Shown piece by piece: positions 1 to 64,000 of a stretch of DNA of 64,000 nt. Positions within the stretch are counted from its first letter, which is position 1; the number at the start of each line of letters is the position of its first letter. This DNA is from Escherichia phage ECO71P1. Where the stretch lies: the sequence record OP172789; one strand, given 5' to 3'. The translations under genes and the position numbers were made by a program. A model generated the notes under the pieces. That model was not told where the DNA came from and did not search any database. It was given only the letters and a program-made list of their open reading frames with translations.

Positions 1-110
1 TCGTCGAGTAGCTCTACCAGTGCCTTTGCATCGTCGAGTGTTAACACCACTGGCCGCGACCCATTAACGGCTTGTCGAAGCTTCCGCGCGGCAACGGCCA
101 ACTTAGTCAT
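1..110 (-). CDS. hypothetical protein, 5' part only (gene continues beyond the left edge of the window)
   Basis: ATG at 108-110 on minus strand with upstream AAGGG; open frame runs to window edge. Confidence 0.3.
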   Translation of the reverse strand, partial: MTKLAVAARKLRQAVNGSRPVVLTLDDAKALVELLD

Positions 111-121
111 CGGACCCTTGT

Positions 122-514
122 TCACGGCAACTCCTTATTCATTGGCGTAATGGAAAGCACCTTCACTTCAGTGATGTCACGGTTATATTCGCGCTTGATT
201 TGTAGAATCTGGGATTGGATGCGCGCGATAAAGTGCCACGTTATGCCTTCCTTAACGTTAATCCAGGCCGCAAGCTGCATCGAGTCAATGTCACTTCTCA
301 ATGTCATCGGTCTGTAAACAGCACTTGGTGCACCACTAGCACCGTAAGCCAGTTGCGCGTCATAAGCTGAATACTTGAATGACACCAGGAACATTCTTTC
401 TTCAAGTTGACTCTCGCTATTAGGATTCTTATCACAATTAGCCATATGCTGCACGAACTCTTCATGCGGAAGATGCATCACATCGTGGCAATACGGACAA
501 CGTTTCATTCTCAT
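122..514 (-). CDS. hypothetical early protein with Cys/His cluster (CPYCH...H..C), possible zinc-binding
   Basis: ORF track 130 aa; start overlaps stop of upstream gene (ATGA). Confidence 0.45.
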   Translation of the reverse strand: MRMKRCPYCHDVMHLPHEEFVQHMANCDKNPNSESQLEERMFLVSFKYSAYDAQLAYGASGAPSAVYRPMTLRSDIDSMQLAAWINVKEGITWHFIARIQSQILQIKREYNRDITEVKVLSITPMNKELP

Positions 515-747
515 TTTGCATACTCCATAGCATATTGCTGCAGCTTAAACGCAGCCTTTTGTAATTGTTTGTGGCGTTCAAATAACGTCTCACGCTTTTC
601 AGCATGGCAATCGGCGCGAAGCATTGTTATGGCAACGCTTGACATAGCATTCAATAAAAACTGAAAACGAGACACCATGCGCAGCTCATTGCGCTTGTTG
701 AAAGACAGCTTACCCAGCGCGGCATTCATAATTGCACCTCGACACAC
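511..747 (-). CDS. hypothetical protein
   Basis: 78 aa ORF in tight minus-strand array; 4-nt overlap with neighbour. Confidence 0.4.
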   Translation of the reverse strand: MCRGAIMNAALGKLSFNKRNELRMVSRFQFLLNAMSSVAITMLRADCHAEKRETLFERHKQLQKAAFKLQQYAMEYAK

Positions 748-1043
748 GATTCACTAGCCTTGAATCCCCAGCCTTCCAGACCGACTTCGCCGCAGCAGCG
801 CACCTTTGCCCAACCAGTCATGAGCCATTGGCGATACTTTTCGAAGTATGTTGGCTTTTCTGAATAACAATGAACAAGGCCGTCGTCATCAATGGCCACG
901 TAACGCGTCCAAGGCGCAACGGGTACAACTACGTCGGGGTGCGACTCTGGCCAAGGCTTGATGTGTACAGCTGTGTTCAAGTCTACGTTTAACACGCTGC
1001 CTAACCGCTCGTCTTGTTCCTGGTCAATGCCTAAGTAAATCAT
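726..1043 (-). CDS. hypothetical protein
   Basis: 105 aa ORF, co-oriented with neighbours. Confidence 0.4.
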   Translation of the reverse strand: MIYLGIDQEQDERLGSVLNVDLNTAVHIKPWPESHPDVVVPVAPWTRYVAIDDDGLVHCYSEKPTYFEKYRQWLMTGWAKVRCCGEVGLEGWGFKASESCVEVQL

Positions 1044-1127
1044 AATTCACCTCGCTTGTTAGTCTTGATGAACAGAGTATAAGTATTGATAAAAGAAAAG
1101 GCAAGCATTTAGCTCACCTTTTGATAT

Positions 1128-1460
1128 TCATTTTACATAGTGGAGTAGGTCAATCTCTATCTCGTGCCTTGTCCTTGTTATCTTTGTATCGCCCGTCCGG
1201 TGGGTGACTTGAGAGAAGAAAGAGTCTTTGTGAGCACATCTTTCAAACATCACGCTGGCAAATCTGCAGCCGCATATTGCATCAAGTTTTGCTCCGTTAG
1301 ACAAAAGGTTGAATGTCAATACAGTGTTATCCATCCTTGCATTTTGCTTGATGCAGGACTTTAAGAAGGCGTAAGAATCGGCAAATGATTTGTGCCTTTT
1401 ACAAATATCTTTAACCTTTTCACGTTCATACGCGGCGAGTATCTGATCACGGGTCATCAC
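1128..1460 (-). CDS. hypothetical protein
   Basis: 110 aa ORF. Confidence 0.45.
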   Translation of the reverse strand: MMTRDQILAAYEREKVKDICKRHKSFADSYAFLKSCIKQNARMDNTVLTFNLLSNGAKLDAICGCRFASVMFERCAHKDSFFSQVTHRTGDTKITRTRHEIEIDLLHYVK

Positions 1461-1696
1461 TGCACCTCTGTTATTCCGGTTATACGAACGATGACTGTGT
1501 CATCCAAATTAAACTGCTGCCGCGCAACGCGCTTGATGTCGTCCTTAAGGTCCGCAATCAACTCCCTTGTTAACACTGTACGCTCTGAGACGCCATATTG
1601 CACGTCAAAGGTATACTCGCCATAAAACACCGCGCCATTGGGAAGTTGCACGACATAGAATGCCATATACATGGCGTTGATATAATCTTCCATTAT
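1457..1696 (-). CDS. hypothetical protein (start trimmed to internal Met MEDYINAM)
   Basis: Longest ORF 1457-1807 overlaps next gene by 115 nt; internal ATG gives 4-nt ATGA overlap. Confidence 0.35.
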   Translation of the reverse strand: MMEDYINAMYMAFYVVQLPNGAVFYGEYTFDVQYGVSERTVLTRELIADLKDDIKRVARQQFNLDDTVIVRITGITEVQ

Positions 1697-2040
1697 ACAT
1701 TCTCCACGGGTCGACGAATGAGTTTGCGTAATCCTTCGGGCCAGACCTTCTTGATGACGGCCTTTGCTGGGCTGGATGAAAGCTTCTTCAGCTTCAATAG
1801 GACACAACCTTCATCATCGTTCGGTTGCACCTGGATAACGACTCGCGCTTGTCGGTCAATGACCATGACATCCCCAACGCGAATGTCTTTCACCAACACG
1901 CCCATCTCCTTCGTGCCGGATACGCCAATCACGTGGTCGCAACGGACTCGCGACGGTAGCAACGTGCCGCCTTCAGCCATCTCACGCACACGCTTCTTAA
2001 TCTCTGCGCCATACAGCGTTTCATCTTTAACATGAGCCAT
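1693..2040 (-). CDS. hypothetical protein (start trimmed to MAHVKDE)
   Basis: Internal ATG preceded by AAGG; avoids overlap with upstream gene. Confidence 0.4.
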   Translation of the reverse strand: MAHVKDETLYGAEIKKRVREMAEGGTLLPSRVRCDHVIGVSGTKEMGVLVKDIRVGDVMVIDRQARVVIQVQPNDDEGCVLLKLKKLSSSPAKAVIKKVWPEGLRKLIRRPVENV

Positions 2041-2521
2041 GTTCAAGTACCTTATAGAATTTAGTGGTGAATCGCTCGTCGCCATAGTAGCGATAATTTC
2101 CGCCACCTGTGTGATCAAACCTTACCCATTGAATTAAAGTCTGGTCAGCGTCATGCGACACGTGAATCACTCGGCCATTAACAGGAATTGCACCCTCTTC
2201 CGCGTCCTTGCTTATGATTGAGTCGCCGTTCTTTATGTCAAATATGTCAATTGGCTTAAGGCGCGGCTTGTTATCAGCATAAGTTTTAATAGGTAAGGCA
2301 ATGCAGCGAGAATTTGAATGATACACAGGTCTTGTTGCACCCTTGACGTTGCGCTTCAGCAATTCATCAATGGCATAGTCAACATCATCACTTTCAAACT
2401 CCTTCATGATGAAGTCTCTTACCCTTACACGAAGGTTGACATCTGCTTCTGCACGTCTCAATGCGTGTAAAATTTCTTTAGCTTCTTCTTTGTTTAACAT
2501 TAAAGGGCGATGAATGATCAT
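2027..2521 (-). CDS. hypothetical protein
   Basis: 164 aa ORF. Confidence 0.45.
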   Translation of the reverse strand: MIIHRPLMLNKEEAKEILHALRRAEADVNLRVRVRDFIMKEFESDDVDYAIDELLKRNVKGATRPVYHSNSRCIALPIKTYADNKPRLKPIDIFDIKNGDSIISKDAEEGAIPVNGRVIHVSHDADQTLIQWVRFDHTGGGNYRYYGDERFTTKFYKVLEHGSC

Positions 2522-2675
2522 AATTAACCTCTGATTTGTGACACAAAACGTTTATAATGTTCTTTGGCTAAGACGCGTGCACGCTCTTTCGTATGGCCAC
2601 TGGCTTCGAGTACGCGACGAAGCTGCTTGATTGCGTCCGCTTTACTAATCTTGTTATCGCTAAATTGATATTTAT

Positions 2676-2897
2676 TCATGCTTCACAAGCCGCCTTAATT
2701 TGACGTGGAGTAACGATGACCACTTCACCAACCAGTGACTTGTCGTCTTCTTTTACCGTGTCGATTCGAACGCGGTAATGATTGCGACCGCGCGAATCAG
2801 TAAGGTATTGATCCAGCTCAAGGATGGTGCCTGCGCGCATATTCTGTCCTGACATCCAACGGATGCGGTCCCCAGCCTTAAGAGTTTTCTTTCTCAT
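2676..2897 (-). CDS. hypothetical small protein (start trimmed to MRKKTLKAGD)
   Basis: Longest ORF would overlap the next gene extensively; internal start fits gene packing. Confidence 0.35.
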   Translation of the reverse strand: MRKKTLKAGDRIRWMSGQNMRAGTILELDQYLTDSRGRNHYRVRIDTVKEDDKSLVGEVVIVTPRQIKAACEA

Positions 2898-2904
2898 CTT
2901 CAAC

Positions 2905-3183
2905 TCACTTATAGTATTTAAACATAGCCGCGCAAAAGTCTTGCATGGCATTCTTAATCTGCTTCTTGAACAACGGGTCATGCATCGTTTCAACATTCGT
3001 CTTAATCCGAACGTGACCGATAACATCAAACGCAGTCGCTGGCATCGGCTCATAGATTTCATGATCGTTCAAGATTATATCTAGTTTTGACTCAGAAATC
3101 ACGGGATAATTCTTTCCAGCAGTAAACTGGTCATCAATCGATGACGTGCACTTGACAAAGAACACTTTGTATGTAGTAATCAT
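2905..3183 (-). CDS. hypothetical protein
   Basis: 92 aa ORF. Confidence 0.4.
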   Translation of the reverse strand: MITTYKVFFVKCTSSIDDQFTAGKNYPVISESKLDIILNDHEIYEPMPATAFDVIGHVRIKTNVETMHDPLFKKQIKNAMQDFCAAMFKYYK

Positions 3184-3389
3184 AGTGAGTCCTTCGGGCC
3201 GCAGTAGCGCCCGTCCAGGTAGCGGTCATATTGGATTAAGGCGAACGTTTTCAACGAAAGGTTACGGCGCTTAAACAGGTGACCCGTTGATGGATTCTGC
3301 TCGTGCGCCGTTGGATAAAGGCGTGACAGGTAGTGGATGAGGACTTGTAAAGCTCTACGTTGCTTTGTTATTCTCCCTTGTGTATTCAT
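3180..3389 (-). CDS. hypothetical protein
   Basis: 69 aa ORF, ATGA overlap with downstream gene. Confidence 0.3.
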   Translation of the reverse strand: MNTQGRITKQRRALQVLIHYLSRLYPTAHEQNPSTGHLFKRRNLSLKTFALIQYDRYLDGRYCGPKDSL

Positions 3390-3618
3390 GGCTGAATCTA
3401 CCCTCTGTCAATATCCGGTCGTGGATGACTATACCAGTGCAGCGCAGTCGGTTGGCATTGCTTCGCGCCTTTGCTGCTTGATGAGGATTGAACAAGCCAA
3501 ACAAACTAGCCTTAAAAGCAAACTGGTAATATTTGATTAAGGTACTAAGTGCTAACTCAATCCTGTCTAAATTAATCATAATATCACCTCGTCAGAAAAG
3601 CAAATATTTTGATGATAA

Positions 3619-4266
3619 TTATCCTGTGGCCTGCATATTGCGTACATACTTCTGCTCTAATGAATAGATGAAGTCGGCGACCGTCAATCCTTTGGTGTGC
3701 CACTCATACATTGTGTAGCCTGTATTCAGGAAATAGCCGCGCACCTTGTCCATTGCTTCAGATTCCTCCATGGAAGCCATCAGCGCGGCGACGTTATCAT
3801 AAGAAGGCACAAATCCCTTCTTGCGTAGCGCATTGCGCAAATCTTTAGTTCTGAATCCAATCTTGCACAGGTCATCACGGCCCGTTGAAGATGCAACCTT
3901 CGGCAGCGCAAGGAACTCTTTGAGGAACATTGAGATGTTCAAGTCGCCTGCGTCATCAAGCTTCTGGAGTCGGTTGCGACCGCGACCCTTGAATTCACTC
4001 GCACGAGGGTGAGCACCAAAGCAGTGCGCCCCTTCCAGTTTTGGGTCGATGATCATCAAATCTTTGCCTACGCGCAATTCAACATAGTAAAGGTATGTCT
4101 CATCGATAAGCTTCGTGCGCTTACAGTTGATGGAGTCCTTATCGTAACCAAAACCACGCAACACGGTTGAAATCATCCGGTTCATTTCTTCTCCGTGAAC
4201 GTCACTCTCTTTGTTCAGTTCACCAAGATGTTGAAAGAATTTAGCGATGTTGATTGCTTTATTCAT
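3619..4266 (-). CDS. hypothetical protein
   Basis: 215 aa ORF immediately upstream of the helicase gene, stop/start adjacent. Confidence 0.5.
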   Translation of the reverse strand: MNKAINIAKFFQHLGELNKESDVHGEEMNRMISTVLRGFGYDKDSINCKRTKLIDETYLYYVELRVGKDLMIIDPKLEGAHCFGAHPRASEFKGRGRNRLQKLDDAGDLNISMFLKEFLALPKVASSTGRDDLCKIGFRTKDLRNALRKKGFVPSYDNVAALMASMEESEAMDKVRGYFLNTGYTMYEWHTKGLTVADFIYSLEQKYVRNMQATG

Positions 4267-5936
4267 CAGAATTCATCCTTATCTCTTCCTAAAGAACGTT
4301 TGCGTTCAATAACCTTCTTCAAGAATTCAATATCTTCAGGGTCAGATTCATCGCGGATAAGATACGCCAAAATAGTCATCAGGTCAGAAATGTATTCCCC
4401 TGCTTCATTCTTAATCAGCGGCGTAAAGTAACCACGCTGGTTGCGATAGGTTGCAGGCTCAAATCCAAGCTTCGACATGTGCGGCGCAAGGGTACGTGAG
4501 AAAGGCGACTTGCCGCACTTAGCTCTGAAGCCCATAGCGATTGCACCACTAGTGATGTGCCAGCGTCCGCTGTGATGTCGGTCATAAGGCGCGGTGATGA
4601 CGACTTCAACAAGGTCGTTGTCGACCATCTCGTCACGGATAACGCCGCGAGCACGTTCCATTTCGTTCTTGCTGAACTCAGTAAGCATGCGAGACGTTTC
4701 ACCAACAAAAGCGTTGTAACCTGCTTCGCCGTGCTTCTCCATCCACGCAGCACACTCAGCCATCAACTGCCAAACATCTTCTTTCAAAGTGGAAAGGTCA
4801 GCTTGGAAGTCTTTCGACCAGTTCGGTTGCCCGTCCTTGTCTGCGAGTTGGCCAACAAAGATAGGATACACACGACGGTTGCCCGTATCGTCACGCTGCA
4901 TGCCTGCGTATTCGTTGCCGTCCATGATAGCAATCCACTGGCGCGGTTTAACCTGCGTATCTTCAAATTTGAAGTCCAGGTCATCTTCCGTCTTAGTCAG
5001 GAATGCTTTCATGTTTTCGATGTCGGCCTTTTTAAAGCCTGTCATCTCGCCAACGTTCGCGATAATTGAGCGACCCGTAATAGCTCGCAAGAACGGGTTG
5101 AAGTTCTGCGCGGCCAAGTTCAACGGAATCGGTGTTGCGTGGCGGTCGTTCATAATAGCTTCGCAAAGCAGCTTACTGAAATAACTCTTCCCTGCGTTCT
5201 GGCCGCCGATGAGCGCAATGGAGATTGGCGCTTGACAGCCAGGGTTGGTCAGGCGGTTATAGAGCGATAGCCAAAAATACACACCGATTTGTCGGTTTAA
5301 CTCTGTATCGAACGGTCGGAATAGCTCGATAAGGTATTTCTCAATGCGCGCAGTACCGTCCCATTCAGGCAGCTTCTTGTAGAAGAAGTCCATCAGGTCG
5401 TCGCGCTGATAACGCATGGCCCATTCCTTATAGGATTGAGCGACCTGACGTGAGTTTGGGTTGGACAGGCCTGCTGCGTCGACAGCGGCAACTATCTCTG
5501 TGACTTCCAACGTCCGGTCGGTGAATGTTTCTCCGCGATGGTCGACTAAGCGTCCACGAAAAGTATCTTTGTGAGGGAATGGGACAATGCCGCTTCCCTT
5601 ATCAAACAACGCGTCGAAAACCGCATAACGGTTCATGTCACTCGTCCGGTCCGCCTGAAGAACAAAATCATCTTTCGTCGGTTTGTAGTGAGGGAACTTG
5701 ATTACCTGAAGTGAGGCGAGCAAACGTGCTCTTTCAACCAAGTCTTCTTCACCGTAGCACTCCATGCGCTCTGCATCTTTCTCAACAGCCTTATGCTGGA
5801 GGCTGATTTTAGCTCTGGTGCCTTGCTGCTCTGCCGCTTGCATCTCTTCTGAAACACCAGCGTCTTGAATTTCGTCAAAGGTTGCACCAAATTCATCACC
5901 TGTATCCTCTGGAAGATTGTCATGTTCAATTGACAT
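4266..5936 (-). CDS. P-loop NTPase, putative replicative helicase (D5 / primase-C-terminal-like)
   Basis: Walker A-like IALIGGQNAGKSYFSKLL in 556 aa protein; strong AGGAGG RBS before ATG at 5936. Confidence 0.55.
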   Translation of the reverse strand: MSIEHDNLPEDTGDEFGATFDEIQDAGVSEEMQAAEQQGTRAKISLQHKAVEKDAERMECYGEEDLVERARLLASLQVIKFPHYKPTKDDFVLQADRTSDMNRYAVFDALFDKGSGIVPFPHKDTFRGRLVDHRGETFTDRTLEVTEIVAAVDAAGLSNPNSRQVAQSYKEWAMRYQRDDLMDFFYKKLPEWDGTARIEKYLIELFRPFDTELNRQIGVYFWLSLYNRLTNPGCQAPISIALIGGQNAGKSYFSKLLCEAIMNDRHATPIPLNLAAQNFNPFLRAITGRSIIANVGEMTGFKKADIENMKAFLTKTEDDLDFKFEDTQVKPRQWIAIMDGNEYAGMQRDDTGNRRVYPIFVGQLADKDGQPNWSKDFQADLSTLKEDVWQLMAECAAWMEKHGEAGYNAFVGETSRMLTEFSKNEMERARGVIRDEMVDNDLVEVVITAPYDRHHSGRWHITSGAIAMGFRAKCGKSPFSRTLAPHMSKLGFEPATYRNQRGYFTPLIKNEAGEYISDLMTILAYLIRDESDPEDIEFLKKVIERKRSLGRDKDEF

Positions 5937-6002
5937 TTAATCCTCCTGATACGGCTTTGTTATATTGTTGCATGGATATATCCTTTCAGGGTGCGGTAAA
6001 TA

Positions 6003-6022
6003 AACGCCAGAAATCTGGCGTT
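6003..6022 (-). terminator. putative rho-independent terminator for the minus-strand unit
   Basis: Hairpin AACGCCAGAAATCTGGCGTT; T-rich run follows on minus strand. Confidence 0.4.
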
Positions 6023-6072
6023 GTATATTAATATAGTAAAACTCAGTTTAAAGCAATATAACTGGTGAACTA

Positions 6073-6363
6073 TCAGCAAGGAAATTGGTCAGCGTATGCC
6101 TTTCTCAATTTGTTTACTGACTGAACAGAATGAAGGTATTGGCAATCGGTGAAGATGCGGCGCAAACAATCCATAGAAGACAGGTCATCGTTAGTAACCA
6201 CCAGAATCTCTTCCGAAGGGCAACCAGCTTCTTTGGCAATCTCATTAAGATTTGAGCCATTAATTTCTTCAACACGTTTCACCTCATCGATACCGTAAAC
6301 ATCAACGGCAACTTCGATGTCGTCATCGCTGATATTCTCACCATAAAGAATTACAATATTCAT
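6073..6363 (-). CDS. hypothetical acidic protein
   Basis: 96 aa ORF. Confidence 0.45.
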   Translation of the reverse strand: MNIVILYGENISDDDIEVAVDVYGIDEVKRVEEINGSNLNEIAKEAGCPSEEILVVTNDDLSSMDCLRRIFTDCQYLHSVQSVNKLRKAYADQFPC

Positions 6364-6464
6364 TTACTCACCCCTGCCAAATAATATGCCATATCCAATA
6401 CATATAATAGCCCCAGGATGATAACAAGGGAAATGATTAATGTGTATTTCTTTACGGCTTTCAT
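6360..6464 (-). CDS. small hydrophobic protein (about 34 aa, one predicted TM helix)
   Basis: Hand translation MKAVKKYTLIISLVIILGLLYVLDMAYYLAGVSK; stop overlaps next start (ATGA); below ORF-track size cut-off. Confidence 0.3.
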   Translation of the reverse strand: MKAVKKYTLIISLVIILGLLYVLDMAYYLAGVSK

Positions 6465-6482
6465 ATGTATCTATACCTAAAT

Positions 6483-6746
6483 TTACTGTTGAGGATCACC
6501 GATGGAGCCTGTCGCATCCCATTCAACGCGTGCTGAACGGTCTGCTGGTGGACAACCTTCTCCGGCGTAAAGCTCCACCACGCCTTCGTGAGAGCAGCAC
6601 TGGCACTCTACAAGGTCGCCGTCCTCCCAGGCACCTTCCTCTGCATTGCGATGCTGCCGCACCTTGATCACATCGCTTGCACAGTTAGGACAAGTCGAAA
6701 GACTGCTTGTGACGTTCCAAACAAACTCGTTGCGGAAAGCACCCAT
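6483..6746 (-). CDS. hypothetical protein with zinc-ribbon-like Cys pairs (CPNC...CQCC)
   Basis: Start trimmed to MGAFRNEF to abut upstream gene. Confidence 0.4.
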   Translation of the reverse strand: MGAFRNEFVWNVTSSLSTCPNCASDVIKVRQHRNAEEGAWEDGDLVECQCCSHEGVVELYAGEGCPPADRSARVEWDATGSIGDPQQ

Positions 6747-6747
6747 G

Positions 6748-7038
6748 CTACACCTCTTGATCTCGCTGTTGTTGAATCGCGGCTGCAGCTTCTTCAAAAT
6801 TCACTGGCTCAACGGTAAACGTTGCACTGACAGTGAAGTTGTTAATCGTCAGCAAAGTATTGAAACGCTCTGCATTCAGATTCATCGCCACGTGAGTCGA
6901 AACATTAAGGATTGCGCCAACAACTTCTTCAACCGCATAGCCTTTAAACAGAGGAAGAATTTCATTGACAAGCTTCAGCTCGTTCTCCACGCGAAGTTTT
7001 TGCGCTTCTTCAGTGGTCATCATTTTTGGTTCGTTCAT
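6748..7038 (-). CDS. hypothetical protein
   Basis: 96 aa ORF. Confidence 0.45.
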   Translation of the reverse strand: MNEPKMMTTEEAQKLRVENELKLVNEILPLFKGYAVEEVVGAILNVSTHVAMNLNAERFNTLLTINNFTVSATFTVEPVNFEEAAAAIQQQRDQEV

Positions 7039-7040
7039 TT

Positions 7041-7187
7041 TTATTCCTTAACAAATTCAGAGTAGTGTTTGGCCGCAGCCGATTGGTGGTGAGCCATAAC
7101 ACCTTCAAGGGTGGGAAGCTCTACGTGCTTAGGTTCTGACGAATTTAACAGACCTTCAAGCTCGATGTTCAATTCTTCGCTTTGCAT
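7041..7187 (-). CDS. small hypothetical protein (48 aa)
   Basis: Hand translation MQSEELNIELEGLL...; GAGGTG RBS before ATG; below ORF-track cut-off. Confidence 0.35.
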   Translation of the reverse strand: MQSEELNIELEGLLNSSEPKHVELPTLEGVMAHHQSAAAKHYSEFVKE

Positions 7188-7245
7188 AAATCACCTCTGC
7201 TTCAGTTCATAAAATGATTATAGTTGCTAGAAAAATAAAAGCAAA

Positions 7246-8328
7246 CTATTTTATGCCACCTGCGCGACGATTTATCATATCAAGTTGATTCTCAATATAA
7301 GGCATTACTACTGCTTCGACAAAAGCGGTCCATCCTTTCTTGCCTTCCCCTTTCCGGTGACAGTCGTGAGCGCAACCGAAAACGAATTCATGTTCAGCGC
7401 CAGGGATTGGGCCGCGAAAATAAGCGCCGTATGGGTCGCCGTTGGTGTGCTCTTCACCCCAAGGACAGATGATGCGGCATTTACCTGACATGTTTTCAAC
7501 CACATCGCCATCGGACCCTTCGCCCATCTTATTGCGCGCAAGGATTTGCTGGGCTATCTTATACCAAACAGCGTCATATTTGTATTCGTCAACGTCGATT
7601 TGAATTTCACGCTTTTGCGGCATAACGACGTGGAAACCGAAGGCTTGGCAAATCTCTTCGATTGTGTAGCGCAAAGAATAGTCTGCATGAACAAGTCGGC
7701 AGCGGAACGGGTCGCCGTTCTCATCGACATATTTATAGGGGCCGTCGTGAGTCACACGCTTATTGTTGATGCACCCAGGAACACGACCCACGCGTGTCAC
7801 ATCTTTAATCGTATTGTCGCCGCCCTTCTTGAGTACCATGTTTACGAAAGACCCAAGGAATGCTTTGAACTGAATAAGATGGTCAATCGGTTCTTTAAAG
7901 AAGTACCACAGCTGATGGTTGTTCGGTGAAGTCTCAACAATGACGGTGGGCTTCAGGCGCTCGAAAAAGAATTCCAAATCTAAATCGCCCTTTGACCCTT
8001 TACCGTGTCCGATGTCGTCGACCATCATCGCCATGCCATGACCGAAAGCCGATTCCGTGCGCCAGTATCGCATCTCGCCTGTCTTTGGGTTGGGAGACTT
8101 ACGCATTGAACTTATGCAGGCGTAACCGTTCTGATGTTGCATCAGCGGCTTGCCAAGCTTCCAAGGCTTAGGCCAGAAGCTGCTGTTAATCTTTTTGCCG
8201 CGCTCGTCGGTCTGCACCGTTGCTTCAGGCGCAAACACTGTCATGACGCGTTCATCTTCTGGAATGCCTCTTTGGAGTTCCGTCAAAAACTCTTCGATTA
8301 TTTTTGCTTCTTCTCTTAAACTAGCCAT
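7246..8328 (-). CDS. putative primase-like replication protein (AEP/prim-pol-like DxD motif plus C-terminal Cys/His cluster)
   Basis: MMVDDIGHG acidic motif, C-terminal CPWGEEH...GCAHDCH; GAAGGAAAG RBS; sits beside helicase gene. Confidence 0.4.
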   Translation of the reverse strand: MASLREEAKIIEEFLTELQRGIPEDERVMTVFAPEATVQTDERGKKINSSFWPKPWKLGKPLMQHQNGYACISSMRKSPNPKTGEMRYWRTESAFGHGMAMMVDDIGHGKGSKGDLDLEFFFERLKPTVIVETSPNNHQLWYFFKEPIDHLIQFKAFLGSFVNMVLKKGGDNTIKDVTRVGRVPGCINNKRVTHDGPYKYVDENGDPFRCRLVHADYSLRYTIEEICQAFGFHVVMPQKREIQIDVDEYKYDAVWYKIAQQILARNKMGEGSDGDVVENMSGKCRIICPWGEEHTNGDPYGAYFRGPIPGAEHEFVFGCAHDCHRKGEGKKGWTAFVEAVVMPYIENQLDMINRRAGGIK

Positions 8329-8488
8329 CTTTCTTTCCTTCGGTGATCAATACCTGCAGTATAATATTGAGTGATACAAAGTCAACAATATTTACCATTT
8401 AGTTCACAATTTCGATTTACTTTGCTTTATACTATATCTGCAATTATACTATCAGAAAATATTTCCGCACTAACAAAGGTCGCCTGAA
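8329..8488. promoter_or_regulatory. divergent intergenic region with three TGC-N-TATA(A/C)TAT boxes, candidate host-RNAP promoters
   Basis: Switch point between minus-strand and plus-strand gene blocks; repeated -10-like hexamers. Confidence 0.3.
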
Positions 8489-8815
8489 ATGAACGAAAAA
8501 GATACGAAGCAACGAGAACGTGCAACACACGTCGGCATCGTTGAGTCCTTCCTTAATACAAGACTGAATTCAAGTCTTACAATTATGCGATTCCTGGGTC
8601 AACCAGACAGAATCAAATTCATCTTTGCCGCAAATCCGGTATCGCTTTACATCCCTGTTGAATCCATGGCGTACCTGGTGCGCGACGAGCAAGGGTGGAA
8701 GATACCAAACACGACTGTTTTCTTCAGTCACGTTGACGGTGAGATGTTTGAACGAAAAGAAGATTGCCATTTTATTCCAGTATATCTGGACCTTGAAAGC
8801 GTAGTGGAGTTATAA
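8489..8815 (+). CDS. hypothetical protein
   Basis: 108 aa ORF, first gene of plus-strand block. Confidence 0.45.
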   Translation: MNEKDTKQRERATHVGIVESFLNTRLNSSLTIMRFLGQPDRIKFIFAANPVSLYIPVESMAYLVRDEQGWKIPNTTVFFSHVDGEMFERKEDCHFIPVYLDLESVVEL

Positions 8816-9999
8816 TGAACATTCCAGAATTTAATAATGAGCCAGTGATTCAGTTCAACGCGCAACAGATTGATGCCATCGAAAAGGCCGTTGCATGGTA
8901 CAAGCGATTGCAGGACGGTAAAACGACGAAGCGCGTGTTTTTCATCGCTGGCTATGCAGGAACAGGTAAAACCTCTATTGCGCGTGAGATTGTGCGCCGT
9001 TGTGTCGGTGAGTACGGTGCCATTTATATTGCGCCGACCGGAAAGGCAGCCAGCCGATTGAAGCAGAAAGGGTGTCGTGGCGCGAAGACACTTCACCAGT
9101 TCATCTATAACGTGCGCGGCGTAAATGACGACAATGAGCCAATATTTTCGAGAAAGTCAAAGCTGGACGAAAAGCCGCATCTTGTAGTCCTTGATGAAGC
9201 TTCAATGGTTGGCGAGTGGGATACAGAGCGCCTTCTTGATCACCGCATCCCTGTGCTGGCATTAGGCGACATTGGACAAGTCCCTCCGGTAAAAGCCGCC
9301 GCCTACTTTACTGAAGATGCCGTTGACGTACTGTTAACCGAAATCATGCGGCAAGGGAAAGAGTCCAACATAATCCGCGCTTCCTTCTTCGTGCGACAGG
9401 GCAACCGACTTCCTCCGCGTGAATACGATGACGTCAAGGTGTTGGCTGAATCGCCGCGCGTTACCGCACTGAAGAAATTCATGGGCGAAGATGATCAGAT
9501 TATTTGTTCATATAACAGCACCAAAGATAAATGGAATTCATTATTGCGGCAAGTGAGCGGACGTATAACGCCAATGCCAGGAATCGGTGAGAAAGTTATT
9601 TGCACATTCAACCAACACGGTCCAGGATTCTGTAATGGCGAGCAAGGGATTGTTATTAGTTATGAGCCAGTACCGGACTTTGAAAGGGATGAAGATGAGT
9701 CCAATGAAATAATGTATGTAAATTTGCGCTCGCTTACCGATGGCAAAGATATAAAGGTCAAGATAAATCCTCTTTCCTTCTCTACTGATCAGGAAGTGCG
9801 CAAAGAGGCTCAACGCGCTGTTGGAGGAATGGACTATGGCTATGTCATAACGGTGCACAAATCGCAAGGCAGCGAGTGGGATAATGTGTGCGTTCTGGAA
9901 GAAATCTTGCGCGGCGTTCCGTATGCCAAGATGATGTACACAGCCATCACCCGTGCTAAGAAGAATCTGACTGTGTACCGTGATTTGAAAGCGCGTTAA
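8815..9999 (+). CDS. Dda/RecD-like superfamily 1 DNA helicase
   Basis: Walker A GYAGTGKTS, Walker B VLDEASMV, C-terminal YVITVHKSQGSEWD motif. Confidence 0.75.
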   Translation: MNIPEFNNEPVIQFNAQQIDAIEKAVAWYKRLQDGKTTKRVFFIAGYAGTGKTSIAREIVRRCVGEYGAIYIAPTGKAASRLKQKGCRGAKTLHQFIYNVRGVNDDNEPIFSRKSKLDEKPHLVVLDEASMVGEWDTERLLDHRIPVLALGDIGQVPPVKAAAYFTEDAVDVLLTEIMRQGKESNIIRASFFVRQGNRLPPREYDDVKVLAESPRVTALKKFMGEDDQIICSYNSTKDKWNSLLRQVSGRITPMPGIGEKVICTFNQHGPGFCNGEQGIVISYEPVPDFERDEDESNEIMYVNLRSLTDGKDIKVKINPLSFSTDQEVRKEAQRAVGGMDYGYVITVHKSQGSEWDNVCVLEEILRGVPYAKMMYTAITRAKKNLTVYRDLKAR

Positions 10000-10152
10000 T
10001 GTTGACGTAAATTTACGAAAAATAAAACTGAAAATCAGTTTAATTAAAGTGGCATTGCCGCCAGAGTTTTTAGTTGCTACTGGCGGCGACTGAAGGCATA
10101 ATTAAGTTATCCCAAACGGGGAATATAAAATAAACTAATTTATTTAAGGACT

Positions 10153-10998
10153 GTGAATATGGCCGAAGCAATCAAAGTATTATCTAAAGAAGAAAAACAA
10201 GCAGCTGCAGCAGAACGTCGTCGCGTGGCTGAAGAAAAACGCCTGGCTAAAAAGAAAGAAGCCGAAGAAAAACGCCAGAAGCGTGAGCAGGAAAAACAAG
10301 CCAAGCGTGAAGAAGCTGCACTGAAACGCAAGCAGGCCGCTGATGAGAAAGCACAGAAACGTGCTGAAGAAGCAGCGAAGAAAGCCAAAGAGCGTGCAGA
10401 AAAAGCTGCTGCTAAGAAAGCAGAGCGTGAAGCCGCTAAAGCAGCAAAAGAAATCGAAAAGGCAAAGGCTAAAGAAGAAGCCAAGCGCCTGAAAGCTGAA
10501 CAAGCTGCTGCTAAGAAAGCAGAGCGTGATCAAGCCCGTGCTGCAGCGAAGGCCGAAAAAGAGAAGGCCAAAGAAGAAGCTAAAGCGAAACGCAAGGCAG
10601 AGCGTGAAGCTGCTAAGATTGCGGCTAAAGAAGCTGCAGAAAAGCAGAAAGAACAGCGTAAGAAAGAAGCTGAAGAACGTCGCAAAGCCATCGCAGAACG
10701 TAAGGCTGCTAAAAAGGCAAACGGTCAGCGTCGTGCAAAAGCAACCCACTTCATCTACACTGGCAATGGCCTGAGCCAGCCGCAAGAGCATTCCACCCGT
10801 GGACGCGTTCTGGCGGCGATCAAAGAAGGCGAAGTTGGCGTGGCGCAGTCTATCGATGAGCTGGGCGAAAAAGTTAAAGATCAACTGTTTGGCGCTTCCG
10901 TTCGCTCCTACCTGAGCAAGCTGGAAGAGATGGGCCACATCGAGTTTGTCGATGTTGAATCCAACGAAGATGCCGAAGACGGTGATCAAGCGGAATAA
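10153..10998 (+). CDS. Lys/Ala/Glu-rich charged repeat protein with C-terminal globular domain
   Basis: About 180 aa of KAE low-complexity repeats (AAKKAERE-type), then about 90 aa non-repetitive tail; AAGGA RBS. Confidence 0.6.
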   Translation: MNMAEAIKVLSKEEKQAAAAERRRVAEEKRLAKKKEAEEKRQKREQEKQAKREEAALKRKQAADEKAQKRAEEAAKKAKERAEKAAAKKAEREAAKAAKEIEKAKAKEEAKRLKAEQAAAKKAERDQARAAAKAEKEKAKEEAKAKRKAEREAAKIAAKEAAEKQKEQRKKEAEERRKAIAERKAAKKANGQRRAKATHFIYTGNGLSQPQEHSTRGRVLAAIKEGEVGVAQSIDELGEKVKDQLFGASVRSYLSKLEEMGHIEFVDVESNEDAEDGDQAE

Positions 10999-11025
10999 CC
11001 TTAGGACGGTTATGCAGCGGTAATT

Positions 11026-11052
11026 GACCCACACTTGTTGTGGGTCTTTTTT
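11026..11052 (+). terminator. rho-independent terminator
   Basis: GACCCACACTTGTTGTGGGTC hairpin followed by TTTTTT. Confidence 0.65.
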
Positions 11053-11130
11053 CATCTGTACTAAATAAAATGACTTGTTGCTGTAAAATAATTTAGCTAT
11101 TATACTTATCATATCACCCACAAAGGACAA

Positions 11131-12126
11131 ATGAACATGAAACAACCTGTAATGATTATCGGCGGCGGACTGGCAGGACTTATCACCGCTTGTCACTTCC
11201 CGAACTCTGTTGTGTACGAAGCAGGGGAACGAGCGCAACAGCACAAGGCGCTGCTACGCTTTCGCAGCGAAGAAGTAAGCCGTATTACCGGAATCCCTTT
11301 TAAGGCTGTGACAGTTGACAAGGCTGTGTATTTTCGCGGCCACTACTACCACGACCATTGCCCAATCAACCTTGCCAATATGTATTCCATGAAGGTCACC
11401 AATCAATTTGGCAGCCGTTCAATCATGAAGCTTAAGACTGCAACGCGTTATATTGCGCCTGATGACTTTTATGATCAGCTTGTCGACAAACTGGGTGACC
11501 GAATATTCTTTAATACTCCGGTTGATACTCTTTGCGGCTATAGCGAGACGCCAATCATCAACACGTCGCCGCTGCCAGTCATGATGAAGCTGGCTGGGAT
11601 TGATCAAAAGCTTGATTTCTCATTTGATAAAGCAAACATTCGTGTTTACCGCTTTAAGATTAAACGTAAGTGTGATTTGTATCAGACAATTTACTTCCCT
11701 GACTACTCCGTCAGAACTTACCGCGCATCAATTACTGGTGACACGCTTATCATTGAAACAATTCCTTTGGTCAGCGTGAGTGAAGCTGCAGTTGAAGCCG
11801 CTGGCGGCATCACTCGTTACCGTGACATGAAGCTGCGCGCAGAAGTCGACGAAGTGTTGACAGCCTTTGGCCTCTCATGGAGCGACATCGCTCTTGAAGA
11901 AGTTGAAAAGGTCGACCAGAAATATGGCAAGATTGTCGACATTCCGAAAGACTTGCGACACGCCCTACTCCTGCAGCTGACTATGGATTTGAACGTGTTC
12001 AGTGTCGGTCGATTTGCTACCTGGCGCAACATTTTGCTTGATGACGTTGCCCATGACCTTGTTGAAGTTGAAAAACTCATCAAAGCAAATAACTATCAAA
12101 AATTTGCTTATATTGCTAATAAATAA
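11131..12126 (+). CDS. FAD/NAD(P)-binding Rossmann-fold protein, function unknown
   Basis: N-terminal VMIIGGGLAGL dinucleotide-binding motif. Confidence 0.5.
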   Translation: MNMKQPVMIIGGGLAGLITACHFPNSVVYEAGERAQQHKALLRFRSEEVSRITGIPFKAVTVDKAVYFRGHYYHDHCPINLANMYSMKVTNQFGSRSIMKLKTATRYIAPDDFYDQLVDKLGDRIFFNTPVDTLCGYSETPIINTSPLPVMMKLAGIDQKLDFSFDKANIRVYRFKIKRKCDLYQTIYFPDYSVRTYRASITGDTLIIETIPLVSVSEAAVEAAGGITRYRDMKLRAEVDEVLTAFGLSWSDIALEEVEKVDQKYGKIVDIPKDLRHALLLQLTMDLNVFSVGRFATWRNILLDDVAHDLVEVEKLIKANNYQKFAYIANK

Positions 12127-12191
12127 TTTGCTTTCTGCTTCAATGGGCGTATACTTTAATCATTGAAGCAGAACTCATAGAGGAAACGAAA

Positions 12192-12638
12192 ATGAAACGA
12201 ATCACTGGAATCGCGCTTGCCGCTACTGCTATTCTCGGCACCATGTATATGGAAGCAACTGAAGCTGCCATCCGCACTTCCGATTCAGTCGCTGTTTACG
12301 ATTGCGAAGCGATGGACGGTAAGACCGCAGCAACGACTGGTGCGAAGATTACCACTTACATCGGTGTGAATGAGCAAGAAGGTCTGAATATTCAGATTCA
12401 GGGATTCACAGGGAAAGGTGCCAACCGTACTCCGTGGATGCAACGTTTCACTTTCGTCCAGCCTCGTTCAACTGGCGGCTTTATCAATCTGATTGGTGAA
12501 AACCGTTCTGGTGCAGAAATCTTTACATCAATGAGTTCTAATAATGAACCAAAGAAAAGTTTTCAGTTGCTTTATAACGCACAATTCGTTTATCATTGCA
12601 CCTTCTCTGGTGATCAGCAACTAGTGAATTACCGTTAA
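12192..12638 (+). CDS. secreted protein (signal peptide), function unknown
   Basis: MKRITGIALAATAILG hydrophobic leader; GAGGA RBS. Confidence 0.5.
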   Translation: MKRITGIALAATAILGTMYMEATEAAIRTSDSVAVYDCEAMDGKTAATTGAKITTYIGVNEQEGLNIQIQGFTGKGANRTPWMQRFTFVQPRSTGGFINLIGENRSGAEIFTSMSSNNEPKKSFQLLYNAQFVYHCTFSGDQQLVNYR

Positions 12639-12651
12639 TAGGACAATTAAA

Positions 12652-13425
12652 ATGAAAGTTGAATTAATTCGATACACCCAAGATGCACTTGACCTTTTGC
12701 TGGAAACAAAGAACACGCGCATGACTGGTAAGCCTGTCTCTGAGATGACGGAATCAGAGAAGCAAGAGCATTGGCGCTACATGCTTGATACAATCAAGTC
12801 ACCTTTTGACTTTGTGGACTATATCTTTGACATAACCGTTGTTTCAAAGAATATGACTCATCAGATGGTCCGAACACGCGCAGGCGCATATCAAGAACGC
12901 ACCAGTCGCGCTCAGGAATCTTCTGCATTTGATGCGATTCGCCCTAAAGCATTTGAGCACCCTGACGGCTCCACAAGCGAGCTTGGCGAGAAGTGGGATG
13001 ATGCGATGGCGACTATTGATGCCATATATCAAGAGCTTCGCGCGGCTGGCGCAGAGATTCAGGATGCGCGTGCCGTGTTGCCTTCTAATATGCAAACGCA
13101 TATCATGGCAAAGTTCAACTTGCGCACGCTGCAGCAGATGGCGTCAAACCGCTTGTGCACGCGCACTCAAGGCGAGTATCAAGAAGTATTCCGCGCAATG
13201 GTTGCGGAAGTCCTCAAGGTGCACCCGTGGGCTAATCCTTTGCTGCAGCCGCAATGCATCGGTATGGGTAAGTGTGCGTTTCCTCGTCACGGTAAAGCCC
13301 ATTGCCCTTGGTATCGTGATTGGATGGATACCACTGCACAGCAGGAAGAGTTGCGCATTCAGTTTTGGGATGCCGCGCCAATCACCAACAATCCAGTTGC
13401 TAAAGATGGAGTATCAAAAGGATGA
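12652..13425 (+). CDS. ThyX-like (flavin-dependent thymidylate synthase family) protein with variant signature
   Basis: HQMVRTRAGAYQERTSR resembles ThyX RHR-X7-S region but with RTR in place of RHR. Confidence 0.45.
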   Translation: MKVELIRYTQDALDLLLETKNTRMTGKPVSEMTESEKQEHWRYMLDTIKSPFDFVDYIFDITVVSKNMTHQMVRTRAGAYQERTSRAQESSAFDAIRPKAFEHPDGSTSELGEKWDDAMATIDAIYQELRAAGAEIQDARAVLPSNMQTHIMAKFNLRTLQQMASNRLCTRTQGEYQEVFRAMVAEVLKVHPWANPLLQPQCIGMGKCAFPRHGKAHCPWYRDWMDTTAQQEELRIQFWDAAPITNNPVAKDGVSKG

Positions 13426-14294
13426 GTTTTAAAAATAACCAAATCTTGAACGTATTCGACCTTGACGGAACTCTGTTTGATGACCGTTGGCGCTTAGACC
13501 GCATCAAGATTGCAGGTCCGTTGTCAGACTATGATGACTATCACAGCGGTATTGGTTATGATCAGTTCTATCCTCACATTGCAGCAGCAGTAGAGTCAGC
13601 ATCTCTTCGCGGTGAGGCGGTTGAATATTGGACTGCAAGGCCAGAAAAATACAGACAAGTGACTTTTGAACGTCTGGACAATGTTTTTCCTTTTGATGAA
13701 TTTACAATCAAGATGAGAGACTCTGGCGACAAACGTCCATCAACTATTATGAAATCTGAATGGCTATCGCACGCTTTGCGGCACGGCGATTATCGAATCA
13801 TCAATATATTCGACGACCGACAAGACGTACTCGCGCGGATGCAAGATGAAGCCTTGTATTATAATTCCGTTGCTCAAAATAAAATCGCTTTTACGTTTAA
13901 TCTTTGCAAGGCAGGTGAAGTGGTGCAACAATTAGCAATTGATCCAAGCGCAACGGGGCAAGAAGAGACTAAGGCTGTGGAAATTGAACAATCTCCGGCA
14001 ACCGCCGCCGATATTCTTGATGCGATGGCAGCAACCTTCCGTGAGCGCAACGCTGTCTATGGCGATAACGCTGTGATGGTAGGCCAGGTTATGCAGGTGC
14101 TTTTCCCTAATGGCGTAACGTTGAAAACGCCGGAAGACTACCACATGTGGCATCTGTTCGAGCTTAAGATTGTCAAGCTTACACGCTTTGCAATCAGCGG
14201 CCTGAAGCACGAAGACTCTATACACGACGATGGTGTTTACAGCGCCATGTGTGAACGTCTTGTCAACACCCATAATATTAATTTCAATAAATAG
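13422..14294 (+). CDS. HAD-superfamily phosphatase domain protein with extra C-terminal domain
   Basis: N-terminal VFDLDGTLFDD (DxDGT) motif; 290 aa. Confidence 0.5.
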   Translation: MSFKNNQILNVFDLDGTLFDDRWRLDRIKIAGPLSDYDDYHSGIGYDQFYPHIAAAVESASLRGEAVEYWTARPEKYRQVTFERLDNVFPFDEFTIKMRDSGDKRPSTIMKSEWLSHALRHGDYRIINIFDDRQDVLARMQDEALYYNSVAQNKIAFTFNLCKAGEVVQQLAIDPSATGQEETKAVEIEQSPATAADILDAMAATFRERNAVYGDNAVMVGQVMQVLFPNGVTLKTPEDYHMWHLFELKIVKLTRFAISGLKHEDSIHDDGVYSAMCERLVNTHNINFNK

Positions 14295-14359
14295 TTTACT
14301 TGTGCGTTTCGATGAGTTATATTTATCTCATCGAAACGAAGTCCAAAAAGGATAAATAA

Positions 14360-15043
14360 ATGAAAAAAGTAATTGTTGTAACTGGCTGCAATTCCGGTCT
14401 TGGTAAATCCATTTTTGACACCCTTGGCGCTTACGGTCACGAAGTTGTCGGTATTGATTTGGACAACGGTTATGACATCCGTAACGCGAAACAGATGAAA
14501 GAGCTTCTCTCTCAATACGACGTAGAGGGCTTGATCAACTGCGCTGGCGTCAACTCCAACAACTGGTTTGAAGACGTTAACTACGAAGAGTTTAATCGCG
14601 TTATGCACACCAACGCCTTCTCTTTCGTTAACACGACTCAGGCCGCGCTGAAAAGTCTTATTGACAACAAAGGTTTTGTGATCAACATCGTTTCCAACGC
14701 TGCGCATATTCCTATGACGTCCAGCTTGTGTTATAATGCTTCCAAGGCCGCTGCGCTTATGATTAGCAAGCAGATGGCTCACGAGCTTACGCCTAAATAC
14801 GGGATCACGGTCTTCTCTATTAGTCCTAACAAGTTGCGTGGCACTGGTATGTCTAAACAGATTGAAGATGCTGTTTGCGCGACTCGCGGCTGGACTCCTG
14901 AGTATGCTGCTGAATACCAGAAAAAGGCGTTGATGAATGGATTGGAGACTGAGCCGCAAGTAATTGCTGACTTCATTCGCCATATCTTAATTACGGGCGC
15001 ATGGCGCTTTATGTCTGGTACTGATATTCCATTTGGGAAATAA
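14360..15043 (+). CDS. short-chain dehydrogenase/reductase (SDR) family oxidoreductase
   Basis: VTGCNSGLGKS cofactor motif and YNASKAA catalytic YxxxK. Confidence 0.65.
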   Translation: MKKVIVVTGCNSGLGKSIFDTLGAYGHEVVGIDLDNGYDIRNAKQMKELLSQYDVEGLINCAGVNSNNWFEDVNYEEFNRVMHTNAFSFVNTTQAALKSLIDNKGFVINIVSNAAHIPMTSSLCYNASKAAALMISKQMAHELTPKYGITVFSISPNKLRGTGMSKQIEDAVCATRGWTPEYAAEYQKKALMNGLETEPQVIADFIRHILITGAWRFMSGTDIPFGK

Positions 15044-15046
15044 ATC

Positions 15047-15262
15047 ATGAACAAAGCCTGGGTAGCGGTAATCGGTTTAGTGCTTCTTGTTGTATTAGGA
15101 TACACAATCAAATTTGAAGTTCCAAATCCTGTTGAGCCTGACAAAAAGATTGTCGTTGAAGTCCCAGGCGCTAAAGGTGAATTACCAAAACCTAAATTTG
15201 AAGTTGTCACACCCGCTCCTGAAAAGCAACAGGACGAAGACAACACAGTAATTAATCAATAA
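15047..15262 (+). CDS. small membrane-anchored protein
   Basis: N-terminal VAVIGLVLLVVLGY hydrophobic segment; 71 aa. Confidence 0.4.
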   Translation: MNKAWVAVIGLVLLVVLGYTIKFEVPNPVEPDKKIVVEVPGAKGELPKPKFEVVTPAPEKQQDEDNTVINQ

Positions 15263-15282
15263 TATTTAATTAAGGAAACAAA

Positions 15283-15834
15283 ATGCCACACTTTAAAATT
15301 GAACAAATCGCCCTGTCAATTCCAGATGCTCAGCGTGCACAGGATTTTCTGGCTAAAATCGGCCTGACAGAATGGTTCCATGATCATGTTGTTGCTACTG
15401 GTCGCGTATTTGAAAATGACGAGTTTAAAGGTCGTCGCGACGATTGCACCAACGAAGCTGACTTGCGATTCAACTATCAGGCTGGCAACGGCACCGATGG
15501 CGGCGCTGGTAAGCCTCTTGAGCTTGAAATCCTTGACTACACAATGGGTTGCAACTGGATCAACGAAAACATCGACATGCTTGATGCGCACGATAATCAG
15601 GTCAGCCATCTTGGCATGCATGTGACTGCCGCTGAACTTGCTGAATGGCGTAAGTTCTTTAAAGAAGAAGGCATTCAGGTTGCGCAGGAAGTCGTAACTG
15701 ACTCTCACACCAACCCAAATATTGCTGGTCAGCGTCGTTACAACTATGTGATCTTTGATACGCGTGAAATCATCGGTGTCGACCTTAAGTTCATTGTGCG
15801 GTTGAATCAAGACGGTACTCCGTACACTGCATAA
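15283..15834 (+). CDS. hypothetical protein, possibly glyoxalase/VOC-like fold
   Basis: 183 aa; weak resemblance only; AAGGAAA RBS. Confidence 0.35.
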   Translation: MPHFKIEQIALSIPDAQRAQDFLAKIGLTEWFHDHVVATGRVFENDEFKGRRDDCTNEADLRFNYQAGNGTDGGAGKPLELEILDYTMGCNWINENIDMLDAHDNQVSHLGMHVTAAELAEWRKFFKEEGIQVAQEVVTDSHTNPNIAGQRRYNYVIFDTREIIGVDLKFIVRLNQDGTPYTA

Positions 15835-15849
15835 CGAATCGTGAATCTG

Positions 15850-15875
15850 TGGCCGTCCTAATGGGCGGCCTTTTT
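15850..15875 (+). terminator. rho-independent terminator
   Basis: GGCCGTCCTAATGGGCGGCC hairpin followed by TTTTT. Confidence 0.65.
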
Positions 15876-15888
15876 GTAGGAGGCCAAT

Positions 15889-16431
15889 GTGTTATTTCTT
15901 CCTTATGACTTCGAAACAACCGGATTAACCGTGCACCCGAAAGCGCCGCTTGGGATGCAGCCGCGCCCTATTGAATTTGCAGGCCTGTTGACGGACGGCA
16001 AAGAGATTCTTGAAACGTTCGAGTTCATAATCAACCCTGAAATCGTGATTGAAGAAATCATCACAAAGATTACCGGATTAACAAATGAAGACCTTGAGTG
16101 CAATCCGCCATTCATCAATTTTGTTCCGCAGCTAAAAGAAATCTTCAAGAAGACTGATGCCACTATCGCGCACAACCATGCGTTCGATAAGAACATTCTT
16201 GATTATGCACTACAGCGCGAAGGACTTACACTTGATGATGTTAATTTCCCAGAAATAAACATCTGTACAGTTGAGCAAACCTTGCCTATTTTTGGCCGAA
16301 GAGTTAAGCTTCAAGAGCTGTATGAATTATATTTCGGAAAATATGAACAGAAGCACCGTGCATTAGACGACGTAATATTACTGCACAAAGTCTGCCAACA
16401 AATTGGCGTATATGACATCTGGAGTAAATAA
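15889..16431 (+). CDS. DnaQ-like 3'-5' proofreading exonuclease
   Basis: Exo motifs DFETTG, HNHAFD, HRALDD; GTG start after AGGAGG. Confidence 0.8.
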   Translation: MLFLPYDFETTGLTVHPKAPLGMQPRPIEFAGLLTDGKEILETFEFIINPEIVIEEIITKITGLTNEDLECNPPFINFVPQLKEIFKKTDATIAHNHAFDKNILDYALQREGLTLDDVNFPEINICTVEQTLPIFGRRVKLQELYELYFGKYEQKHRALDDVILLHKVCQQIGVYDIWSK

Positions 16432-19328
16432 TGTTTCCACAATTGAGAGTTCGCAGCGGTTACACGTTCAAAGAAGTATATGGACGGCATCCTGAAATTA
16501 TAGCACGGCTCAAAGAGTTGGGCTGCGAAGTCGCGGCATTAGTTGATAACAATACATGGGGTCACGTTCGCTGGGAAAAGGAATGTCAGAAGAATGATAT
16601 CAAGCCTATGTTCGGCATGGAAATTCCAATCATCGACCCTGATGCGGACCCGAAAAAGGGATTCAAACCGAAGGCTTGGATATTGGCGCTTGACCTGAAA
16701 TCTTTTTACAACGCTACGACACTTGCAACACAGCGCGGCGGACTGACCCGTGCAGAGTTCGGGGCGCTGGATGGCGTCGTTAAATTCTGTGGCGGGGCTG
16801 TGGAGTTGCTGCGACCAGAGGACTACGATTATATAGACGTCAACCCATCATCGTTCCTTTTGGCCAAGCGCCAGGTATTGGCTCACCGCAACAACGGAAG
16901 GCCGCTGGTTTTAACCGGATACAACCACATGCCTTCACCTGAGCACGTTGACTTTGCTTATGCTTGGGAAGTGCGCGACACGGTCAAGCCGCACTGCATC
17001 GTTGACGCGGAAGACTTGTGCAAACAGCTTAAAGGAATCCTGACCGAAGATGAGTTGAATCAAGCAACGGCCAATGCGGTTGATATTGCAAACGGAATCG
17101 TTGGGCTTGGCCTGAAGCTGCGCAAGGCACCGATTATCCACCTTGCTGGTGACATGGTAAAGCTTGCTCGTGAGGGTATGGAGTACCGCCTTAAGGCAGG
17201 TCACATCAAAGAATGGACTCAGGAATACGAGGACCGATTCAACGAAGAGATTCACCAGATTCAGCTGAAAGACTTTGACTCATACTTTCTGGTGGTAGCG
17301 GACCTTGTACGATTCGCAAAAACAAAAATGCTTGTCGGACCCGCTCGCGGCTCATCGGCTGGTTCACTGGTTTGTTATTGCCTCGGCATCACGGAAGTTG
17401 ACCCAATCCCGTATAAGCTGCTGTTCGCCCGATTCATCGACGTAAGCCGCGCCGACCTTCCTGATATTGATATTGACTTTGAGGATACCAAACGCTATAT
17501 GGTGTTTGATTACCTTAAAGAAAAATACGGCGAAATGAACGTTGCAAAGCTTGGCAACATCAACACTCTTAAGGCCAACTCAGTAATGGCTCAGGTTGGT
17601 AAGAAATTCAACATTGGATATCACGAAACGGCCAACATTAAAAACGCATTGCTTGAATACTCATCTGGTGACGCCCGTTATGGTCACGGCCTGGAGGATA
17701 CCTTTGCAACAACTACCACGGGTCAAGAGTTTGTGGCGAAATATCCTGACGCCGCGCGTTGCATGGGTGACCTTGAGATTCACCCGTCCCACACAGGTGT
17801 TCACGCAGCGGGAATCATCGTGTGTAATGATCCAATCTCTGATTACTGTACTGTAACGGCGGAAGGGATTGCGCAAATTGATAAGCCTGACAGCGAATAC
17901 CTTAACCTTTTGAAGCTTGATGCATTGGGTCTTCGCACCCTCGGAATCATTTCTGATACTGGCGTGATAGACGCTGAAACGCTGTACGGAATCAAGCTTG
18001 ATGATCAAAGCGTCCTTGACATCCTTAACGAAAACAAGATGTCAGGAATATTCCAGTTTGAAGGCGACGCTGTACGCTCAGTAACCAACTTTGTGCACGT
18101 TGATAACTTTAACAAAATCGATAACCTGACAGCACTTGGCAGACCTGGCCCGTTGTCATCCGGTATGGCCCAGAAATACATCGAACGCGCGGCAGGACGT
18201 GCGCCGATTGAGTACGACGTGCCGCAGCTTGAGCCGTACTTAAAAGAGACTTACGGCGTGTTTCTTTACCAAGAGCAAATCATGGCCGTGGTTAAAGAGA
18301 TTGGTTCATTCGACTGGGCGAAAACATCAGCTGTACGTAAGGCAATGTCAGGTCGTAAGGGTGAAGAATACTTTAACAAGCTTGGCGAAGACTTCGTTGC
18401 AGGCGCAATAAATAACGGCGTACCGGAAGCGGATGCAAGAAAGCTTTGGCAGGCGATGGCGACGTTCGGGTCATGGGGCTTTAACAAGTCACACTCCGTG
18501 TCATACGCGGTCGTGACTTACTGGACCTTGTGGCTTAAACGACACTACCCGCTGGAATTTGCCGCTGCTTGCTTACGCGCTGCTAAGGACGAAGACCAGA
18601 CGATTGCGATATTACGTGAACTTGCAAAGGAAGGCGTGGATTATGTGCCAATCGACCCTGATCACTCTTCAATGAACTGGACCATCGCTAACGGAAAGCT
18701 AATCGGCGGCATCATGAACGCTAAAGGGTACGGAATGGTAAAAGCGATGAAGTACATCGAAGCACGTGAAGCCGGAACCTTAACGCAAAAACAAAAGGAC
18801 GCATTGGCCAATGCTGAAGTCAAATACGGCGACCTTACAGAGATGCACACCAAGTTCGGTTGGGCGTATAATGACCCCTATCTGATTGGCGTTACTTCCG
18901 GTGCTTCAATACGCCAGATGAAGGAAGTCGGTGATGACGAGCGTGCAATAGTGATCGGCAAGCTGACCAAGAAAGTGCTGGCTGACGAGAACGAAGCAAC
19001 ACGCATCCGTAAACGTCTTGAGCGCGGCATTTATACAAAGCACGGCAAACTTAAAAAGGGTCTTCAAGCTGATGGTCGCTACGCAGAGTTTGACCAGTAT
19101 GGAAACAAGCTTGAGACTCAGTTCATTGACCTTATGTGCAAGGACGATTCGACCGACTCGCCAATGCGCTTCAGGATTCGCCCAGAGAAGTTCCAGAAAT
19201 ACGGTAAATACATTGCAGAGAACGTCGGGAACGGCGCATTCTTCCTGATGAAAGGCCGCAAGCTTGAAGGTATTGACATGTTTATCGTCGACGTGATCAA
19301 ACAGGTGTATCCAGATGGCAACAAATAA
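16431..19328 (+). CDS. DnaE-type (Pol III alpha / family C) DNA polymerase catalytic subunit
   Basis: PARGSSAGSLVCYCLGITEVDP...PDIDIDF and GFNKSHSVSYAVVTYWTLWLK match hallmark DnaE segments. Confidence 0.85.
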   Translation: MFPQLRVRSGYTFKEVYGRHPEIIARLKELGCEVAALVDNNTWGHVRWEKECQKNDIKPMFGMEIPIIDPDADPKKGFKPKAWILALDLKSFYNATTLATQRGGLTRAEFGALDGVVKFCGGAVELLRPEDYDYIDVNPSSFLLAKRQVLAHRNNGRPLVLTGYNHMPSPEHVDFAYAWEVRDTVKPHCIVDAEDLCKQLKGILTEDELNQATANAVDIANGIVGLGLKLRKAPIIHLAGDMVKLAREGMEYRLKAGHIKEWTQEYEDRFNEEIHQIQLKDFDSYFLVVADLVRFAKTKMLVGPARGSSAGSLVCYCLGITEVDPIPYKLLFARFIDVSRADLPDIDIDFEDTKRYMVFDYLKEKYGEMNVAKLGNINTLKANSVMAQVGKKFNIGYHETANIKNALLEYSSGDARYGHGLEDTFATTTTGQEFVAKYPDAARCMGDLEIHPSHTGVHAAGIIVCNDPISDYCTVTAEGIAQIDKPDSEYLNLLKLDALGLRTLGIISDTGVIDAETLYGIKLDDQSVLDILNENKMSGIFQFEGDAVRSVTNFVHVDNFNKIDNLTALGRPGPLSSGMAQKYIERAAGRAPIEYDVPQLEPYLKETYGVFLYQEQIMAVVKEIGSFDWAKTSAVRKAMSGRKGEEYFNKLGEDFVAGAINNGVPEADARKLWQAMATFGSWGFNKSHSVSYAVVTYWTLWLKRHYPLEFAAACLRAAKDEDQTIAILRELAKEGVDYVPIDPDHSSMNWTIANGKLIGGIMNAKGYGMVKAMKYIEAREAGTLTQKQKDALANAEVKYGDLTEMHTKFGWAYNDPYLIGVTSGASIRQMKEVGDDERAIVIGKLTKKVLADENEATRIRKRLERGIYTKHGKLKKGLQADGRYAEFDQYGNKLETQFIDLMCKDDSTDSPMRFRIRPEKFQKYGKYIAENVGNGAFFLMKGRKLEGIDMFIVDVIKQVYPDGNK

Positions 19329-19737
19329 CCGTGAACAGAAATACATATTCGTGCCTTTGAAGAAGCATTCAGAATCAATATTGAAGCTTCAACGAATCGA
19401 ATCGATGACTGGTGATGGCGTGCCGGACGTAATCGGCACCAACCGGAAAGGTCGCGGCTTTTGGCTTGAAATGAAGTTCTTTGAATCGTGGCCTGCAAGG
19501 GCCAACACTGCACCTTTCAGAAATGCATTTGAGAAAGGTCAGTGCAGCTTTCTTTCTTCGTGGAATGATTGGAAATACCCATCATTTGTTTTGCTTAAAG
19601 TCGATTCTGAGAAGATGTTTTATTTAGTCCACCCTTCGATTGAATTAAAGCGTTATAATATTGCAGACGTTCAACGTGAGATAATCGTGAAGGGAACTAT
19701 TCATCACATCATCAAGTATTTAGAGGAATTGTCATGA
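19315..19737 (+). CDS. VRR-NUC family (PD-(D/E)xK) nuclease
   Basis: GVPDV...EMK motif; directly upstream of SNF2 ATPase. Confidence 0.5.
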   Translation: MATNNREQKYIFVPLKKHSESILKLQRIESMTGDGVPDVIGTNRKGRGFWLEMKFFESWPARANTAPFRNAFEKGQCSFLSSWNDWKYPSFVLLKVDSEKMFYLVHPSIELKRYNIADVQREIIVKGTIHHIIKYLEELS

Positions 19738-21257
19738 AAACACAAGGGATGCGCCACCAGCTTCTGGCGCTTGATAAAGCAGGCCGCAGAAAATACTTTG
19801 CCTATTTCATGGAACAGGGTCTTGGTAAAACTTGGACCGCTTTGGCAGAGTTTGAAAAGCACTTCGCCGCTGGCGCGTTCGATGCCATGGTCGTCATCGC
19901 TCCAAACGGTGTCCACTCAAACTGGATTCGTCGTGAAGCACCAGAACACCTTTCCATCAAGTGGATTGGGCACTACTGGCGCGGCAATGACAAGATGAAG
20001 ACTAAAAAGGGCAAGGCGCTTTGGGAGAAGATGTTTGCTGATCACTACCCTGAAGGCGAAGTGCCTGCGCGCATCTTCTCATTCAACATTGATACCGTCA
20101 ACACACCAGTCGGTTATCAACACATAGAGTCGGTCTTGAAGAAATACCGCTGCCTGATGATCATCGACGAATCAACGCGCATCAAGAATAACACAGCCAA
20201 ACGCTCCATCAAGGTTGTGGAATTGGGACGGCTGGCAAAGGCCCGTCGAATCCTTTCCGGTACGCCGTTGCCGCGCTCGCCTGCGGATATTTACATGCAA
20301 TACCACTTCCTTGAAGCAGGATTGCTCGGCACCAAATCATTCCGTGCCTTTAACTCTGAATTCACGGTGCTACTTGAAGCGCACGACCCAGAGATGCAAG
20401 CCATCCTCAAGAAAATCGGCGGCAATGGCTATGGGATTCCGCAAGTGCCGCGCAAAGACCAGTTTGGCCGACCGATGTACAAGAACCTTGACAAGCTTAT
20501 CCGGCTGATGGAACCGCACTATTTTCGTGCAACAAAAGCAGAATACTTGCCTGACCTTCCAGAGAAGGTGTATAAGTTTATCGACTTCGAGTTGTCGCCT
20601 AAACAACGCGATGTTTACGATGAACTCAAGAATGAGTACAACTATTTGATGGAATACAAGGGCGAAGAAGAAAACGTCAAGTTTGAGATGATCGCATCGC
20701 GCACCAAGATGAAGCAGGTTACATCCGGCTTTGTCAAGGTGTATGATGAGATGGTCTACATGGAAGACAACCCACGCTTCACGGCCTTTAAGGATTATGT
20801 GGAAGGGGTGTTGGAAGACGACCCAGAGCGCAAATTCATCGTTTGGGCCATCTTTAAGGAAGAGATGAACCAGATTAAGGAATGGCTTGAGTCTGAAGGC
20901 GTGGTCACTGGTGTATACAACGGTGAAACATCAAAAGAGCAGCGCGAGTTCTTGATTGATGACTTCCAGAAAAACACAGTCGCGAATGGTGGAACACAGG
21001 TATTGGTTTGCCACGCTGCAGCGGCAGGCATCGGCATCACACTTACCGCCGCTGACTTGGCAATCTATTATTCTTGCAACTATGACAATGAGTTGCGCAA
21101 GCAATCCGAAGACCGAAATCACCGCATCGGCACCAAATCAAGCGTGTTGTATGTTGATTTTATTGGTGTTGATACCATCGACGAAGAAATTCAGCGTTCA
21201 CTCAGTATGAAGTCAATGCTTGCTGATCACATCCTCGACGGCAAAAAGATGAATTAA
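19734..21257 (+). CDS. SNF2-family helicase-like ATPase
   Basis: GLGKT Walker A, IIDEST DExx box, C-terminal helicase-like region. Confidence 0.8.
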   Translation: MKTQGMRHQLLALDKAGRRKYFAYFMEQGLGKTWTALAEFEKHFAAGAFDAMVVIAPNGVHSNWIRREAPEHLSIKWIGHYWRGNDKMKTKKGKALWEKMFADHYPEGEVPARIFSFNIDTVNTPVGYQHIESVLKKYRCLMIIDESTRIKNNTAKRSIKVVELGRLAKARRILSGTPLPRSPADIYMQYHFLEAGLLGTKSFRAFNSEFTVLLEAHDPEMQAILKKIGGNGYGIPQVPRKDQFGRPMYKNLDKLIRLMEPHYFRATKAEYLPDLPEKVYKFIDFELSPKQRDVYDELKNEYNYLMEYKGEEENVKFEMIASRTKMKQVTSGFVKVYDEMVYMEDNPRFTAFKDYVEGVLEDDPERKFIVWAIFKEEMNQIKEWLESEGVVTGVYNGETSKEQREFLIDDFQKNTVANGGTQVLVCHAAAAGIGITLTAADLAIYYSCNYDNELRKQSEDRNHRIGTKSSVLYVDFIGVDTIDEEIQRSLSMKSMLADHILDGKKMN

Positions 21258-21331
21258 TATCAAAAATAATTTGACTTGTCAGGTAAGATGAGTCATAATT
21301 ATTTCATCGAAACGAAACAGAGGAATACAAA

Positions 21332-21595
21332 ATGGTACGCATCCTTGAACGTTACAAAAATGAAGCTACTGGCGCAATCGCGTTCAAACGTCTTTTGGTC
21401 AAAGAAATTGACGGCATGTTCCGCGTTGTAAAAGAGTTTGATTATGGAAACGGTGCTGGGGTGAATACCGTCATTATGCCTGGCATCAAGGCATATAAAA
21501 CTTTGAAAGGCGCTGAGAAGGCTTTGGCGGCTTGGAAACCTGAACGTTATCAAATGACCCGTGTTGAAGGGCTAATGCAAGAAGGTAAAATATGA
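21332..21595 (+). CDS. hypothetical protein
   Basis: 87 aa ORF with GAGGAA RBS. Confidence 0.45.
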   Translation: MVRILERYKNEATGAIAFKRLLVKEIDGMFRVVKEFDYGNGAGVNTVIMPGIKAYKTLKGAEKALAAWKPERYQMTRVEGLMQEGKI

Positions 21596-22149
21596 GCAAT
21601 ATTAATTGGGAAGATGATTTGCCGCAGGTCGCTCCTGAGAGCATCCAAGAGCGCCTTGCGCGCTTAGTATCGGAATTGGCAGAACGCCAAGAAGCTTTGA
21701 CAGAGCTTGAAGATGAAGCTGATATGCAAAAGCAGCGCATCAGTGAAATCAAAACTGTTTTGCTTCCTGGCGTTATGGATGAGCTTGGCGTGTCCGAAAT
21801 CAAGCTTGAAGACAAGACCAAGATCAAGGTCGAGTCAAAAGTTAATGCTTCAATTAAGAAAGAAAATGAATTGAAGGTATTCGATTGGCTTGTCAACAAC
21901 GGTTACGGCGGCTTGATCAAGTCCAGCGTCACGGCTGAGTTCGGTCGCGAAGAAATCGAACAAGCGCAAGAGATTGTTGCCGCGCTGCGTGAAGACGGTG
22001 TTGAAGCCACGTTGAAACAAGGTGTTCATTCTGCTACACTGAAGTCATTTGTAAAAGAACAGCTGGAAGCGGGTAATCCAGTTAGTGAAGATATTAGCGT
22101 TTTTGAGTATAAAGAAGCTAAAATAACCTTGCCTAAAAGCAAAAAGTAA
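21592..22149 (+). CDS. hypothetical acidic protein, possibly recombination-associated
   Basis: 185 aa, coiled-coil-like N-terminus; position next to SSB-like gene. Confidence 0.4.
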   Translation: MSNINWEDDLPQVAPESIQERLARLVSELAERQEALTELEDEADMQKQRISEIKTVLLPGVMDELGVSEIKLEDKTKIKVESKVNASIKKENELKVFDWLVNNGYGGLIKSSVTAEFGREEIEQAQEIVAALREDGVEATLKQGVHSATLKSFVKEQLEAGNPVSEDISVFEYKEAKITLPKSKK

Positions 22150-22208
22150 TTTAACCTTTATCTTGAAATCAGGTTGCCACGAAACTTGATACTATAGGAA
22201 AACATCAA

Positions 22209-23069
22209 ATGTCTAAGAAAGAAACTACCGAAGTTGCAGTGAAAAACACCCAGATGTCCGCTATGGCTGATTTTGTCGATATGACCGATTTTGGCGCTGG
22301 TTTTGAAGGTGCCGATGCCGACGCTTATGCCATTCCTTTTATCGTCGTACTGCAAAAGATGTCTCCGATGGTCGACGAAGATGATCCAAAACACGTTCCT
22401 GGCGCAAAAGCTGGCATGTTGTACAACACCGTTACTGGTGAGTTGTATGACGGCAAGAAAGGCGTGCAGATCATCCCTTGCGCATTCAAACGCACCTTCA
22501 TCCTTTGGGGCGGTCGCGAGTCCGACGATAAAGGCTTTAAAGGTGAATTCACCAAAGAGCACGTTGATGCAGAAGTCGCGGCAGGCCGCGCTGTTGAAAT
22601 CAACGGTAAGGTATTCGTGCCAGACGAAAACGGCAAAGTGCACGAGAAGAAATCACCTTACTACGCAGATACACGTAACCACTTTGTGATCCTGTTAAAC
22701 GAAGAGACTGGTGAATTTGGTAGCGCAATGCTGTCTCTGACTTCTTCCATGATCAAGCCGTCTCGCATGCTGATGACCGCTCTGCAGCAGAAGAAAGTTC
22801 AGACTCCGCAGGGCCTGAAAACTCCGCCGACCTTCATGAACATCGTTCGCATGGGTACTGCGTCTCAGTCCAAAGATGGCAACACCTGGTCAGTTCTGAA
22901 GTTTGAGCTGGAAGGTCTGGTGCAGGATAAAGGTCTGTATGAAGTCGCCAAAGCATTCCACAACGACGTAGTTGGCGGCAACGTTAACATCGACCGCAGC
23001 AAGCAGGAAGAAGCAAGCGGTGCCGCTGGTCCTGTCAATGAAACTCCGACCGACGCAGAAGAGTTTTAA
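22209..23069 (+). CDS. putative single-stranded DNA-binding protein (acidic C-terminal tail ending in Phe)
   Basis: C-terminus ...TDAEEF resembles the acidic tails of T7 gp2.5 and bacterial SSB; inference only. Confidence 0.3.
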   Translation: MSKKETTEVAVKNTQMSAMADFVDMTDFGAGFEGADADAYAIPFIVVLQKMSPMVDEDDPKHVPGAKAGMLYNTVTGELYDGKKGVQIIPCAFKRTFILWGGRESDDKGFKGEFTKEHVDAEVAAGRAVEINGKVFVPDENGKVHEKKSPYYADTRNHFVILLNEETGEFGSAMLSLTSSMIKPSRMLMTALQQKKVQTPQGLKTPPTFMNIVRMGTASQSKDGNTWSVLKFELEGLVQDKGLYEVAKAFHNDVVGGNVNIDRSKQEEASGAAGPVNETPTDAEEF

Positions 23070-23087
23070 TCGACAATCAAATCAACA

Positions 23088-23112
23088 AGGCTGCCGATTG
23101 GCGGCCTTTTAT
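23088..23112 (+). terminator. putative terminator
   Basis: AAGGCTGCC-loop-GGCGGCCTT imperfect hairpin followed by TTTATTT. Confidence 0.4.
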
Positions 23113-23126
23113 TTATCTGGTGCATC

Positions 23127-23645
23127 ATGATAGAAAGAATTGTACCGTTACTGAAGATTCTTGCCCTTGTTGGCGCGTTCGCCGCTGGGTCATACGTTGA
23201 AGACCTTAAGCAAACCAACGCATCACTGGCCAAGGATAATCAATATCTTACATCGCTTAATGAGCGTAAGGACAAGATAAATGTACTCGAAGAGCAAATT
23301 GCATCTTTACAGGTTGAATCGGCATCGGCATATGAGAAGGGTCGCCAGGAAGCGCAACTGGTTGCTGATGACACTATTGCTCGTTACAAGTCTGGGAATA
23401 TCAAGCTGCGCGAGCAACTCAGCTGCTCCCGTGAATTACTCAGGAGTGTGCCCGACTCTGCGACCACTGGACGCCTCTCTATCCCAGAAGGAAACTGTGG
23501 ACTATCAGAAGAGGATGTCAGATTTCTTGTTCAGTTCGCCGCAGAAACAAACCGATTAAAAGAGAAGGTTAATAGCTTGATTGATACTTATAATCAGGCT
23601 AAAATTAAAATCGACCAATTCAACGCATCAAAGGAAAATAAATGA
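23127..23645 (+). CDS. putative i-spanin (Rz-like): N-terminal TM anchor plus coiled coil
   Basis: IVPLLKILALVGAFAAGSYV TM then heptad-like region; contains an embedded +1 frame lipoprotein ORF. Confidence 0.4.
   Translation: MIERIVPLLKILALVGAFAAGSYVEDLKQTNASLAKDNQYLTSLNERKDKINVLEEQIASLQVESASAYEKGRQEAQLVADDTIARYKSGNIKLREQLSCSRELLRSVPDSATTGRLSIPEGNCGLSEEDVRFLVQFAAETNRLKEKVNSLIDTYNQAKIKIDQFNASKENK
23332..23559 (+). CDS. putative o-spanin (Rz1-like) lipoprotein embedded in the i-spanin gene
   Basis: Embedded ORF with LLLVTSLGISSC lipobox-like signal; start codon uncertain. Confidence 0.35.
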   Translation: MRRVARKRNWLLMTLLLVTSLGISSCASNSAAPVNYSGVCPTLRPLDASLSQKETVDYQKRMSDFLFSSPQKQTD

Positions 23646-24235
23646 ACCAGATTTATGCAAACATTCGCCAGTGGGCTTCTGACCGTAACATCATCAAAGG
23701 TTGCGACCTTAAGGACCAATACCCGAAGCTTATTAGCGAGTTTGGGGAGTTGACCGACCACGTGGATCAACTCCATGACCTTGTGTTCTTTGACCCTGAA
23801 ATCGGATATACAGAGCAGGCCATCTGTGATTTACAAGCCGCAATCAAGGACGACATCGGCGATTGCCTTGTTGTGTTAACTATCCTTGCCGCGCAAAATG
23901 GTGCAAAAATCGAAGACATCAACGGCGGCGGTTGCGCCGACAAAGGTGCCCACCCTCACTCGTTTATCCTTCGCTTGGCAAAGACTCTCGGACGGCTTGG
24001 TGATGCCATTGCTAAAAATCAGAGTATGGATATTGATGTCACCATCATGGCCGCAGTCGATTACCTTTCCGGCGTAGCACATGATTATGGACTTCGACTG
24101 TCTGATTGCGCTCAGGCCGCCTATGAAGACATCAAGGACCGTAAAGGCGTGATGTACAACGGAACGTTCATCAAATCGACTGATCAGGCTTACGCCTATG
24201 CGCTGGAACAAGTGATGAATAAGGAGTTTGAGTGA
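23642..24235 (+). CDS. MazG-like nucleoside triphosphate pyrophosphohydrolase (all-alpha NTP-PPase)
   Basis: ISEFGELTDHV and DDIGDCLVVLTILA resemble MazG EExGEL / DxL motifs. Confidence 0.45.
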   Translation: MNQIYANIRQWASDRNIIKGCDLKDQYPKLISEFGELTDHVDQLHDLVFFDPEIGYTEQAICDLQAAIKDDIGDCLVVLTILAAQNGAKIEDINGGGCADKGAHPHSFILRLAKTLGRLGDAIAKNQSMDIDVTIMAAVDYLSGVAHDYGLRLSDCAQAAYEDIKDRKGVMYNGTFIKSTDQAYAYALEQVMNKEFE

Positions 24236-25209
24236 TGGCAGGAGAAATCAAAGCACTAAAACCGATGAAAGGTTGCCAGCGTAAACAAATCATTGAGCGC
24301 GGCGAAGACGTGCCGCTGCCTTGCGGGTTGTCATTCAAGGTCGATGGCATACGCGCGATGGCGTATGACAACTTGCCAATGGGTACGTCCGGCATGGCGT
24401 TGCGAAACGTTCAGATTAAAAAAGAGTTCCTCTTTTTGGGTGAATTGATTCACGGCCTTGATGGAGAGCTTATTGACGGCAATCCGAATGATAAGAACGT
24501 CATGCAGCAAGCCTATACCGCATGCATGAATACCGATGCTATAACAAACTTCACATGGTGGGTGTTTGATGACTTTAGCGACCCTGATTTGCCTTTCTCG
24601 GCACGTTATGAGCAATACAATCGACGCGTTGCTGAGGTCAATCAATACCTCATTGACCATGGCCGACGTCCATTCCTTCGCGCTCTCGAATATCGCAACA
24701 TCGAAAATATGGAACAGTACGCGGCAATGCAAATCGAAGCAGACCAGCTTGGCTATGAAGGCTTGTATGGCAAGTCTTGGACGGGCAAATACAAGCATGG
24801 CCGCGCGACGCCAAAGTCACGTGATGTGTGGAAGGACAAGCCGTGGACCGATGAAGAAGGACTGATCATAGACTTCGTTGAGATGATGGAGAACAACAAC
24901 GAAGCGTTCATTGATGAGTTGGGTCGCACTAAGCGTTCAAAAGAGGCTGAAGGCTTAGTCGCAAAAGGATACCTTGGCTCATTCGTAGTTGTCAATCCAA
25001 AGTATGTGGATGAGAAAGGTGAAATGATTCCTTTCCGCGTCTCCGCTGGTTCAATGCCTATGGCAGAGAGAAAAATGCTTTGGGAGAATCGCGAGAATTA
25101 TCGCAACAAATATCTGACATATAAATTCTTTAACTTTGGCATCGTTGACGTGCCGCGCTCTGCCTTGTATAAGTGCTTCCGTGATATTACCGATATGGAG
25201 TATTTTTAA
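24235..25209 (+). CDS. ATP-dependent DNA ligase
   Basis: Adenylation motif I FKVDGIRA (KxDGxR); size similar to small phage ligases. Confidence 0.6.
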   Translation: MAGEIKALKPMKGCQRKQIIERGEDVPLPCGLSFKVDGIRAMAYDNLPMGTSGMALRNVQIKKEFLFLGELIHGLDGELIDGNPNDKNVMQQAYTACMNTDAITNFTWWVFDDFSDPDLPFSARYEQYNRRVAEVNQYLIDHGRRPFLRALEYRNIENMEQYAAMQIEADQLGYEGLYGKSWTGKYKHGRATPKSRDVWKDKPWTDEEGLIIDFVEMMENNNEAFIDELGRTKRSKEAEGLVAKGYLGSFVVVNPKYVDEKGEMIPFRVSAGSMPMAERKMLWENRENYRNKYLTYKFFNFGIVDVPRSALYKCFRDITDMEYF

Positions 25210-25282
25210 CACACTGGATAAATAATTGGTGCGTATAATCTATCGCGCCGTTTTCTAGAATTTAATATACAGTGTATACATA

Positions 25283-25305
25283 AAGCCGGAAATTTCCGGC
25301 TTTTC
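25283..25305 (+). terminator. rho-independent terminator
   Basis: AGCCGGAAATTTCCGGCT hairpin followed by TTTTCTTTT. Confidence 0.65.
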
Positions 25306-25384
25306 TTTTATTTACTTTCGGCGTATTTACTTTCAAAACCTTGAGCCTATACTATTAATATTCATAATCAAAAGGTGAATTATA

Positions 25385-25927
25385 ATGAAAGCGAACAAAT
25401 TAAAGATTGTTTTGATCATCATCATGGCTATGCTGACAGTTATATTCTTCACCAAGACTGCATCGGCTGAAAATATGTTTGCGCCGCCGAATGGAAGTGC
25501 AAAAGTTTTGACAAGATATTTCAACAATGGGCAATCCTTTGAGTTCTGCTGGAGCAAATACGACGTAATAAAAGAAAGATTTGACAAAGAAAAGATGTGC
25601 GTAATGAATGATCGCGGTCGACAAGTCGTGTCGTTTGTGTTCGGAATGTCAATGGCAAAAGTTGATGCCCCTGAAATCGTTGTCAGGTATAATACATTGG
25701 ACAGCGGCCTTGTCGACAAGACATACCCTGTTGCAGTAGACAGCAGGACAGGCGGCGCACTAATACTCACTCCAGAAGATAAATCAGATGTCGTTAACAT
25801 GCTCATCAACAGCAAAGACGTAATCGTGTTTTATCACATTGAAGGCGTATCAGACTACCAAATGGCCTACTATCCACTGCCCTTGAGAGATGCTTCAGGT
25901 AATGTTAAGACACAGGAAGTGCGTTGA
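25385..25927 (+). CDS. secreted or periplasmic protein (signal peptide)
   Basis: KIVLIIIMAMLTVIFFTKTASA leader; 180 aa. Confidence 0.5.
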   Translation: MKANKLKIVLIIIMAMLTVIFFTKTASAENMFAPPNGSAKVLTRYFNNGQSFEFCWSKYDVIKERFDKEKMCVMNDRGRQVVSFVFGMSMAKVDAPEIVVRYNTLDSGLVDKTYPVAVDSRTGGALILTPEDKSDVVNMLINSKDVIVFYHIEGVSDYQMAYYPLPLRDASGNVKTQEVR

Positions 25928-25941
25928 CATGGGTGGTAGTT

Positions 25942-26154
25942 ATGCAGAAAGATTTGGAAGAAAACAAAAGGCTGAAAAAGGCTTTGACGTCTCAAATCTT
26001 ATCCCTGTTGGTAAAGCTTATTGGGGAGTCAATTAGCAGCAAGGTGGCACGGGCCGCGATTGTAGGCGTGATTGGCATGGCGGGGTATTACTTCGACTTG
26101 CCAGACATTGATACAAGTTCCGCTCCGCCCGTCCAAGTTGAAGCCGTAAAATAA
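25942..26154 (+). CDS. small single-TM membrane protein, holin candidate
   Basis: AAIVGVIGMAGYYF TM; start moved to ATG after GGGTGG (track used TTG at 25924). Confidence 0.3.
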   Translation: MQKDLEENKRLKKALTSQILSLLVKLIGESISSKVARAAIVGVIGMAGYYFDLPDIDTSSAPPVQVEAVK

Positions 26155-26157
26155 ACA

Positions 26158-26179
26158 AAGGCCCATATGGGCCTTTTTC
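26158..26179. terminator. bidirectional terminator between converging units
   Basis: AAAGGCCCATATGGGCCTTTTT perfect palindromic hairpin flanked by A and T runs. Confidence 0.7.
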
Positions 26180-26824
26180 TTACATAACTGCTAATGCATC
26201 CTTGTAACGCTTTCTTCGCAACTCACCGTGGTTTGCTGCGTTCGGCGCGGCCCCGTTAATCCGCTTAACGGTTGAATCAAAATTACCTGCGTCAGCAAGA
26301 GGAATACATCCGCTATTCTTGAAGAACCATGCCGCGCTGTCTGCAATATATTTTGGTTCAGTCAGAATATCAGGGTTGTTCAATGCGTCATAGCCTGATT
26401 GGCGTGTATATTCCGCATAGTTTGCCTTGCCAGTCAGCTGAATGGCACCACGGCCACGGTACTTCCAACCGTCGCCAGATGCTACCGAACCGTTGCCCAT
26501 GCGGTTTGCATATGTATTATTGGCGATTTCCATAGGTTTACGTGCAATCGACAGGGCCAATGAGTTCGGGGCGCTTCCAGAACGACCGTTGACGCTGTAA
26601 CGACTAGGCCATGTATTGGCAAGACCTTGAGCAGAGTAGTTGAGATTTTCCACAAATGTTTTCAAGCTGCCTGTCTCCACTCCTACGTTTGCAAGGAATG
26701 CCGCGATGGCATTCTTGCTTTTGATTCCGTAGTGCTCACACGCCTGCTTGAAAGGGTCCACCCATTTCTCTGCGACATCCATGCTGCATCCGGTCCCTTT
26801 AGATATTACGTTTGCGTTAATCAT
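26180..26824 (-). CDS. endolysin, glycoside hydrolase family 19 (chitinase-like lysozyme)
   Basis: FLANVGVETG...GDGWKYRGRGAIQLTGKANY matches GH19 catalytic core. Confidence 0.75.
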   Translation of the reverse strand: MINANVISKGTGCSMDVAEKWVDPFKQACEHYGIKSKNAIAAFLANVGVETGSLKTFVENLNYSAQGLANTWPSRYSVNGRSGSAPNSLALSIARKPMEIANNTYANRMGNGSVASGDGWKYRGRGAIQLTGKANYAEYTRQSGYDALNNPDILTEPKYIADSAAWFFKNSGCIPLADAGNFDSTVKRINGAAPNAANHGELRRKRYKDALAVM

Positions 26825-26832
26825 AAATCACC

Positions 26833-28620
26833 TTATGCGCTTCTGTACCAGCCATTCAAAACAACGTATCGCGGCAAAGTCGCAACAGCCGTTGGCACCG
26901 ACTGCCCTGCGTTGCCAGTGTTACCGACCACATCGTGAGTGTGAGCGGGAAGGGTATAACTGTGGCTGTGATTGCCAGCGTAATTTATATTCAACCCATG
27001 GGTGTGTGATCCAGAAGATTGAATATTATGTACGTGATTGCCATTAGTTGAAGTGTTGTATTTGTAGTTATCCCAGTCGCCGCCTTTGCGACTTCCGAAG
27101 TTGTTGTGTGTCCCATCATAAACGCCGTACCGCGCATCACTAATATTGGATTCACCCCAGCTGCTGTCATGGTGGTGGTTGCCTGCCGTGCTCATTCCGT
27201 GCACGTGAGCGCCGTTTTGGCTGGTATCGCCTGTGTGGTTGTGGTTGCCTGCGTCTCCAGTGGTATTGGACCATGGACCGCTTTGTCGCGTGGTAATGTT
27301 CACGCTGTGATTGTGGAGAGGAAGCATAGCGGCGGTAAGAGTAACAGAGTCCGCGCCACCAGTGGCAAGACCGTTTCGTGCCGTGCCGGACGTGCGAATA
27401 ACCATGTTATCAGGCAGCCGTGTCCAAACCTGACCGTAAGCACCCAGCTTGGTATTTGGGTTGGTCCCGTTTGTCAAGAATCGAGTCTCACCTACTTCGA
27501 ATACATCACCCATAGTGATCAACTTCGCAGCCAAAGCATCGAGTTGGCGCTTTGTAACAAAATGTTGCGGCTCAGTAGCGTCAACGCCGATTTGCGCCGC
27601 GCCAAACGCCTGAAGGAGACGCCAAACAGTGCCGTCATAAATGATGGTGAATGGCAACAAGCCTACGATAGCGCCAGCTGGTAACTCGCCGCCGTCGAAT
27701 CCAAGAACGGCAACTTTGTTTACACCAATGGTCACGGTGACAGGTCCGGTAGTAGTCAAGTCATTGACGATTGTCAAACGACTACCCGCAGAAGGTGGCC
27801 ATGAATACCCTGCTGGAACGGTAAGGATTATATCTTGCGCTCCTTTACCAGATGCAAGGTTTGGAGTTCCGATTTGCACGTCTTGAACAGTGGCATTTTG
27901 AATCCAAGCACTCCAAGCACCAGAAGTGTAAGAGCGAGTAAACAAATAGCCATTCATTGATGTATATTGCTGCAGCGCAAACGTTTGTGCATCGACCTGC
28001 CAAGCGCAAACCTGAAGGCGACCTGCAACCTTCGTCGCGCCAACCGCATTCGGGATGTTAGAACACAGAGCGGCGACGGCATCGGACTGGATGACGATAG
28101 TTGTGGAAGTCGTAATATTATCGAAGTCCACAAAGCTTGAAATCAATCCGCGAACGAAGTACGGGTTTTGCGCATCGCCGCCAGCAGGCATTGGAATGTA
28201 TTTTCGCGCTTCGCTGGGCAGTGTTAATTCCTGCCAAGATTCCGTTTCTCCGTTGGCTGGCACGGCACTTGTGTTGCCGTCGACCACGCTTTGAAAAATG
28301 CGCCACTCAGGCGCTGAAGGCGTTCCAGAGTTGCTGACAACAATGGCGTTTTTCGGGTATCCATCCGGCTTCAAGTCAGAAGAGAAATATTGTTGAGCGC
28401 CATGATCTTGAATAAACATAAGGTTGTCTGTAATCAAATTCAGCAACCAGTTCATTGATTCGCGCTCAACAGCTTTCGCGGCGACGTTTCCGGCCTCCAG
28501 AGCAAGCGCATAGTCAGGAGTGTAGCCGCGCTGGAAGTTCACATAACCGCTTGGGCTTGCATCCGGCACCACGGATACATCACCGCTTTGCGCGAAAGGT
28601 CTGTTAATAAGTGTTGGCAT
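26833..28620 (-). CDS. tail fibre protein, T4 gp12-like, with His-rich HxH repeats in the C-terminal region
   Basis: VVPDAS N-terminal motif and GSRKGGDWDN plus HNH/HVH/HHH/HTH/HSH repeats; start trimmed to MPTLIN after GAGGAA. Confidence 0.6.
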   Translation of the reverse strand: MPTLINRPFAQSGDVSVVPDASPSGYVNFQRGYTPDYALALEAGNVAAKAVERESMNWLLNLITDNLMFIQDHGAQQYFSSDLKPDGYPKNAIVVSNSGTPSAPEWRIFQSVVDGNTSAVPANGETESWQELTLPSEARKYIPMPAGGDAQNPYFVRGLISSFVDFDNITTSTTIVIQSDAVAALCSNIPNAVGATKVAGRLQVCAWQVDAQTFALQQYTSMNGYLFTRSYTSGAWSAWIQNATVQDVQIGTPNLASGKGAQDIILTVPAGYSWPPSAGSRLTIVNDLTTTGPVTVTIGVNKVAVLGFDGGELPAGAIVGLLPFTIIYDGTVWRLLQAFGAAQIGVDATEPQHFVTKRQLDALAAKLITMGDVFEVGETRFLTNGTNPNTKLGAYGQVWTRLPDNMVIRTSGTARNGLATGGADSVTLTAAMLPLHNHSVNITTRQSGPWSNTTGDAGNHNHTGDTSQNGAHVHGMSTAGNHHHDSSWGESNISDARYGVYDGTHNNFGSRKGGDWDNYKYNTSTNGNHVHNIQSSGSHTHGLNINYAGNHSHSYTLPAHTHDVVGNTGNAGQSVPTAVATLPRYVVLNGWYRSA

Positions 28621-28630
28621 TGCCGTTCCT

Positions 28631-31369
28631 CTACACGATGTATTTAATTTTTGATAAAAGGGTTGATGCCCAATCACCAGTTAAGTCAGTTATATTCATG
28701 CTTGAAACATAACCACCAGCAGCACTTCTTGGAAAGTTTACTGTCGCTACAACATCCCCATTCGAAGCTATCAATTGAACTCCAGTAGCCAGTGACCCTG
28801 GGTTTTTGATGTATATAGAAGTTGCAGTTTTCTTTGCAAAATCTTCGCTTGTTGAAATAGCAAGCGCATTCATCGTATCACCAGACACAAGCATCAAGCT
28901 TAAAATGTCAAGTTCAAGAGTTGTGCCAACTTCGGTCGGCAAGTCTTTCCCTGATATCAAGCCAATACTGATTCCACCTGTCGACCCGTCCCAAGTCGCT
29001 CCTTCAACAATCTCAGCGGCAAGGTCAATTTCGATACGCTGCAAATCGCCTACGCCTATGTTGTAGAATTTAGGAATATAGCCGCCCATCCCATCCGGTA
29101 CAGTCACAAAAAGTTTTTGACCGTTAACCGTGTTGTTTTTGACTATTGCGATAAACGACAAAGGGCCAGTCAGGGTGCCAGTGTATTTAGTGGCCAGTAC
29201 GGCGCGTGCATAACCGGATGCTGGCACAGTCCCTATTGTAGCGGAAAGCTTGAATGATGGGAACTGGTTGGGAACACCGCTGATTGGCGTTGCCGTTACC
29301 GTGTTAGCTCCGTCCTTGACGATATTGCCAAAAGATGTGCCGTCATTGGGCTGTGTGTATCGCCAGTAGTTTGTGATTGCGGCACGTGGGATTTCACGAC
29401 CAAAGTCATCTCTTGATGCTTTTGAGATTGAATAATCGTTGACAAGTGCGCCGTCGATGACTTGGTTTACACCTTTCAAAGATTCAAGCTGTCTTATGAC
29501 ACCGTTAAAGTTGTTCAACGGCCACTCGTTAATGCCGCCAACTCTGATTATCCCGTCAGTGTTAATCCATGCAACACCTTCCGTTTCAAATCCGATTCTG
29601 GTGTCTGTGATGTCGCTTACTGTCAAGTCAATATCTGAAAGGTCTGCTTCTTCCTGGTAAAGTTGCCAACGTATCCCAGCGTTTGCTGGCAAGAATCCTT
29701 CACTCCTGTCGCCAACTAGCGTCTTAAAGTTATCAGACAAGTTGTTGGCAAAATAAGGCCCGATGACATATTCCATGTAATAGGCAGCGGTCGGCGGCGG
29801 CGGTACTCCGTCCAATCGGCTAACGTTCCATGAGCGTCTGATGCCGTCTGTTTCTGCGATCAGAGTGGCGTTGCCTGGGTACGGATAGCCGCCGATTGAA
29901 CCAGAGTACGCAAGCGATGAGCCAGGCTGCATGAATGACTCGCCTACCACGCCATCTCTTGTTGTCAACGGCCCGTTCGCGCAAGAGATGTTGTTGAGCG
30001 TTCCTGCCGTAACAGACAAGATTGCCGTTCCATCTGCAGGAGGATTTTGAGTCCCATAGAAATAAGGCTCAGGCCCATTAGGATTCTGAACAGGGTCGCA
30101 AACGCAAATGGAGTATCCAAAAAGAAGTGCATCAGACCCTTCAGGCAATTCGCGAGTCTGGGTTGATCCAGCGGCAGTTGCTTTCAACTCAATTGAAAAG
30201 CTTGTTTTCACCCCAGCTGTCGCGTTTGCAGTTTGCTCTACAATCCAGATTCTGTACCAATCGCCGCCGATGGCCTTGATGCCACCACGGCTTGATTCCC
30301 TTCTCACACCGTCGAACTTTCCTGTGATGAAATAACTCAAAGAAGGGTCAAGGTTGAATTGACCAGTAACTGGGTCGAAAAGCTTGCCATTACTCGATGC
30401 ATCACTGTTCTCTGTTACGGAAACAGAAGCCACGTTTTCAGAAAGCACTTTTATGTAGAAGCTATAGCAAACGTTGACACCAGCCTGAGAAGGAAGCGCA
30501 ATAGATTGGGCGCTTGGATTATTGGCCAAAGAATACACAGGCTCGCCGCTGGAAGCGGTCTTGATGACCCGTACTGCGTTGGCGAAATTCTCTATGGCCT
30601 CTCCTGGGTAATCACCGCACAGTTGGCCGTAATAGTCAGGGCCGCCATATTGTCGTGTATCACCGCCGACAATGCCAGCGTCGGAACCATTGCCCCATGA
30701 ATACCAGTCTGGGTGTGCCATTCGCGAAACGGTCCCTGCCACCCCACTTATGGTAAGTCCTGCGTTGTTGCCGTGACTCAAAAGAACTTGTTTATAATCG
30801 TGCTGAATCTCAGTTGACCCCTGCCAGTCGTACAGAAGGAATGAACCGTTTGTTGATTCAGAAGAAGACACTGCGCCTTGAGTATTGTCTGTCACGTATG
30901 CGTAGCGCGATGAAGAGTAATCCCAATCTTCTCCACGGTTAAAAATCCACTTAAGCATACGGTTGATGCTTTCTATGCGGCCATCGCTTGTGAGCGTCAA
31001 ATAACGAAGCTTAAGAAGGATTCGCGCTTCTTCAATGTTTTTCACAACCTTTCCGCCAGCACCAAAGAAGTTGCCGCCGATGTTGTCCGGCCCTTCGAAG
31101 TTGTCGCGTGTGGGTCCAAATGCCCAGTTGTGCTCATAGTTGCTTAAGTCAACAAAATCCCTTGGTATGCATAGGATGTCACACCAAATATAGATGCCCA
31201 TTGCATCGCAAGTATCAATGTTGAATATGTTTTTGTACCAGTCAATCCAAAACTGATCTTGATATCGCTCATACCAGTCACTTTTCTTTTGAACCAAAGA
31301 TGTGATGTTTGGCGCGTTGTTCTGCATCCACTTAAGGTTTTGCAACAGGTTTGTGTCAAACTTTTGCAT
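28631..31369 (-). CDS. large tail fibre or baseplate wedge structural protein
   Basis: 912 aa Gly/Ser/Thr/Asn-rich protein between baseplate genes and fibre; GAGGAA RBS. Confidence 0.5.
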   Translation of the reverse strand: MQKFDTNLLQNLKWMQNNAPNITSLVQKKSDWYERYQDQFWIDWYKNIFNIDTCDAMGIYIWCDILCIPRDFVDLSNYEHNWAFGPTRDNFEGPDNIGGNFFGAGGKVVKNIEEARILLKLRYLTLTSDGRIESINRMLKWIFNRGEDWDYSSSRYAYVTDNTQGAVSSSESTNGSFLLYDWQGSTEIQHDYKQVLLSHGNNAGLTISGVAGTVSRMAHPDWYSWGNGSDAGIVGGDTRQYGGPDYYGQLCGDYPGEAIENFANAVRVIKTASSGEPVYSLANNPSAQSIALPSQAGVNVCYSFYIKVLSENVASVSVTENSDASSNGKLFDPVTGQFNLDPSLSYFITGKFDGVRRESSRGGIKAIGGDWYRIWIVEQTANATAGVKTSFSIELKATAAGSTQTRELPEGSDALLFGYSICVCDPVQNPNGPEPYFYGTQNPPADGTAILSVTAGTLNNISCANGPLTTRDGVVGESFMQPGSSLAYSGSIGGYPYPGNATLIAETDGIRRSWNVSRLDGVPPPPTAAYYMEYVIGPYFANNLSDNFKTLVGDRSEGFLPANAGIRWQLYQEEADLSDIDLTVSDITDTRIGFETEGVAWINTDGIIRVGGINEWPLNNFNGVIRQLESLKGVNQVIDGALVNDYSISKASRDDFGREIPRAAITNYWRYTQPNDGTSFGNIVKDGANTVTATPISGVPNQFPSFKLSATIGTVPASGYARAVLATKYTGTLTGPLSFIAIVKNNTVNGQKLFVTVPDGMGGYIPKFYNIGVGDLQRIEIDLAAEIVEGATWDGSTGGISIGLISGKDLPTEVGTTLELDILSLMLVSGDTMNALAISTSEDFAKKTATSIYIKNPGSLATGVQLIASNGDVVATVNFPRSAAGGYVSSMNITDLTGDWASTLLSKIKYIV

Positions 31370-31375
31370 AGTTCC

Positions 31376-32647
31376 TCACACAAATTTAACGTTGATGAAG
31401 CCGCGCATGGTATTGGCCTTATCCCAAGGATTTGCAATCCACTCGCTGCCATAATCGGAAGGATAAGTTGGCGCTGCCTGTCCGCTTTTAACTGCTGCAA
31501 TTTTGCAATCTTTGATATAAAGTCCTGGATATTCGCATGATACTGCTGAAGCAATTTCAAAAGAAGATTGAGATTGACCTACTGCATACCCCTGCTCACC
31601 GTTGAAATTGCCATTGCCGTAATTCAGTACAGCGGCAATAATAGACTCTGCATCAGCGGTCGCCGTTCCTCTTGAAACGGTTATGTCAACATACAAATCA
31701 TATATCACTGCAGTGTTAAATTTGACGAAATAAGACAGTTGTGATTCTGAATCAACCACTTCGATTCCATCAGGCGAGTTTACCGGATTGCCTTGATTAG
31801 TAGCGCCAAAGTCCCAAGGTTGACCGCCCATCTTCGCCTTGAATATCGTCTCCGCAAACACTTGCTTGTCAAATGTTCCGCTTGCGCATACCCAAACACC
31901 GTTAGGCGTTGAGAAGGTGATGCCGCGCACCGTTCCAGGGACTCCCGTGTCATTCTCCACGACCATCACAGACTCTACACCGTCGACCGACATGGCGCGA
32001 GCGCGTATGGCACCAAGCGATGCGATGCCCTGCTGGTAAAGACGCTTAACGCGAGCGGCCTTTAATGCTCCGTCGCCCATGTATTGTGTTCCTGGCACGG
32101 TTGTCGTTGCCGACGTTGAATAAGTTCTTGACCATCCGATGACGTCATAACCTTGCACCACTGTGAACTCTTCATCAGGTGCAACAGTGAATGATCCATA
32201 GTCTTTTGACGCAAGAGTCATGTTGCTTGTCTTGCCAGTCGAAGTGATTTGAACGTCTTCCAGCACATACCAGTATGTGCCATTTGAATCAGTAAGAAGA
32301 CTTCCAGCAGGAATTTCCAACAGCGGCGTTCCCTCTGCAGTCACACCTTTCAGCATCGTGCTTACGTTCTTTGTTCGCTCGATACCAAGAAGCGCCGCGA
32401 TTGCATCAAGATATACTCCATATGAGTAGTTAGGGTTGATGAGGCTTCCCAATTCGGCATTGTTCTTCATCACTGAAGTTCTTGCCAACGTCTCTGTTGC
32501 GATTAGCGTGCCTTGCGGCGTCGAAGCATCAACATCAAGCCCGACCCCTAAAGACTCAATCCATTCACCTTGAACATCAGCCAATAAATCTGCCGTGTCA
32601 ATGGTGATCACACCAGTGCTTACTATGTAAGAATATTGTGCACTCAT
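31376..32647 (-). CDS. baseplate wedge protein (baseplate J-like)
   Basis: 423 aa; position and size in baseplate module. Confidence 0.4.
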   Translation of the reverse strand: MSAQYSYIVSTGVITIDTADLLADVQGEWIESLGVGLDVDASTPQGTLIATETLARTSVMKNNAELGSLINPNYSYGVYLDAIAALLGIERTKNVSTMLKGVTAEGTPLLEIPAGSLLTDSNGTYWYVLEDVQITSTGKTSNMTLASKDYGSFTVAPDEEFTVVQGYDVIGWSRTYSTSATTTVPGTQYMGDGALKAARVKRLYQQGIASLGAIRARAMSVDGVESVMVVENDTGVPGTVRGITFSTPNGVWVCASGTFDKQVFAETIFKAKMGGQPWDFGATNQGNPVNSPDGIEVVDSESQLSYFVKFNTAVIYDLYVDITVSRGTATADAESIIAAVLNYGNGNFNGEQGYAVGQSQSSFEIASAVSCEYPGLYIKDCKIAAVKSGQAAPTYPSDYGSEWIANPWDKANTMRGFINVKFV

Positions 32648-33396
32648 TCTATCATATTCCCAGTTCTGTTTCCAGGCCCGTTACCGATATGCCCGTGAGT
32701 GGATACATCAATGCCGCCGACCGTTGTGCCAGTCGGAAGCGTTGCCGTCGTTCCTTCTTTGCCTTCTATCCCGCCATTGAATGTTGCCTTTCCATTTACT
32801 ATCAATTGTTGATCGATAGTGGTTATCGGGGTCTTGACGTTTACTCCAGCAGATGCAGTAATGTTTATTGAGTCATCACTTAGTGCAATTCTCACAGCGC
32901 CGCTGAGGGACTGGATTACCATTGACCCTGCATCCTCTCCGCTTATGGTGTATTTTCGGAATACATCCGGTATGAACAGCCCATCAGCGAAAGTTTTTAC
33001 ACGGCCATTGGTAGGCGCTGTCGGCTTCAATTCTTCAAGGAATGTCGACAACTCGCGGTCGCCAGCGAATATCCAGCCCAAGTCGCCTTCCTTCAAAGGG
33101 AAGTTGATCACGAATCCGCCGCCGCCGATTGCCAATACCGGAATTGACACCAAAGGTTGACGCTCCACTGGCTTATCATCAAGACTTACGAAATGAATAA
33201 CAGGTTTTATGACTGCTAAATTTTTCTTGCGGTCATAAGATATTACTTGCGCAGGAATCATGCCATCAGTGGTATACTTGCCACGGTCCAGCATTCCCTG
33301 AAGCGCGGCAAACATACTTGATTTGTCAGTTTGGTTGGGGCTTGTAAGTTGGGTTAACTTTTCTGCCATCATAGACTCCTTATATCTGATCAACAA
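32644..33396 (-). CDS. baseplate central spike or assembly protein (gpV-like)
   Basis: 250 aa with Gly-rich beta-like segment; synteny. Confidence 0.35.
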   Translation of the reverse strand: MLIRYKESMMAEKLTQLTSPNQTDKSSMFAALQGMLDRGKYTTDGMIPAQVISYDRKKNLAVIKPVIHFVSLDDKPVERQPLVSIPVLAIGGGGFVINFPLKEGDLGWIFAGDRELSTFLEELKPTAPTNGRVKTFADGLFIPDVFRKYTISGEDAGSMVIQSLSGAVRIALSDDSINITASAGVNVKTPITTIDQQLIVNGKATFNGGIEGKEGTTATLPTGTTVGGIDVSTHGHIGNGPGNRTGNMIE

Positions 33397-33429
33397 ATTA
33401 TAATCTATAAGGAGTCTATAAGCAATATT

Positions 33430-33951
33430 TTAGCGATTTGACTTTGATTCTTTAATGGCAGCTTCGTTTGAGTAGGCTTCATTAAGTGATTTTGCTATTA
33501 AACCATCAAACATAGCAAATGCATCACGCAGTGAATAGTATTCTTCCAACTCCTTTAAAGATGCAAGGCCGTTATTTATTAGACTTGCAACCATTGGCTC
33601 AAGATAATTAGGCTCTACTGTCGGTGCATCCGCCAAGAATCTATTTGGAATTTTGGTGCTTTTCCAATCGCTAAGGAATCCAAAGTTGTGCTTTTTAACG
33701 GCTTCCATTAACACTTTCAACACAAGATTAGGCGGCAAGTGATTAGGAATACTTTTCACTTCTTCACTAATTACTTTTTCAGAATTAAGCCTTACTTTGG
33801 ACCCGTCGTATTTTATTACATAACATTCACTCAATAATTCAAGTGGGGTTAATATACTTATGTCATCGACCATTTCAAATGCATCTATTGCGCTGAATTG
33901 ATGAATTTCATAAGTTACGCCAAACAAGTCGATTATTTTATTCTTTCTCAT
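33430..33951 (-). CDS. hypothetical tail/baseplate protein
   Basis: 173 aa ORF in baseplate module. Confidence 0.4.
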   Translation of the reverse strand: MRKNKIIDLFGVTYEIHQFSAIDAFEMVDDISILTPLELLSECYVIKYDGSKVRLNSEKVISEEVKSIPNHLPPNLVLKVLMEAVKKHNFGFLSDWKSTKIPNRFLADAPTVEPNYLEPMVASLINNGLASLKELEEYYSLRDAFAMFDGLIAKSLNEAYSNEAAIKESKSNR

Positions 33952-33953
33952 AT

Positions 33954-34826
33954 TTATGCCGATGGTGCAACGCCGCCCGTCACCGTAAATATGTCATCAC
34001 GACTCGCTAAATCATATTCAAGTTGCATGATGACAAATGTGGTGTCGTTCAAGCTTGGGTTTAAGACTGATTTGAATTTAACACCTTGTGCAAGCTTCAA
34101 ATCTGCGTTATACATACAAGTGAAGTCTGCACCCCACTCGTTCCACATCGGTATTCCGACAAATTCCTCAATGACCGTAATCTGGTCTGGATTTAGAATT
34201 TTGTCTTTATCCTTAACAATTAACGTATCGTCATCAATGTATGCCGCGATGGAGTTGCGTTGATAGTTCTGGATCTCAAGCAGCAGCGCAGCAGCAACAT
34301 ATGTCGTTCTTCCTGGGTTTACAAGGCGCTGATTGTTAATCGACGTGTCGCAAATAACAGTATCAATGTCCATTTGCTTTGCAGACCATTCCACAAACTC
34401 TTTGAAAGTCGGGTTGGATGGCGCGGCTTGAGTTATGAACTTCGTTCTGTTTATTTGGTTTGTATAACACGTGATTCTGATGACGATATTCGGCGGCGGC
34501 GCTGTTATCTCCACCGTAGTCACCTGTCCCTTGTATACCAAGTTGCTGCTGATTACGCTCCCCTCTCTGTATCCAGCTTCAATAGTCACGTTAACGTAGT
34601 TCGCCGCCAACTGACCTTGGTCACGCAGACGTTTGTTGAATGCCGTGAAGTTGGAAAGCAGATACTCTCTCAAGTACCCTGTCAATCCTGCGACTTCAAT
34701 CGTGGCCTTATTCTGAACGGAAAGTGCTGCCTTTTTGATTCGGCATCTGAGCATCAATCCTTCATCAAGAACTTGGCTTGTGCCATCCGGCATAGATAAG
34801 GTGACCTTAAGGATTCTCTTTTTCAA
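33954..34826 (-). CDS. baseplate hub / tail-associated protein
   Basis: 290 aa, immediately downstream of tape measure gene. Confidence 0.4.
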   Translation of the reverse strand: MKKRILKVTLSMPDGTSQVLDEGLMLRCRIKKAALSVQNKATIEVAGLTGYLREYLLSNFTAFNKRLRDQGQLAANYVNVTIEAGYREGSVISSNLVYKGQVTTVEITAPPPNIVIRITCYTNQINRTKFITQAAPSNPTFKEFVEWSAKQMDIDTVICDTSINNQRLVNPGRTTYVAAALLLEIQNYQRNSIAAYIDDDTLIVKDKDKILNPDQITVIEEFVGIPMWNEWGADFTCMYNADLKLAQGVKFKSVLNPSLNDTTFVIMQLEYDLASRDDIFTVTGGVAPSA

Positions 34827-34830
34827 ATTA

Positions 34831-37011
34831 TCACCACTTCAAAGGTGTAGCAGTAAGGTTGTTTATGTCGTTGATATCATCTTGTTCAAGCACACGCTTA
34901 GTCTCAATCGCCGTGCTTCTTGGGTCTTGAGCGCCGTTGACGTTGATGACAACGTTTTTCTGACCCATAGTAATATCACGCCCACCAGGTCGACTATTCG
35001 CGGAAAGGTCGCCGCCGTATTTCTGGAATGCTTCAAGCTGGAATGCCGCAAGACGAGCATTCTTCATGGCTTCGGCCTGAATGTTCGGCCTTACACCTGG
35101 AGTTGAAGCCAGCTGCATGTTTTTAATATAATCCCTTTGCGTTCCAAGTTTAAGGTAAGTTTGAGCAAAGTCAATATCACCTTTGTTGACTTGTCCTTGC
35201 ATCAGCTGCTCAACTGGCACGTTGAGGTATCCTGCAATAGCTTCTTGCAGCTGTCTATATTGCACCGTTTGGCGGGATTGGCCCTGTACTGGAGCGTAGC
35301 TGCCTTTTGGCGCTTCTACTCCGCTACCGCTAAGCACTGGAGTAACTGGTGCACCTTGCGGCGCTCCCGTGGCGTATTCTCCATTCGCCTGTCGTTCGAG
35401 AGCGGCCATCACCTTGCCAGGGTATGCACGGGTGTTCTTTCCCCATCCGCTGCGGTCATATCCGCCGTGATACATAGTCAGTGCAAGATTCCAATCGCCA
35501 TTGGCAGCAGTTAAATATTCCTTGAGAAGTTGAGCGCCGCCCATAATGTTTTGTCTTGGGTCATTACCGTCTGTGATACCAAGTCCCTTGAAGTTGGAAG
35601 GCATTATTTGCATCAGTCCGGTCGCGCCTGCTCCGCTTACGGCATTAGGGTTGAATCCAGATTCGACTTCTGTGACGGCCTTCATCATCGCAACAGGGAT
35701 TCCATAACGCTTGGAGGCTTCCTCATAGATTGAGTCATATGCAGTCGGATTTCCTGACCCCAAGTTGTTGCCTACGGTCGCACCAGTGCTTAGTGCTGGC
35801 GTGCCAGGCATTGCGGATTGGCCTGCGCTTCGTCCTATCTCACCAGCCCATGCAGCCCACGCTTGTCGCTCATCAATAACACCAGCAAAGGTTGAAACGG
35901 CGCTTGAAAACAGGTTTATATCGCGAGTGAAAAGTGCTTGCGCAGAACGTTGTTCAGCCGCGTTTTGCTCCTGATTCCTCTGGCGTTTCACATCGCCGTC
36001 AGCCATCTGGGTGATCCATCTATCAACGGCACGCTCGTGGCGCTCGTTGACAGCCGCCTGTTTATCAAACGGGTGCTTCAAGTCAGCAATGAAATTGTCG
36101 ACAAATTCGGACCATCCATCAGACATTCTTTGGAACATCATCTGGAATCCTTCGACTGTATCGGCGGTTTTGCTGACAAGCGTCGAGAATGCAGGCATCA
36201 CGTTCTCACCGATTACCAGTTCAATGCGTCGCCAGTCTTCTTGAATTTGGCCCATGCTGTTTCGTATCGTTTCAAGAGCGGCCTGCTGTCTTTGCAGCTT
36301 CGCGGTTTCTTCGTCGCTTATACGGGTGCTTTCTTTGACTGATTGATTTCGCTCACGAAGCGCACGGACTTCATCGGCGGTAAAACCTGCCAGAGCACCA
36401 ATAGCACGAGCGGTTTGCTCATTCACACTTCTCAGCTTTGTGCCAATTTCATCAAGAAGCTGGTTTGTGTCTTTGATGCCGCCGTTACTGTTGAAAGGAC
36501 TAGTGCCCATCTTGTTCAGCAACAAGTTGTCCTTGTTCATCACATCTGGGTTGGTGTATGCGTTGAATGCGAGATTAGAAGCTTTGCTGATCAAATCCCT
36601 TGACCCCTGCGCACCAAGAATGCCACCTGAACTTTCATTCAATTGTCGCTGTAATTGCTCCACGCCAATTGGTGAAAGACCTGCTTCAAATCCCAGCTTC
36701 CTTTGCGCTTCATATTCTTTTCGAACATCAACAATGGATTTGACGACGACGGCCAATCCTGCGACAACAGGAACGAGCGCGGCAAAGCGGTAAGTAAGCC
36801 GCGCAAGGATTCCGTCAATGGACCCCAGTTCAGCTGTGAGAGGCTTCAGCTCACCAAACACATCTTTGAATGCTCCGGTGAAGTCCTTACCAGCGGCCTT
36901 TGCCTTTTTGTTTGTCTGATCAACCTTATCTTGCAATTGCTCAAGACGATTGATGGACTCTTTCAAGTCCACCGTATATTGAAGAACAAATTTTTCTAAT
37001 GAGTCAGACAC
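34831..37011 (-). CDS. tail tape measure protein with lytic transglycosylase (SLT) domain
   Basis: 726 aa, coiled-coil-rich, SGAGATGLMQIMPSNF motif; GTG start after AAGGGG. Confidence 0.7.
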   Translation of the reverse strand: MSDSLEKFVLQYTVDLKESINRLEQLQDKVDQTNKKAKAAGKDFTGAFKDVFGELKPLTAELGSIDGILARLTYRFAALVPVVAGLAVVVKSIVDVRKEYEAQRKLGFEAGLSPIGVEQLQRQLNESSGGILGAQGSRDLISKASNLAFNAYTNPDVMNKDNLLLNKMGTSPFNSNGGIKDTNQLLDEIGTKLRSVNEQTARAIGALAGFTADEVRALRERNQSVKESTRISDEETAKLQRQQAALETIRNSMGQIQEDWRRIELVIGENVMPAFSTLVSKTADTVEGFQMMFQRMSDGWSEFVDNFIADLKHPFDKQAAVNERHERAVDRWITQMADGDVKRQRNQEQNAAEQRSAQALFTRDINLFSSAVSTFAGVIDERQAWAAWAGEIGRSAGQSAMPGTPALSTGATVGNNLGSGNPTAYDSIYEEASKRYGIPVAMMKAVTEVESGFNPNAVSGAGATGLMQIMPSNFKGLGITDGNDPRQNIMGGAQLLKEYLTAANGDWNLALTMYHGGYDRSGWGKNTRAYPGKVMAALERQANGEYATGAPQGAPVTPVLSGSGVEAPKGSYAPVQGQSRQTVQYRQLQEAIAGYLNVPVEQLMQGQVNKGDIDFAQTYLKLGTQRDYIKNMQLASTPGVRPNIQAEAMKNARLAAFQLEAFQKYGGDLSANSRPGGRDITMGQKNVVINVNGAQDPRSTAIETKRVLEQDDINDINNLTATPLKW

Positions 37012-37014
37012 AGT

Positions 37015-37431
37015 TTACCCCTTGTTTGGAGTCTCGCCGCTGAGGAATGGCGCGATTAATCGCATCGATTCGCCAATAAATGCTGCAGCCATTTCGCCGC
37101 CAGCTTGTTCCCAGTATCCTTCACGTTCAGCGTGAGTCTCTGGGTTTATTCCGTTTTCCATCAACACTGCTTCGAAAACCAATTTTAAGTTTTCCCAGTC
37201 GCCAAGATGGTTGTCAATAAGTGCGCCAGTGCTCAGAGGAATTTCTTGCCCGACATCAAGTTCAACCTTCGCAAAGCTTAATACTTCCATTGTGTATTCT
37301 GAACGAAAGGCAGGGTCTTTTGACATCGCAAATTCGATGAATCGGCGCTGTATGTTCCAACCTTCCATCGCAGTCATTTTGCTGATTTTAATTTCTACTT
37401 TACGACCAGTTTGTTTATTGGTGATCTTCAT
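37015..37431 (-). CDS. putative tail assembly chaperone
   Basis: 138 aa acidic protein immediately upstream of tape measure. Confidence 0.35.
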   Translation of the reverse strand: MKITNKQTGRKVEIKISKMTAMEGWNIQRRFIEFAMSKDPAFRSEYTMEVLSFAKVELDVGQEIPLSTGALIDNHLGDWENLKLVFEAVLMENGINPETHAEREGYWEQAGGEMAAAFIGESMRLIAPFLSGETPNKG

Positions 37432-37432
37432 T

Positions 37433-37993
37433 TTATATTCCTACTGTTGATTTTATTTTATTATATAACGAACTCACAGTTGTAGTCAAACTGACTGGCT
37501 CTTTAATAGCCACGCCATTTGACGATTCATCTGCGGACTGTTTAGGGTCAAAGCTTCCCTGAATACTAAATGACGTCTGTTCAAATGTTATTACAATTGA
37601 GACTCCATTCAGGTTTTCTTCTGACTGAGTTATTTCGACATCAGACATCGACATTTTGCTTGCAATTATGCTTCGAGAAGTTATTGAAAATGTAACTTCA
37701 TCATTGTCGAATGTATTAATTATGTTTTCAATAGTCGATTGGTCGTTGCAAATTACGTTTAGCGCCATGTGCGCTGGCATTATTACTTTTGCCGCCTGTA
37801 GATTGCTTACTGAGGATGTGCTTGATACTTCCACCACCTGCATCGCCGTTCCAGCAAGTGGAAATTGAGTAGTTTCTGCTGGTGATGTTATTTCTGCAGA
37901 TACTGGAGAAAGCTTTGTCCATACAGGAATCCCTGTTGACTCATTCGTTATGGTCAGAGATTGACCAGAGAGCAGAATCGAAACAAAGTCCAT
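37433..37993 (-). CDS. hypothetical tail protein
   Basis: 186 aa ORF in tail module. Confidence 0.4.
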   Translation of the reverse strand: MDFVSILLSGQSLTITNESTGIPVWTKLSPVSAEITSPAETTQFPLAGTAMQVVEVSSTSSVSNLQAAKVIMPAHMALNVICNDQSTIENIINTFDNDEVTFSITSRSIIASKMSMSDVEITQSEENLNGVSIVITFEQTSFSIQGSFDPKQSADESSNGVAIKEPVSLTTTVSSLYNKIKSTVGI

Positions 37994-38526
37994 CAGAACA
38001 TCCCCTTGATGCCATTCATCACCTTTGTTGCAACGCCAGTGACGCTGGCAGTAGTCTCTTTTATATAAGCGATGCCGCGCTCAATGACAGTGGAGTCGGC
38101 TGCTTGCGCTGTTTGAATAGACACATCCTGCTGTGTTAATATCTCATGGAAGACCAGTTGTATGGGTTGTGAGGTTATATTGTCAGCATCTTGGCTGAAA
38201 TTGTTATTTTGCAGCACCATACGTTCAAAGATTAGCCCACGAGAATTTATTGTGTATATCGTGGACCTGTTCTGCAACATCTTTGCGATTGCGTCGGACG
38301 CGCTTTTTGTCTGTGCTATTACAGTCACAGTCAATATTCTAGGCATTTTGACTCTGCCATCGACGATATAGCTTCCGTCTTCCCTTTGGTTTTTGAATAT
38401 CTTTGCTTGGAGTCTTATTTTTACGTTAACAATAGCCCAACCAAGCGTTGACACTTCCCCAAGGTTGAAGCTTCTTATTTTGAAGCTTCTGTTTGAAAGA
38501 CTATATGACAATAAATCGATAGCCAT
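37993..38526 (-). CDS. hypothetical tail protein
   Basis: 177 aa ORF. Confidence 0.4.
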   Translation of the reverse strand: MAIDLLSYSLSNRSFKIRSFNLGEVSTLGWAIVNVKIRLQAKIFKNQREDGSYIVDGRVKMPRILTVTVIAQTKSASDAIAKMLQNRSTIYTINSRGLIFERMVLQNNNFSQDADNITSQPIQLVFHEILTQQDVSIQTAQAADSTVIERGIAYIKETTASVTGVATKVMNGIKGMF

Positions 38527-39023
38527 TAAATTGACCCCAATATGCTCTGCACCACGCCTTTTGCAATTTGCGATGTGCTCTGTGCGCCGCCGTAGCTGGC
38601 AAACACGAATGTGTATCTGTTTGTCTTGCGACGACCTGATTGCTCAATGGAGTCGCCAAGCGGACCGCTGATGATGGTCCCGTTCGAAAATGCTACTCTG
38701 CCGCCGTCAGGATATGTAATAAGCATTGATGTGACATCCTGGATAGGAAGCCACTTGAATCCGCCTTTACGAGCGGAAAGCAAAAGCTTTAGGTTTATGT
38801 CGTCTTCAGTGTTTGGGATCACTGCAATGGATACGCGAACGACGGCGGCCTTGTCATAAATACAAATGCCGCCGTCGTAAGTAAGTTGATAGCCTACTGA
38901 TTCAACTTCCTCAATAATTAGCGAATCCTGGTCATCAGACAAAGAACTGATATTCAGCCCAACAGGAAAAGATTGGAGAGCGACAATTCTAATGCTTGTG
39001 CCAAATCCACTAATATTGACCAT
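38526..39023 (-). CDS. tail tube-family protein, paralogue A
   Basis: MVNISGFGTSIRIVALQSFP... paralogous to the 39974-40441 product. Confidence 0.45.
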   Translation of the reverse strand: MVNISGFGTSIRIVALQSFPVGLNISSLSDDQDSLIIEEVESVGYQLTYDGGICIYDKAAVVRVSIAVIPNTEDDINLKLLLSARKGGFKWLPIQDVTSMLITYPDGGRVAFSNGTIISGPLGDSIEQSGRRKTNRYTFVFASYGGAQSTSQIAKGVVQSILGSI

Positions 39024-39025
39024 GT

Positions 39026-39292
39026 TTACTCCGCAGATGCAGATTTAACTGCTGCAAGAATTTCATCCTTATAAGAAAGACCTTTGATGTCAATCTCATG
39101 TTCCTTTGCATAAGCCTTCAATGCAGAGACGCTCATTGAATCAAAATCAACTTTCGATTCTACTGCCCTCTCTTCAACCTGTTCTTTCTTCTCCGCAACA
39201 GGGTTTGAAGTCTTTTTGAATAATTCCGATGCGTCTTCAAATTTTTCGCCAAATTTCATGACGCCATTAGCAAAATGAATTACTTGTGCCAT
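39026..39292 (-). CDS. hypothetical protein
   Basis: 88 aa ORF. Confidence 0.4.
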   Translation of the reverse strand: MAQVIHFANGVMKFGEKFEDASELFKKTSNPVAEKKEQVEERAVESKVDFDSMSVSALKAYAKEHEIDIKGLSYKDEILAAVKSASAE

Positions 39293-39648
39293 TATTGATT
39301 ACTCACCTTTATACGTTCGCCATAAATAGTCACCACTTCAGCGGTGAATCCAAGAATACCGTTTTGGATGGTGACAGTCAATGAGTCGATTCCGGCAACG
39401 TCTGCTTTCTTCAGAATAGCATCTGCAATCGACTTTCTCGCACCGTCTTCATCAACGGGCGATTTGAAAACAGTGCCTAAATAATCGACTCCGTTTTCAA
39501 CATCGTACAAGTCTTCACCAAGTCGCATTTGATGCGCTGCCTTGATAACTTGTACCATGGCCTTTTCTCCTGACAGAATATTCAAATTTCTTCCATCAGG
39601 CAGAAACAGGTCGTTGTTATCATTAACTTCAATCGTTAGAGTTGTCAA
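39292..39648 (-). CDS. hypothetical tail protein
   Basis: 118 aa ORF. Confidence 0.4.
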   Translation of the reverse strand: MTTLTIEVNDNNDLFLPDGRNLNILSGEKAMVQVIKAAHQMRLGEDLYDVENGVDYLGTVFKSPVDEDGARKSIADAILKKADVAGIDSLTVTIQNGILGFTAEVVTIYGERIKVSNQ

Positions 39649-39974
39649 ATTGCAAACTCCGCTTCAGCAGTTTTCTGGAATTCAGCCAACTCAGATTCTG
39701 ACATGTAATATAAATTACAGCCACCAGAGTTAAAATTCTCATAATCGGGTGCGCTGTCAAAAATAAAATTGCCGTACCCAATCATGAGATATTTATAAGG
39801 CACCATTGGTATACCACCAAAACAGCGCACCCCTTGAATCAACAATTCGCCATTGCGGTAAACATCTGCGCACATGTGCTCAATTGCGGCGAATATGTGC
39901 AGCTGCCAATAAGCCCCGTCAACGTTAAAGCTGATATTCTGGTTAGGTACGCTGTCAAGTGGTATTTGATACAT
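39645..39974 (-). CDS. hypothetical protein
   Basis: 109 aa ORF. Confidence 0.4.
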   Translation of the reverse strand: MYQIPLDSVPNQNISFNVDGAYWQLHIFAAIEHMCADVYRNGELLIQGVRCFGGIPMVPYKYLMIGYGNFIFDSAPDYENFNSGGCNLYYMSESELAEFQKTAEAEFAI

Positions 39975-40441
39975 TATAAAATCTCTTGGTTGCTCACGCC
40001 AGTTTTGACTACGTTCTCAAACTTAAAGCGATATTGACGTGTTTTTACACGACCCTGAGACTGGATGCCAGGAATTACTGAACCAGTCGTCAAAGTGCCC
40101 TTGTTCAGTGTAATGACCATGCCAGAAGGGTAGGTCAGAATAAGGGTGATCACGTCTTTCGCAGAGTTCTTGCGCTTGCCTACACGGTTAGCCGCAGCCA
40201 GAACATCTAAGTTCACATCGCTTTCAGAAGTAGGGATGATGTTGACGCCTACTTCAAGAGGGTTGGCACGGTTCCAGACTACCAGGTCACCGTTCAATCC
40301 CATTGCCGCTTCAGAGATTTGAAGATCAGGCGCGTCAATCGGATCAGCATCATCTGCGAAATCAGAAAGAGTTACACCATTTGGAAAAGTGCTTGATGCC
40401 ACTAAACGAATCGAAGCGCCAAAACCGGAAACGTTAATCAT
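39974..40441 (-). CDS. tail tube protein, paralogue B (likely the main tube, adjacent to sheath)
   Basis: MINVSGFGASIRLVASSTFP...; directly downstream of sheath gene. Confidence 0.45.
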   Translation of the reverse strand: MINVSGFGASIRLVASSTFPNGVTLSDFADDADPIDAPDLQISEAAMGLNGDLVVWNRANPLEVGVNIIPTSESDVNLDVLAAANRVGKRKNSAKDVITLILTYPSGMVITLNKGTLTTGSVIPGIQSQGRVKTRQYRFKFENVVKTGVSNQEIL

Positions 40442-40488
40442 TACAGATTCCTCTCAGAGAGATGGCCGCCAGTTACGGCGGCAATTAT

Positions 40489-42027
40489 TTAGATAAGAAC
40501 GTCACGACCTTCAACGCGACGCACAGCATCATCTTTAGAGTAGATTAGCGTGTATGTTGCATAGTATTCGGTGCGCCCATCGGAAGTGGTTTCAGTATCA
40601 AAATCTACAGTCAGCCAGTAACCGATAGTTTCAACCTGCCGCCAAGCGGTGTTGTCACCGGAAGTTTGCGTGATGTATTGTTTCTGAATCTCAGTCAGCG
40701 CCTTGCCAACAGAGATGGTGCCGTTAACCTTCGCATTGTCAACAGCAACTTGAATCATGGCTTGTACAGTCGCTTTACCTTCTTCGTTTGCAGGCACGCG
40801 ACCAAGATTCAAGAACATGCTGAACAGCTGAGAAGTGATAGCAGATTTAAGCCACATCTCGTTGGCATAAGTGTTCATGTCAACTGCTGCGGTAGACCCG
40901 CCCATCAATACGCCGCGCTGGAAGAATGCCAAGGTTTGTCCGGCCTGCTGAGTAGCACCGATGTAGTTCGCACGGTTTTGATCAGCAGTATCTGCGCGAG
41001 AGTCAGTTGAAACAGTCACGTTGCGAGTATCAAACTGATAATACATGTAGTTTTGAGTCGCATTCACAGTATTATAGTTTGTTGCCGCGAGGATTTCAGC
41101 AGGTGCTTGGTCGATGTAATCGTTTGCAAGGTTAGTTGCGCGAATCATCATGCCAACGCCTGAGTACCCTTTCAGAGCGGTGTAGTATGACCCGATATTA
41201 GCGAACGAAGTCGAGAATAAATACATGTACATATTATTCTGCGAATGAGTCCACGCTGCCACAGCGGTAATTTCTTCCAGAGTTCGGTCAGCCCCAGCAA
41301 AAAGGAATGAGCCAAAGTTGTTGGAGATTTCCACAGATGCCGCGATGGCTTCTACCGGACTTGAAACGCCCTGGCCTGCAACGGTTACGGTGCCAGTGGT
41401 GGTCCAACCCAATGCCTGAGACGGGTCGGTCGGTTGGCCTGTGACGTTGATAGACAGATTGCCTGCACCAGCGGTCGACGGCGCTGCTTCCAGCGTGAAC
41501 TGCTGAGTATTAGCGTTCCAATACACTTCTGCATCAGCAAGTGCAGGCACCGACGTGCCACCTTCTGCTGCAAATTTAGTATTGATTGCCGTTTCCAGAA
41601 GTTCAGCCACATTTGCCAGGCTTGTTGCCGCTGAAAGGTTAATTGCGTCAGTCAGGTAGTCTGTGCCATCATAAGTGATGCTTAAGATAGCGCCAGTGAA
41701 TGCTTGAAACGTAGCAAGCACTTTAGGCTCAGTATCACCGATGACCATTGCTGGAATCGCAGTTGAAACAATACGCGAGAAGCTGATTGAATCAGGCGAG
41801 TTAATTTGCTTGCTGATGAATCCAAAATATAATGCTGCGCGCTTATATTCTTCGGAAGAATAACCGAAATATGATCCAACAGCATCAGCCGTTGAAAATT
41901 CTGCTACAATGCCTGGCGGCAGAACTGTATTAGAAGTCATGACGCGAAGCGACAGTTTGCGAACTGCAACAGCCGCGCCTGCTCCGACCCCTGATACAAT
42001 TTTAATATAACGAGATTGACTGATCAC
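40489..42027 (-). CDS. tail sheath protein
   Basis: 512 aa, position before the tube gene, size typical of contractile sheath. Confidence 0.5.
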   Translation of the reverse strand: MISQSRYIKIVSGVGAGAAVAVRKLSLRVMTSNTVLPPGIVAEFSTADAVGSYFGYSSEEYKRAALYFGFISKQINSPDSISFSRIVSTAIPAMVIGDTEPKVLATFQAFTGAILSITYDGTDYLTDAINLSAATSLANVAELLETAINTKFAAEGGTSVPALADAEVYWNANTQQFTLEAAPSTAGAGNLSINVTGQPTDPSQALGWTTTGTVTVAGQGVSSPVEAIAASVEISNNFGSFLFAGADRTLEEITAVAAWTHSQNNMYMYLFSTSFANIGSYYTALKGYSGVGMMIRATNLANDYIDQAPAEILAATNYNTVNATQNYMYYQFDTRNVTVSTDSRADTADQNRANYIGATQQAGQTLAFFQRGVLMGGSTAAVDMNTYANEMWLKSAITSQLFSMFLNLGRVPANEEGKATVQAMIQVAVDNAKVNGTISVGKALTEIQKQYITQTSGDNTAWRQVETIGYWLTVDFDTETTSDGRTEYYATYTLIYSKDDAVRRVEGRDVLI

Positions 42028-42039
42028 GTCGGTGTCCTC

Positions 42040-42525
42040 TTATTTAATGACTTGGCTGCTGACAGATTGCCACATGAGGCTAGTGTGAATCAAAGGCTTG
42101 TCGAATCCCTTCACACGTACAGTATATCTGGCGTTTGGTTGCCACGGTCCGTTTTTAATTGATTCGACAATCTTTGCTTCCATCGCAAGCCCAATTTGAC
42201 CCAATGCCTGTCTAGCGTCTATTTTACCGGAAAAAATCTTTTTAGCAATTTTATTCTCTATTTCACTGCGCTCACTAACGAATAATTCATAGGCATATCT
42301 CATGAATGGTCTGGGTGGCACTTCTACCCTGACTGGGCCTTGTCCAAAGTTCAAAACGGCTATGTGACCAAACTCGTTAAGCCGCGCGACTTCTGACACC
42401 AGCATGCCTTCTCCACCAGTTTCTGAAGGGTATCTGGTAGAATCAAACCATCCTGCCTCAACAGTAAGACCCTTCATAGATTGAAGTGCCTTAATCTGTT
42501 TTTCTATCATTTTTGATTTTGTCAT
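42040..42525 (-). CDS. head-tail joining / tail completion protein
   Basis: Start trimmed to MTKSKMIEK; synteny between head and tail modules. Confidence 0.35.
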   Translation of the reverse strand: MTKSKMIEKQIKALQSMKGLTVEAGWFDSTRYPSETGGEGMLVSEVARLNEFGHIAVLNFGQGPVRVEVPPRPFMRYAYELFVSERSEIENKIAKKIFSGKIDARQALGQIGLAMEAKIVESIKNGPWQPNARYTVRVKGFDKPLIHTSLMWQSVSSQVIK

Positions 42526-42526
42526 A

Positions 42527-43102
42527 TTACACCGGAACGTCACCCAAATCATTATTAACAGCTCTTGCCACTGCAGGAGTATCAATTGAAATTGCGTTTC
42601 TGTGAAGTATTACTAAATCAAAAGAAGGGAATGATTCGAATTGTGACATGTCATCATAAAACTTTTCATTATTATTCATGTCGATTCGATATACTGATGC
42701 CTGATGCTTTTTGAACCAATCTCTCAGATTAGCTTTATGAGTTATGAATCTTGCCAAATAAGTCAATACGTCATTAGCAGTAGGCTTTTCTGGGTCGCCA
42801 GGGACTTCTGGAAATAAGCCACTAATTTGAAAACGTGTTGCGTATATCTGATCTTCAATGTCTTTAAATTTGCCGTTTACAAATTGAGACTCATCATTGA
42901 CAAATTCACTTTTCCTCATGGACCATCCAAAAGGAACTGAGAATAAAAGGTTAAACCAAATTTGATCACCAGTCGGAATGCCCTGTTGAGTCGGTTGATA
43001 CTTTTTCTGGACCGGAACAGCAGAAAGGTCTGCACGACTATACGCCGCCAGACCTTCTTCAATTCGCGTTGCCAGCATGTCAATCAGGTCGACATCTGTC
43101 AT
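42527..43102 (-). CDS. hypothetical head-tail connector protein
   Basis: About 191 aa; GAGGTG RBS before internal ATG. Confidence 0.35.
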   Translation of the reverse strand: MTDVDLIDMLATRIEEGLAAYSRADLSAVPVQKKYQPTQQGIPTGDQIWFNLLFSVPFGWSMRKSEFVNDESQFVNGKFKDIEDQIYATRFQISGLFPEVPGDPEKPTANDVLTYLARFITHKANLRDWFKKHQASVYRIDMNNNEKFYDDMSQFESFPSFDLVILHRNAISIDTPAVARAVNNDLGDVPV

Positions 43103-43109
43103 ATACACC

Positions 43110-43496
43110 TCAAGTAGACACTGGAAAGCTTTGTTTTACTTCCACGGCAAGGCAAGACGTCCAACCATCTTGGTCAAACCATGTCGTTTCATCTTCCATT
43201 TTATACGTTTTCCCACCAAACACAAAATAGTCGCCGGAAGCGTCGCGGTCAAGGTCAACAATGTCTTTGTCTACCCAGATTTTGACATAGTTCTTTTGAA
43301 GCTCTAATCCAAGCTCGACGTATTGATTTCGAAGAACAGCCTGCACCGAAGCAAGTAGCGTGATTGGTTCTTCATAAGTGGTAACGTAGTTGCGCATTTT
43401 ATCAAGAGTGCGCCCCTTGTACATGTAATATTGAATCGGTTGGCGACCGATGACCTTTGTCGCAACTCGATATAAGTTTACGCCAGGAATCCTCAC
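43110..43496 (-). CDS. hypothetical head-tail protein
   Basis: 128 aa ORF. Confidence 0.4.
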   Translation of the reverse strand: MRIPGVNLYRVATKVIGRQPIQYYMYKGRTLDKMRNYVTTYEEPITLLASVQAVLRNQYVELGLELQKNYVKIWVDKDIVDLDRDASGDYFVFGGKTYKMEDETTWFDQDGWTSCLAVEVKQSFPVST

Positions 43497-43957
43497 CAGA
43501 ATACCCCACCAATTTTACGAAATCCTTCGCGCTCTGGAAGCCCACCGAATGACAAGCCGCCAACGGCCAGTGCTTGAAGAAGCGCCCACAGCGCCATGCC
43601 ATAAGGAGTGCTTGACAGCCAGTATTCCCAACCATCACTCGCAGGCGGCGCTACCTTATTCACAGTGATGTCACCGATTGTTGCACCAGTTACGAAGCCG
43701 CCTTGTTCAACTCCGTCACCAGAAGACACAGACACCTGTTGGTCTGCGGCTATGCATAAAAGATGAGCCGTCATATATTCCAATGCCAGCTCCAATTTAC
43801 TGCCATTCAAAACACGACAAGGACTGTCTTGTGATTCAATAAATTCACATGCCATGTCATAGAATACTTGAAGCGTTGTGTCAGGGAATTTTACCTGATC
43901 GGCAAACTGTGGAAATTTTATTCTGAACTTTTCGTAATCTAATGACATGGCATTCAC
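43493..43957 (-). CDS. hypothetical head completion protein
   Basis: 154 aa ORF. Confidence 0.4.
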   Translation of the reverse strand: MNAMSLDYEKFRIKFPQFADQVKFPDTTLQVFYDMACEFIESQDSPCRVLNGSKLELALEYMTAHLLCIAADQQVSVSSGDGVEQGGFVTGATIGDITVNKVAPPASDGWEYWLSSTPYGMALWALLQALAVGGLSFGGLPEREGFRKIGGVFW

Positions 43958-43962
43958 CTTAT

Positions 43963-44427
43963 TTAAACGCGGAACAAATCATCTTCTTGTTCGCCGCTCA
44001 ATTTAACCTTGATGCGCTTGTCAGCCGTCTCACGCGTCATAGGTGCGAACGGGTCATCTGACATGCCGCGCACCTCTTTAGCGACAGCTTTGTGATTGCC
44101 AACAATGTCGTGGTTTACGACTTTAACCAGACCTTTTTCAAGGTGTTGCTTGAATACGTGATGATCTTTTAAATGTTCAAAATCAGCATCGCTTACAACG
44201 GTGACGATTCCTTCAGGAGTCCACAAAGGTGCACCATCAGCGCCTTTTGCCATTTCACCAAAGCCGGAAGTTGCAGAAGTAAGACCCGCGCCGCCCTTAA
44301 TCAGAATCTGTTTGCGAATATTTGGAAGAGCGCCTGAACCAGCTTTTGCGTTCGGGTTTTCTTTCACTTCCGTATAGAAAGTGTAGTTGACTGACATAGA
44401 CATAGTTGAAACGATGTATTTTGGCAT
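43963..44427 (-). CDS. hypothetical structural protein
   Basis: 154 aa; AGGA RBS. Confidence 0.4.
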   Translation of the reverse strand: MPKYIVSTMSMSVNYTFYTEVKENPNAKAGSGALPNIRKQILIKGGAGLTSATSGFGEMAKGADGAPLWTPEGIVTVVSDADFEHLKDHHVFKQHLEKGLVKVVNHDIVGNHKAVAKEVRGMSDDPFAPMTRETADKRIKVKLSGEQEDDLFRV

Positions 44428-44487
44428 TTTGTAGTCCTATTTATATAAGCCTCAGATAAGCCCCTACAGCCCTTGAGGTCTATTGAT

Positions 44488-44517
44488 ATGGGGCGAAGCC
44501 TTTCGACCACGCCCCAT
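44488..44517 (-). terminator. stem-loop immediately downstream of the putative capsid gene
   Basis: ATGGGGCG ... CGCCCCAT 8-bp stem with long loop. Confidence 0.3.
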
Positions 44518-44542
44518 GTGTTTTACTGTGTAATCACAGCAA

Positions 44543-45682
44543 TTAGATACCAGTCATACGGACGACTGCGAAAGGACGCTTAAGCAGAACGCCTGCTGTT
44601 GCGTTTGCGTAGTCTTCAACGTAGCTCTTAGCACGTTTCTCAACGCCCAGAGTCATGAACTTAGTCTGAACCAGCTGGCTGAATACGGAACCATCATCGC
44701 TTGAGCCATCAATTGAGGAATCGATGTGATCAGCGTACAGATATGCCACGTTCAGGAAAGTCGGGTCACTGCCAAGTGCGCCGTTGAGTTCCGGTGCAGA
44801 TTTGATCTTCATCTTCGGATAAGTCTGGGTGATCCAGTCACGTACAGAAATACCGAAGTCGGTGGTGTTTGACAGCCAATCAATAGAGTTGGTCGGCAGC
44901 GCCAGAGTCATATCAACCTTCTCTGGATCAATCTGGTCCTGAGAGTTGACACGGATTTGACGAACCATCAAACGGATGTCTGCAGTCACCTGTTGGAAGG
45001 TCGCAGTAGCCCAGCCGGAAGTGGTGTTTGAAGTCATTGCCGCTGGCAGGTTTGGATCATTCAGGAAGCCGAACGTGCGGTTGTTCCCGTTATACCAACC
45101 ATAGAAGCCGATTGCGTTACGCATGATTTCCAGAGATACAGCAGCCTGCTGGCGCTTGGTCTCTGCAGAGTTCAGACGCATCGCAGACGCGCGGCCTTCT
45201 TCCAGCATGCCGACTGCCATGCCCATTTCACCGCGAACGATGGAACGGCGTTCAAAGTTCACGTTCCAGCTTGCCAGAGGAATAGAGGTGAAATCACCAT
45301 ATTCAACTGCGGTGCCAGCTGGTTCAACGATGCCCTGAACGATTTCTGCATCTTCCCACTGACCAACGGTGTCAATACCAACCAGCTCGTCAATTTTACG
45401 GGCAGCGGTCATGATTTTGACGAAGCCAGGCAGCCACTGTTGCAGGAACTGCAGCGGGGTCGGGATTGATGGCGTGGTCTGCGGCGCAGTAAATGCGGCG
45501 TCACCTACGCGGAAAGCGCCTGCACGGTTTAAGTGCTCAATCTGATCACGCACAATCGCGGAATCAAACACAATACCGATACGCGCAAGCTGGGAAACAG
45601 CCGCGTCGGTCACGGATTGCATATCAAAAGGGCGCACCTTGCTCGCTGGGAGGCGAGAGTGTGTTTGGCTAATGCGAGTCAT
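44543..45682 (-). CDS. putative major capsid protein
   Basis: 379 aa; position after scaffold gene; downstream hairpin. Confidence 0.45.
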
Positions 45683-45696
45683 TATTCACCTGCCTA

Positions 45697-46314
45697 TTAA
45701 CGAGTCAATTGTACAATGGTATAAGTGGAAGACTGGACGCTTGGGCCGGAAAGGGCAATAGTCGTCGGGTCAATCACAATACCGCCTGGGATGGCAACCA
45801 TGCCAGTTGGCAATGAGCCAGTATAGGCGATAATTGCACCAATAGGCAAGTTGTTCGGGTTGTTACCGCTGGAAATGCCTTTAGGTACATAAGCAAGCAG
45901 GTCGCCATAGTTAAGCGTCTGCGGACTGGTGCTTGGGTTGAATACTTCAACTACGAGGCCCGTGCACATATCATAGAACTCGCCTTCGCTATATTGAGGC
46001 AGAACCATGCTGGCACCCAAAGGACCAGTAGAGTTGCCATACAGCGCGTAACGCTTGCTATTGCCGAGGATGCCGTAGTAGTTAGTGCCGCCCAGCTCAA
46101 CTTCAAAGTCCTGCGCGCCCAAAGTTTTGGTTTGACCAGTACCCATTAAGGATACGTCAGTCTTAAAACCGAACACACGGCTGATGGCGTTTACGTTTGC
46201 GCCTTCGTTAGCGTTGGCAATTCGGCCTGGCTTCCCACGCTGTGGGCCGTCGCGAACGATGTCGCCAGGAAAGCCAGTTGTATATTGACGGCCTACACTA
46301 GTTTGGAAAGTCAT
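45697..46314 (-). CDS. hypothetical head protein (decoration or accessory)
   Basis: Start trimmed to MTFQTSVG to abut scaffold gene. Confidence 0.35.
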   Translation of the reverse strand: MTFQTSVGRQYTTGFPGDIVRDGPQRGKPGRIANANEGANVNAISRVFGFKTDVSLMGTGQTKTLGAQDFEVELGGTNYYGILGNSKRYALYGNSTGPLGASMVLPQYSEGEFYDMCTGLVVEVFNPSTSPQTLNYGDLLAYVPKGISSGNNPNNLPIGAIIAYTGSLPTGMVAIPGGIVIDPTTIALSGPSVQSSTYTIVQLTR

Positions 46315-46316
46315 GT

Positions 46317-47735
46317 TTATTCCCCTTTCAACCAAGCTTCAAATGCTTCGTCAGTTGCTGCAGAATCCGCAGCGGCCTTTTGTTTTGCGACTACACGCTG
46401 TTTTTGACCGTGTTCAACGCCGCGCAGATAATTATCCACCACGTCAAACTCAGCACCATCAACGCACTTCAAGCCTAACTTTTTAGCGCCATATTTCGCT
46501 ACGGACTTGGAGTCCATAGTTGCATGATCAAAGGCACCAACAACTTTAGACAGGCGCTGGTAGAGGCTATTCTTACGAGCAGAATCAGCGTAGAAAGCAG
46601 CAACTGCTGAATCAGATGCCATTGAGTGTTCCCCTTTTGCTGGACCTGGCGACGCTTTCGCCGCTTTTGTCGGTTTGTCATCTTTTTCGACCGAAGCCCC
46701 CTTTACGTTGCTGTTTTGCAGGCCGCTAACCACATCTTCAGCTTTGTCGCAAGGTGATACATCTTCAGCCTTGACTTCAACTTCTTCGTCTTTGACTTCG
46801 GCTTCAACTTCTTCTTCATCACCTACCGCGCCACCTTTAAGTTTTGCAATAAGTGCTTCGATTTGGCTGATCAGTTGCGGAAGCTCGCCGCCAGCGTGAG
46901 ATTCAGTTTCAACTTCAAACTTCTCTTCACCTTCTGGAGTCTCTTCAGCTTCTGCTTTAACTTCTGGATCAACCATCACTTCTTCACGTTCTTCGGTTGA
47001 ATCCTTCTCTTCTGCTTTCACTTCAACTTCGTCCTGATGAGCAGCTTCGGTGCTCTCTTCATTCAGAAATTGTTCGAGCGCAGGGATCAGTGATTTCAGC
47101 TGTTCAACAGCATTATCACGCGCTTTACCTTTTAACGGTTTTGGCATGTCTAAATCCTCGTTGGATGGTGTTACAGTCGTCAAACAAAGATGGTCAAAGC
47201 AACGACCATCCAGCACCCGTGCACCTGGTACTCGACCAACGTCCACGAGAGCAATGTGGTTGCCGCGAAGAGTTGTCTGTACCACTTCATACGGCTGCCC
47301 GTCAAACTCTCCAGACTGTATGATGAATTCACAGTCATAGCCCAAAGACAAGTCAACCTTTCCAGAATCGATGGCCTTCTTCAGACGACGGCTAAAAACT
47401 TTAAGGTCGCCGCGCATCCATGGCTTGTCATAATAAACATTGCCAGTTAGAACGCCATCAACGCCATACTCTTCGGGTGCTGTGTTATCCTCATCACCTT
47501 CGAATCCAGAAAGCATTTCGTGATTGTCGATGAAAGGGATATTTTTGAATGAATCTATCGCTTCGGGGTCTTTCACCGCTGACTCTGGGCGATAAACTTT
47601 TACGATGCGATTCGGATCACCATCAAGTCCAACCTGACCTGCAGAATAATCAAAAATGCCAAATGACGAAATGGGACAACCCACAATCGTCAAGAATCCA
47701 TTTTTGTCAATTTCGCGTGCCGTTTGCATTCGCAT
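46317..47735 (-). CDS. prohead scaffold/protease-like protein with long acidic Glu-rich linker
   Basis: 472 aa, central EEVEAEVKDEEVEVKAED-type acidic region; GAGGGTGG RBS. Confidence 0.45.
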   Translation of the reverse strand: MRMQTAREIDKNGFLTIVGCPISSFGIFDYSAGQVGLDGDPNRIVKVYRPESAVKDPEAIDSFKNIPFIDNHEMLSGFEGDEDNTAPEEYGVDGVLTGNVYYDKPWMRGDLKVFSRRLKKAIDSGKVDLSLGYDCEFIIQSGEFDGQPYEVVQTTLRGNHIALVDVGRVPGARVLDGRCFDHLCLTTVTPSNEDLDMPKPLKGKARDNAVEQLKSLIPALEQFLNEESTEAAHQDEVEVKAEEKDSTEEREEVMVDPEVKAEAEETPEGEEKFEVETESHAGGELPQLISQIEALIAKLKGGAVGDEEEVEAEVKDEEVEVKAEDVSPCDKAEDVVSGLQNSNVKGASVEKDDKPTKAAKASPGPAKGEHSMASDSAVAAFYADSARKNSLYQRLSKVVGAFDHATMDSKSVAKYGAKKLGLKCVDGAEFDVVDNYLRGVEHGQKQRVVAKQKAAADSAATDEAFEAWLKGE

Positions 47736-47845
47736 CCACCCTCAAATAAGTATTGTGTATTATATCTAATGAAAAAAACTTAGGCAAACAATAATTATGG
47801 TTTGAATATGTATAACAACCGATATAGCCGCGCCTTAATTAGTGT

Positions 47846-48107
47846 GATACGGATGATACGGATAAAATGAGGCGTATTTTTATCCGTATCGGTGTATAAG
47901 CCGCGCTATCACTGGTGTGCTACGGATGATACGGATGATACGGATACTTTTCATATATAAGAGTTTATAAAAAAATAAAATTAAATTAGATATATAATTT
48001 TAAATTAATTTATTTGAATTCCTATAAAGTATCGCGGCAACGCGTATCATCCGTATCATCCGTAAGATTCTTTTGAAAACAACTACTTACTTGATACGGA
48101 TGATACG
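47846..48107. repeat. iteron cluster: direct and inverted copies of TACGGATGATACG flanking an AT-rich core
   Basis: 47846-47863, 47921-47947 (triple), inverted copy 48043-48064, 48093-48107; AT-rich 47948-48030. Confidence 0.7.
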
Positions 48108-48151
48108 TCATTATACGCGTAAAATCCTGCGGCAATCCATTGCCAGGCGAT

Positions 48152-48289
48152 TCAGTGAATATTAAAAAGCACTCCAGCAACTAAAACGCCAATCAGCATC
48201 GAGTCGTAAACAGCCCATTTCCAAGAAAGCAAAGAGTTGCAATTAATATTTCGCACTTTAACGTAACGTGACTGAATAATCTTTTGCAT
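48152..48289 (-). CDS. small hydrophobic protein (45 aa)
   Basis: Hand translation MQKIIQSRYVKVRNINCNSLLSWKWAVYDSMLIGVLVAGVLFNIH; AAAGAGGAAG RBS. Confidence 0.3.
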   Translation of the reverse strand: MQKIIQSRYVKVRNINCNSLLSWKWAVYDSMLIGVLVAGVLFNIH

Positions 48290-48299
48290 AACTTCCTCT

Positions 48300-49220
48300 T
48301 TAGTTCAACTTAATTGCGGTGATCTGTCCGTAAACGGTAGATGTCAATTCGTCTGTGCATTGATAGTTTAGATACACGTTGCCAGGCGCGGCAAGAGTAA
48401 TTATCTTTGTTGGAATATTGCCGCCGAAACGACCTGCAGCCCGAATGCCAGCAGACATCGTGAATGCATCATCCGTAATATCTGAATTACTTGTTGACAA
48501 TTTTACTGTAATTCCGGTATTCGCTTGAACTCCTTCTGTTGCGACAGTCAACTGACTTGCTGTCACAAGCCATTTCCCTGCAGGCAGGTTTAATGTTGCC
48601 AGATTCACCAGAGTTGTCGGAGGATTGCTTACACTATTGCTTGTGTTTTGCACATTGCTTGCAGCAGCATTAAGAACTCCAGAACCATCAATTGATAGTG
48701 TCGCTCCTACTTTTACGCCACCCAAGGTTGATGCTGATGCAATCGGTAACGAGTATTGAGTAACACTAATTGTACCGTCACCTGCAACACTTATGCCACT
48801 TCCTATCTTGACGCCGCCGAGAACAGAAGCCGTTGCCGCTGGTAACGTGTATTGGTTGCCGCTGGATTTGACTACCTTAACGGCGACAGCATTCTTGGAC
48901 CCTCCAGACTCCATGCCTATAATCACCGCTTCTCCAAAAGCGATGGTGATTGTAGATGCAGTTAAACCAGTCTGCACGTCTGTTATGTCCATTTTGGGAA
49001 CTGAAAGTGTCAGATTCGGCTTGCTGGTAGAATCGCCATCATTACCGATCATAAAGAATTGGCCGACTGAATTGTATCCAGATGCCAATGGCGGACTCAA
49101 TGGAACAATCAAATTTTTATCGGATGTAAATTCTGAAACAATCGCCAAACCGTTCGCATATACAGCAGGTAATACTGGCGTTTGTCCAGATATAGGAAAC
49201 GTGCTGATTGGTATCGTCAT
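48300..49220 (-). CDS. fibre-repeat protein in the head module (LPxAxASxLGGVKxG repeats)
   Basis: QYTLPAATASVLGGVKIG and QYSLPIASASTLGGVKVG tandem motifs; GAGG RBS before internal ATG. Confidence 0.4.
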   Translation of the reverse strand: MTIPISTFPISGQTPVLPAVYANGLAIVSEFTSDKNLIVPLSPPLASGYNSVGQFFMIGNDGDSTSKPNLTLSVPKMDITDVQTGLTASTITIAFGEAVIIGMESGGSKNAVAVKVVKSSGNQYTLPAATASVLGGVKIGSGISVAGDGTISVTQYSLPIASASTLGGVKVGATLSIDGSGVLNAAASNVQNTSNSVSNPPTTLVNLATLNLPAGKWLVTASQLTVATEGVQANTGITVKLSTSNSDITDDAFTMSAGIRAAGRFGGNIPTKIITLAAPGNVYLNYQCTDELTSTVYGQITAIKLN

Positions 49221-49227
49221 AATGACC

Positions 49228-50079
49228 TCAAATGATTGGTATTTTCCTGCACTTGCAGTGTATTGCCCATCCAGGAGGACCGATGTCACCCTTTTTGAAC
49301 TTCAATTCTCCGCCAACTTCCCATAGGCGCTTGTCATCAAGTTTAAATCTCATTCCGTCGACGTGTTCATGAGAGATTCGCGGCTCCTTTCCTGCTCCTG
49401 AGTGCGCCCATTCAAATTCTTCAACTCCATTCTGGCGCATCCTTTCATCGCTTAGAACGCAATACAATTTGCTTGTCTGGTCTTTAGCGATTAAGTCGAC
49501 TCTCTTTGCAGAGAAGTGTTTTACGTTTCGCAGCGCCGCCTGAATGCCTGACGTGCCTTGCTGGGCTGGGTCGGGCGAAGTCAGCGAAAGCATTACTGCT
49601 TCGTACACTCTGTTGTGAATATCCTCGCCGACCTTAGTCACTAGAGTCGTGTTAAACGTCTCGCTTGTTCTAAGAGTGTTCTCAACGAATTTGTTATATG
49701 TGGCCTTTGGCGCTTCTATGCCTGCGGACTTAAGGCTGGCGAATGTAGCAGAAGTAGCACCCTTTTCGACCGATTTGATAAAATCAGCGGCAATCTTTGA
49801 CCCAACACGAGCAAACGCCCTTGCCCATTTCAGCTGCAGACGTTTCATAAGAGTTTGGAATGTTGAATCAGCAGAGTCTTGCGCAAAGAACTTCTGCACC
49901 TGCTTCTTTTCAAGCCACTCTGAAATTCCTGCCTGATAGTCATCAATCATCGCATAGCAAAGACCTTTCATCTCACGACGGTAGGCCATTGCAATAGCGT
50001 TTGATGGGATTATCGGACTGCCGCGCCCGATTCTATCGGGTGAGCGGCGTTCACGTTTTTTCGAAGCTTTAAAAGCCAT
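49228..50079 (-). CDS. head morphogenesis protein (Mu F / SPP1 gp7-like)
   Basis: Position directly after portal; start trimmed to MAFKASKK. Confidence 0.45.
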   Translation of the reverse strand: MAFKASKKRERRSPDRIGRGSPIIPSNAIAMAYRREMKGLCYAMIDDYQAGISEWLEKKQVQKFFAQDSADSTFQTLMKRLQLKWARAFARVGSKIAADFIKSVEKGATSATFASLKSAGIEAPKATYNKFVENTLRTSETFNTTLVTKVGEDIHNRVYEAVMLSLTSPDPAQQGTSGIQAALRNVKHFSAKRVDLIAKDQTSKLYCVLSDERMRQNGVEEFEWAHSGAGKEPRISHEHVDGMRFKLDDKRLWEVGGELKFKKGDIGPPGWAIHCKCRKIPII

Positions 50080-50080
50080 A

Positions 50081-52456
50081 TCAACCTTGCTTCGGTGAAT
50101 TAGTAGGATTATTGAGTGCTCCGTATGCTTGAGAGCAATCACCCTTCAACCACTCCTTGAATGAGTTCACATCTAATTCGTGGATTGAGTCGAATCCATT
50201 CCAACCGTTACCAAATGATGCTTGATAAGCTTCTTTCGCTTCTTCTGCTGAATCGAATCCAAGCATACACTTGTGTTCATCAAACTCGCCAGAGTAGTTA
50301 TCGTTTTGGTTCACGATAAAGACTTTCGGCGACTTCAGATTTGGACCCACAAAGCAGTCTACTTCATCACCGTCTGCACCCTTGGTGCCCTTGATGAATC
50401 CGTAGTGGTGCGGCATCTTCACGGCCCATTCACCGTCAAGGCTGTTTCCTCTACGAATGCTGTTGCGCGGATTCTCAATGCCAAGAATCATTCCGTGCAA
50501 CTTCATCTTAGGTAATGATGCTGCGTCCATTTTACCAACGTTGTGGCGTAAGTTGACGACGTGTCCTTTAACGCTTGGAAGGGTAGACGGTTGCACCGAC
50601 CGTGAATCTTTTTGAGGGTCAAAATCCACATCCTGACCTTCTTTCAGGTAGTAATCCGCAATACCCTCCAGACCTTCTTTCAACTGCGTTAGGACATCAA
50701 CCTGATGGCTTGATTCATCATCGGTGTCGTCCATGTTGATTTCGACAGGTGCTCTGTCAGGGTTTTCTGCCAACTCACCACGCGCGGCACCCTCTGGCAT
50801 AATACCTGTTTCGCTATAGAACTGGCCGCCCATCTTGACAACATCAGCTTTCGCCTGTTCAATATCGGCCTTACCTTGCAGGACTTCACCAGCAGACTTG
50901 CCAAGCAATGCCATATTCTCTGGAGACATCCCTGGGGTTTCTTCTGCTGCGTCTTCCGGCAGACGGTTGTAGCCGCTGTTTTTGTCGTCTTTGATGCGGT
51001 CGCGCTCTTCATCAGGAGAAATGACGCCAGCATCAATAAGAGTTTTGCCAGTGTTGGCTCGCTTATCATTGATTTCTGCAAGTTGAGTAGCAGTAAGTGA
51101 GCCAACTGGTTCCCATGCAACCTTAACATCGACATCCACCCCTTCTGATTTGAGAAGGATTTTGTAATGGCGGTCGAGAATTTTTGTCAGGTCATGCTGC
51201 TGGCACGTTTCCAACTCTTCGTGATAGCTGACCATCTCGAATTCACCAGTAGCGTTAAAGCCTTTCGGCGAAGTCCCAAGTAGTTTGGTTGACGGAACTT
51301 TTGCGATTGCGGCCACCAGCTGGTACTGGTTCATGATGATGCTGTCGAAGTCTGACAAGTTGATGTCGAACTGGTCCATCTCTTCTTTTTGGCCAAGCAC
51401 TTTGACTGCATAGTTATCGCGGTACTTGATCCACATCATCAGACGTTCTGCAAAAGACCGCTCATTGGCAATCGCCTTGTCAACGTCGGTCCGCAGCGTG
51501 GTTGTACGCTTGGACATCGCCAGCAATGGCGCTTCGTTAGCGGTACGTTCAGCGGCATAGATGCGTTCATAAATCTGCTGAGTCAGAGGAATGCCGCCGT
51601 AAATATAAGTTGGCTTGAGAATATCAGCTGGCTCATCATTGCGCAAGATGATGAGGTGACTGCGATGATAACGTTGTCCGCTGATCACCCAGTATTCTGG
51701 ATCATAGAAGTGCTGTGATGCAGGGTCGGCGGTGTTTTCAGACGTTAAAAATGGCATCATCCAATAAGGGTCAACCTGAATGATTCCCTTATAAGACCCC
51801 TTTGTCACACCATCAATGTTAAAAGGCTTGCTGTAATATTCTGGATCATCGCTACGCACATCAAATATGATGACGCGGATACCAAAAATATTTTTGAATC
51901 GTTCGGCTTCAACTAAGTGCTCTTTGATATTAAATTCTTTATCAATTTGCTTTAGGCGTTCGCTTGCCTGCACTGACAATTCTGACTCAGAACTGGATTT
52001 GACTTCCCAACCTTTACGGACCGCATCGCGTCCTACCATGGAACACGCCTTGTTCACCAGCCAATGCTGTGCGATGATGGCACAAGCTTGATAGCCGATG
52101 AATGACTGTGACAAATACCAGTTTTGAAGTTGAATAGGTACTGTGTATGGGTTGACCTGCCCTTCTGAACTGATGTTCTTCAAGGCATTATCCATGACTT
52201 TTTTGGATACTGTTGCGGAATCGACTGAACGGCCTTTTATGATAGCAACACCGTCGCCATTAATATCAGGCTCATATAAAGGGAAGTCATCAACCGTTTT
52301 AAAGGTCGGTCGATTGCTTTCAGTCTTTTCCCAGCGTTGACCGCTGCCGCGCCTTTCAAGGCGTTCAAACGGTGCCAATGGGTCGCCTGGCGGCATCTCC
52401 GCTGGTTCGGCTTCTGGTTGCGTCTTCTCCCAGAGTTTTATGCCAAGAATTTTCAT
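50081..52456 (-). CDS. portal protein with C-terminal extension domain
   Basis: About 790 aa, between terminase and head morphogenesis genes; AGGTGG RBS before MKILGIK. Confidence 0.55.
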   Translation of the reverse strand: MKILGIKLWEKTQPEAEPAEMPPGDPLAPFERLERRGSGQRWEKTESNRPTFKTVDDFPLYEPDINGDGVAIIKGRSVDSATVSKKVMDNALKNISSEGQVNPYTVPIQLQNWYLSQSFIGYQACAIIAQHWLVNKACSMVGRDAVRKGWEVKSSSESELSVQASERLKQIDKEFNIKEHLVEAERFKNIFGIRVIIFDVRSDDPEYYSKPFNIDGVTKGSYKGIIQVDPYWMMPFLTSENTADPASQHFYDPEYWVISGQRYHRSHLIILRNDEPADILKPTYIYGGIPLTQQIYERIYAAERTANEAPLLAMSKRTTTLRTDVDKAIANERSFAERLMMWIKYRDNYAVKVLGQKEEMDQFDINLSDFDSIIMNQYQLVAAIAKVPSTKLLGTSPKGFNATGEFEMVSYHEELETCQQHDLTKILDRHYKILLKSEGVDVDVKVAWEPVGSLTATQLAEINDKRANTGKTLIDAGVISPDEERDRIKDDKNSGYNRLPEDAAEETPGMSPENMALLGKSAGEVLQGKADIEQAKADVVKMGGQFYSETGIMPEGAARGELAENPDRAPVEINMDDTDDESSHQVDVLTQLKEGLEGIADYYLKEGQDVDFDPQKDSRSVQPSTLPSVKGHVVNLRHNVGKMDAASLPKMKLHGMILGIENPRNSIRRGNSLDGEWAVKMPHHYGFIKGTKGADGDEVDCFVGPNLKSPKVFIVNQNDNYSGEFDEHKCMLGFDSAEEAKEAYQASFGNGWNGFDSIHELDVNSFKEWLKGDCSQAYGALNNPTNSPKQG

Positions 52457-52618
52457 TGTTAACGCCACCTGACAGTGAAAGGGAATCAATCTATATTATA
52501 AATATTCATGTGTTTGTAAGCAAATGATATGTATGGTGATCATAAATAGTTCATAAAATATTTTGCTTTTGTATCATTTTGAGTTATATTTTAGTTAACC
52601 AAACGAAAGGAGATTGAA

Positions 52619-53035
52619 ATGAGCACAACAATTGTATTTGTCGTCCTGCACAACGGCGAAGTCGTTAACGTATGTGAATGTGAAGAACTGGCAAAGGCCA
52701 CTGCCGCGCGATACGAAGGTGCTACTATTGACCCGTGGATTTTAGATGCGCGAAACGTCTTGCAGGCGACTTTGGATGAGTGGCTGTTGGGTCGCAAAGT
52801 CTATCCAGTAGACAATATCGACTCCATTCAAGGTGAAACAGTATACTTTGAAGATGAATGCGTTCGCGGAATCGGCAAATTCATGGGATTGTGCCCATCT
52901 TCATCCAAAAACAAATTTTATCGTATTCAAGTTGAAGAAAACGATATGTTTGACAAAGTCACGCGCTCGATTGTTCCTGGCGGCGGCACTCCAATTTTTA
53001 TGGCAGAATCAGACATCAAGGGGATTATCAAATGA
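52619..53035 (+). CDS. hypothetical protein
   Basis: 138 aa; AAGGAGA RBS. Confidence 0.45.
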   Translation: MSTTIVFVVLHNGEVVNVCECEELAKATAARYEGATIDPWILDARNVLQATLDEWLLGRKVYPVDNIDSIQGETVYFEDECVRGIGKFMGLCPSSSKNKFYRIQVEENDMFDKVTRSIVPGGGTPIFMAESDIKGIIK

Positions 53036-53271
53036 GAACTTTAACCGAACTCGATGTTCTGAAAGATGTTGCAGCCGCGCTGGGCGTTGAAGTCTCCGAA
53101 AAGTCGACACTGGGCGCGCTGCGTCGCGATTTACTCGAAGCCGTCGACCGCAACGATTTTGACCGTAAGTGTTTGCAAAAGAAGATTCGACAGGCAGTAA
53201 GGGCGGGTAAGCGATTCCGTGCCAGGTCGTTTGCCGCGAGAAAACTCGACCTTCAGCACGGAATGCTTTAA
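53032..53271 (+). CDS. hypothetical protein
   Basis: 79 aa; ATGA overlap with upstream gene. Confidence 0.4.
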   Translation: MRTLTELDVLKDVAAALGVEVSEKSTLGALRRDLLEAVDRNDFDRKCLQKKIRQAVRAGKRFRARSFAARKLDLQHGML

Positions 53272-53274
53272 TTG

Positions 53275-54735
53275 TTAAAGGTTAGAGAAGAAGCCGGATG
53301 CTGCAACAATTGGTTTCATCAATGCCATGATTGCTGCGTCCGCTTTGTTAGGCGATTTGACTCCACGCTTTGCCATATCCTTTTTCGATTCAACTTTGAA
53401 CTTGCCAAGTACAGACGTGTCTTTGCGCGGCGCTGACATTTCAAAAAGAAACGTCTCAATTTCTTCCGCAGACCAAGCAGGAATCCCAAGTTCTGGGATG
53501 CCGTCTGTGTCGATGGAAATCAACTCATCAGTCGGGTATACGGCCTGCCCTGTTGCATACTCATATGTCTTCCTGAATCGTTCGGCAATCTCAGTCCATT
53601 TTTGCGCTTTTATGTTTGCGAAATGGTCTTTATTGAGTATTTCAACGTGTGGTAACTCAAGGAAAACGTCATCAGGATCATCAACAGCACCTTGCGCGTT
53701 GAACGCATTAAATTCGATTCTTGGGAATGTTGGATTTTCATGGATTGCATACTCATTGAGCTCATCAAATTTTGAACCAGCAAATGCACCAACACCGATT
53801 GCGTCATAGGTAATTGATGCGCCGAATGTCAATGCGTCTTTCCAAACTCCGCTTGCGGACTTAAGCAATTCATCTTCCAGACCTTCCCATGTCTTGATGC
53901 CGCGCAATACGTTGCCCGTGACAAATGCTGTGGCGTTTAAGTCGTCGCCGTCGTCCGCCACGTCAAAGCCTATACGGTTAGACCCTGACAAGCTCCATCC
54001 CAGCGTAGGGTGTTTGTGGAGGTTTAGCGCGGCCTTGACGAATGCACGGTTAATGACCGACTTGTCGCCGCCTGTCTTCGGTACTCCGCCATAAACGTGC
54101 TCTGCCTTTTTCGGGTCGCGCTCATACATGCCAGCAATAACGTCCAGCATTGTTTGCGACAAGAATGGGTTGTCTTGCCAGTTGATCTTCTTAACGATGG
54201 CATTCTTCGGCGGTCGCATGACAAAGTTCTGGTAAACGAAATCGGCCTCTTCATCAGGGTTAAATATGATCCATATTTCGGACCCTTCCTTACGAATTGT
54301 CGGCTCAATAATGTCCCACTGCTCTTCAGTCAGTGCGTGCGCTTCCTCAAGCCAAAGAACATCAACGCCTTCGGTTGATTTGATTTCGTCAACGTTGCGT
54401 GCGATACCGTAAAATAAGAATTCAGATTTTGTTCTTTTATGCTCAATGGAGTTTTTTAATAAGTTGAACTCGTCTTTAAAATCAGAAATCTCTATCTTAT
54501 CTTTTAATAGCGTATATACTGATTCAGAAATCTTGTTCTGGAATTGTCGAACGCAAAGGAATTTTAATTTAAAGTTTGCCGCCAAATAAATAGCAAAACC
54601 AGCGGCATCATGCGATTTGGAAGATGCACGACCGCCGTATATAACTTTGTATCGCGCTTTCGTCTTCCAGACTTCTCTTAAAGCAGGATTCAACTGGTAC
54701 ATGACTTTCCAATTATGTGTTAATATTTTATTCAT
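53275..54735 (-). CDS. terminase large subunit
   Basis: N-terminal Walker A VIYGGRASSKS; 486 aa with C-terminal nuclease-like acidic residues. Confidence 0.75.
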   Translation of the reverse strand: MNKILTHNWKVMYQLNPALREVWKTKARYKVIYGGRASSKSHDAAGFAIYLAANFKLKFLCVRQFQNKISESVYTLLKDKIEISDFKDEFNLLKNSIEHKRTKSEFLFYGIARNVDEIKSTEGVDVLWLEEAHALTEEQWDIIEPTIRKEGSEIWIIFNPDEEADFVYQNFVMRPPKNAIVKKINWQDNPFLSQTMLDVIAGMYERDPKKAEHVYGGVPKTGGDKSVINRAFVKAALNLHKHPTLGWSLSGSNRIGFDVADDGDDLNATAFVTGNVLRGIKTWEGLEDELLKSASGVWKDALTFGASITYDAIGVGAFAGSKFDELNEYAIHENPTFPRIEFNAFNAQGAVDDPDDVFLELPHVEILNKDHFANIKAQKWTEIAERFRKTYEYATGQAVYPTDELISIDTDGIPELGIPAWSAEEIETFLFEMSAPRKDTSVLGKFKVESKKDMAKRGVKSPNKADAAIMALMKPIVAASGFFSNL

Positions 54736-54812
54736 ATTATAGTTTGCTTGAGACAGCTATATCAAGTAAAATTATGATTCCAGCTTAGTAGTGGATAAAG
54801 GGTGATCTTTTT

Positions 54813-54840
54813 GGCCAGATTATTTCTGGCCATTTTTTTA
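54813..54840. terminator. hairpin terminator / insulator at a strand switch
   Basis: GGCCAGATTATTTCTGGCC flanked by T runs on both sides. Confidence 0.5.
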
Positions 54841-54913
54841 ATTTAAATTCACAAAAAGTTTGCCTTTCTGAAATTCTGCATTATAATCATATTAACTCAA
54901 AACCGGAGGTAAT

Positions 54914-55129
54914 ATGAAACTCATCGACCGTGCCATCAAAGCCATTGATAACCACTCCACCGCGCTTGCTTTCGTGATGGGATTTTGTTTTACTGCTGCG
55001 TTTGGCGACGTTCACACATTCAAGTCTGTCATCTTGTGCTGGTCCATTTGGTCACTTATTTCTCTGGTTTTGATTCTTCCGATGACGTGGCTTGTTCTTA
55101 CTTGTCTGGAATCTCAAGGTGAAGACTGA
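54914..55129 (+). CDS. small membrane protein (two hydrophobic segments)
   Basis: 71 aa; GGAGG RBS. Confidence 0.4.
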   Translation: MKLIDRAIKAIDNHSTALAFVMGFCFTAAFGDVHTFKSVILCWSIWSLISLVLILPMTWLVLTCLESQGED

Positions 55130-55350
55130 TGAGACTATCAATCAAAGAGCGGGCGAAGCGGCCCAAAAGGAGTGAGCCAAAGGCCAAATACGCATGCATC
55201 GGCGGACCATTCGACGGTCAAGCGATGTGGCTTTCAAAATCTAATCCATCGACGGTTGAGTTTAGCCTTCATGGAATGCGCGGCAGATACCTGCTAAATA
55301 GAGAAACAAGTGGCAGTACATTTGTGGAGTGGAAAGAAAATGGCAAATGA
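55129..55350 (+). CDS. hypothetical small basic protein
   Basis: 73 aa ORF. Confidence 0.35.
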   Translation: MRLSIKERAKRPKRSEPKAKYACIGGPFDGQAMWLSKSNPSTVEFSLHGMRGRYLLNRETSGSTFVEWKENGK

Positions 55351-55573
55351 ATTGACTTTAACAGTACCAAAAGAAGTGCTAGACAAGGCATATGCAGATT
55401 CTGTAAAAGAATTAGCTGGAGTGCTTGGAATTGAAAATGAATTCAACGTTCAGCTGCAATTCCTTAAGGATACTCTTCAAATCAAAGAGAATAGAGAAGC
55501 TGGAAGTGGTGCGCCTTTAGCTTTAGCAATCCTCTATGCGGGACTTGTTTTGCAATCTGGAGATGAACTGTGA
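55340..55573 (+). CDS. hypothetical small protein (start trimmed to MANELTL)
   Basis: Internal ATG with GGAAAG RBS. Confidence 0.35.
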   Translation: MANELTLTVPKEVLDKAYADSVKELAGVLGIENEFNVQLQFLKDTLQIKENREAGSGAPLALAILYAGLVLQSGDEL

Positions 55574-55768
55574 ATCGTTGGTGCAGTTGGAAGCTTAAAC
55601 GACTCGCCTGGGCCAATGCCGCCAATTCTGCTGGACCAATCGCTGCTGGTGTTGGGTCGATATGGGATGGTGAGGGCCGTTGGGACTCGCTGTGTGGCAC
55701 GCGCCTATTCTTTCGCGTAAAATAATATTTGCCCTTCCCGATATGGGAAGGGAATTAAAGAGGTTATC

Positions 55769-56110
55769 ATGAACAACACTTTATCACAACTGCTAATCTG
55801 GACAATCGCTGCTATCATTGGCACCGTTATTATGATGTCAAGCGCAAAGGCTGAAACGGATATTTGCGGCAGGCTTATTTCTGAGAATGGCGAGATTTAT
55901 TATGGCAACTCAAAAGGCGATTATATATCACCTGAAGTCTGCGCTCAGAAGAAAGCAGAAATGCAAAAGCAGTATCATGAAGATCAATCCATATCTCAAG
56001 CCGCGCTGATTGAATTAAGTATATCAGCCATCATCTTTCTAATCGTTTTTATGCTCATTATTAAACCAAATAATGACAGCAACCGTCATATTCCTCTCAA
56101 AAGAAATTAA
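55769..56110 (+). CDS. membrane protein (N-terminal signal/anchor and C-terminal TM)
   Basis: 113 aa; preceded by hairpin 55732-55752. Confidence 0.45.
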   Translation: MNNTLSQLLIWTIAAIIGTVIMMSSAKAETDICGRLISENGEIYYGNSKGDYISPEVCAQKKAEMQKQYHEDQSISQAALIELSISAIIFLIVFMLIIKPNNDSNRHIPLKRN

Positions 56111-56148
56111 GGTTATAATACGGTTGTCGACAAAACGAGGACCGTAAA

Positions 56149-58464
56149 ATGCCAAGGCTAATATTCAAAAACAACTTTGAGGTCGCGCTGGCTCAACCAA
56201 CGACGACTTCAGACACCACAATCACAATTCGCTCAGGGTCGGGCTTTCCGACCTTGGGCGCAAACGAGCGTGTAGTGGCGACAATCGTCGATGCTGCAAC
56301 AGGCCTCCAATTCGAAATCGTCACAGTAACAGCCGTTGTTGGAAACGTCCTGACCGTGCAGCGTGCACAAGAAGGAACTGCAGCGCGTGCGTGGTCGGCT
56401 GGTGACATGCTTTCCATTCGAACTACTGCTGCGACACTGACAAATTCTTTTCGAAACTTCGGGGAAATTCCTAGCGGAATAAATCTTAATGCTTTGACTG
56501 GCACTTGGTTTGGCATATATTATCAAACTCAAGATTCAAACGCATCAACGACTCTAAATTACCCCATTGCAGTTGGTGGATCACTTGAGGTGTTTACAAG
56601 TGGTGCAGGGCAAGAAGGTTGCATCCAAGTTTATAAAGTAAGGAACTCGGCCAGGTCTTATACCAGGACTTACAATCCACAATCAGGATGGACTAGTTGG
56701 AATTCATACAGGATGACTGATGACACCGTGCCTATTCAATTTGGCGGAACGGGGCAAACCACAATTCAGGGAATGAAAACAGCTTTTGGATTCGGAACGG
56801 TTGCTGATCAGAACATCGTTCCAACTTCAATGGGCGGCACCGGATCAGGGGATAATGCTCAGGCTTGGCTAAACATCCGTCCACAAGGATCAACACCGCT
56901 GGCTGGTGACCCAGTAAACGATTATGATGCCGCGACTAAGCGTTGGGTTGAGAACTTGGTGAATACAGGCACCGTTGGTCCAAGTATGAACGGTGTTATG
57001 AACTATGGCGTCGGTGATTTCCACTTACGGGACAGCCGTGCTTATATTCAACCTTATGAAGTCGTTTCTGACGGACAATTGTTAAATCGTGCAGACTGGC
57101 CTGAGCTTTGGGCTTATGCGCAAATGCTTACCCCTATTGCTGATGCTGACTGGCTTGCCGATGCATCCAAGCGCGGCAAATATTCTTTGGGCAACGGAAC
57201 GACAACATTCCGCGTGCCAGACCGTAACGGCGTCCAAGCAGGGTCCATTCCTGGCCTATTTGGTCGAGGTGATGGTGGAGTGTCTTCTTTTGACGGTCGC
57301 GTAAGACAAAACGCAGCGCCAAACATAACCGGTTCAGTTGGCACTTCAATATCAACGCAATATAACACGGCAGGTAACACAGGGACAGGGGCAATAGTTC
57401 CAGCACCTGTTGTTATTCCAGGCCTAAGAGTTGGTCCAGAAGGAGGTACAACAAGCCTTAACTATAGGAACGGATTGAACATTGATGCAAGCCTTTCCAA
57501 TGCTGCTTATGGTCGAGATGGCTCCGCAGAGGTTCGACCTAATGCTTTTGAAGGCGTTTGGGTGATTCGTGCATCTGGTGGATTTGTCGCGGCGAATACG
57601 CAGTGGAGTGTAATTACTGGTGACTCATCCCGTCCATCAACAGGGGTGACAACGGATGGCGGTGAAATAATTTCAAGATACAATATTGGAACGGCACAGG
57701 AAGCCCAAATGAGCTGGCGCGTTCGCGCTTTAATTGGAGGTACATATTATGCTCGCCTTAATGTGTCAAACGCCACAAAAGGCACAACTACTGTATTTGA
57801 TTTTGATGATACTGGTGCAATGGCTGCTCCTGGCCCAATTTCTGCTGGTGCTGCTGGTTCAAATTTCAAAAGCACAATAGAAGTAAATAATGTCTCTTAT
57901 CCAGGACTTTTGTTCAAGCCTACGTACACCAATGGAAACGTGATACCTGATACTGTTGTTGGAGGGAATACATTCTTTGAGTGCTCATTCATCCAGGGGC
58001 AGATATCAGGTGTTCAATTGTATCGTAGGAGGAAAGACGGAAATGCCACAGGACAAATAGCGATTTCCTTCCCGACTACTGCCGGAACGATTGCGCTTCA
58101 AGGTACATCAGGCATTGAATATAAAAAGGACGTTGTAGATGCAGATGCCAAGGAAGCGATGGATAGAATCAATTCACAGCGCCTTGTCAATTTCGTTTAT
58201 AAGGATGATGAGCAAGAGCGTGTGAGATTTGGTATAATCGCTGAAGAAGCGGAATTGATTGCGCCACAATATATCAAGCACAATCAAGAAAACATTTCTG
58301 ACATTCTTGATGAAGAAGGAAACAAGATAGGTGAAGAGACTCGTGACAGACCTTCAGTTGACACAAACCCAATCGTCATGGACTTGATGGGCTGTGTGCA
58401 GTATCTCAATAAGCAAATTGAAGATTTGAAGGCAGAGATAGCCGCGCTAAAGGCAGCAAAATAA
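56149..58464 (+). CDS. tail fibre/spike protein with C-terminal intramolecular chaperone (S74-like) domain
   Basis: C-terminal GTSGIEYKKDVVDADAKEAMDRINS...IEDLKAEIAALKAAK typical of auto-cleaving chaperone. Confidence 0.6.
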   Translation: MPRLIFKNNFEVALAQPTTTSDTTITIRSGSGFPTLGANERVVATIVDAATGLQFEIVTVTAVVGNVLTVQRAQEGTAARAWSAGDMLSIRTTAATLTNSFRNFGEIPSGINLNALTGTWFGIYYQTQDSNASTTLNYPIAVGGSLEVFTSGAGQEGCIQVYKVRNSARSYTRTYNPQSGWTSWNSYRMTDDTVPIQFGGTGQTTIQGMKTAFGFGTVADQNIVPTSMGGTGSGDNAQAWLNIRPQGSTPLAGDPVNDYDAATKRWVENLVNTGTVGPSMNGVMNYGVGDFHLRDSRAYIQPYEVVSDGQLLNRADWPELWAYAQMLTPIADADWLADASKRGKYSLGNGTTTFRVPDRNGVQAGSIPGLFGRGDGGVSSFDGRVRQNAAPNITGSVGTSISTQYNTAGNTGTGAIVPAPVVIPGLRVGPEGGTTSLNYRNGLNIDASLSNAAYGRDGSAEVRPNAFEGVWVIRASGGFVAANTQWSVITGDSSRPSTGVTTDGGEIISRYNIGTAQEAQMSWRVRALIGGTYYARLNVSNATKGTTTVFDFDDTGAMAAPGPISAGAAGSNFKSTIEVNNVSYPGLLFKPTYTNGNVIPDTVVGGNTFFECSFIQGQISGVQLYRRRKDGNATGQIAISFPTTAGTIALQGTSGIEYKKDVVDADAKEAMDRINSQRLVNFVYKDDEQERVRFGIIAEEAELIAPQYIKHNQENISDILDEEGNKIGEETRDRPSVDTNPIVMDLMGCVQYLNKQIEDLKAEIAALKAAK

Positions 58465-58471
58465 TTCACTC

Positions 58472-58499
58472 AAGGCGCTGAAAAGCGCCTTTACTTTAT
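58472..58499 (+). terminator. rho-independent terminator
   Basis: AAGGCGCTGAAAAGCGCCTT hairpin followed by T-rich tract. Confidence 0.55.
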
Positions 58500-58533
58500 G
58501 CGCTATTAAGTTATACTCATTATACGTTAACAA

Positions 58534-58755
58534 GTGAGGTGTATTATGGAAATTAAATTGTTGTCCGATTTCGTAAAAAGTATTGAAGCCAAAGGCATGA
58601 CAATCAAGGCTAAGAAAGGCGGCATTGTCTGCATTGACAAACAACAAAGCGATCAAGGCATATCACTTGATGATATCAAAACTATGCAAAAGCTTAATAA
58701 GAAAGGCGACTTGCACAAGTTCTTGAAGGATATTGGGGCGGTGGACAATGGATAA
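58534..58755 (+). CDS. hypothetical protein
   Basis: 73 aa; GAGGTG RBS. Confidence 0.4.
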   Translation: MRCIMEIKLLSDFVKSIEAKGMTIKAKKGGIVCIDKQQSDQGISLDDIKTMQKLNKKGDLHKFLKDIGAVDNG

Positions 58756-58848
58756 AGAGTCACGACGCTTTGCATTTTGGGGCACGGTATGCATTGCCGC
58801 GCTGTTTGGAATTGCTTATGCAATTGTTTACGCTGCAGCGGCATAATT

Positions 58849-59244
58849 ATGATCATCGATATTGAAAAGGCACTCAAGCGAGAATTGACGCCAGGTGCGA
58901 CTCCTGGCGAAGAAGCCTACTACCGACCGAAAGCGCAGCGCACCAATGAGATTCCGGTCGTTAAGCGGACAGTGAATAAGAACGGTCAGCGGTCGCGACT
59001 GCGCTCTATCCGGTCCGGTGAAAGGATTAAAACGATTCGCCAGTGTCTACAACGACTCGAAATCATGGGTTGTCGCGCTTATATCGACCCTGATGGAAAG
59101 GTCATGGTGAGAATTGGCAATAGTACACAACTACAAGACGGATTGCCTTGCGGAGAATCCAGACCCATAGCAAAGACCGACCGTGTGGCTACTGGCCGCG
59201 AGGTTGAGGAAAGTTGGTTGGGTGCTTTCTTATTAAAATATTGA
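58849..59244 (+). CDS. hypothetical basic protein (start trimmed to MIIDIEKAL)
   Basis: Longest ORF has implausible Cys-rich N-terminal extension. Confidence 0.35.
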   Translation: MIIDIEKALKRELTPGATPGEEAYYRPKAQRTNEIPVVKRTVNKNGQRSRLRSIRSGERIKTIRQCLQRLEIMGCRAYIDPDGKVMVRIGNSTQLQDGLPCGESRPIAKTDRVATGREVEESWLGAFLLKY

Positions 59245-59251
59245 GGTTAAT

Positions 59252-59446
59252 ATGAATAAAAATGAATCAGTAGCATTCTTACAATGGCTGGAAGGTGTGG
59301 TGGAGTATCGCGCGGCAAGCGACCGTTTCATCTTTCAAGGCAAAAGCTTCAAGCGCAAAGGACAAGCCCAGAAAGCAGCCCGTAAATACTGGAAGGAAGT
59401 TTATTCAGAGTTCTTTCAGCACATCGGCTCAGTTGGTATCGATTGA
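59252..59446 (+). CDS. hypothetical protein
   Basis: 64 aa; GAGG RBS. Confidence 0.4.
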   Translation: MNKNESVAFLQWLEGVVEYRAASDRFIFQGKSFKRKGQAQKAARKYWKEVYSEFFQHIGSVGID

Positions 59447-59483
59447 TGAATCCAATCGTTACAATTAACAAACCGATTTGAAT

Positions 59484-59505
59484 GCCGCGCTATGCGGCTT
59501 TATTA
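59484..59505 (+). terminator. putative terminator
   Basis: GCCGCGCTATGCGGC hairpin followed by TTTATTAT. Confidence 0.45.
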
Positions 59506-59543
59506 TAGTTATTGTTAATCACCCAAATATTGAAGGTAATGAT

Positions 59544-59957
59544 ATGCCAAATAAAAATGATTCTATTCACAATACATATACTAAAGGCAGCGGAATGGCC
59601 TTTGGTGGCAGCATCAAAATTGACGCTCCTGGGATTCACATCCATAATGTTGATGCAAGTTCTGATGTAAGCAGTCGTGATTTGTCCTTGGTCCTCAAGA
59701 ATCAACTCGCTTTGGAATCGCGGTTGGATAGCATCGAGAAATCTCTCGAAAGTCTGCGCGACCAGCTTTATGGGCCTTGCCCCGTTGCGGATGAGTCTAA
59801 GACTGTTAATGTCAACTACGGTCTGATTGACAATATGCTTGGTGCTACATCACGCTCTGCCGTTAAGGCGTATAACATCGAGAATCTGATTGGGCAGATT
59901 TCTGATGGATTTGGCACATCTTGTGTTGCAGGTCGTGAAAGCGATTGTGGTGAGTAG
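59544..59957 (+). CDS. hypothetical protein (start trimmed to MPNKNDS)
   Basis: GAAGG RBS before internal ATG. Confidence 0.4.
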   Translation: MPNKNDSIHNTYTKGSGMAFGGSIKIDAPGIHIHNVDASSDVSSRDLSLVLKNQLALESRLDSIEKSLESLRDQLYGPCPVADESKTVNVNYGLIDNMLGATSRSAVKAYNIENLIGQISDGFGTSCVAGRESDCGE

Positions 59958-59988
59958 ATTTGATCGTTAGTCTTGGATAGTGAATCGT

Positions 59989-60015
59989 GGGTCGCTGTTG
60001 GCGGCCCTTTCTTTT
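59989..60015 (+). terminator. rho-independent terminator closing the plus-strand late unit
   Basis: GGGTCGC-TGTTG-GCGGCCC stem (one G-U pair) followed by TTTCTTTT. Confidence 0.5.
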
Positions 60016-60605
60016 GCCTGCCGCGCAGGAGTGTACTGAAAATTTACTGTGGGTACAAAATAGTACGGTACTGTCTGGGACTTTTTCTTTGAAAAGTTAG
60101 TGGACCAAATGTGTCGTATTTTGATTAGTGTACTGCAAATTTCATCAAGTACCAAAACGCACCAAAAGACCCATGCCCTAAAAACCACACGAACGCAATA
60201 ATCAATCGCCGTTACAGTTTCCAGCGTTACAATTCGAAAGAGAATGATTCGACGCATAATAACATGAAGCATAATGATTCAAAAGCGAATGATTGCGTGT
60301 AGGATAATATCGGTGGGGATTATTCTAGATGTCGGTAATTTCGCATGCGTACTATTTTCGGGCGAAGGGTCGGCATATTTCTCGTTTTAGTTCGGAACGA
60401 AGGGAAAGTTTTGCGCCTTTATAAAACAACGACTTACGCGACCCTCCCTAACGGTCCGATATAGGTGTCTATATAAAACAACGACTTACGCGATGTTCTC
60501 CATTTAACGTAATACCTGTTATGCGAACTAAGGCGCATCTAGACGAAGATTATGCGACGACGAAGGGAAGGATAAAGGAGTTTTCTCGTAGGAGCGCATC
60601 GAGAT

Positions 60606-60637
60606 AGGGACGAAGAAAAGCCGCGACTAAGCGCGGC
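60606..60637 (-). terminator. rho-independent terminator downstream of the 60658-60948 gene
   Basis: GCCGCG-ACTAA-GCGCGGC hairpin; TTTTCTT follows on minus strand. Confidence 0.5.
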
Positions 60638-60657
60638 CTATTAGTAACGGAAGGGTA

Positions 60658-60948
60658 TTATAAGGAGGCGATTTTAAAATAAGTTACTTCGCCGCCGAGT
60701 TGCGGTACAGCGATATATTCGCCGCCGATTTCGGTAATCGTATAGACGAAGCCGTTAATCGTTACGCGGTAGGATACTACGTCCTCGTCGCGATACTTGT
60801 AAAGGTCGAGGAAGTTGATCGGTTCATAAATAGACTCGATAGTTGCGTCTACGTTAGAGAGATAAACGCTCTCTAAAGTCTCGCCAAATACGTTAGAGTT
60901 TTCGGAAGTCTCGACGCGAGCGGAACGGATAGCGGCTAAAGTAATCAT
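60658..60948 (-). CDS. small acidic protein, island paralogue 1
   Basis: 96 aa; paralogous to 61758-62042 product; AGGAG RBS; CG-rich codon usage. Confidence 0.5.
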   Translation of the reverse strand: MITLAAIRSARVETSENSNVFGETLESVYLSNVDATIESIYEPINFLDLYKYRDEDVVSYRVTINGFVYTITEIGGEYIAVPQLGGEVTYFKIASL

Positions 60949-61054
60949 AATATTCTCCTAGTTAGTCGGGAGGGTAGCGACCTATTCGCTACCTCACCCC
61001 TCTCGATATAAATAAGTATAATCTTAGTGTACGGATAAGTAAAGCACTTTTTTT
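60949..61054 (-). promoter_or_regulatory. promoter-leader cassette copy 1 (TTTACT / TATACT sigma70-like boxes, leader stem-loop, anti-SD CTCCC)
   Basis: Aligns with copies at 61537-61618 and 61654-61757. Confidence 0.5.
60973..60993 (-). ncRNA. 5' leader stem-loop (transcript GGTAGCG-AATAGGT-CGCTACC)
   Basis: Covaries with 61713-61733 stem while loop AATAGGT is conserved. Confidence 0.45.
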
Positions 61055-61063
61055 CGTTTTTTT

Positions 61064-61216
61064 CTATTTATTTAAAGCGCGTCTTCCAAGTTCGACGACC
61101 CAAGCGGCGGCATCTTCCGCCTTATTAAATTCGTATAGATGCTTCTTATCTTCGAAGACGTAAAATAAAATACGTCCGAACTTATTAGCCTTCGCGCTTA
61201 ACTCGATAGTTTTCAT
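61064..61216 (-). CDS. small hypothetical protein (50 aa)
   Basis: Hand translation MKTIELSAKANKFGRILFYVFEDKKHLYEFNKAEDAAAWVVELGRRALNK; AAGGAG RBS. Confidence 0.3.
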   Translation of the reverse strand: MKTIELSAKANKFGRILFYVFEDKKHLYEFNKAEDAAAWVVELGRRALNK

Positions 61217-61233
61217 CTTCTACTCCTTTTTCG

Positions 61234-61536
61234 TTATTTTGCGATAAAATATTTATAAGCCTTATCGCCTTCTACGTCGATATACTCGACGATAATTAAC
61301 GCTTCGCCGCGCGGCGTAACCGACTCGATAAGGGTAACGGCTTCGTCGTCGGTCTTCGCGAAGCGGATGGCGCTACGTTCGGCGTACTTTATATCGTCGA
61401 AGGATAATCCGACGAAGGCGACGGCGCGCGCTTTAATAATTCCCTTTTCGAGTTCCGCGTTAACGGCGGCGATAAGAGAGCGAACGGTTAAGCGGTCTTC
61501 GTCGTAAGTAAGAATAGAAGAAATTAAAGTAGCCAT
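61234..61536 (-). CDS. small acidic hypothetical protein
   Basis: 100 aa; AGGAG RBS; leader shares cassette with the paralogue genes. Confidence 0.45.
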   Translation of the reverse strand: MATLISSILTYDEDRLTVRSLIAAVNAELEKGIIKARAVAFVGLSFDDIKYAERSAIRFAKTDDEAVTLIESVTPRGEALIIVEYIDVEGDKAYKYFIAK

Positions 61537-61618
61537 AATAAAACTCCTAATGCTAGTAAGGGAGAACGCCTCCCGTCTCGATATAAATAAGTATACGCGA
61601 GTGTACGAAGAAGTAAAG
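61537..61618 (-). promoter_or_regulatory. promoter-leader cassette copy 2 (drives the 61234-61536 gene)
   Basis: Imperfect inverted repeat with copy 3 around a 35-bp spacer. Confidence 0.45.
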
Positions 61619-61653
61619 AAAAAAGATAAAATAATTTATCGCATTTTTATCGA

Positions 61654-61757
61654 AAAAGTGCTTTACTTTTTTCTACACTATATTATAATGTACTCATATC
61701 GGGACGGGATGAGTTAACGAATAGGTCGTTAACGCCTCTCCCAACTAGGAGTTTAAA
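61654..61757 (+). promoter_or_regulatory. promoter-leader cassette copy 3 (TTTACT-N17-TATTATAAT, leader stem-loop, anti-SD, AGGAG)
   Basis: Strong -10 at 61681-61689; hairpin 61713-61733; SD 61747-61751. Confidence 0.5.
61713..61733 (+). ncRNA. 5' leader stem-loop (GTTAACG-AATAGGT-CGTTAAC)
   Basis: Compensatory stem changes relative to the 60973-60993 hairpin. Confidence 0.45.
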
Positions 61758-62042
61758 ATGGCTATTCTTAACGTTTCTTCTATCCGTAACGCTATCGTCG
61801 AGAACTACGGCGTAAAACAAAATTTATCCGAAGTCTACGCCGCGAACGTAGACCAAACTATCGAAGCGGGTGGGGTAACGGTCGCCGAGGCTTTTAAACT
61901 TTACGCGGCGTTACCGGAATCGGACCGCGAAGCCTTCGAAGTAAACGTTAACGGATACTTCTTCGAAGCGGTCGAAATCGGTAATATTTTACTCGTTATG
62001 GGCGAAGAAGAATTTGAGACCTTCTCCCTCGTCGAAGCGTAA
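61758..62042 (+). CDS. small acidic protein, island paralogue 2
   Basis: 94 aa; shared MxxLxxxSIRxAxVExxxxxxxLxxVYxxNVDxTIE pattern with paralogue 1. Confidence 0.5.
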   Translation: MAILNVSSIRNAIVENYGVKQNLSEVYAANVDQTIEAGGVTVAEAFKLYAALPESDREAFEVNVNGYFFEAVEIGNILLVMGEEEFETFSLVEA

Positions 62043-62122
62043 GAGAGGATTTTTAGAGCGTCGTGCGCGGCGCTTTAATAAAATTCTTTCGCGCCTAGCG
62101 CCCTAACAAATAGGAGTTTATT

Positions 62123-62749
62123 ATGGTTAGCTTAAATCGCTTCTCGACTAGCGGCGACGTTATCGCAACTAAGACCGCCGACCTCGTTGCATTCTATAAT
62201 GCAAATTCCGGCTCAAAACCGATTAAGAAGTTTGCGGACCGCCGGACCGCCGAGACTCGCGTAATCGCGTTAATCGAGTCCTTAAACGCGCTCGATGAGC
62301 CGTCCAACGAATCGCCCATCCCCGACGCGAAGCCGCGCGAGGAAGTGCCCAGCGATGTAAAAACGCATAAGGCGCGTGCGGTCGTTAAAAAGGCCGAGCC
62401 GACTCAGGAAGAACTCGACGCGATGACCGACGAAGAGTATGAAGCCTTCGTTAAAAGCGGCCTAAACGATAGTGCAAATTGCGTAGTGCAAAATGGAACT
62501 CCTTCTCATCGCCGTTCGAATAGCGAAGGTATTGCAAAAAGTTGGGATAACAAGGAAGTAGCGCAAAAGCGTCTCACCCGTAACGCCGTTATGGTCGAGG
62601 GTGTAGGAGAGTTCAAATCGGTCCGCGTAGCGTTCGCCGCGCTGGGCTTACCGGATAGCAAGCACATTCGCTTCCGTATGAAGCTCAAGGAAGCTGGGCG
62701 CTTGAACTTTGAGTTCGGCAACAAGTCCTACACCTTCCAGATCATCTAA
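62123..62749 (+). CDS. hypothetical protein (contains two in-frame copies of the TAGTGCAAA repeat)
   Basis: 208 aa; AGGAG RBS; CG-rich codon usage. Confidence 0.45.
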   Translation: MVSLNRFSTSGDVIATKTADLVAFYNANSGSKPIKKFADRRTAETRVIALIESLNALDEPSNESPIPDAKPREEVPSDVKTHKARAVVKKAEPTQEELDAMTDEEYEAFVKSGLNDSANCVVQNGTPSHRRSNSEGIAKSWDNKEVAQKRLTRNAVMVEGVGEFKSVRVAFAALGLPDSKHIRFRMKLKEAGRLNFEFGNKSYTFQII

Positions 62750-62755
62750 TCGAAT

Positions 62756-62778
62756 GGCGGCCCTTCGGGGTCGCTTTT
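62756..62778 (+). terminator. rho-independent terminator with UUCG tetraloop
   Basis: GCGGCCC-TTCG-GGGTCGC followed by TTTTC. Confidence 0.55.
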
Positions 62779-62799
62779 CATAGTGCAAATTGGTGGCTT

Positions 62800-63063
62800 A
62801 TGAATACGCTTATTCTCATCGCTACGTTGTCCATCGGAAGTGGTCGCACCTTATCCCTTTATGATCATAGTGCAAATTGCGCTTACCCAACGCGAGTTGC
62901 GGCGATAGTTAATAGTGCAAATCGAATGCTATTCGAGACTTGTTGGCGGGTTGATAACGAGAAAGGGCGCATCGTCTTAGGTTATAGTGCAAATCTGCTG
63001 GTGGAGTCGTTCGACTGGACGGCGGAAGGTCGTAAATTGTTACGTAAAGTGACTAAAAGATGA
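62800..63063 (+). CDS. questionable ORF spanning three repeat copies
   Basis: 87 aa ORF whose SAN tripeptides are encoded by the repeat; may be non-coding. Confidence 0.2.
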   Translation: MNTLILIATLSIGSGRTLSLYDHSANCAYPTRVAAIVNSANRMLFETCWRVDNEKGRIVLGYSANLLVESFDWTAEGRKLLRKVTKR

Positions 63064-63124
63064 CTTATAATAATACACTTTCTAACGCGTTTATGGTTGT
63101 AACCTTCCCCGTCGTATTACCGAT

Positions 63125-63165
63125 GGCCCTAGAAGTGGAGAAAATGTGTTCTAGGGCCGTTTTAT
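63125..63165. terminator. hairpin between converging transcription units
   Basis: GGCCCTAG ... CTAGGGCC 8-bp perfect stem, followed by GTTTTA. Confidence 0.4.
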
Positions 63166-63177
63166 AGTGCAAATTGG

Positions 63178-63650
63178 CTAGTGGCGGGAGAATTGCTCAC
63201 CCTCTTTGGCAGCCTCTCCAAAATCCTTGTAGAAATCGTCCATGGAACGGCCCATTTTACTATTGCCGTTTTCATCAATCATCGTGATGCCGTAGATGAT
63301 ATTCAGTTCACGAATGGCATTAAGCTTGGCTGAAGCCGCGACTTCTGGATCACGCACAAGCTTCACTAAATTGTGGATGGAACTCTTTACGCTCCACAAT
63401 TCCTTCAATGGCATCTCTTCCATACGCTTCTTGTAGCGCATCTTGTAGTACGGATTGCGTTGCGTGCACAGGATTCGCTGGCCAGTGTAGTTATCGGTCG
63501 CAACCTCCATGCCAAATACTAGTGCAAAAGCTGCGCGCATGTCATGGCCCTGAATAACAAGGTCAATGAACTCATCGAATAATGCCTGATTATGCTCTGC
63601 AAATCGTGGGTCTTCAAAGTCTTCAGGCATTGCTACATAATCTTGACTCA
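63178..63650 (-). CDS. hypothetical protein (start set to MSQDYVAMPEDF; start codon lies inside a repeat copy)
   Basis: ORF track extends via TTG through the repeat array; ATG start favoured. Confidence 0.4.
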
Positions 63651-64000
63651 TAGTGCAAATCCCATAGTGCAAATTAATAGTGTGAATTATACAATGATTG
63701 AACATTATATTCAAGTGCAGATTGATGTTCAAATTGGCTGTAAACGTACACAAATCATAGTGCTAAATGAATATCGGACCGTGGTGCGTGGTGTACTGTT
63801 TGATACGTATAAAAGAAATCCATCCCTTTCGCCGCTTGTTATGCAAATCAATGACTTAGCCGCTGCTGGCTGGTTGAAGCGTATCATGACGTATCATCCG
63901 TATTGCCGCAAGTCTTTGTTTTTACTTATATCTTACGGATAATACGTATAAATATAAGTTTAGTATAAGTATGAGGATGTAGAAAAAATTAATTTAAATT

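Follow-up and report, generated by a model that had tools for sequence, protein, structure and literature searches.

A separately encoded RepB'-like primase and VapE-type helicase in a Wifcevirus-type Escherichia coli myophage

Two large open reading frames in this phage, encoding proteins of 360 aa and 556 aa, raise the question of whether they form a primase and its cognate helicase, encoded apart rather than in one chain. The window analyzed here, a stretch of 64,000 nt, belongs to a Wifcevirus-type E. coli myophage and shows 98.7% identity to vB_EcoM-Ro157lw. An earlier note, made from the sequence alone, had placed the two genes at 7246–8328 and 4266–5936, and both were found at exactly these positions on the minus strand, as separate ORFs 1.3 kb apart; the five small genes it had placed between them are also there, all on this strand. 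RefSeq labels both genes "DNA primase". To assess coding constraint, substitutions were sorted by codon position against phage Bas100, which shares 93% nucleotide identity. The third position accounted for 91 of 94 differences in the 360-aa gene and 70 of 77 in the 556-aa gene, revealing strong purifying selection on both, and the codon-position bias at the locus, seen in these two genes and in the small ORFs at 6748–7038 (96 aa) and 6483–6746 (87 aa), is far beyond chance. Very probably, the two large ORFs encode one half each of a phage primosome, with the small ORFs as accessories.

The 360-aa protein scores 126.4 bits with the Pfam family RepB_primase (PF16793; cutoff 24.3 bits), its residues 40–237 covering profile positions 4–181 of 186, and aligns along its entire length with phrog_4861, "DNA primase"; PF16793 was also present in all 120 primase homologs among the matches listed. 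The earlier note had proposed a primase-polymerase-type primase, to be abandoned if profile searches returned a non-primase family; since they returned a primase family, that outcome did not arise. The predicted fold is AEP/PrimPol-like and contains the AEP catalytic fold, with cyanophage S-2L PrimPol as the best structural match and RSF1010 RepB' as the second, and the LigD/Prim-PolC repair polymerases among the top matches. Direct sequence similarity to RepB' is marginal (E 0.39 with the single sequence, 0.014 with the profile).

Invariant columns among 25 homologs, the ETSPxNYQxW alignment and secondary structure together delimit an AEP catalytic domain at about aa 25–237 (7618–8256, minus strand). 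The MMVDDIG motif singled out earlier lies at aa 100–106 and contains D104/D105 (nt 8014–8019), followed by motif II ETSPNNHQ (aa 132–139), GGD171 and R182/N188-N189-K190. The elements DD, ETSPxNxQ, GGD and RxGRxP...NNKR are invariant in the 25 homologs, down to 52% identity. D104, D105 and D171 supply the motif I acidic pair and the motif III Asp, while R179, R182, N188 and N189, likewise invariant, supply the Arg and Asn of motif IV. From their spacing, D104, D105 and D171 would be equivalent to the catalytic aspartates of RepB'. In motif II the E, T, S, P, N and Q are invariant and align with ETSPKNYQ of RepB', the ETSPxNYQxW block being aligned to RepB' VVETSPKNYQAW; the motif definitions used here, with Gln for His in motif II and Arg-h plus Asn in motif IV, are those of PMC5862659. 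Sequence and predicted fold support the assignment of the 360-aa protein as an archaeo-eukaryotic primase of the RepB'/PrimPol-PV1 kind with predicted priming activity.

The C-terminal Cys/His cluster that the earlier note had cited for the primase assignment is present (CPWGEEHT...GCAHDCH, aa 288–324), but it lies outside the catalytic core, in a separate putative zinc-binding module following the AEP domain (about aa 283–325; 7354–7482, minus strand). The C/H/C/H cluster is invariant among the 25 homologs; C288, H294, C319 and H321 are the probable zinc ligands, with C323/H324 close by. Long helices flank the module, at aa 246–265 before it and aa 333–356 at the C-terminus. The C-terminal module matched none of the known primase accessory domains: a DnaG-type (CHC2) zinc-binding domain was rejected, as no sequence or fold match to those of the DnaG, T7 or T4 primases appeared, and the helix-bundle (PriCT-1) domain of RepB' proper was not found in the 360-aa protein. 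The role of the module is therefore a guess; it may be a zinc domain of a kind not seen before among primase accessory domains, standing in functionally for the PriCT/helix-bundle.

The 556-aa protein carries the P-loop reported for it, a Walker A motif GGQNAGKS (G244–S251, nt 5184–5207), within an AAA+/P-loop core at aa 189–407 (4716–5372, minus strand) defined by the Pfam envelope and by alignment to 7pds. Pfam PF05272 (VapE-like_dom) matches this core with E 1.6e-28 and 100.1 bits (cutoff 25 bits), DUF5906 is a weak second match, phrog_4630 spans the full protein, and PF05272 recurs in all 120 helicase homologs among the matches listed. Among proteins of solved structure, SaPI1 Rep1 is the nearest relative (7pds_A, E 4e-11, aligned from Walker A through the NRR motif); its structure 7PDS is a DNA-bound hexamer (PMC9371898). 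G244-K250-S251, E297 in IANVGE297, N341 and R354/R355 align with Rep1, and G244, K250, R354 and R355 are invariant in split and fused homologs alike; by this alignment, E297 would be Walker B, N341 sensor 1 and R354/R355 the arginine finger. The proposal of a helicase thus holds, as a VapE/VirE-family SF3 enzyme with predicted helicase activity supported by these similarities, whereas a strict D5 type does not, as Pfam returned VapE and weak DUF5906 but no D5 family. For this protein "helicase" is the correct label, and the RefSeq "DNA primase" a mislabel. No Pfam family, winged-helix families included, matched aa 386–556 at E<=10. The flexible tail ends in GRDKDEF with a free C-terminal Phe556 (4269–4271, minus strand), a residue terminal in 116 of the 120 helicase homologs among the matches listed; a similar bias was sought in the primase homologs and not found. 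The helicase tail may serve as a peptide that docks on the Pol III alpha-like polymerase of the phage or on SSB-partner proteins of the host, and would then resemble the tails of T7 gp4, T7 gp2.5 and E. coli SSB.

That the two proteins are partners, as the word "cognate" had implied, is supported by fused homologs, by adjacency in Xanthomonas phage Carpasina and by a probable co-occurrence of the homologs. In close relatives both halves lie in one chain of 850–960 aa. The fused homolog P0121 (946 aa) combines RepB_primase (primase profile E 9e-131) with VapE, its C-terminal half sharing 37% identity with the 556-aa protein (E 5e-79), and both parts recur in P0126, P0132, P0133 and P0140. The longest contigs with primase homologs equal in size those with helicase homologs, consistent with shared genomes. 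Where the genes are separate, their spacing varies: they are directly adjacent in Carpasina, separated by one 61-aa ORF in a Pbunavirus example and by seven or eight genes in Pantoea phage Kyle, and in Serratia WR01 the helicase has still not been reached at least 14 genes after the primase. As relatives are fused, adjacent or variably spaced, the five small genes here are a lineage-specific insertion; the comparison therefore points to primase and helicase genes that were ancestrally adjacent or fused, and their junction, holding from 0 to at least 14 genes, may be a hot-spot for accessory-gene insertion in the lineage.

The spacer genes, all on the minus strand, are annotated unevenly, with four in RefSeq WFH, one of them (gp074) called on the wrong strand, and six in Bas100. 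Nearest the primase lies a 48-aa ORF (7041–7187), annotated in WFH and Bas100 and restricted to Wifcevirus among the loci compared, whose substitutions relative to Bas100 by codon position (6, 2 and 7) are not clearly coding in pattern. It is followed by a 96-aa ORF (6748–7038) with 40 of 52 substitutions at codon position 3; neither matched Pfam or PHROG families. The third encodes an 87-aa Cys-rich, zinc-ribbon-like protein (6483–6746; 22 of 26 substitutions at codon position 3) that matches phrog_4446 (E 4.9e-10) and, weakly, Pfam Zn_Ribbon_YjdM, and has a weak homolog in phage Kyle; its ATG start at 6746, with a good Shine-Dalgarno, was preferred over the TTG at 6797 of the ORF list. The fourth, a hydrophobic 34-aa ORF (MKAVKKYTLIISLVIILGLLYVLDMAYYLAGVSK, 6360–6464) annotated in Bas100, has too few substitutions for the codon-position test, and its stop overlaps the start of the fifth (ATGA). 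This last ORF, immediately upstream of the helicase unit (6073–6363), encodes an acidic 96-aa protein with a homolog at the same position in Kyle (48% identity, locus L005 8152–8442, E 9e-24). The codon-position signal is weaker or sparse in the 48-aa, 34-aa and 6073–6363 ORFs. Such proteins, for instance the zinc-ribbon protein and the 34-aa putative membrane peptide, could act in host takeover or against host defences.

Within the divergent intergenic region 8329–8488, a sigma-70-like promoter candidate (TTGACT-16-TATACT, 10 of 12 consensus matches; 8358–8385, minus strand) precedes the primase gene, but argues only weakly for a promoter, since such sites are no commoner in the region than shuffled expectation. 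In the gap that separates the small ORFs from the helicase gene, the sequence contains a terminator-like hairpin (AACGCCAG-ATTT-CTGGCGTT, then TATTTACC; 5995–6022, minus strand), which a consensus scan did not detect and whose homologous position is annotated as a terminator in the phage WFH record. Given this hairpin, the primase cluster and the helicase gene may not be co-transcribed.

In the primosome that we favor, D104, D105 and D171 of the primase would hold the catalytic metals, and Gln139 of motif II together with R182/N188-N189 of motif IV would bind the nucleotide. Beyond the catalytic domain come the long helix, the Cys/His module, predicted to bind zinc through C288, H294, C319 and H321, and the terminal helix; because these sit where RepB' and other AEPs have the helix-bundle (PriCT), they presumably hold the template or the initiating nucleotide. 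By homology to SaPI1 Rep1, the 556-aa protein would form a hexameric ring unwinding the fork, on which the primase would dock and prime in vivo for the phage DnaE-type polymerase and epsilon-like exonuclease. The five small ORFs would be accessory genes gathered in a permissive gap, outside the machine. A literature search found no biochemical data for any member of the phage family.

The 360-aa protein might instead be an initiator primase tied to a specific origin, on the model of RSF1010 RepB', recognising one or two hairpin sites and starting only the leading strand, as opposed to a general lagging-strand primase that moves with the helicase. In favor of this, RepB' is both the founder of its Pfam family and its second-best structural match, and is strictly ssiA/ssiB-specific (PMC4434180); S-2L PrimPol, the best structural match, showed no priming on generic templates (PMC8065100). 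However, a zinc module takes the place of the RepB' helix-bundle, neither repeated nor hairpin initiation sites turned up close to the primase and helicase genes, and the family is tightly coupled to a replicative-type helicase, often by fusion, as is the pattern of fork primases (PMC4889955). We regard this alternative, itself partly compatible with a primosome, as unlikely. It is less plausible still that the VapE-like protein serves as an origin-binding initiator or loader ATPase, leaving unwinding to the Dda-like SF1 helicase or the SNF2 helicase, both encoded in the same replication region, or to host DnaB: the VapE/VirE family is poorly characterised overall (PMC5862659) and SaPI Rep proteins double as initiators (PMC9371898), but Rep1 is a true translocating hexameric helicase (PMC9371898), neither the Walker A motif nor the R354/R355 pair varies, and fusion to a primase domain is typical of replicative helicases (PMC4889955). 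A role mainly as a PrimPol in repair, restart or translesion synthesis, suggested by S-2L PrimPol and LigD/Prim-PolC among the top fold matches and by the functional diversity of AEPs (PMC4538821), is highly improbable given that a Pol III alpha-like polymerase and an epsilon-like exonuclease are encoded by the phage itself, that a DnaG-type primase is absent from annotated Bas100 positions 20000–68486, and that the primase gene is universally conserved beside, or fused to, the helicase across the lineage.

The primase/helicase module found here is widespread and unremarkable and already carries annotation, and the AEP-ZnBD-VirE architecture has been described (Kazlauskas et al. 2018, PMC5862659); beyond correct annotation, the locus matters little. 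The zinc module, the helicase terminal Phe and the junction hot-spot appear to be undescribed, as the literature searches found no account of them; the combined reading, of a new accessory zinc domain, a Phe docking tail and an insertion hot-spot, is speculative and more likely wrong than right. For studies of replisome assembly, the conserved final Phe and the zinc module, which has no assigned family, offer cheap, testable handles, and there may be a link to the unusually fast replication that PMC11990801 reports for Wifcevirus phages. Phages of the Wifcevirus type and of the Pbunavirus type, which therapy uses widely, would have a mixed replisome of archaeo-eukaryotic-type primase, viral SF3 helicase and bacterial-type Pol III alpha/epsilon.

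Among known systems, RSF1010 RepB' (PDB 3H20/3H25), founder of PF16793, shares with the 360-aa protein ETSPxNYQxW, with Gln replacing the usual AEP His, and a stand-alone chain with a long helix running between the catalytic and the small C-terminal domains. Identity is about 16–17%, however, and RepB' ends in a zinc-free helix-bundle (PriCT-1; PMC4434180) rather than a Cys/His module and terminal helix, is plasmid-borne and ssi-site specific, and partners the SF4-type RepA helicase. S-2L PrimPol (PDB 6ZP9) combines the same two modules, its C-terminal half being a VirE-family SF3 helicase (PMC8065100), but in a single 737-aa chain with PriCT-2 between them, where two genes and a zinc module occur here; it is also the proposed sole polymerase of S-2L, whereas this phage has a Pol III alpha-like enzyme. 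The poxvirus D5/E5 and P4 gp-alpha types were ruled out by the two separate ORFs and the lack of a D5_N/D5 family match: those proteins are fused and carry a D5_N/D5-type helicase rather than VapE, and P4 gp-alpha has a DnaG-type primase instead of an AEP. The SaPIs show the same split/fused dichotomy, with Pri and Rep1 of SaPI1 encoded by separate neighbouring genes, the primase gene just upstream, and PriRep5 of SaPI5 fused (PMC9371898). They are Gram-positive pathogenicity islands, in contrast to a lytic phage, and Rep1, a 477-aa self-loading SF3 helicase, uses a C-terminal winged helix to bind iterons, of which none were found near the primase and helicase genes here. Finally, the pair fits the published architecture of Kazlauskas et al. 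2018 (PMC5862659), an AEP with a motif II Gln or His and a motif IV Arg, followed by PriCT or a Zn-binding domain, a VirE, DUF927, DUF3987 or RepA helicase, and WH, and our fused relatives carry exactly its helicase partners. The primase is likened to PrimQH by this architecture, with its class placed at the level of the PrimPol-PV1 supergroup rather than as PrimQH versus RepB'; the PrimQH of that survey are nearly all single multidomain proteins of integrated elements, whereas here the architecture is divided between two genes of a virulent myophage lineage.

The window belongs to a Wifcevirus-type Escherichia coli myophage, its region 4000-8500 being 98.7% identical to vB_EcoM-Ro157lw and 93-98% identical to WFH, FEC19, ECML-117 and the BASEL phage Bas100. 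An earlier note, made from the sequence alone, had read this region as a primase and its cognate helicase separated by five small genes. Both large minus-strand ORFs lie where it had placed them, at 7246-8328(-) for the 360-aa protein and 4266-5936(-) for the 556-aa protein. The features it had pointed out were also located: MMVDDIG (aa 100-106) and a C-terminal Cys/His cluster (CPWGEEHT...GCAHDCH) in the former, the P-loop GGQNAGKS in the latter, and same-strand ORFs of 48, 96, 87, 34 and 96 aa in the gap. The reading as a split primase and helicase is correct, but it was already known. Both genes are named 'DNA primase' in RefSeq and pharokka annotations, a name that phrog_4630 bears too, and some records call the 556-aa product helicase or 'primase superfamily helicase'. 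The 'DNA primase' label on the VapE-like helicase probably stems from the frequent occurrence of its domain in fused primase-helicases. The architecture of the module was described by Kazlauskas et al. in 2016 and 2018.

The identity of the 360-aa protein as a primase was confirmed by its profile match to Pfam RepB_primase (PF16793; E 1.6e-36, far over threshold), and phrog_4861 'DNA primase' covers it end to end. Its homologs, stand-alone proteins of ~360 aa, are spread over Wifcevirus, Kylevirus, Pbunavirus (294 Pseudomonas phage records), Myosmarvirus and phages of Burkholderia, Xanthomonas, Erwinia and Luteibacter. Comparing 25 diverse primases revealed that D104-D105, E132-T-S-P-x-N-x-Q139, G169-G-D171, D176, R179, R182 and N188-N-K-R191 are invariant, as are C288, P289, H294, C319, H321 and D322 in the C-terminal part. 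The ETSPxNYQxW block aligns to VVETSPKNYQAW of RepB', the RSF1010 primase; Gln at the motif II position usually taken by His, combined with an Arg motif further downstream, is what marks the RepB'/PolpTN2/PrimQH branch within the PrimPol-PV1 supergroup (PMC5862659). A PDB sequence search with the primase retrieved RepB' only marginally (E 0.39 with the single sequence, E 0.014 with the profile), and it took a fold search to settle the primase family. Beyond the catalytic domain the chain forms a long helix at aa 246-265, then a small beta-sheet that bears the Cys/His cluster (the zinc module), and finally a long terminal helix. A Pfam search with the isolated C-terminal 123 aa returned nothing at E<=10, and the zinc module is so far unclassified. 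Literature searches found no publication on the biochemistry of this phage primase family.

The 556-aa protein matches Pfam VapE-like_dom (E 1.6e-28 over aa 189-407) and, weakly, DUF5906. It is covered full length by phrog_4630 and also matches several 'primase'/'helicase' PHROGs of 750-850 aa in their C-terminal halves. Among solved structures the closest relative is 7PDS (E 4e-11), the alignment running from Walker A to the conserved GNRR motif; 7PDS is the SaPI1 Rep1-DNA complex, and Rep1 is a hexameric SF3 self-loading helicase (PMC9371898). G244, K250, R354 and R355 are invariant in split and fused helicase homologs, and Pfam searches with aa 1-189 and aa 386-556 returned nothing at E<=10. 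Against Bas100, 70 of 77 substitutions in the helicase gene and 91 of 94 in the primase gene fall at third codon positions, a sequence pattern indicating very strong purifying selection on both.

A free C-terminal Phe (window 4269-4271) is found in 116 of the 120 VapE-like helicase homologs listed (37-99% identity), in most cases preceded by a Gly-rich or acidic tail (...GGGF, ...EDF); the window helicase ends in ...GRDKDEF. The fused homologs P0126, P0132, P0133 and P0140 likewise end in Phe, and primase homologs display no such bias. The helicase tail is reminiscent of those of T7 gp4, T7 gp2.5 and E. coli SSB, which serve as docking elements for polymerase or partner proteins. At the final base of the helicase stop codon begins a 215-aa ORF (3619-4266, -), and this overlap suggests translational coupling to the helicase. 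Pantoea phage Kyle has a 30%-identical homolog at the equivalent position; the Pbunavirus and Carpasina loci have none, and the ORF matched no family.

That the 556-aa protein is the cognate helicase, as the earlier note had proposed, is borne out by fused relatives joining both halves, which came up when 1.8 billion representatives were searched with a profile. In these close relatives an 850-1045 aa chain begins with the entire primase, zinc module included. The C-terminal partner is VapE/DUF5906 in P0121, P0126, P0132, P0133 and P0140, DUF927 in P0134, RepA-like AAA_25 in P0143 and DUF3987 in P0207. The C-terminal half of P0121 and the window helicase share 37% identity (E 5e-79), and a Vibrio phage encodes an 899-aa RepB_primase + DUF5906 protein. 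Between the stand-alone genes lie no genes in Xanthomonas phage Carpasina (11-nt gap), one in Pbunavirus (a 61-aa ORF), five in the window (Wifcevirus), 7-8 in Pantoea phage Kyle and at least 14 after the primase in Serratia phage WR01, in which the helicase was not reached. Given the fused relatives and this widely varying spacing, the split is an unremarkable state (fission or adjacency) of a familiar module, with small accessory genes having accumulated between its two parts.

P0121 (946 aa), the closest fused primase-helicase, is encoded at 8001-10841 of locus L009 on the 16-kb JGI metagenome contig Ga0669119_0008466. On the same contig are genes for a phage integrase and for a structural protein like E217_Gp32 of Pbunavirus, which suggests a temperate relative of an otherwise virulent lineage.

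Substitutions against Bas100 give a clear coding signature in two of the five small ORFs (7041-7187, 6748-7038, 6483-6746, 6360-6464 and 6073-6363, all -). Homologs were found only in Pantoea phage Kyle: one for ORF 6073-6363, which directly precedes the helicase, and a weak one for the zinc-ribbon ORF (6483-6746); the Pbunavirus, Carpasina and Serratia loci contain none. RefSeq WFH gp074, homologous to window 6440-6667, is annotated on the plus strand opposite the 87-aa zinc-ribbon ORF. Its plus frame has 13 of 16 substitutions against Bas100 at codon position 2 and has acquired a stop codon, whereas the minus-strand ORF has 22 of 26 at position 3 and a PHROG match; gp074 is therefore probably a wrong-strand call. 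The 34-aa hydrophobic ORF (6360-6464; MKAVKKYTLIISLVIILGLLYVLDMAYYLAGVSK), annotated in the Bas100 record only, looks like a putative single-pass membrane peptide, and its stop overlaps the next ORF's ATG (ATGA). Visual inspection and the WFH annotation place a terminator-like hairpin at 6003-6022, where it separates the small ORFs from the helicase gene; a promoter and terminator scan gave site counts not above shuffled expectation.

Alongside the AEP primase and SF3 helicase, the replication module at 15889-21257(+) and 8815-9999(+) mixes lineages. Its polymerase is DnaE-type and Pol III alpha-like (16431-19328, +), and an epsilon-like RNase_T exonuclease (15889-16431, +) is encoded separately. 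The module further contains an SNF2-type helicase (19734-21257, +), in front of which lies a 140-aa ORF also called 'helicase' in the Bas100 annotation, and a Dda-like SF1 helicase (8815-9999, +). The first ~190 residues of a 281-aa protein (10153-10998, +) are almost pure Lys/Glu/Ala/Arg low-complexity sequence, probably a coiled-coil, and the protein has no Pfam match. An unannotated gene next to the Dda-like helicase in the Pbunavirus, Kyle and Serratia loci corresponds to it in approximate size and in position.

We propose that the 556-aa helicase would act as a hexamer at the fork, on which the AEP primase would dock to synthesise primers, with elongation by the phage Pol III alpha and epsilon-like exonuclease. 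Three other roles are less likely, being disfavoured by context: the primase as a RepB'-like site-specific initiator, the AEP protein as a repair PrimPol, and the VapE protein as an initiator only. Under the proposed fork mechanism, the zinc module may take over the PriCT role, holding the template or the initiating nucleotide. At its position RepB' instead carries a helix-bundle domain (PMC4434180), and published multidomain relatives carry 'PriCT-1/2 or ZnBD' (PMC5862659). In SaPIs the ori lies downstream of rep, whereas a search near the window genes yielded neither iterons nor origin-like repeats, just short two-copy repeats typical of chance. The split/fused dichotomy has itself been described for SaPIs: SaPI1 encodes the cognate primase just upstream of Rep1, and in SaPI5 both are fused (PMC9371898). 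As a general rule in dsDNA viruses, AEP and SF3 co-occur, the primase gene either preceding that of the helicase or being fused with it (PMC4889955).

Follow-up and report, generated by a model that had tools for sequence, protein, structure and literature searches.

Our analysis revealed that the gene located at positions 10159-10998 (+ strand) of the window (the whole 64,000-nucleotide stretch of Escherichia phage ECO71P1, OP172789, that was analyzed) encodes a real and strongly conserved protein of 279 amino acids, whose "low-complexity" half is predicted to be highly ordered. The source of this window is a Wifcevirus, i.e. an E. coli myophage related to the Pseudomonas PB1-like phages. The protein belongs to PHROG 4765, whose profile matches it over residues 1-279 (E = 6.6e-84) and matches its C-terminal domain alone (E = 4.9e-46). 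Tentatively, we favor a role in coating DNA or in its architecture for this probably abundant protein of the replication module.

Reading frame, flanking signals and constraint

The + strand ORF present in the window extends from 10153 to 10998. GTG 10153 is only 2 nt past the Shine-Dalgarno sequence AAGGA (10146-10150, + strand, read from the sequence and invariant in nine genomes), and ATG 10159, which is the start annotated in all relatives, is 8 nt past it. Therefore, the protein has 279 amino acids and its coding sequence runs from ATG 10159 to the TAA codon at 10996-10998. Besides this strong Shine-Dalgarno sequence of its own, the gene has its own intrinsic terminator (11026-11056, + strand), made of an 8-bp stem with five G-C pairs followed by T6 (fold of -21.9 kcal/mol, z = -3.55), which ends its transcript; terminators are annotated at the equivalent place in Mansfield, WFC, WFH, LMA2 and XcP1. 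The 159-nt upstream intergenic region is about 99% identical across the nine genomes. It includes an element (10055-10102, + strand) in which a conserved stem-loop (10055-10089) overlaps a sigma-70-like site, TTGCTA-17-CATAAT (10074-10102, + strand). This element is a candidate promoter or regulatory element of the gene itself.

Comparison of nine Wifcevirus genomes showed that the reading frame is conserved in relatives, with a dN/dS of about 0.03 (0.027-0.057) and 71 of the 80 variable sites located at codon position 3. The constraint extends to the region encoding the charged helix described below (45/47 variable sites at codon position 3, no indel). Furthermore, the product was detected by LC-MS/MS in two relatives, vB_Eco4M-7 (7 peptides, 25.8% coverage, score 1197.6) and ECML-117 (2 peptides) (PMC7048862). 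Both an unconserved frame and an undetected product had been named in the original prediction as possible refutations. The variation in repeat number among relatives that it had proposed to look for is absent within the genus, since the nine orthologues inspected all have 279 amino acids; between genera, the length of the helix differs (129-201 residues). The 354-aa ORF found in antisense over the same DNA (10180-11244) is a mirror artefact, as had been suspected: its product would contain 22% Phe and 15% Leu, the dN/dS in its frame is 1.4-5.7, and a stop codon interrupts it in phage Mansfield.

The charged helix

The architecture initially proposed, a long charged repeat region followed by a small globular C-terminal domain, is correct. 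The description of the repeats as "KAE-only" was nearly right, apart from Arg and Gln, which contribute 17%: residues 1-190 consist of 30% A, 25% K, 21% E, 11% R and 6% Q, with a net charge of +26, no Pro and only 11 large apolar residues. The near-identical tandem segments noticed in the DNA are also real. They form a diverged tandem duplication (10399-10580, + strand) that Tandem Repeats Finder (TRF) reports as 1.8 copies of a 99-nt period with 77% matches, its core being two 35-nt copies (10396-10430 and 10495-10529) that are 94% identical; the two corresponding 33-aa units have 21 of 33 residues in common. Since the period of 99 nt (33 codons) is exactly three hendecads, the duplication keeps the register of the helix.

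AlphaFold2, using a shallow alignment of 8-9 sequences, predicted that residues 2-187 (10162-10719, + strand) form one uninterrupted alpha-helix of about 28 nm (pLDDT 78-95) made of 17 in-register hendecads. Lys and Arg occupy hendecad positions 1, 5, 8 and 9, and Glu and Asp positions 0, 2, 3, 6 and 7. The four basic positions hold 44 K/R versus two E/D, and the net charge of a 120-degree sector reaches +42. K/R residues recur every 3.67-3.68 residues (z = 15.5 at 3.67), with a power of 3.81 compared to a maximum of 2.52 in 200 shuffles. As the ratio 11/3 (3.67) nearly matches the helical repeat, they form a nearly straight stripe, so that the predicted helix would carry one continuous basic stripe opposite an acidic one. 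Ala does not favor any phase (resultant 0.03), and an apolar face is missing; this even spread of Ala leaves the helix without a hydrophobic seam. A heptad apolar periodicity was not found in residues 1-190 (period 3.5, z = -0.8). Pairs of opposite charges are mildly enriched (z = 1.8 at i+3, 2.1 at i+4 and 3.0 at i+5). The same K/R periodicity was found in relatives. Of 23 diverged homologues, 19 have their global spectral peak at 3.64-3.70 residues; of 25 family members from IMG/VR, 23 have it at 3.67-3.70. These peaks nearly always exceed those of all shuffles. An amphipathic 11-mer helix lying on a membrane surface, of the apolipoprotein or synuclein type, was rejected on the basis of the Ala resultant and of the missing apolar face.

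Several properties of the helix recall the ER/K single alpha-helices of myosin VI/X and caldesmon, which are likewise long E/K/R/A helices, predicted to be monomeric and devoid of hydrophobic seam. They are consistent with another explanation, which we consider possible but rather improbable: a protein-protein adaptor or spacer, i.e. a rigid single-helix ruler or tether without DNA binding of its own. The missing seam and the enrichment of opposite charges at i/i+3 and i/i+4 (z = 1.8-2.1) would fit such a helix. ER/K domains are approximately neutral and stabilised by i to i+4 E-K pairs all around, whereas the phage helix has opposite stripes, a hendecad register and a charge of +26. Against a spacer, such a part would work without any sorting of K/R and E/D by face over 17 repeats.

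Public records name the members of this family "TolA", "structural protein" or "cell wall associated", or do not name them at all. The label "TolA protein" is found in FEC19, ECML-117, vB_Eco4M-7 and several Pseudomonas phages, the original prediction also mentioned a TolA-like helix, and an unmasked BLASTP against E. coli TolA gives E = 1.6e-32. Domain II of E. coli TolA does share an Ala/Lys/Glu-rich composition and a predicted long helix with the phage protein. However, the BLASTP similarity vanishes with SEG masking and composition-based statistics, and the 11/3 charge periodicity is missing from TolA domain II (K/R power of 0.35 at 3.67 compared to 3.81). Furthermore, the phage protein has no transmembrane anchor (maximum 19-residue Kyte-Doolittle hydropathy of 0.61 versus 2.45 for E. 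coli TolA), its C-terminal domain does not match TolA domain III, and searches of Pfam and NCBIfam gave no match to TolA families. The tolQ-tolR-tolA-tolB-pal context is also absent, the gene being located in a replication module between a Dda-like helicase gene and a UGM-like (UDP-galactopyranose-mutase-like) gene. Identity with TolA is thus refuted by masked BLASTP, hydropathy and the comparisons of domain III and periodicity; that the protein would be a TolA homologue or another cell-envelope protein has a negligible probability, and the "TolA protein" labels are compositional artefacts.

The C-terminal domain and the genomic slot of the family

The last ~90 residues, which finish in an acidic tail, have an ordinary composition. 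They include a conserved basic arm, RRAKATH (residues 191-197, 10729-10749, + strand), which continues into the initial strand of the C-terminal domain; its residues R, R, A, T and H are invariant in an alignment of family members, and R192 shows a conservation of at least 90% across 42 diverse members. Residues 197-264 (10747-10950, + strand) are predicted to form a compact winged-helix domain (strand, helix, strand, helix, helix, strand), with a helix-turn-helix and a beta wing. S212, R214, K254, L255 and H260 are nearly invariant in this domain. The conserved residues of the arm and the domain are mostly basic or polar (R191/R192, S212, R214, R249, K254 and H260), R249 and K254 being located in helix 3, and the core as a whole is near neutral or slightly acidic (net charge of -3 to +3). 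The protein ends with a disordered acidic tail, DVESNEDAEDGDQAE (residues 265-279, 10951-10995, + strand, pLDDT < 50). Nearly all family members have such a tail, several finishing in ..AE; among the 25 relatives scored, 24 have a tail with a net charge of -1 to -15, the exception being L047 (+1).

The predicted C-terminal structure matches solved winged-helix domains. Foldseek found no match in the PDB with E < 0.3. A structure search of BFVD returned only the protein's own family. Searches of PDB sequences with the C-terminal domain and the family profile gave best E values of 0.24 (histone H1.0), 0.32 (HU-type) and 0.5 (YejK); these were rejected as homologues, each match covering one short segment and the hhalign follow-up giving probabilities of 26% and 9%. 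Pfam and NCBIfam gave nothing above thresholds, whether for the whole protein, either half or 42 family members. Among the sub-threshold families, NA37/YejK came up most often (5 of 42 members, best E = 0.004), which is not significant after multiple testing.

The proteins matched by the winged helix bear on two alternatives. They include protein-interaction modules, i.e. RPA32C, kleisin (Scc1-C), ScpB and PolB1-binding protein 2, which, together with a core that is not basic, would suit an adaptor whose winged helix and acidic tail dock partners from the replisome or nucleotide metabolism (Dda helicase, Pol III alpha or the UGM-like enzyme); against it, the conserved RRxKATH arm and the basic residues of helix 3 resemble nucleic-acid contacts. 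The matches also include MecI, ArsR, Fur, the N-terminal domain of MotA and ORC2, as would be expected for a sequence-specific regulator, either a winged-helix factor for middle or late promoters or an origin-binding replication initiator. Phage 14-1 does have a phage-specific class of promoters that depends on an unidentified factor (PMC10914365). Nevertheless, a 28-nm charged helix is unnecessary for a regulator, its codon bias and abundance in mass spectrometry fit such a role poorly, and the initiator proposed in Pbunavirus is a self-loading primase-helicase (PMC12390725). We therefore regard the regulator as very unlikely.

The original prediction also called the protein histone H1-like. 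A winged helix is indeed predicted, as in H1, but the similarity is not significant and provides an analogy only: hmmsearch matched histone H1.0 at E = 0.24 over 25 residues, hhalign against the globular domain of histone H5 gave a probability of 26% over 24 columns, Foldseek gave E = 2.5 for the GII domain of Hho1p, and Pfam Linker_histone did not match. As in linker histones H1/H5, a winged-helix globular domain is joined to a long Lys/Ala-rich region in a protein that would be abundant and is expected to act stoichiometrically on DNA. The two differ by the order of their domains and by the acidic tail of the phage protein; furthermore, the H1 tail is a disordered Lys/Ala/Pro sequence almost without acidic residues, whereas the phage region is predicted as a regular helix with 21% Glu and an 11-residue register. 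KfrA of plasmid RK2 has an N-terminal DNA-binding domain followed by a long Ala-rich charged alpha-helical tail. It therefore resembles the phage protein in the fusion of a small DNA-binding-type domain with a very long Ala- and charge-rich helix, and it is also encoded by a mobile element beside replication/maintenance genes. However, this too is only an analogy: the domain order is reversed, the phage helix lacks the heptad seam of a coiled coil such as that described for KfrA, and Pfam KfrA_N matches neither the protein nor the 42 family members.

The family comprises only 48 clusters among 1.84 billion representatives, and on the basis of this result it is phage-restricted. In at least 32 of 36 related loci, the gene is flanked by a Dda-like helicase gene on its upstream side and by a UGM-like gene on its downstream side. 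It belongs to the core of the replication/nucleotide-metabolism module in PB1-like (Lindbergviridae-type) myophages. This tight linkage to constant neighbors would also be expected for an adaptor. Homologues from other genera, i.e. Pseudomonas phage LMA2 gp66, 14-1 gp67 (ORF66), the PB1 orthologue, BcepF1.072 and XcP1_051, have C-terminal domains that are 42-59% identical and share the tripartite architecture, the 11/3 K/R periodicity and the slot after a Dda-like helicase. They differ by the length of the helix (129-201 residues), by longer acidic tails (up to 36 residues) and by the net charge of the helix, which is +4 to +11 (+17 in one member) compared to +26 here. Since this charge is only +4 to +11 in other genera, the conserved feature is the segregation of charges rather than basicity. 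A distant homologue devoid of the charged helix occupies the equivalent slot, before genes encoding UGM-like, ThyX, PNK phosphatase, SDR, exonuclease and Pol III alpha. Distant members thus keep the winged helix and the position, another, globular domain being found in place of the helix, so that the helix is not essential to the core function of the family.

Abundance and putative function

The fraction of E. coli-preferred codons in the gene (0.73, or 0.76 without K, E and A codons) is the highest in the window, compared to 0.69 for the major head protein and a window mean of 0.49 +/- 0.07; all its Arg codons are CGT or CGC and 90% of its Leu codons are CTG. This codon bias suggests that the 279-aa protein is probably very abundant in infection, at a level of expression at least equal to that of the major head protein. 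Such extreme adaptation suggests many more copies than a replisome adaptor requires.

Detection in CsCl-purified vB_Eco4M-7, with a high score, and in ECML-117 could also indicate a virion-internal protein packaged with the genome, i.e. a histone-like core or an ejection protein. This would account for the label "putative structural protein" carried by Pbunavirus and Carpasinavirus records (LMA2 gp66, JG024, SCUT-S1 ORF69 and XcP1_051). However, helicase, glyoxalase and reductase were found in the same preparations, and the non-structural proteins detected include the top codon-adapted ORFs of the window (the TolA-like protein, glyoxalase and probably also, from its mass, the 286-aa ORF). Carry-over of abundant proteins is therefore a simpler explanation than packaging. 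Furthermore, the 31 proteins identified in SCUT-S1 virions do not include the orthologue, although they do include the Dda helicase, term searches of the main text of the cryo-EM papers on E217 and Pa193 gave no mention of it, and the gene is located in the replication module, downstream of a sigma-70-like site, instead of with late genes. Overall, a virion protein is an unlikely explanation. A scaffolding role, suggested by the helical, charged and probably abundant nature of the protein, was considered but not retained, since a protease/scaffold candidate is already present in the head module (Pa193 gp24; Bas100_0008) and the gene sits in the replication module.

The tentative preference for a DNA-coating or architectural role is based on the continuous basic stripe of the predicted helix, the winged-helix fold, the position in the replication module and a codon bias exceeding that of the head protein. 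The protein would act stoichiometrically as an architectural nucleic-acid-binding protein, its basic stripe following the phosphate backbone of the phage genome or bridging duplexes, and the basic arm and winged helix providing a second contact to DNA or to a partner. Its opposite-charge stripes could let molecules pack side by side on DNA. The acidic tail may either fold back on basic surfaces (autoinhibition) or recruit a replisome partner, for example the adjacent Dda-type helicase, in the manner of the tails of T4 gp32, T7 gp2.5 and bacterial SSB. These ssDNA-binding proteins have acidic C-terminal tails, and T4 Dda is known to work with gp32. The phage protein resembles them as a probably abundant protein of a replication module with a disordered acidic tail, but its tail has no terminal aromatic residue, which is typical of theirs, and its predicted structure, a helix and a winged helix, contains no OB fold; family searches gave no match to SSB families. 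In a complete Wifcevirus genome, none of the annotated products is an SSB or another DNA-coating protein. Some observations count against a DNA-coating role: the winged-helix core is not basic and winged helices also serve as protein-interaction modules, the charge of the helix is low in other genera, the helix is replaced in distant members, and the whole structure is a prediction from a shallow alignment.

A more specific version of the DNA-coating role, which we regard as quite doubtful, is a phage analogue of linker histones that would coat replicating DNA through its 28-nm basic stripe, the molecules being zipped laterally by contacts between basic and acidic stripes. The resulting chromatin-like or shell-like coat could be handled by the phage Dda helicase and by an INO80/CHD1L-like translocase, such as the one noted for Pbunavirus (PMC12390725). 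It would shield DNA from host nucleases, and might in this way be one source of the resistance to restriction that has been reported in Wifcevirus. If true, this would be a previously undescribed organization of DNA by a hendecad, charge-striped single helix.

This work concerns a core gene of a whole group of phages that is misnamed or unnamed in public records, and thereby corrects an annotation error spread through many phage genomes. Wifcevirus phages have been reported to replicate extremely fast (PMC11990801). The analysis provides two handles on the family: (i) the "low-complexity" half is predicted to be a strictly phased helix of 17 hendecads with segregated charge stripes, and (ii) the conserved core of the family is a predicted winged-helix domain tied to one genomic slot. 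If the basic stripe binds DNA, the helix would represent a simple and designable rod-like DNA-binding module.

The gene and its reading frame

The ORF predicted at 10153-10998 exists in the window, but its start is likely ATG 10159, located 8 nt downstream of a Shine-Dalgarno sequence (AAGGA, 10146-10150, plus strand). GTG 10153 was rejected as start, ATG 10159 being used by all annotated relatives. The 9000-12500 region displays 93-98% identity to 28 Wifcevirus genomes, among them FEC19 (98.4%), ECML-117, WFH/WFC, vB_Eco4M-7 and the BASEL phages Bas98-101. Wifcevirus phages are myophages of E. coli and Shigella with genomes of ~68 kb, and distant relatives of the Pseudomonas PB1-like phages (PMC11990801). 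Public records name the gene product "hypothetical protein" or "TolA protein".

Across nine Wifcevirus genomes, the CDS is free of indels, 71 of its 80 variable sites are third codon positions (45 of 47 changes in the "low-complexity" part alone) and its dN/dS is 0.027-0.057. The frame, whose loss in relatives had been considered as an argument against the gene, is kept in all nine, and the gene is real. The antisense 354-aa ORF, which the original prediction dismissed as an artefact, is indeed one: its frame shows a dN/dS of 1.4-5.7 and a stop codon in one relative, and its product (22% Phe, 15% Leu) is the mirror image of Lys/Glu/Ala codons. In Pbunavirus, the anti-Druantia gene DadIII-1 reportedly lies antisense within the gene that immediately precedes the Dda helicase (PMC12390725). 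Functional antisense genes therefore occur near Dda helicase, the 354-aa ORF not being one of them.

A predicted charge-striped helix and winged helix

The N-terminal 190 residues of the 279-aa protein (A 30%, K 25%, E 21%, R 11%, Q 6%; net +26) precede ~90 residues of ordinary composition ending in an acidic tail. The predicted architecture thus stands, except that the repeats, owing to their Arg and Gln, are not made of Lys, Ala and Glu only. The near-identical DNA segments that had been noticed are 35-nt cores (94% identity) inside a tandem repeat (10399-10580, plus strand; 99-nt period, 1.8 copies). This duplication corresponds to exactly three hendecads (11-residue repeats) and therefore preserves their register.

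AlphaFold2 predicts that residues 2-187 form a single unbroken helix of ~28 nm (pLDDT 78-95). Lys/Arg residues recur every 3.67-3.68 residues (11/3; z = 15.5 at 3.67 against shuffles), with a power of 3.81, higher than in any of 200 shuffles (maximum 2.52); Glu/Asp also peak at 3.67 (z = 7.9), below the shuffle maximum. In rows of 11, the register is kept across all 17 repeats: positions 1, 5, 8 and 9 hold 44 Lys/Arg versus 2 Glu/Asp, positions 0, 2, 3, 6 and 7 carry the bulk of acidic residues, and Ala favours no phase. In helical projection, the two charge phases are ~180 degrees apart, one 120-degree sector being net +42 and the rest net negative. Apolar residues of the helix show no heptad periodicity and hence no classical coiled-coil seam. 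This region is therefore ordered, beyond mere low complexity. Furthermore, 19 of 23 diverged homologues have their global Lys/Arg spectral peak at 3.64-3.70 residues, and 23 of 25 distinct IMG/VR family members have it at 3.67-3.70; the peak nearly always surpasses all shuffles, with helices of 129-201 residues and helix net charges of +4 to +26. As judged from these sequences, the stripe is kept where the sequence diverges.

The resemblance to TolA that had been proposed is refuted, and there is practically no chance that this is a TolA-like protein. The BLASTP similarity (E = 1e-32) is lost after composition correction, the protein lacks the membrane anchor, the domain III and the Tol-Pal context of TolA, and domain II of E. 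coli TolA, a control of the same composition, shows no such periodicity (Lys/Arg power of 0.35 at 3.67). The likeness to histone H1 holds only as analogy, both proteins combining a winged helix (predicted here) with a Lys/Ala-rich architecture; no similarity test was significant.

Residues 197-264 are modelled as strand-helix-strand-helix-helix-strand followed by a disordered tail (AlphaFold2, 8 sequences; core pLDDT 84-91), i.e., a predicted winged-helix domain. A Foldseek search of this domain against PDB gave no significant match and a BFVD structure search retrieved only members of its own family. Faint similarities to HU and YejK fell short of significance and were rejected as homology. 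Among 42 diverse members, S212 is invariant and conservation reaches 90% or more at R192, R214, K254, L255 and H260; an RRxKATH motif precedes strand 1. Many diverged members, whose acidic tail is otherwise variable, share a ..AE C-terminus (QAE, PAE, AAAE, ADAE, SAE, TAE; 10990-10995 in the window), suggestive of a short docking motif at the C-terminus.

Family and genomic slot

Searches with the C-terminal domain (tblastn) retrieved 356 phage records, including Pbunavirus (LMA2 gp66, 14-1 ORF66, PB1), Burkholderia BcepF1, Xanthomonas XcP1 and Serratia, Pantoea and Vibrio phages, and an exhaustive HMM search, covering 1.84 billion cluster representatives, found 48 clusters only. On these searches, the family (PHROG 4765) is small and restricted to phages. 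Of 36 IMG/VR loci, at least 32 have a Dda-like helicase upstream and a UDP-galactopyranose mutase (UGM)-like FAD protein downstream, and another relative (P0007) lies between a Dda-like helicase and phosphatase/exonuclease/Pol III alpha genes. In the distant members P0035-P0049, the winged-helix domain is kept and the charged helix gives way to an unrelated, conserved N-terminal domain of ~60 residues (PHROG 4730; ..TYNALTGKSIKKFESR..) and a linker. One of them (P0042, L017 6001-6648) occupies the same slot, directly before UGM-like, ThyX, PNK phosphatase, SDR, exonuclease and Pol III alpha genes. What the family conserves at its core is thus the winged helix, within the replication module, and the charge-striped rod is an elaboration of the PB1-like group. 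The homologues with the PHROG 4730 domain belong to a more distant phage lineage devoid of the upstream Dda helicase.

In nearly all relatives, the gene is followed by that of a 331-aa FAD-motif protein (11131-12126, plus strand; PHROG 4828), named UDP-galactopyranose mutase in the Mansfield record on the basis of HHpred, and then, up to ~16000, by ThyX, HAD/PNK phosphatase, SDR reductase and glyoxalase-family genes. This conserved block of sugar/nucleotide-type enzymes lies within the replication module of phages reported as restriction-resistant, and may be a DNA-modification pathway.

Probable abundance and proposed role

Both the Shine-Dalgarno sequence and the intrinsic terminator of the gene are strong. 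The upstream 159-nt intergenic region (9999-10158) varies less among nine genomes (~99% identity) than do synonymous sites in flanking genes. At 10055-10102 (plus strand), it includes a stable stem-loop (-22.5 kcal/mol, z = -3.1) that overlaps a sigma-70-like site, TTGCTA-17-CATAAT. A G-U pair becomes G-C through a T-to-C change in Bas100 and Bas101. The fraction of E. coli-preferred codons is the highest of the window (0.73, or 0.76 without Lys/Glu/Ala codons, compared to 0.69 for the major head protein, 0.63 for the tail sheath and 0.49 +/- 0.07 for the window mean), with 25 of 25 Arg codons being CGT or CGC and CTG making up 9 of 10 Leu codons. Codon use and expression signals thus point to a very abundant, stoichiometric protein. 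Codon adaptation is also high for a glyoxalase-family protein (15283-15834), a 148-aa ORF (12192-12638) and a 286-aa ORF (22209-23069; PHROG 2402; 0.71, second in the window), all on the plus strand. The latter, a second abundant protein without known function, is probably, by mass, the 31.2-kDa "unknown protein" vB_Eco4M-7_70 seen with 12 peptides.

The product was detected in relatives by LC-MS/MS of CsCl-purified vB_Eco4M-7 (7 peptides, 25.8% coverage, score 1197.6) and ECML-117 (2 peptides) (PMC7048862), as expected if it were packaged inside the virion, and orthologues carry the name "putative structural protein" in records of Pbunavirus and Carpasinavirus. However, these preparations also held helicase, glyoxalase and reductase, such non-structural proteins include the highest codon-adaptation ORFs of the window (TolA-like protein, glyoxalase and probably the 286-aa ORF), and the orthologue is absent from the SCUT-S1 virion proteome. 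Carry-over of abundant proteins is a simple explanation, which the glyoxalase, highly codon-adapted and found in the vB_Eco4M-7 "virion" data, fits; internal packaging is improbable.

We tentatively favour an abundant architectural nucleic-acid-binding protein, without giving it an even chance. The basic stripe would follow the DNA or connect duplexes, a second contact would come from the RRxK arm and winged helix, and the acidic tail could modulate binding or recruit a partner, e.g., the neighbouring Dda helicase. Acidic tails of phage SSBs act in binding modulation or partner recruitment. The annotation of a complete Wifcevirus genome (Bas100 record) includes neither an SSB nor any other DNA-coating protein, although this genome encodes a full replisome, with Pol III alpha/epsilon-like proteins, primases, three helicases and a ligase. 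Against this architectural model, the winged-helix core is near neutral, helices of other genera have a small net charge and the structure was predicted from shallow alignments. A non-DNA adaptor or spacer is unlikely, although somewhat less so than packaging, and a specific regulator or initiator is very improbable.

Winged-helix proteins with long charged helices are already known; the new element is the joining of a strictly phased hendecad charge stripe to a predicted winged-helix domain. Overall, this is a core and probably very abundant protein of the replication module in a therapeutically important group of phages.

Follow-up and report, generated by a model that had tools for sequence, protein, structure and literature searches.

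INTRODUCTION

Thymidine hypermodification in phages is known from pathways that employ a ThyA-like dUMP hydroxymethylase, a 5-HMUDK kinase, an aGPT-Pplase and tailoring enzymes (Lee et al. 2018, PMC5889632). A further case comes from the Pbunavirus phages F8 and 14-1: according to a preprint, LC-MS of their virion DNA shows a hypermodified thymidine that occurs at TG sites and bears a C4/C5 polyol or sugar (Yee et al. 2025, bioRxiv 2025.03.31.646159). The nucleosides weigh 362 and 390 Da; the terms used for them are 'erythrose/threose sugar alcohol' and 'circularized aldopentose' derivative, and the replacement is TG-specific and affects ~25% of T. The preprint assigns no genes to the biosynthesis of the modification, and its text as available to us does not mention 5-hmdU in the F8 or 14-1 digests (bioRxiv 2025.03.31.646159). 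These Pseudomonas phages with modified DNA are therapeutic phages and closely related to the phage studied here, a Wifcevirus, i.e. a 68-kb E. coli myovirus. According to the literature, Wifceviruses resist restriction-modification (RM) systems and no protection mechanism is known. Here we describe a gene cluster in a 64,000-nt stretch of Escherichia phage ECO71P1 (OP172789; 'the window').

Organization of the gene cluster

The original prediction, made from the letters of the window, had described seven co-oriented genes between a Dda-like helicase and polymerase genes. All seven ORFs were confirmed on the + strand within 11131-15834 (Table 1). The predicted placement holds on the downstream side, where the polymerase genes encode a DnaQ-like exonuclease and DnaE, but not upstream, where the helicase gene is separated from the cluster by a gene for a K/A/E-rich protein. 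Since the genes are closely spaced with ribosome-binding sites, thyX overlaps the HAD gene by 4 bp and strong terminator-like hairpins lie at both ends, we consider the cluster a discrete operon; the Mansfield annotation has terminators at positions equivalent to both bracketing hairpins. The PHROG labels within the cluster are thymidylate synthase, polynucleotide kinase/phosphatase and FabG-like AMG.

Table 1. Features of the cluster and its surroundings (positions in the window)
Feature	Position	Strand	Remarks
Dda-like helicase	8815-9999		two genes upstream of cluster
K/A/E-rich protein	10153-10998		between Dda-like helicase and cluster
Upstream terminator-like hairpin	11026..11046	+	8-bp stem then T run; ends upstream unit, 5' boundary of cluster
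ORF1, UGM/PPOX-like two-domain FAD flavoprotein, phrog_4828	11131..12126	+	331 aa; opens conserved core
ORF2, signal-peptide-like N-terminus	12192..12638	+	148 aa
ORF3, variant ThyX (ThyX-v), Cys-rich C-terminal extension	12652..13425	+	257 aa
ORF4, HAD + C-terminal domain	13422..14294	+	290 aa
ORF4 N-terminal domain, capless PNKP-type HAD phosphatase	13422..13946	+	
ORF4 C-terminal domain, DUF6378-like four-helix bundle	13977..14294	+	
ORF5, classical SDR	14360..15043	+	227 aa
ORF6, N-terminal transmembrane anchor	15047..15262	+	71 aa
ORF7, probable VOC (glyoxalase/epimerase-fold)	15283..15834	+	183 aa
Downstream terminator-like hairpin	15851..15870	+	8-bp stem, 7 GC pairs, then TTTTT; 3' boundary
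DnaQ-like 3'-5' exonuclease	15889-16431	+	RNase_T E 1e-21
DnaE-type polymerase	16431-19328	+	next after DnaQ-like gene

Conservation of the module

We surveyed synteny in 80 IMG/VR viral loci, using the flavoprotein as seed. ThyX-v was present in 76 of the 80 loci; of the other four, one is a 4.6-kb fragment and three lie on contigs that stop within ~1 kb of the flavoprotein gene. The HAD domain was found in 67/80 loci and the domain that follows it (C-domain) in 69/80. With few exceptions the genes run flavoprotein, thyX, HAD, C-domain, (SDR, VOC), dnaQ, dnaE, with DnaQ/DnaE directly downstream of the module in 51-56 of the 80 loci and on 4 contigs from metagenome-assembled genomes (MAGs). 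The conserved core consists of four families: the UGM/PPOX-like flavoprotein, ThyX-v, the PNKP-type HAD phosphatase and the DUF6378-like domain; untruncated viral contigs all have them in this order just before DnaQ/DnaE. No more than four to six of the window's seven genes can be counted as part of the conserved module. Co-occurrence across phages, a check named in the original prediction, was seen for the core, which keeps its order across viral loci, but not for ORF2, which is lineage-specific.

Among 185,579 species (one genome each) we obtained 6 matches, all on short MAG contigs; the four longer ones show the same order at 30-39% identity and the two shorter ones reach thyX only. The module is thus essentially absent from cellular genomes and phage-exclusive. 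MAGs with the flavoprotein were binned to Bacilli, and the flavoprotein also occurs in Pseudomonas, Rhizobium and Xanthomonas phages; the triad of the module was found as well in unrelated phages, namely a Cronobacter podovirus of 42 kb and Rhizobium jumbo phages of 206 kb. An analogous set in Microbacterium, Gordonia and Mycobacterium phages comprises a flavoprotein, a nucleotidase, an SDR, a VOC or C-domain, DnaE and a ThyX-like protein.

Proteins encoded by the cluster

ORF1, predicted to be a flavoprotein, turned out to be a UGM/PPOX-like two-domain FAD flavoprotein. Its nearest structures are UDP-galactopyranose mutases (UGM); at the sequence level neither the UGM (GLF) family nor the protoporphyrinogen oxidase (PPOX) family matched, and no UDP-binding residues could be mapped. 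With 331 aa it is shorter than these GR2-type two-domain flavoproteins (365-510 aa). The flavoproteins of actinophages show weak (hhalign 47%) or non-significant homology to ORF1.

The predicted variant ThyX, ORF3, matches Pfam Thy1 over its full length (106 bits) and stays under the NCBIfam thyX equivalog cut-off (TIGR02170: 73.7 vs 87.9 bits). We compared 73 ThyX-v members (T. maritima numbering). Kept across them are Q75, R78, R80, R90, R147, R165 and R174, which we take to be the nucleotide-binding (dUMP contact) positions, so that the protein may plausibly carry out FAD-dependent chemistry at C5 of a uracil nucleotide. Changed in 73/73 are H53 (to Ile), H59 (to Phe), H79 (to T/S/N) and Y91 (to V/A), His53 presumably being the residue that stacks on folate; a further subfamily change replaces H178 by Arg. 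The ThyX signature RHRx7S accordingly reads R[T/S/N]Rx7[T/S/A]. Given the loss of His53, His59, His79 and Tyr91 in all members and the failed equivalog cut-off, ThyX-v is, as judged by sequence, a coherent, distinct subfamily whose cofactor-site residues are altered.

As predicted, ORF4 combines a HAD domain with an extra C-terminal part, namely a HAD_PNKP domain with all DxD/T/K/DD motifs intact, whose closest structural relatives are Pnkp end-healing 3'-phosphatases, followed by four helices (195-213, 216-227, 237-258 and 264-280). Similarity of this C-domain to DUF6378 is weak (E 2e-4 in one family member); by hhalign it is not MazG-like, and its best PDB match (E 0.06, not significant) is to a POU-specific helix-turn-helix (HTH) domain. 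The C-domain is 90-100% identical among proteins whose HAD domains are only ~50% identical. Both domains are fused in some phages and separate genes in others, DUF3310 takes the place of the C-domain in one lineage, and actinophages have an NT5C-like nucleotidase.

ORF5 is the SDR reductase that had been predicted (adh_short E 1e-31), with a TGxxxGxG motif, NCAG and S112/Y125/K129; it passes no NCBIfam subfamily cut-off, and its best PDB match, of FabG type, reaches E 6e-13 only. Asp33 after strand beta2 suggests a preference for NAD. For ORF7 the assignment to the VOC fold is sub-threshold (Glyoxalase_4 E 0.0045 for the protein itself; matches in 10 of 17 family members, best 2e-5); Q8, E80, E82, H109, H113 and H142 are invariant in the family. 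The SDR was found in 49/80 loci, nearly always with the VOC on contigs that extend past the SDR, and the VOC adjoins an SDR also in Microbacterium phage Sparcetus. SDR and VOC are an optional add-on pair, present in Wifcevirus and missing from Pseudomonas Pbunavirus. The predicted signal-peptide and small membrane proteins, ORF2 and ORF6, each have a hydrophobic N-terminal segment by hydropathy (residues 4-22 in ORF2; Kyte-Doolittle 19-residue maximum 2.22 in ORF6), and neither matched any family. ORF2 is confined to 3 of the 80 related loci, all Wifcevirus; as a Wifcevirus-specific insert it fills the variable slot that separates thyX from the flavoprotein gene. ORF6 lies outside the conserved module; no homologue was found in the 80 loci by a search that missed even near-identical loci.

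Comparison with Pbunavirus

Outside replication and virion structure, the only enzyme-like genes common to 14-1 and the window are the module triad and a MazG-like gene. No known modification genes were found in the annotation of either genus or in the scanned subset of hypothetical proteins. F8 and 14-1 have flavoproteins of 97% and ThyX-v proteins of 94% identity. Among their large genes ORF70 differs most (56% identity); it is not a module gene and is missing from Wifcevirus. The window contains 16 EcoRI and 7 EcoRV sites, and TG occurs in neither recognition site.

DISCUSSION

We propose, by elimination and chemical logic and with a probability of roughly 45%, that the module is a biosynthetic locus for a sugar/polyol thymidine of the Pbunavirus type. 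Its product would be a non-canonical thymidine whose C5-methyl carbon bears a sugar or polyol. The two flavoenzymes would carry out the C5 chemistry via a flavin-N5 iminium and an exocyclic 5-methylene-uracil intermediate, a type of chemistry common to ThyX, TrmFO and UGM. A C4/C5 unit would come from a sugar phosphate of central metabolism, the capless HAD would strip the remaining phosphate, possibly with the adduct already on DNA, and SDR and VOC would modify the sugar, either reducing a keto group or acting by isomerisation/epimerisation. By mass arithmetic, dU reductively alkylated at C5 by an aldopentose would give 362.13 Da, and 390.13 Da would correspond to dU plus a C6 unit without reduction or to 5-hmdU plus a pentose minus water; both masses would fit products of ThyX/UGM-type flavin-iminium chemistry. 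As Pbunavirus lacks the SDR/VOC pair, Wifcevirus would be expected to carry another adduct than the F8 and 14-1 nucleosides of 362 and 390 Da. A role in modification is favoured by the phage-exclusive rigid synteny, the distinct ThyX subfamily, the core shared with LC-MS-positive Pbunavirus and the RM resistance of Wifceviruses. The original prediction of a nucleotide- or base-modification pathway thus gains from the phage-exclusive module and the Pbunavirus modification, while the link to these genes is one that we infer; the point it makes about non-standard SDR and flavin enzymes carries little weight on its own, as ThyX itself is a flavoenzyme.

Several observations speak against the proposal. 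The TG specificity and ~25% replacement in Pbunavirus imply a DNA-level, sequence-reading enzyme, and among the module proteins we recognised no DNA-binding or base-flipping domain. Neither a kinase nor a glycosyltransferase was found. F8 and 14-1 carry different adducts despite their nearly identical flavoproteins and ThyX-v, the 'sugar alcohol' adduct of F8 is made without any SDR, and the parallel with actinophages is weakened by the doubtful homology of their flavoproteins. ThyX-v keeps the presumed dUMP contacts and may simply be a thymidylate synthase that has diverged but still uses the mononucleotide as substrate, the HAD domain has its nearest structural neighbours among end-healing phosphatases, and the synteny with DnaQ/DnaE could alternatively reflect vertical inheritance of a replication block and not a common pathway. 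The main rival, which we consider rather unlikely, is an ordinary dTMP-supply and DNA-maintenance block of mere neighbours. ThyX-v would be a genuine thymidylate synthase, the flavoprotein its NAD(P)H-dependent flavin reductase partner or an unrelated oxidoreductase, HAD/C-domain an end-healing 3'-phosphatase that acts together with the DNA ligase of the phage, or else a 5'(3')-nucleotidase shaping dNTP pools, and SDR and VOC generic auxiliary metabolic genes. The full-length Thy1 match with all presumed nucleotide-binding arginines, the lack of a ThyA elsewhere in the genome, the likeness of the HAD domain to Pnkp phosphatases, the ATP-dependent ligase of the phage and the PHROG labels agree with it, as do the constant company of DnaQ/DnaE and the F8/14-1 adduct difference, which has no obvious counterpart inside the module. 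It leaves unexplained, however, why a flavoprotein without cellular homologues stands beside ThyX-v on every long-enough contig, why His53 (presumably folate-stacking), His79 and Tyr91 are lost in 73/73 ThyX-v, why a near-invariant C-domain accompanies a fast-evolving HAD and why SDR and VOC are paired in one slot, also in unrelated actinophages. The Pbunavirus modification would then have to come from other unrecognised small proteins, leaving a complex sugar-thymidine adduct without enzyme-like genes for making it.

Modification at the level of the nucleotide pool appears improbable: ThyX-v would make a modified dUMP such as 5-hmdUMP or C5-alkyl-dUMP, HAD/C-domain would be a dTMP or dUMP phosphatase that removes a competing canonical nucleotide, and DnaE would incorporate the modified dNTP. 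SPO1- and PBS2-type phages combine the synthase for a modified nucleotide with a dTMPase, and dTMP/dUMP phosphatases are known from phages whose DNA contains hmU or uracil. The mononucleotide-type active site of ThyX-v, the NT5C-like nucleotidases filling the same slot in actinophages, the phage-encoded MazG-like pyrophosphatase and the constant adjacency to polymerase genes fit this reading, yet no phage dNMP kinase is present that could phosphorylate a bulky dUMP adduct. Moreover, the TG motif and ~25% replacement given in the preprint are hard to square with polymerase incorporation, and its available text is silent on 5-hmdU (bioRxiv 2025.03.31.646159). Even less credible are cell-envelope or sugar-nucleotide genes that remodel host glycans (e.g. 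galactofuranose O-antigen) for superinfection exclusion or release, with ORF2 and ORF6 in the same system. The O16 O-antigen contains galactofuranose. According to the literature Wifceviruses need this antigen, and the UGM-like structure of ORF1 and the export or membrane signals of ORF2 and ORF6 would suit such a role, but ORF1 has no GLF match by sequence, its gene always lies by ThyX and DnaE and not by tail or lysis genes across hosts, and ORF2 is not conserved alongside it.

Returning to the thymidine-modifying locus that we favour, the closest parallel is the sister genus Pbunavirus, also of myoviruses: F8 and 14-1 share the flavoprotein (41% identity), ThyX-v (49%) and HAD/C-domain (27%) in the same order upstream of DnaQ/DnaE, whereas Wifcevirus adds SDR, VOC and two small proteins, and its resistance to EcoRI/EcoRV exceeds what a TG-only mark predicts, which the proposal leaves without explanation. 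ORF3 has the Thy1 domain and nucleotide site of ThyX (PF02511, TIGR02170) but differs in its score, its altered motif, its Cys-rich extension and the constant flavoprotein neighbour. In contrast to T4 Pnkp and Pnkp1, ORF4 has no kinase domain, and its HAD is fused or adjacent to the DUF6378-like four-helix domain. TrmFO and RlmFO are folate- and FAD-dependent RNA uridine C5-methyltransferases with methylene-THF as carbon donor. They show that a GR-type flavoprotein can alkylate C5 of uracil in a polynucleotide via a flavin-N5 iminium, but differ in RNA substrate and donor and show no sequence or specific structural match with ORF1. With the known hypermodification pathways (PMC5889632) the two genera have in common a C5-methyl-substituted thymidine, seen in the sister genus, and genes clustered near replication genes; none of the defining enzymes of those pathways was seen, the candidate enzymes of Wifcevirus and Pbunavirus being flavoproteins, and in Pbunavirus T is replaced only partly, in a TG motif, by a thymidine with an appended sugar or polyol.

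The cluster forms a discrete transcription unit

All seven plus-strand ORFs of the original prediction were recovered with exactly the boundaries it had given them. The genes are closely packed, with AGGA/GGAG-type ribosome-binding sites before them and an overlap of 4 bp between the thyX and HAD genes. Two hairpins, which are among the strongest terminator-like hairpins of the region, flank the cluster, and terminators are annotated at both equivalent places in the Mansfield record. Because of the flanking terminators and the packing, we regard the cluster as a discrete transcription unit and not as an arbitrary slice of the genome. The neighbourhood had been described as a Dda-like helicase on one side and polymerase genes on the other; we observed that one protein intervenes between helicase and cluster, and that downstream only one of the two genes encodes a polymerase (DnaE-type), the other encoding a DnaQ-like exonuclease. 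The C-terminal part of the intervening K/A/E-rich protein is kept in Pbunavirus (14-1 ORF66; annotated in JG024 as 'putative structural protein'), and the long ORF antisense to its gene is probably an artefact of the K/A/E repeat composition. At the nucleotide level the 4.7-kb cluster region is 92-97% identical to 28 GenBank phage records, all of them Wifcevirus myoviruses of Escherichia or Shigella, including kaset, Mansfield, Bas98-101, WFH and ECML-117.

Positions of the features discussed in the text
Feature	Record	Position	Strand	Remark
Dda-like helicase	window	8815-9999		two genes upstream of the cluster
K/A/E-rich protein	window	10153-10998	+	281 aa, low-complexity; phrog_4765; between helicase and cluster
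ORF antisense to the K/A/E-rich gene	window	10180-11244		354 aa
Upstream hairpin	window	11026-11046		
Cys cluster of ORF3	window	13150-13320		C169, C203, C209, C219 (ThyX residues ~169-219); kept in Wifcevirus and Pbunavirus
C-domain of ORF4	window	13977-14294		C-terminal 100 residues
Downstream hairpin	window	15851-15870		
MazG-like nucleotide pyrophosphohydrolase	window	23663-24214	+	homologue of 14-1 ORF49; Mansfield gp56
HAD phosphatase with DUF3310	Cronobacter phage Ss1 (podovirus)	8570-9250		same slot; DUF3310 (E 1e-9) replaces the DUF6378-like domain
ORF70	Pseudomonas phage 14-1	53996-55300		434 aa; two CxxCxGxG (DnaJ-type zinc-finger-like) repeats
DnaE-adjacent block	Microbacterium phage Sparcetus	3779-7094		
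DnaE-adjacent block	Mycobacterium phage Gumball	3027-11173		

A four-family core is conserved among phages

We searched 50,697 phage records by tblastn for the flavoprotein encoded by ORF1 and found it in 361 GenBank phage records, 292 of them Pseudomonas phages, mostly Pbunavirus. Other carriers are Wifcevirus, relatives infecting Serratia, Pantoea, Xanthomonas and Salmonella, a 42-kb Cronobacter podovirus and 206-kb Rhizobium jumbo phages. The genus counts for the variant ThyX (ThyX-v, ORF3) and for the HAD/C-domain protein (ORF4) match those of the flavoprotein, and the three genes lie no more than a few kilobases apart in JG024, Ss1 and RHph_TM2_3B, with an overlap of flavoprotein and thyX genes in Ss1. 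The flavoprotein family comprises 1955 homologues, and at least 419 of the 600 pattern-matched IMG/VR stretches listed carry it.

For co-occurrence of the module we used the flavoprotein as seed in 80 IMG/VR loci. ThyX-v was present in 76 of them; three of the other four contigs stop ~1 kb or less from the flavoprotein gene and the last, at 4.6 kb, is a fragment. Of the 80 loci, 67 contain the HAD domain, 69 the C-domain, 49 SDR and 47 VOC; on contigs extending beyond the SDR gene, SDR and VOC are paired with one exception. The gene order is the same in nearly all loci: flavoprotein, thyX, HAD, C-domain, (SDR, VOC), dnaQ, dnaE. HAD and C-domain are encoded by one fused gene in some lineages and by two genes in others, and in one lineage DUF3310 occupies the place of the C-domain. 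Within the module interval of these loci no further recurrent enzyme family was found. ORF2 is limited to Wifcevirus; the search with ORF6 gave zero matches even in near-identical Wifcevirus loci and is hence uninformative on the distribution of this ORF. Among prokaryotes, a scan of one genome per species (185,579 species) gave six matches, which all lie on MAG contigs 3-59 kb long; the module gene order is the same on the four longer contigs, and the remaining two extend no further than thyX. Since these MAG contigs were the only matches of the scan, we consider the module essentially phage-restricted. The suggestion that the seven genes form an uncharacterised nucleotide- or DNA-base-modification pathway is partly supported and can be made more precise: the conserved unit is a phage-only core of four families (flavoprotein, ThyX-v, HAD, C-domain) with an optional SDR-VOC pair.

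In actinophages, similar blocks are located next to DnaE. Microbacterium phage Sparcetus encodes a flavoprotein, a phosphatase, an SDR, a VOC protein and a C-domain-containing protein before DnaE, and Mycobacterium phage Gumball and Gordonia phage Ranch encode an oxidoreductase, a nucleotidase, a methyltransferase, a small helical protein, an SDR, DnaE and a ThyX-like protein. The nucleotidase of the actinophage blocks is NT5C-like, and a methyltransferase is added in some of them. The SDR, VOC, C-domain and ThyX matches to the module are significant. The actinophage flavoproteins were not accepted as orthologues of ORF1 (hhalign probability 47% for Sparcetus gp55, non-significant for Ranch gp69 and Gumball gp61), and we term these clusters analogous.

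Sequence features of the core proteins

ORF3 is a ThyX-like protein, as had been proposed: it matches Pfam Thy1 with 106.1 bits (cut-off 24.8) over profile positions 2-191 of 191, and scores 73.7 bits against the NCBIfam equivalog TIGR02170, under the cut-off of 87.9. The ThyX signature RHRx7S is absent from ORF3, which reads RTRAGAYQERT at this place. Aligning ORF3 with T. maritima ThyX and with 73 subfamily members from viral contigs, we found T, S or N but never His at position 79, and T, S or A at position 88. Q75, R78, R80, R90, R147 and R174, which we take to bind dUMP and phosphate, are invariant in 72-73 of the 73 members; N163, R165 and E182, which together with them presumably make the nucleotide and flavin contacts, are also essentially invariant. 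The changes are equally consistent: His53, which in T. maritima ThyX presumably stacks on folate, is replaced by Ile and His59 by Phe in 73 of 73 members, Tyr91 by Val or Ala in 71 of 73, and His178 by Arg. Since the same residues are kept and the same positions altered across the subfamily, ThyX-v is, as judged from its sequences, a coherent and distinct ThyX subfamily and not a sporadic degenerate copy. ThyX-v of the Wifcevirus/Pbunavirus branch is extended at its C-terminus, and the extension contains a Cys cluster that may be a Zn or Fe-S site. A similar C...CxF...C pattern occurs in the 350-366-aa ThyX-like proteins of Gumball and Ranch, and the cluster is missing from ThyX-v of the Ss1/Rhizobium type.

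For the flavoprotein ORF1 neither Pfam nor NCBIfam gave a match at E <= 0.1, GLF and NAD_binding_8 included. Its profile match against the PDB is confined to the N-terminal dinucleotide-binding motif (E ~0.2), and by fold similarity it resembles UDP-galactopyranose mutase (UGM). We rate a cell-envelope (Galf) role of the cluster low, as phages of unrelated hosts keep the flavoprotein beside ThyX and DnaE. When ORF1, ORF7 and the C-domain were searched by sequence against solved structures, none of them gave a significant match.

The HAD phosphatase with an extra C-terminal domain could likewise be recognized in ORF4. The phosphatase is of the capless PNKP type, and all 40 sequences compared share the residues of HAD motifs I-IV (DxD, T/S, K, DD), namely D13, D15, T71, K111, D131 and D132. 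Only the phosphatase domain of T4-type polynucleotide kinase/phosphatase matches, the P-loop 5'-kinase domain being absent from ORF4. The C-domain behind it is a four-helix bundle that is 90-100% identical between proteins whose fused HAD domains are only ~50% identical, and this near-invariance suggests a very constrained partner or ligand. The best family member reaches 22 bits (E 2e-4) against DUF6378, under the gathering cut-off of 27.1, and the window's own C-domain has no DUF6378 match. Comparison by hhalign with the MazG of the phage itself (probability 1%) ruled out a MazG-like pyrophosphatase for the C-domain. Among PDB sequences the C-domain matches a POU-specific HTH DNA-binding domain best, but non-significantly (E 0.06), and we do not claim a DNA-binding identity. 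From the replacement in Ss1, the DUF3310 and DUF6378-like helical domains may be functionally interchangeable.

Accessory proteins

ORF5 bears out the predicted SDR with a YxxxK motif: it matches adh_short with 110 bits and shows the features of a classical SDR (TGxxxGxG at T8-G15, NCAG at 60-63, and S112/Y125/K129). It could not be assigned to any NCBIfam subfamily, FabG included, for which the best model scored 75 bits against cut-offs of 222-296. The VOC assignment of ORF7 stays below threshold. ORF7 itself scores 17.7 bits against the Pfam Glyoxalase family (cut-off 27), and a profile search of the PDB gave no match, but 10 of its 17 homologues match Glyoxalase_4 (best E 2e-5). Q8, E82 and H109 are invariant in the family, and we read them, without structural alignment, as metal-ligand positions; ORF7 is probably a VOC-fold protein. 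ORF2 and ORF6 each have a hydrophobic segment at the N-terminus.

The module as a candidate for thymidine hypermodification

Pbunavirus DNA, long held to be unmodified, resists five restriction enzymes with TG-containing sites, and LC-MS revealed a novel thymidine-derived nucleoside in place of roughly every fourth T (Yee et al., bioRxiv 2025.03.31.646159). The preprint names no biosynthetic genes and points out that a search by homology to known modification genes would miss such a family (bioRxiv 2025.03.31.646159). In the searchable literature, later papers included, we found neither a gene assignment for the Pbunavirus modification nor published restriction digests of Wifcevirus DNA, and the paper on phage T-dioxygenases does not mention phages of either genus. 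In the window, T before G makes up 26.6% of T on both strands, which fits the reported quarter provided that the same motif applies.

We compared all ORFs of the Pbunavirus phage 14-1 with the window. Apart from genes for virion structure and core replication, the enzyme-like genes common to both are limited to those for the flavoprotein (41% identity), ThyX-v (49%), the HAD/C-domain protein (27%), these three being collinear, and the MazG-like pyrophosphatase. The latter may help to shape the dNTP pool; its gene, which adjoins the ATP-dependent DNA ligase gene, is shared with Pbunavirus. We found no ThyA-like dUMP hydroxymethylase, 5-HMUDK or aGPT-Pplase in three annotated Wifcevirus records and a Pfam-scanned subset of the larger hypothetical proteins, a scan that covered small ORFs non-exhaustively, and no TET/JBP dioxygenases, glycosyltransferases or kinases among the Wifcevirus and 14-1 hypothetical proteins scanned. 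Because known modification enzymes were not seen, the shared enzyme-like genes are few and the chemistry fits, we consider the module the leading candidate for the thymidine hypermodification of Pbunavirus, and put the probability of this role at roughly 0.45.

Several observations have to be weighed against this role. A TG-specific mark implies a DNA-reading enzyme, and no such protein is recognizable in the module. The adducts of the Pbunavirus phages F8 and 14-1 differ (362 and 390 Da) despite module proteins that are 79-97% identical, the HAD/C-domain differences lying mainly in acidic linker repeats, and the F8 'sugar alcohol' adduct arises without any SDR. Outside the module lies ORF70, and no other large gene comes near its divergence between the two phages (56% identity, genome median 94%); ORF70 has no Pfam match and no homologue in the Wifcevirus window. 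More ordinary functions could also account for the module genes. ThyX-v, which keeps a mononucleotide-type active site, may be a plain dTMP synthase, the HAD domain could serve in end healing as a phosphatase partnered with the phage ligase, and the synteny beside DnaQ/DnaE could reflect an inherited replication block.

Restriction sites add a further constraint. The window contains 16 EcoRI and 7 EcoRV sites that a TG-only mark would not shield, and Wifcevirus must therefore have either a broader mark or an extra anti-restriction function. GATC is far rarer over the 64 kb than a first-order Markov model predicts (109 sites, 260 +/- 15 expected); BsaI (2 observed, 18 expected), SphI (9, 28) and NsiI (17, 32) sites are depleted, and HindIII (51, 26) and PstI (30, 18) sites are enriched.

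Possible chemistry and implications

In ThyX and TrmFO, alkylation of uracil at C5 passes through a flavin-N5 iminium and then a 5-methylene intermediate. An iminium at flavin N5 is also formed by UGM, there with an open-chain sugar. Enzymes of the PPOX type take hydride from carbons beside conjugated rings, and capless, PNKP-like phosphatases are the HAD type that acts on DNA-attached phosphates and could trim a sugar phosphate once it has been transferred. By mass arithmetic, reductive alkylation of dU at C5 by an aldopentose would give 362.13 Da, and the C6 analogue without reduction, or 5-hmdU plus pentose minus water, would give 390.13 Da. SDR and VOC would be a plausible pair for tailoring the sugar by keto-reduction and by enediolate isomerisation or epimerisation. 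Since both are found in Wifcevirus and not in Pbunavirus, we predict a different adduct for Wifcevirus. One possibility, which we consider unlikely in this specific form, is a new flavin-dependent route to sugar-alkylated pyrimidines: an open-chain sugar-flavin iminium would replace the methylene-flavin iminium, so that the ThyX paralogue and the UGM-like flavoprotein would join an aldose carbon to C5 of uracil or thymine, and a DNA-directed HAD phosphatase would then trim the sugar phosphate. Joining with or without a final hydride transfer would lead to the 362-Da 1-deoxypentitol-type or the 390-Da cyclic adduct. If this route were true, no enzyme of the ThyX family would have been known in DNA hypermodification before, and no sugar C-C-linked to a DNA base.

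Pbunaviruses are among the most used therapy phages against Pseudomonas aeruginosa, Wifceviruses are fast-replicating coliphages, and DNA modification decides which restriction systems and END-type nucleases stop these phages. The modification was discovered only in 2025, and the candidates are now narrowed to a module of four to six genes. If the module is responsible, hypermodification would proceed via flavoenzymes and not by the logic of ThyA, kinase and transferase, the flavoprotein family would serve as a genomic marker of modified DNA, and new enzymes for site-specific DNA functionalisation would become available; the SDR and VOC additions, and in the actinophage blocks the methyltransferase, would predict a wider family of related adducts. 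DNA hypermodification itself is already known; the defining enzymes of the known thymidine-hypermodification pathways were not seen with the module, whose gene set is unlike that of any pathway described.
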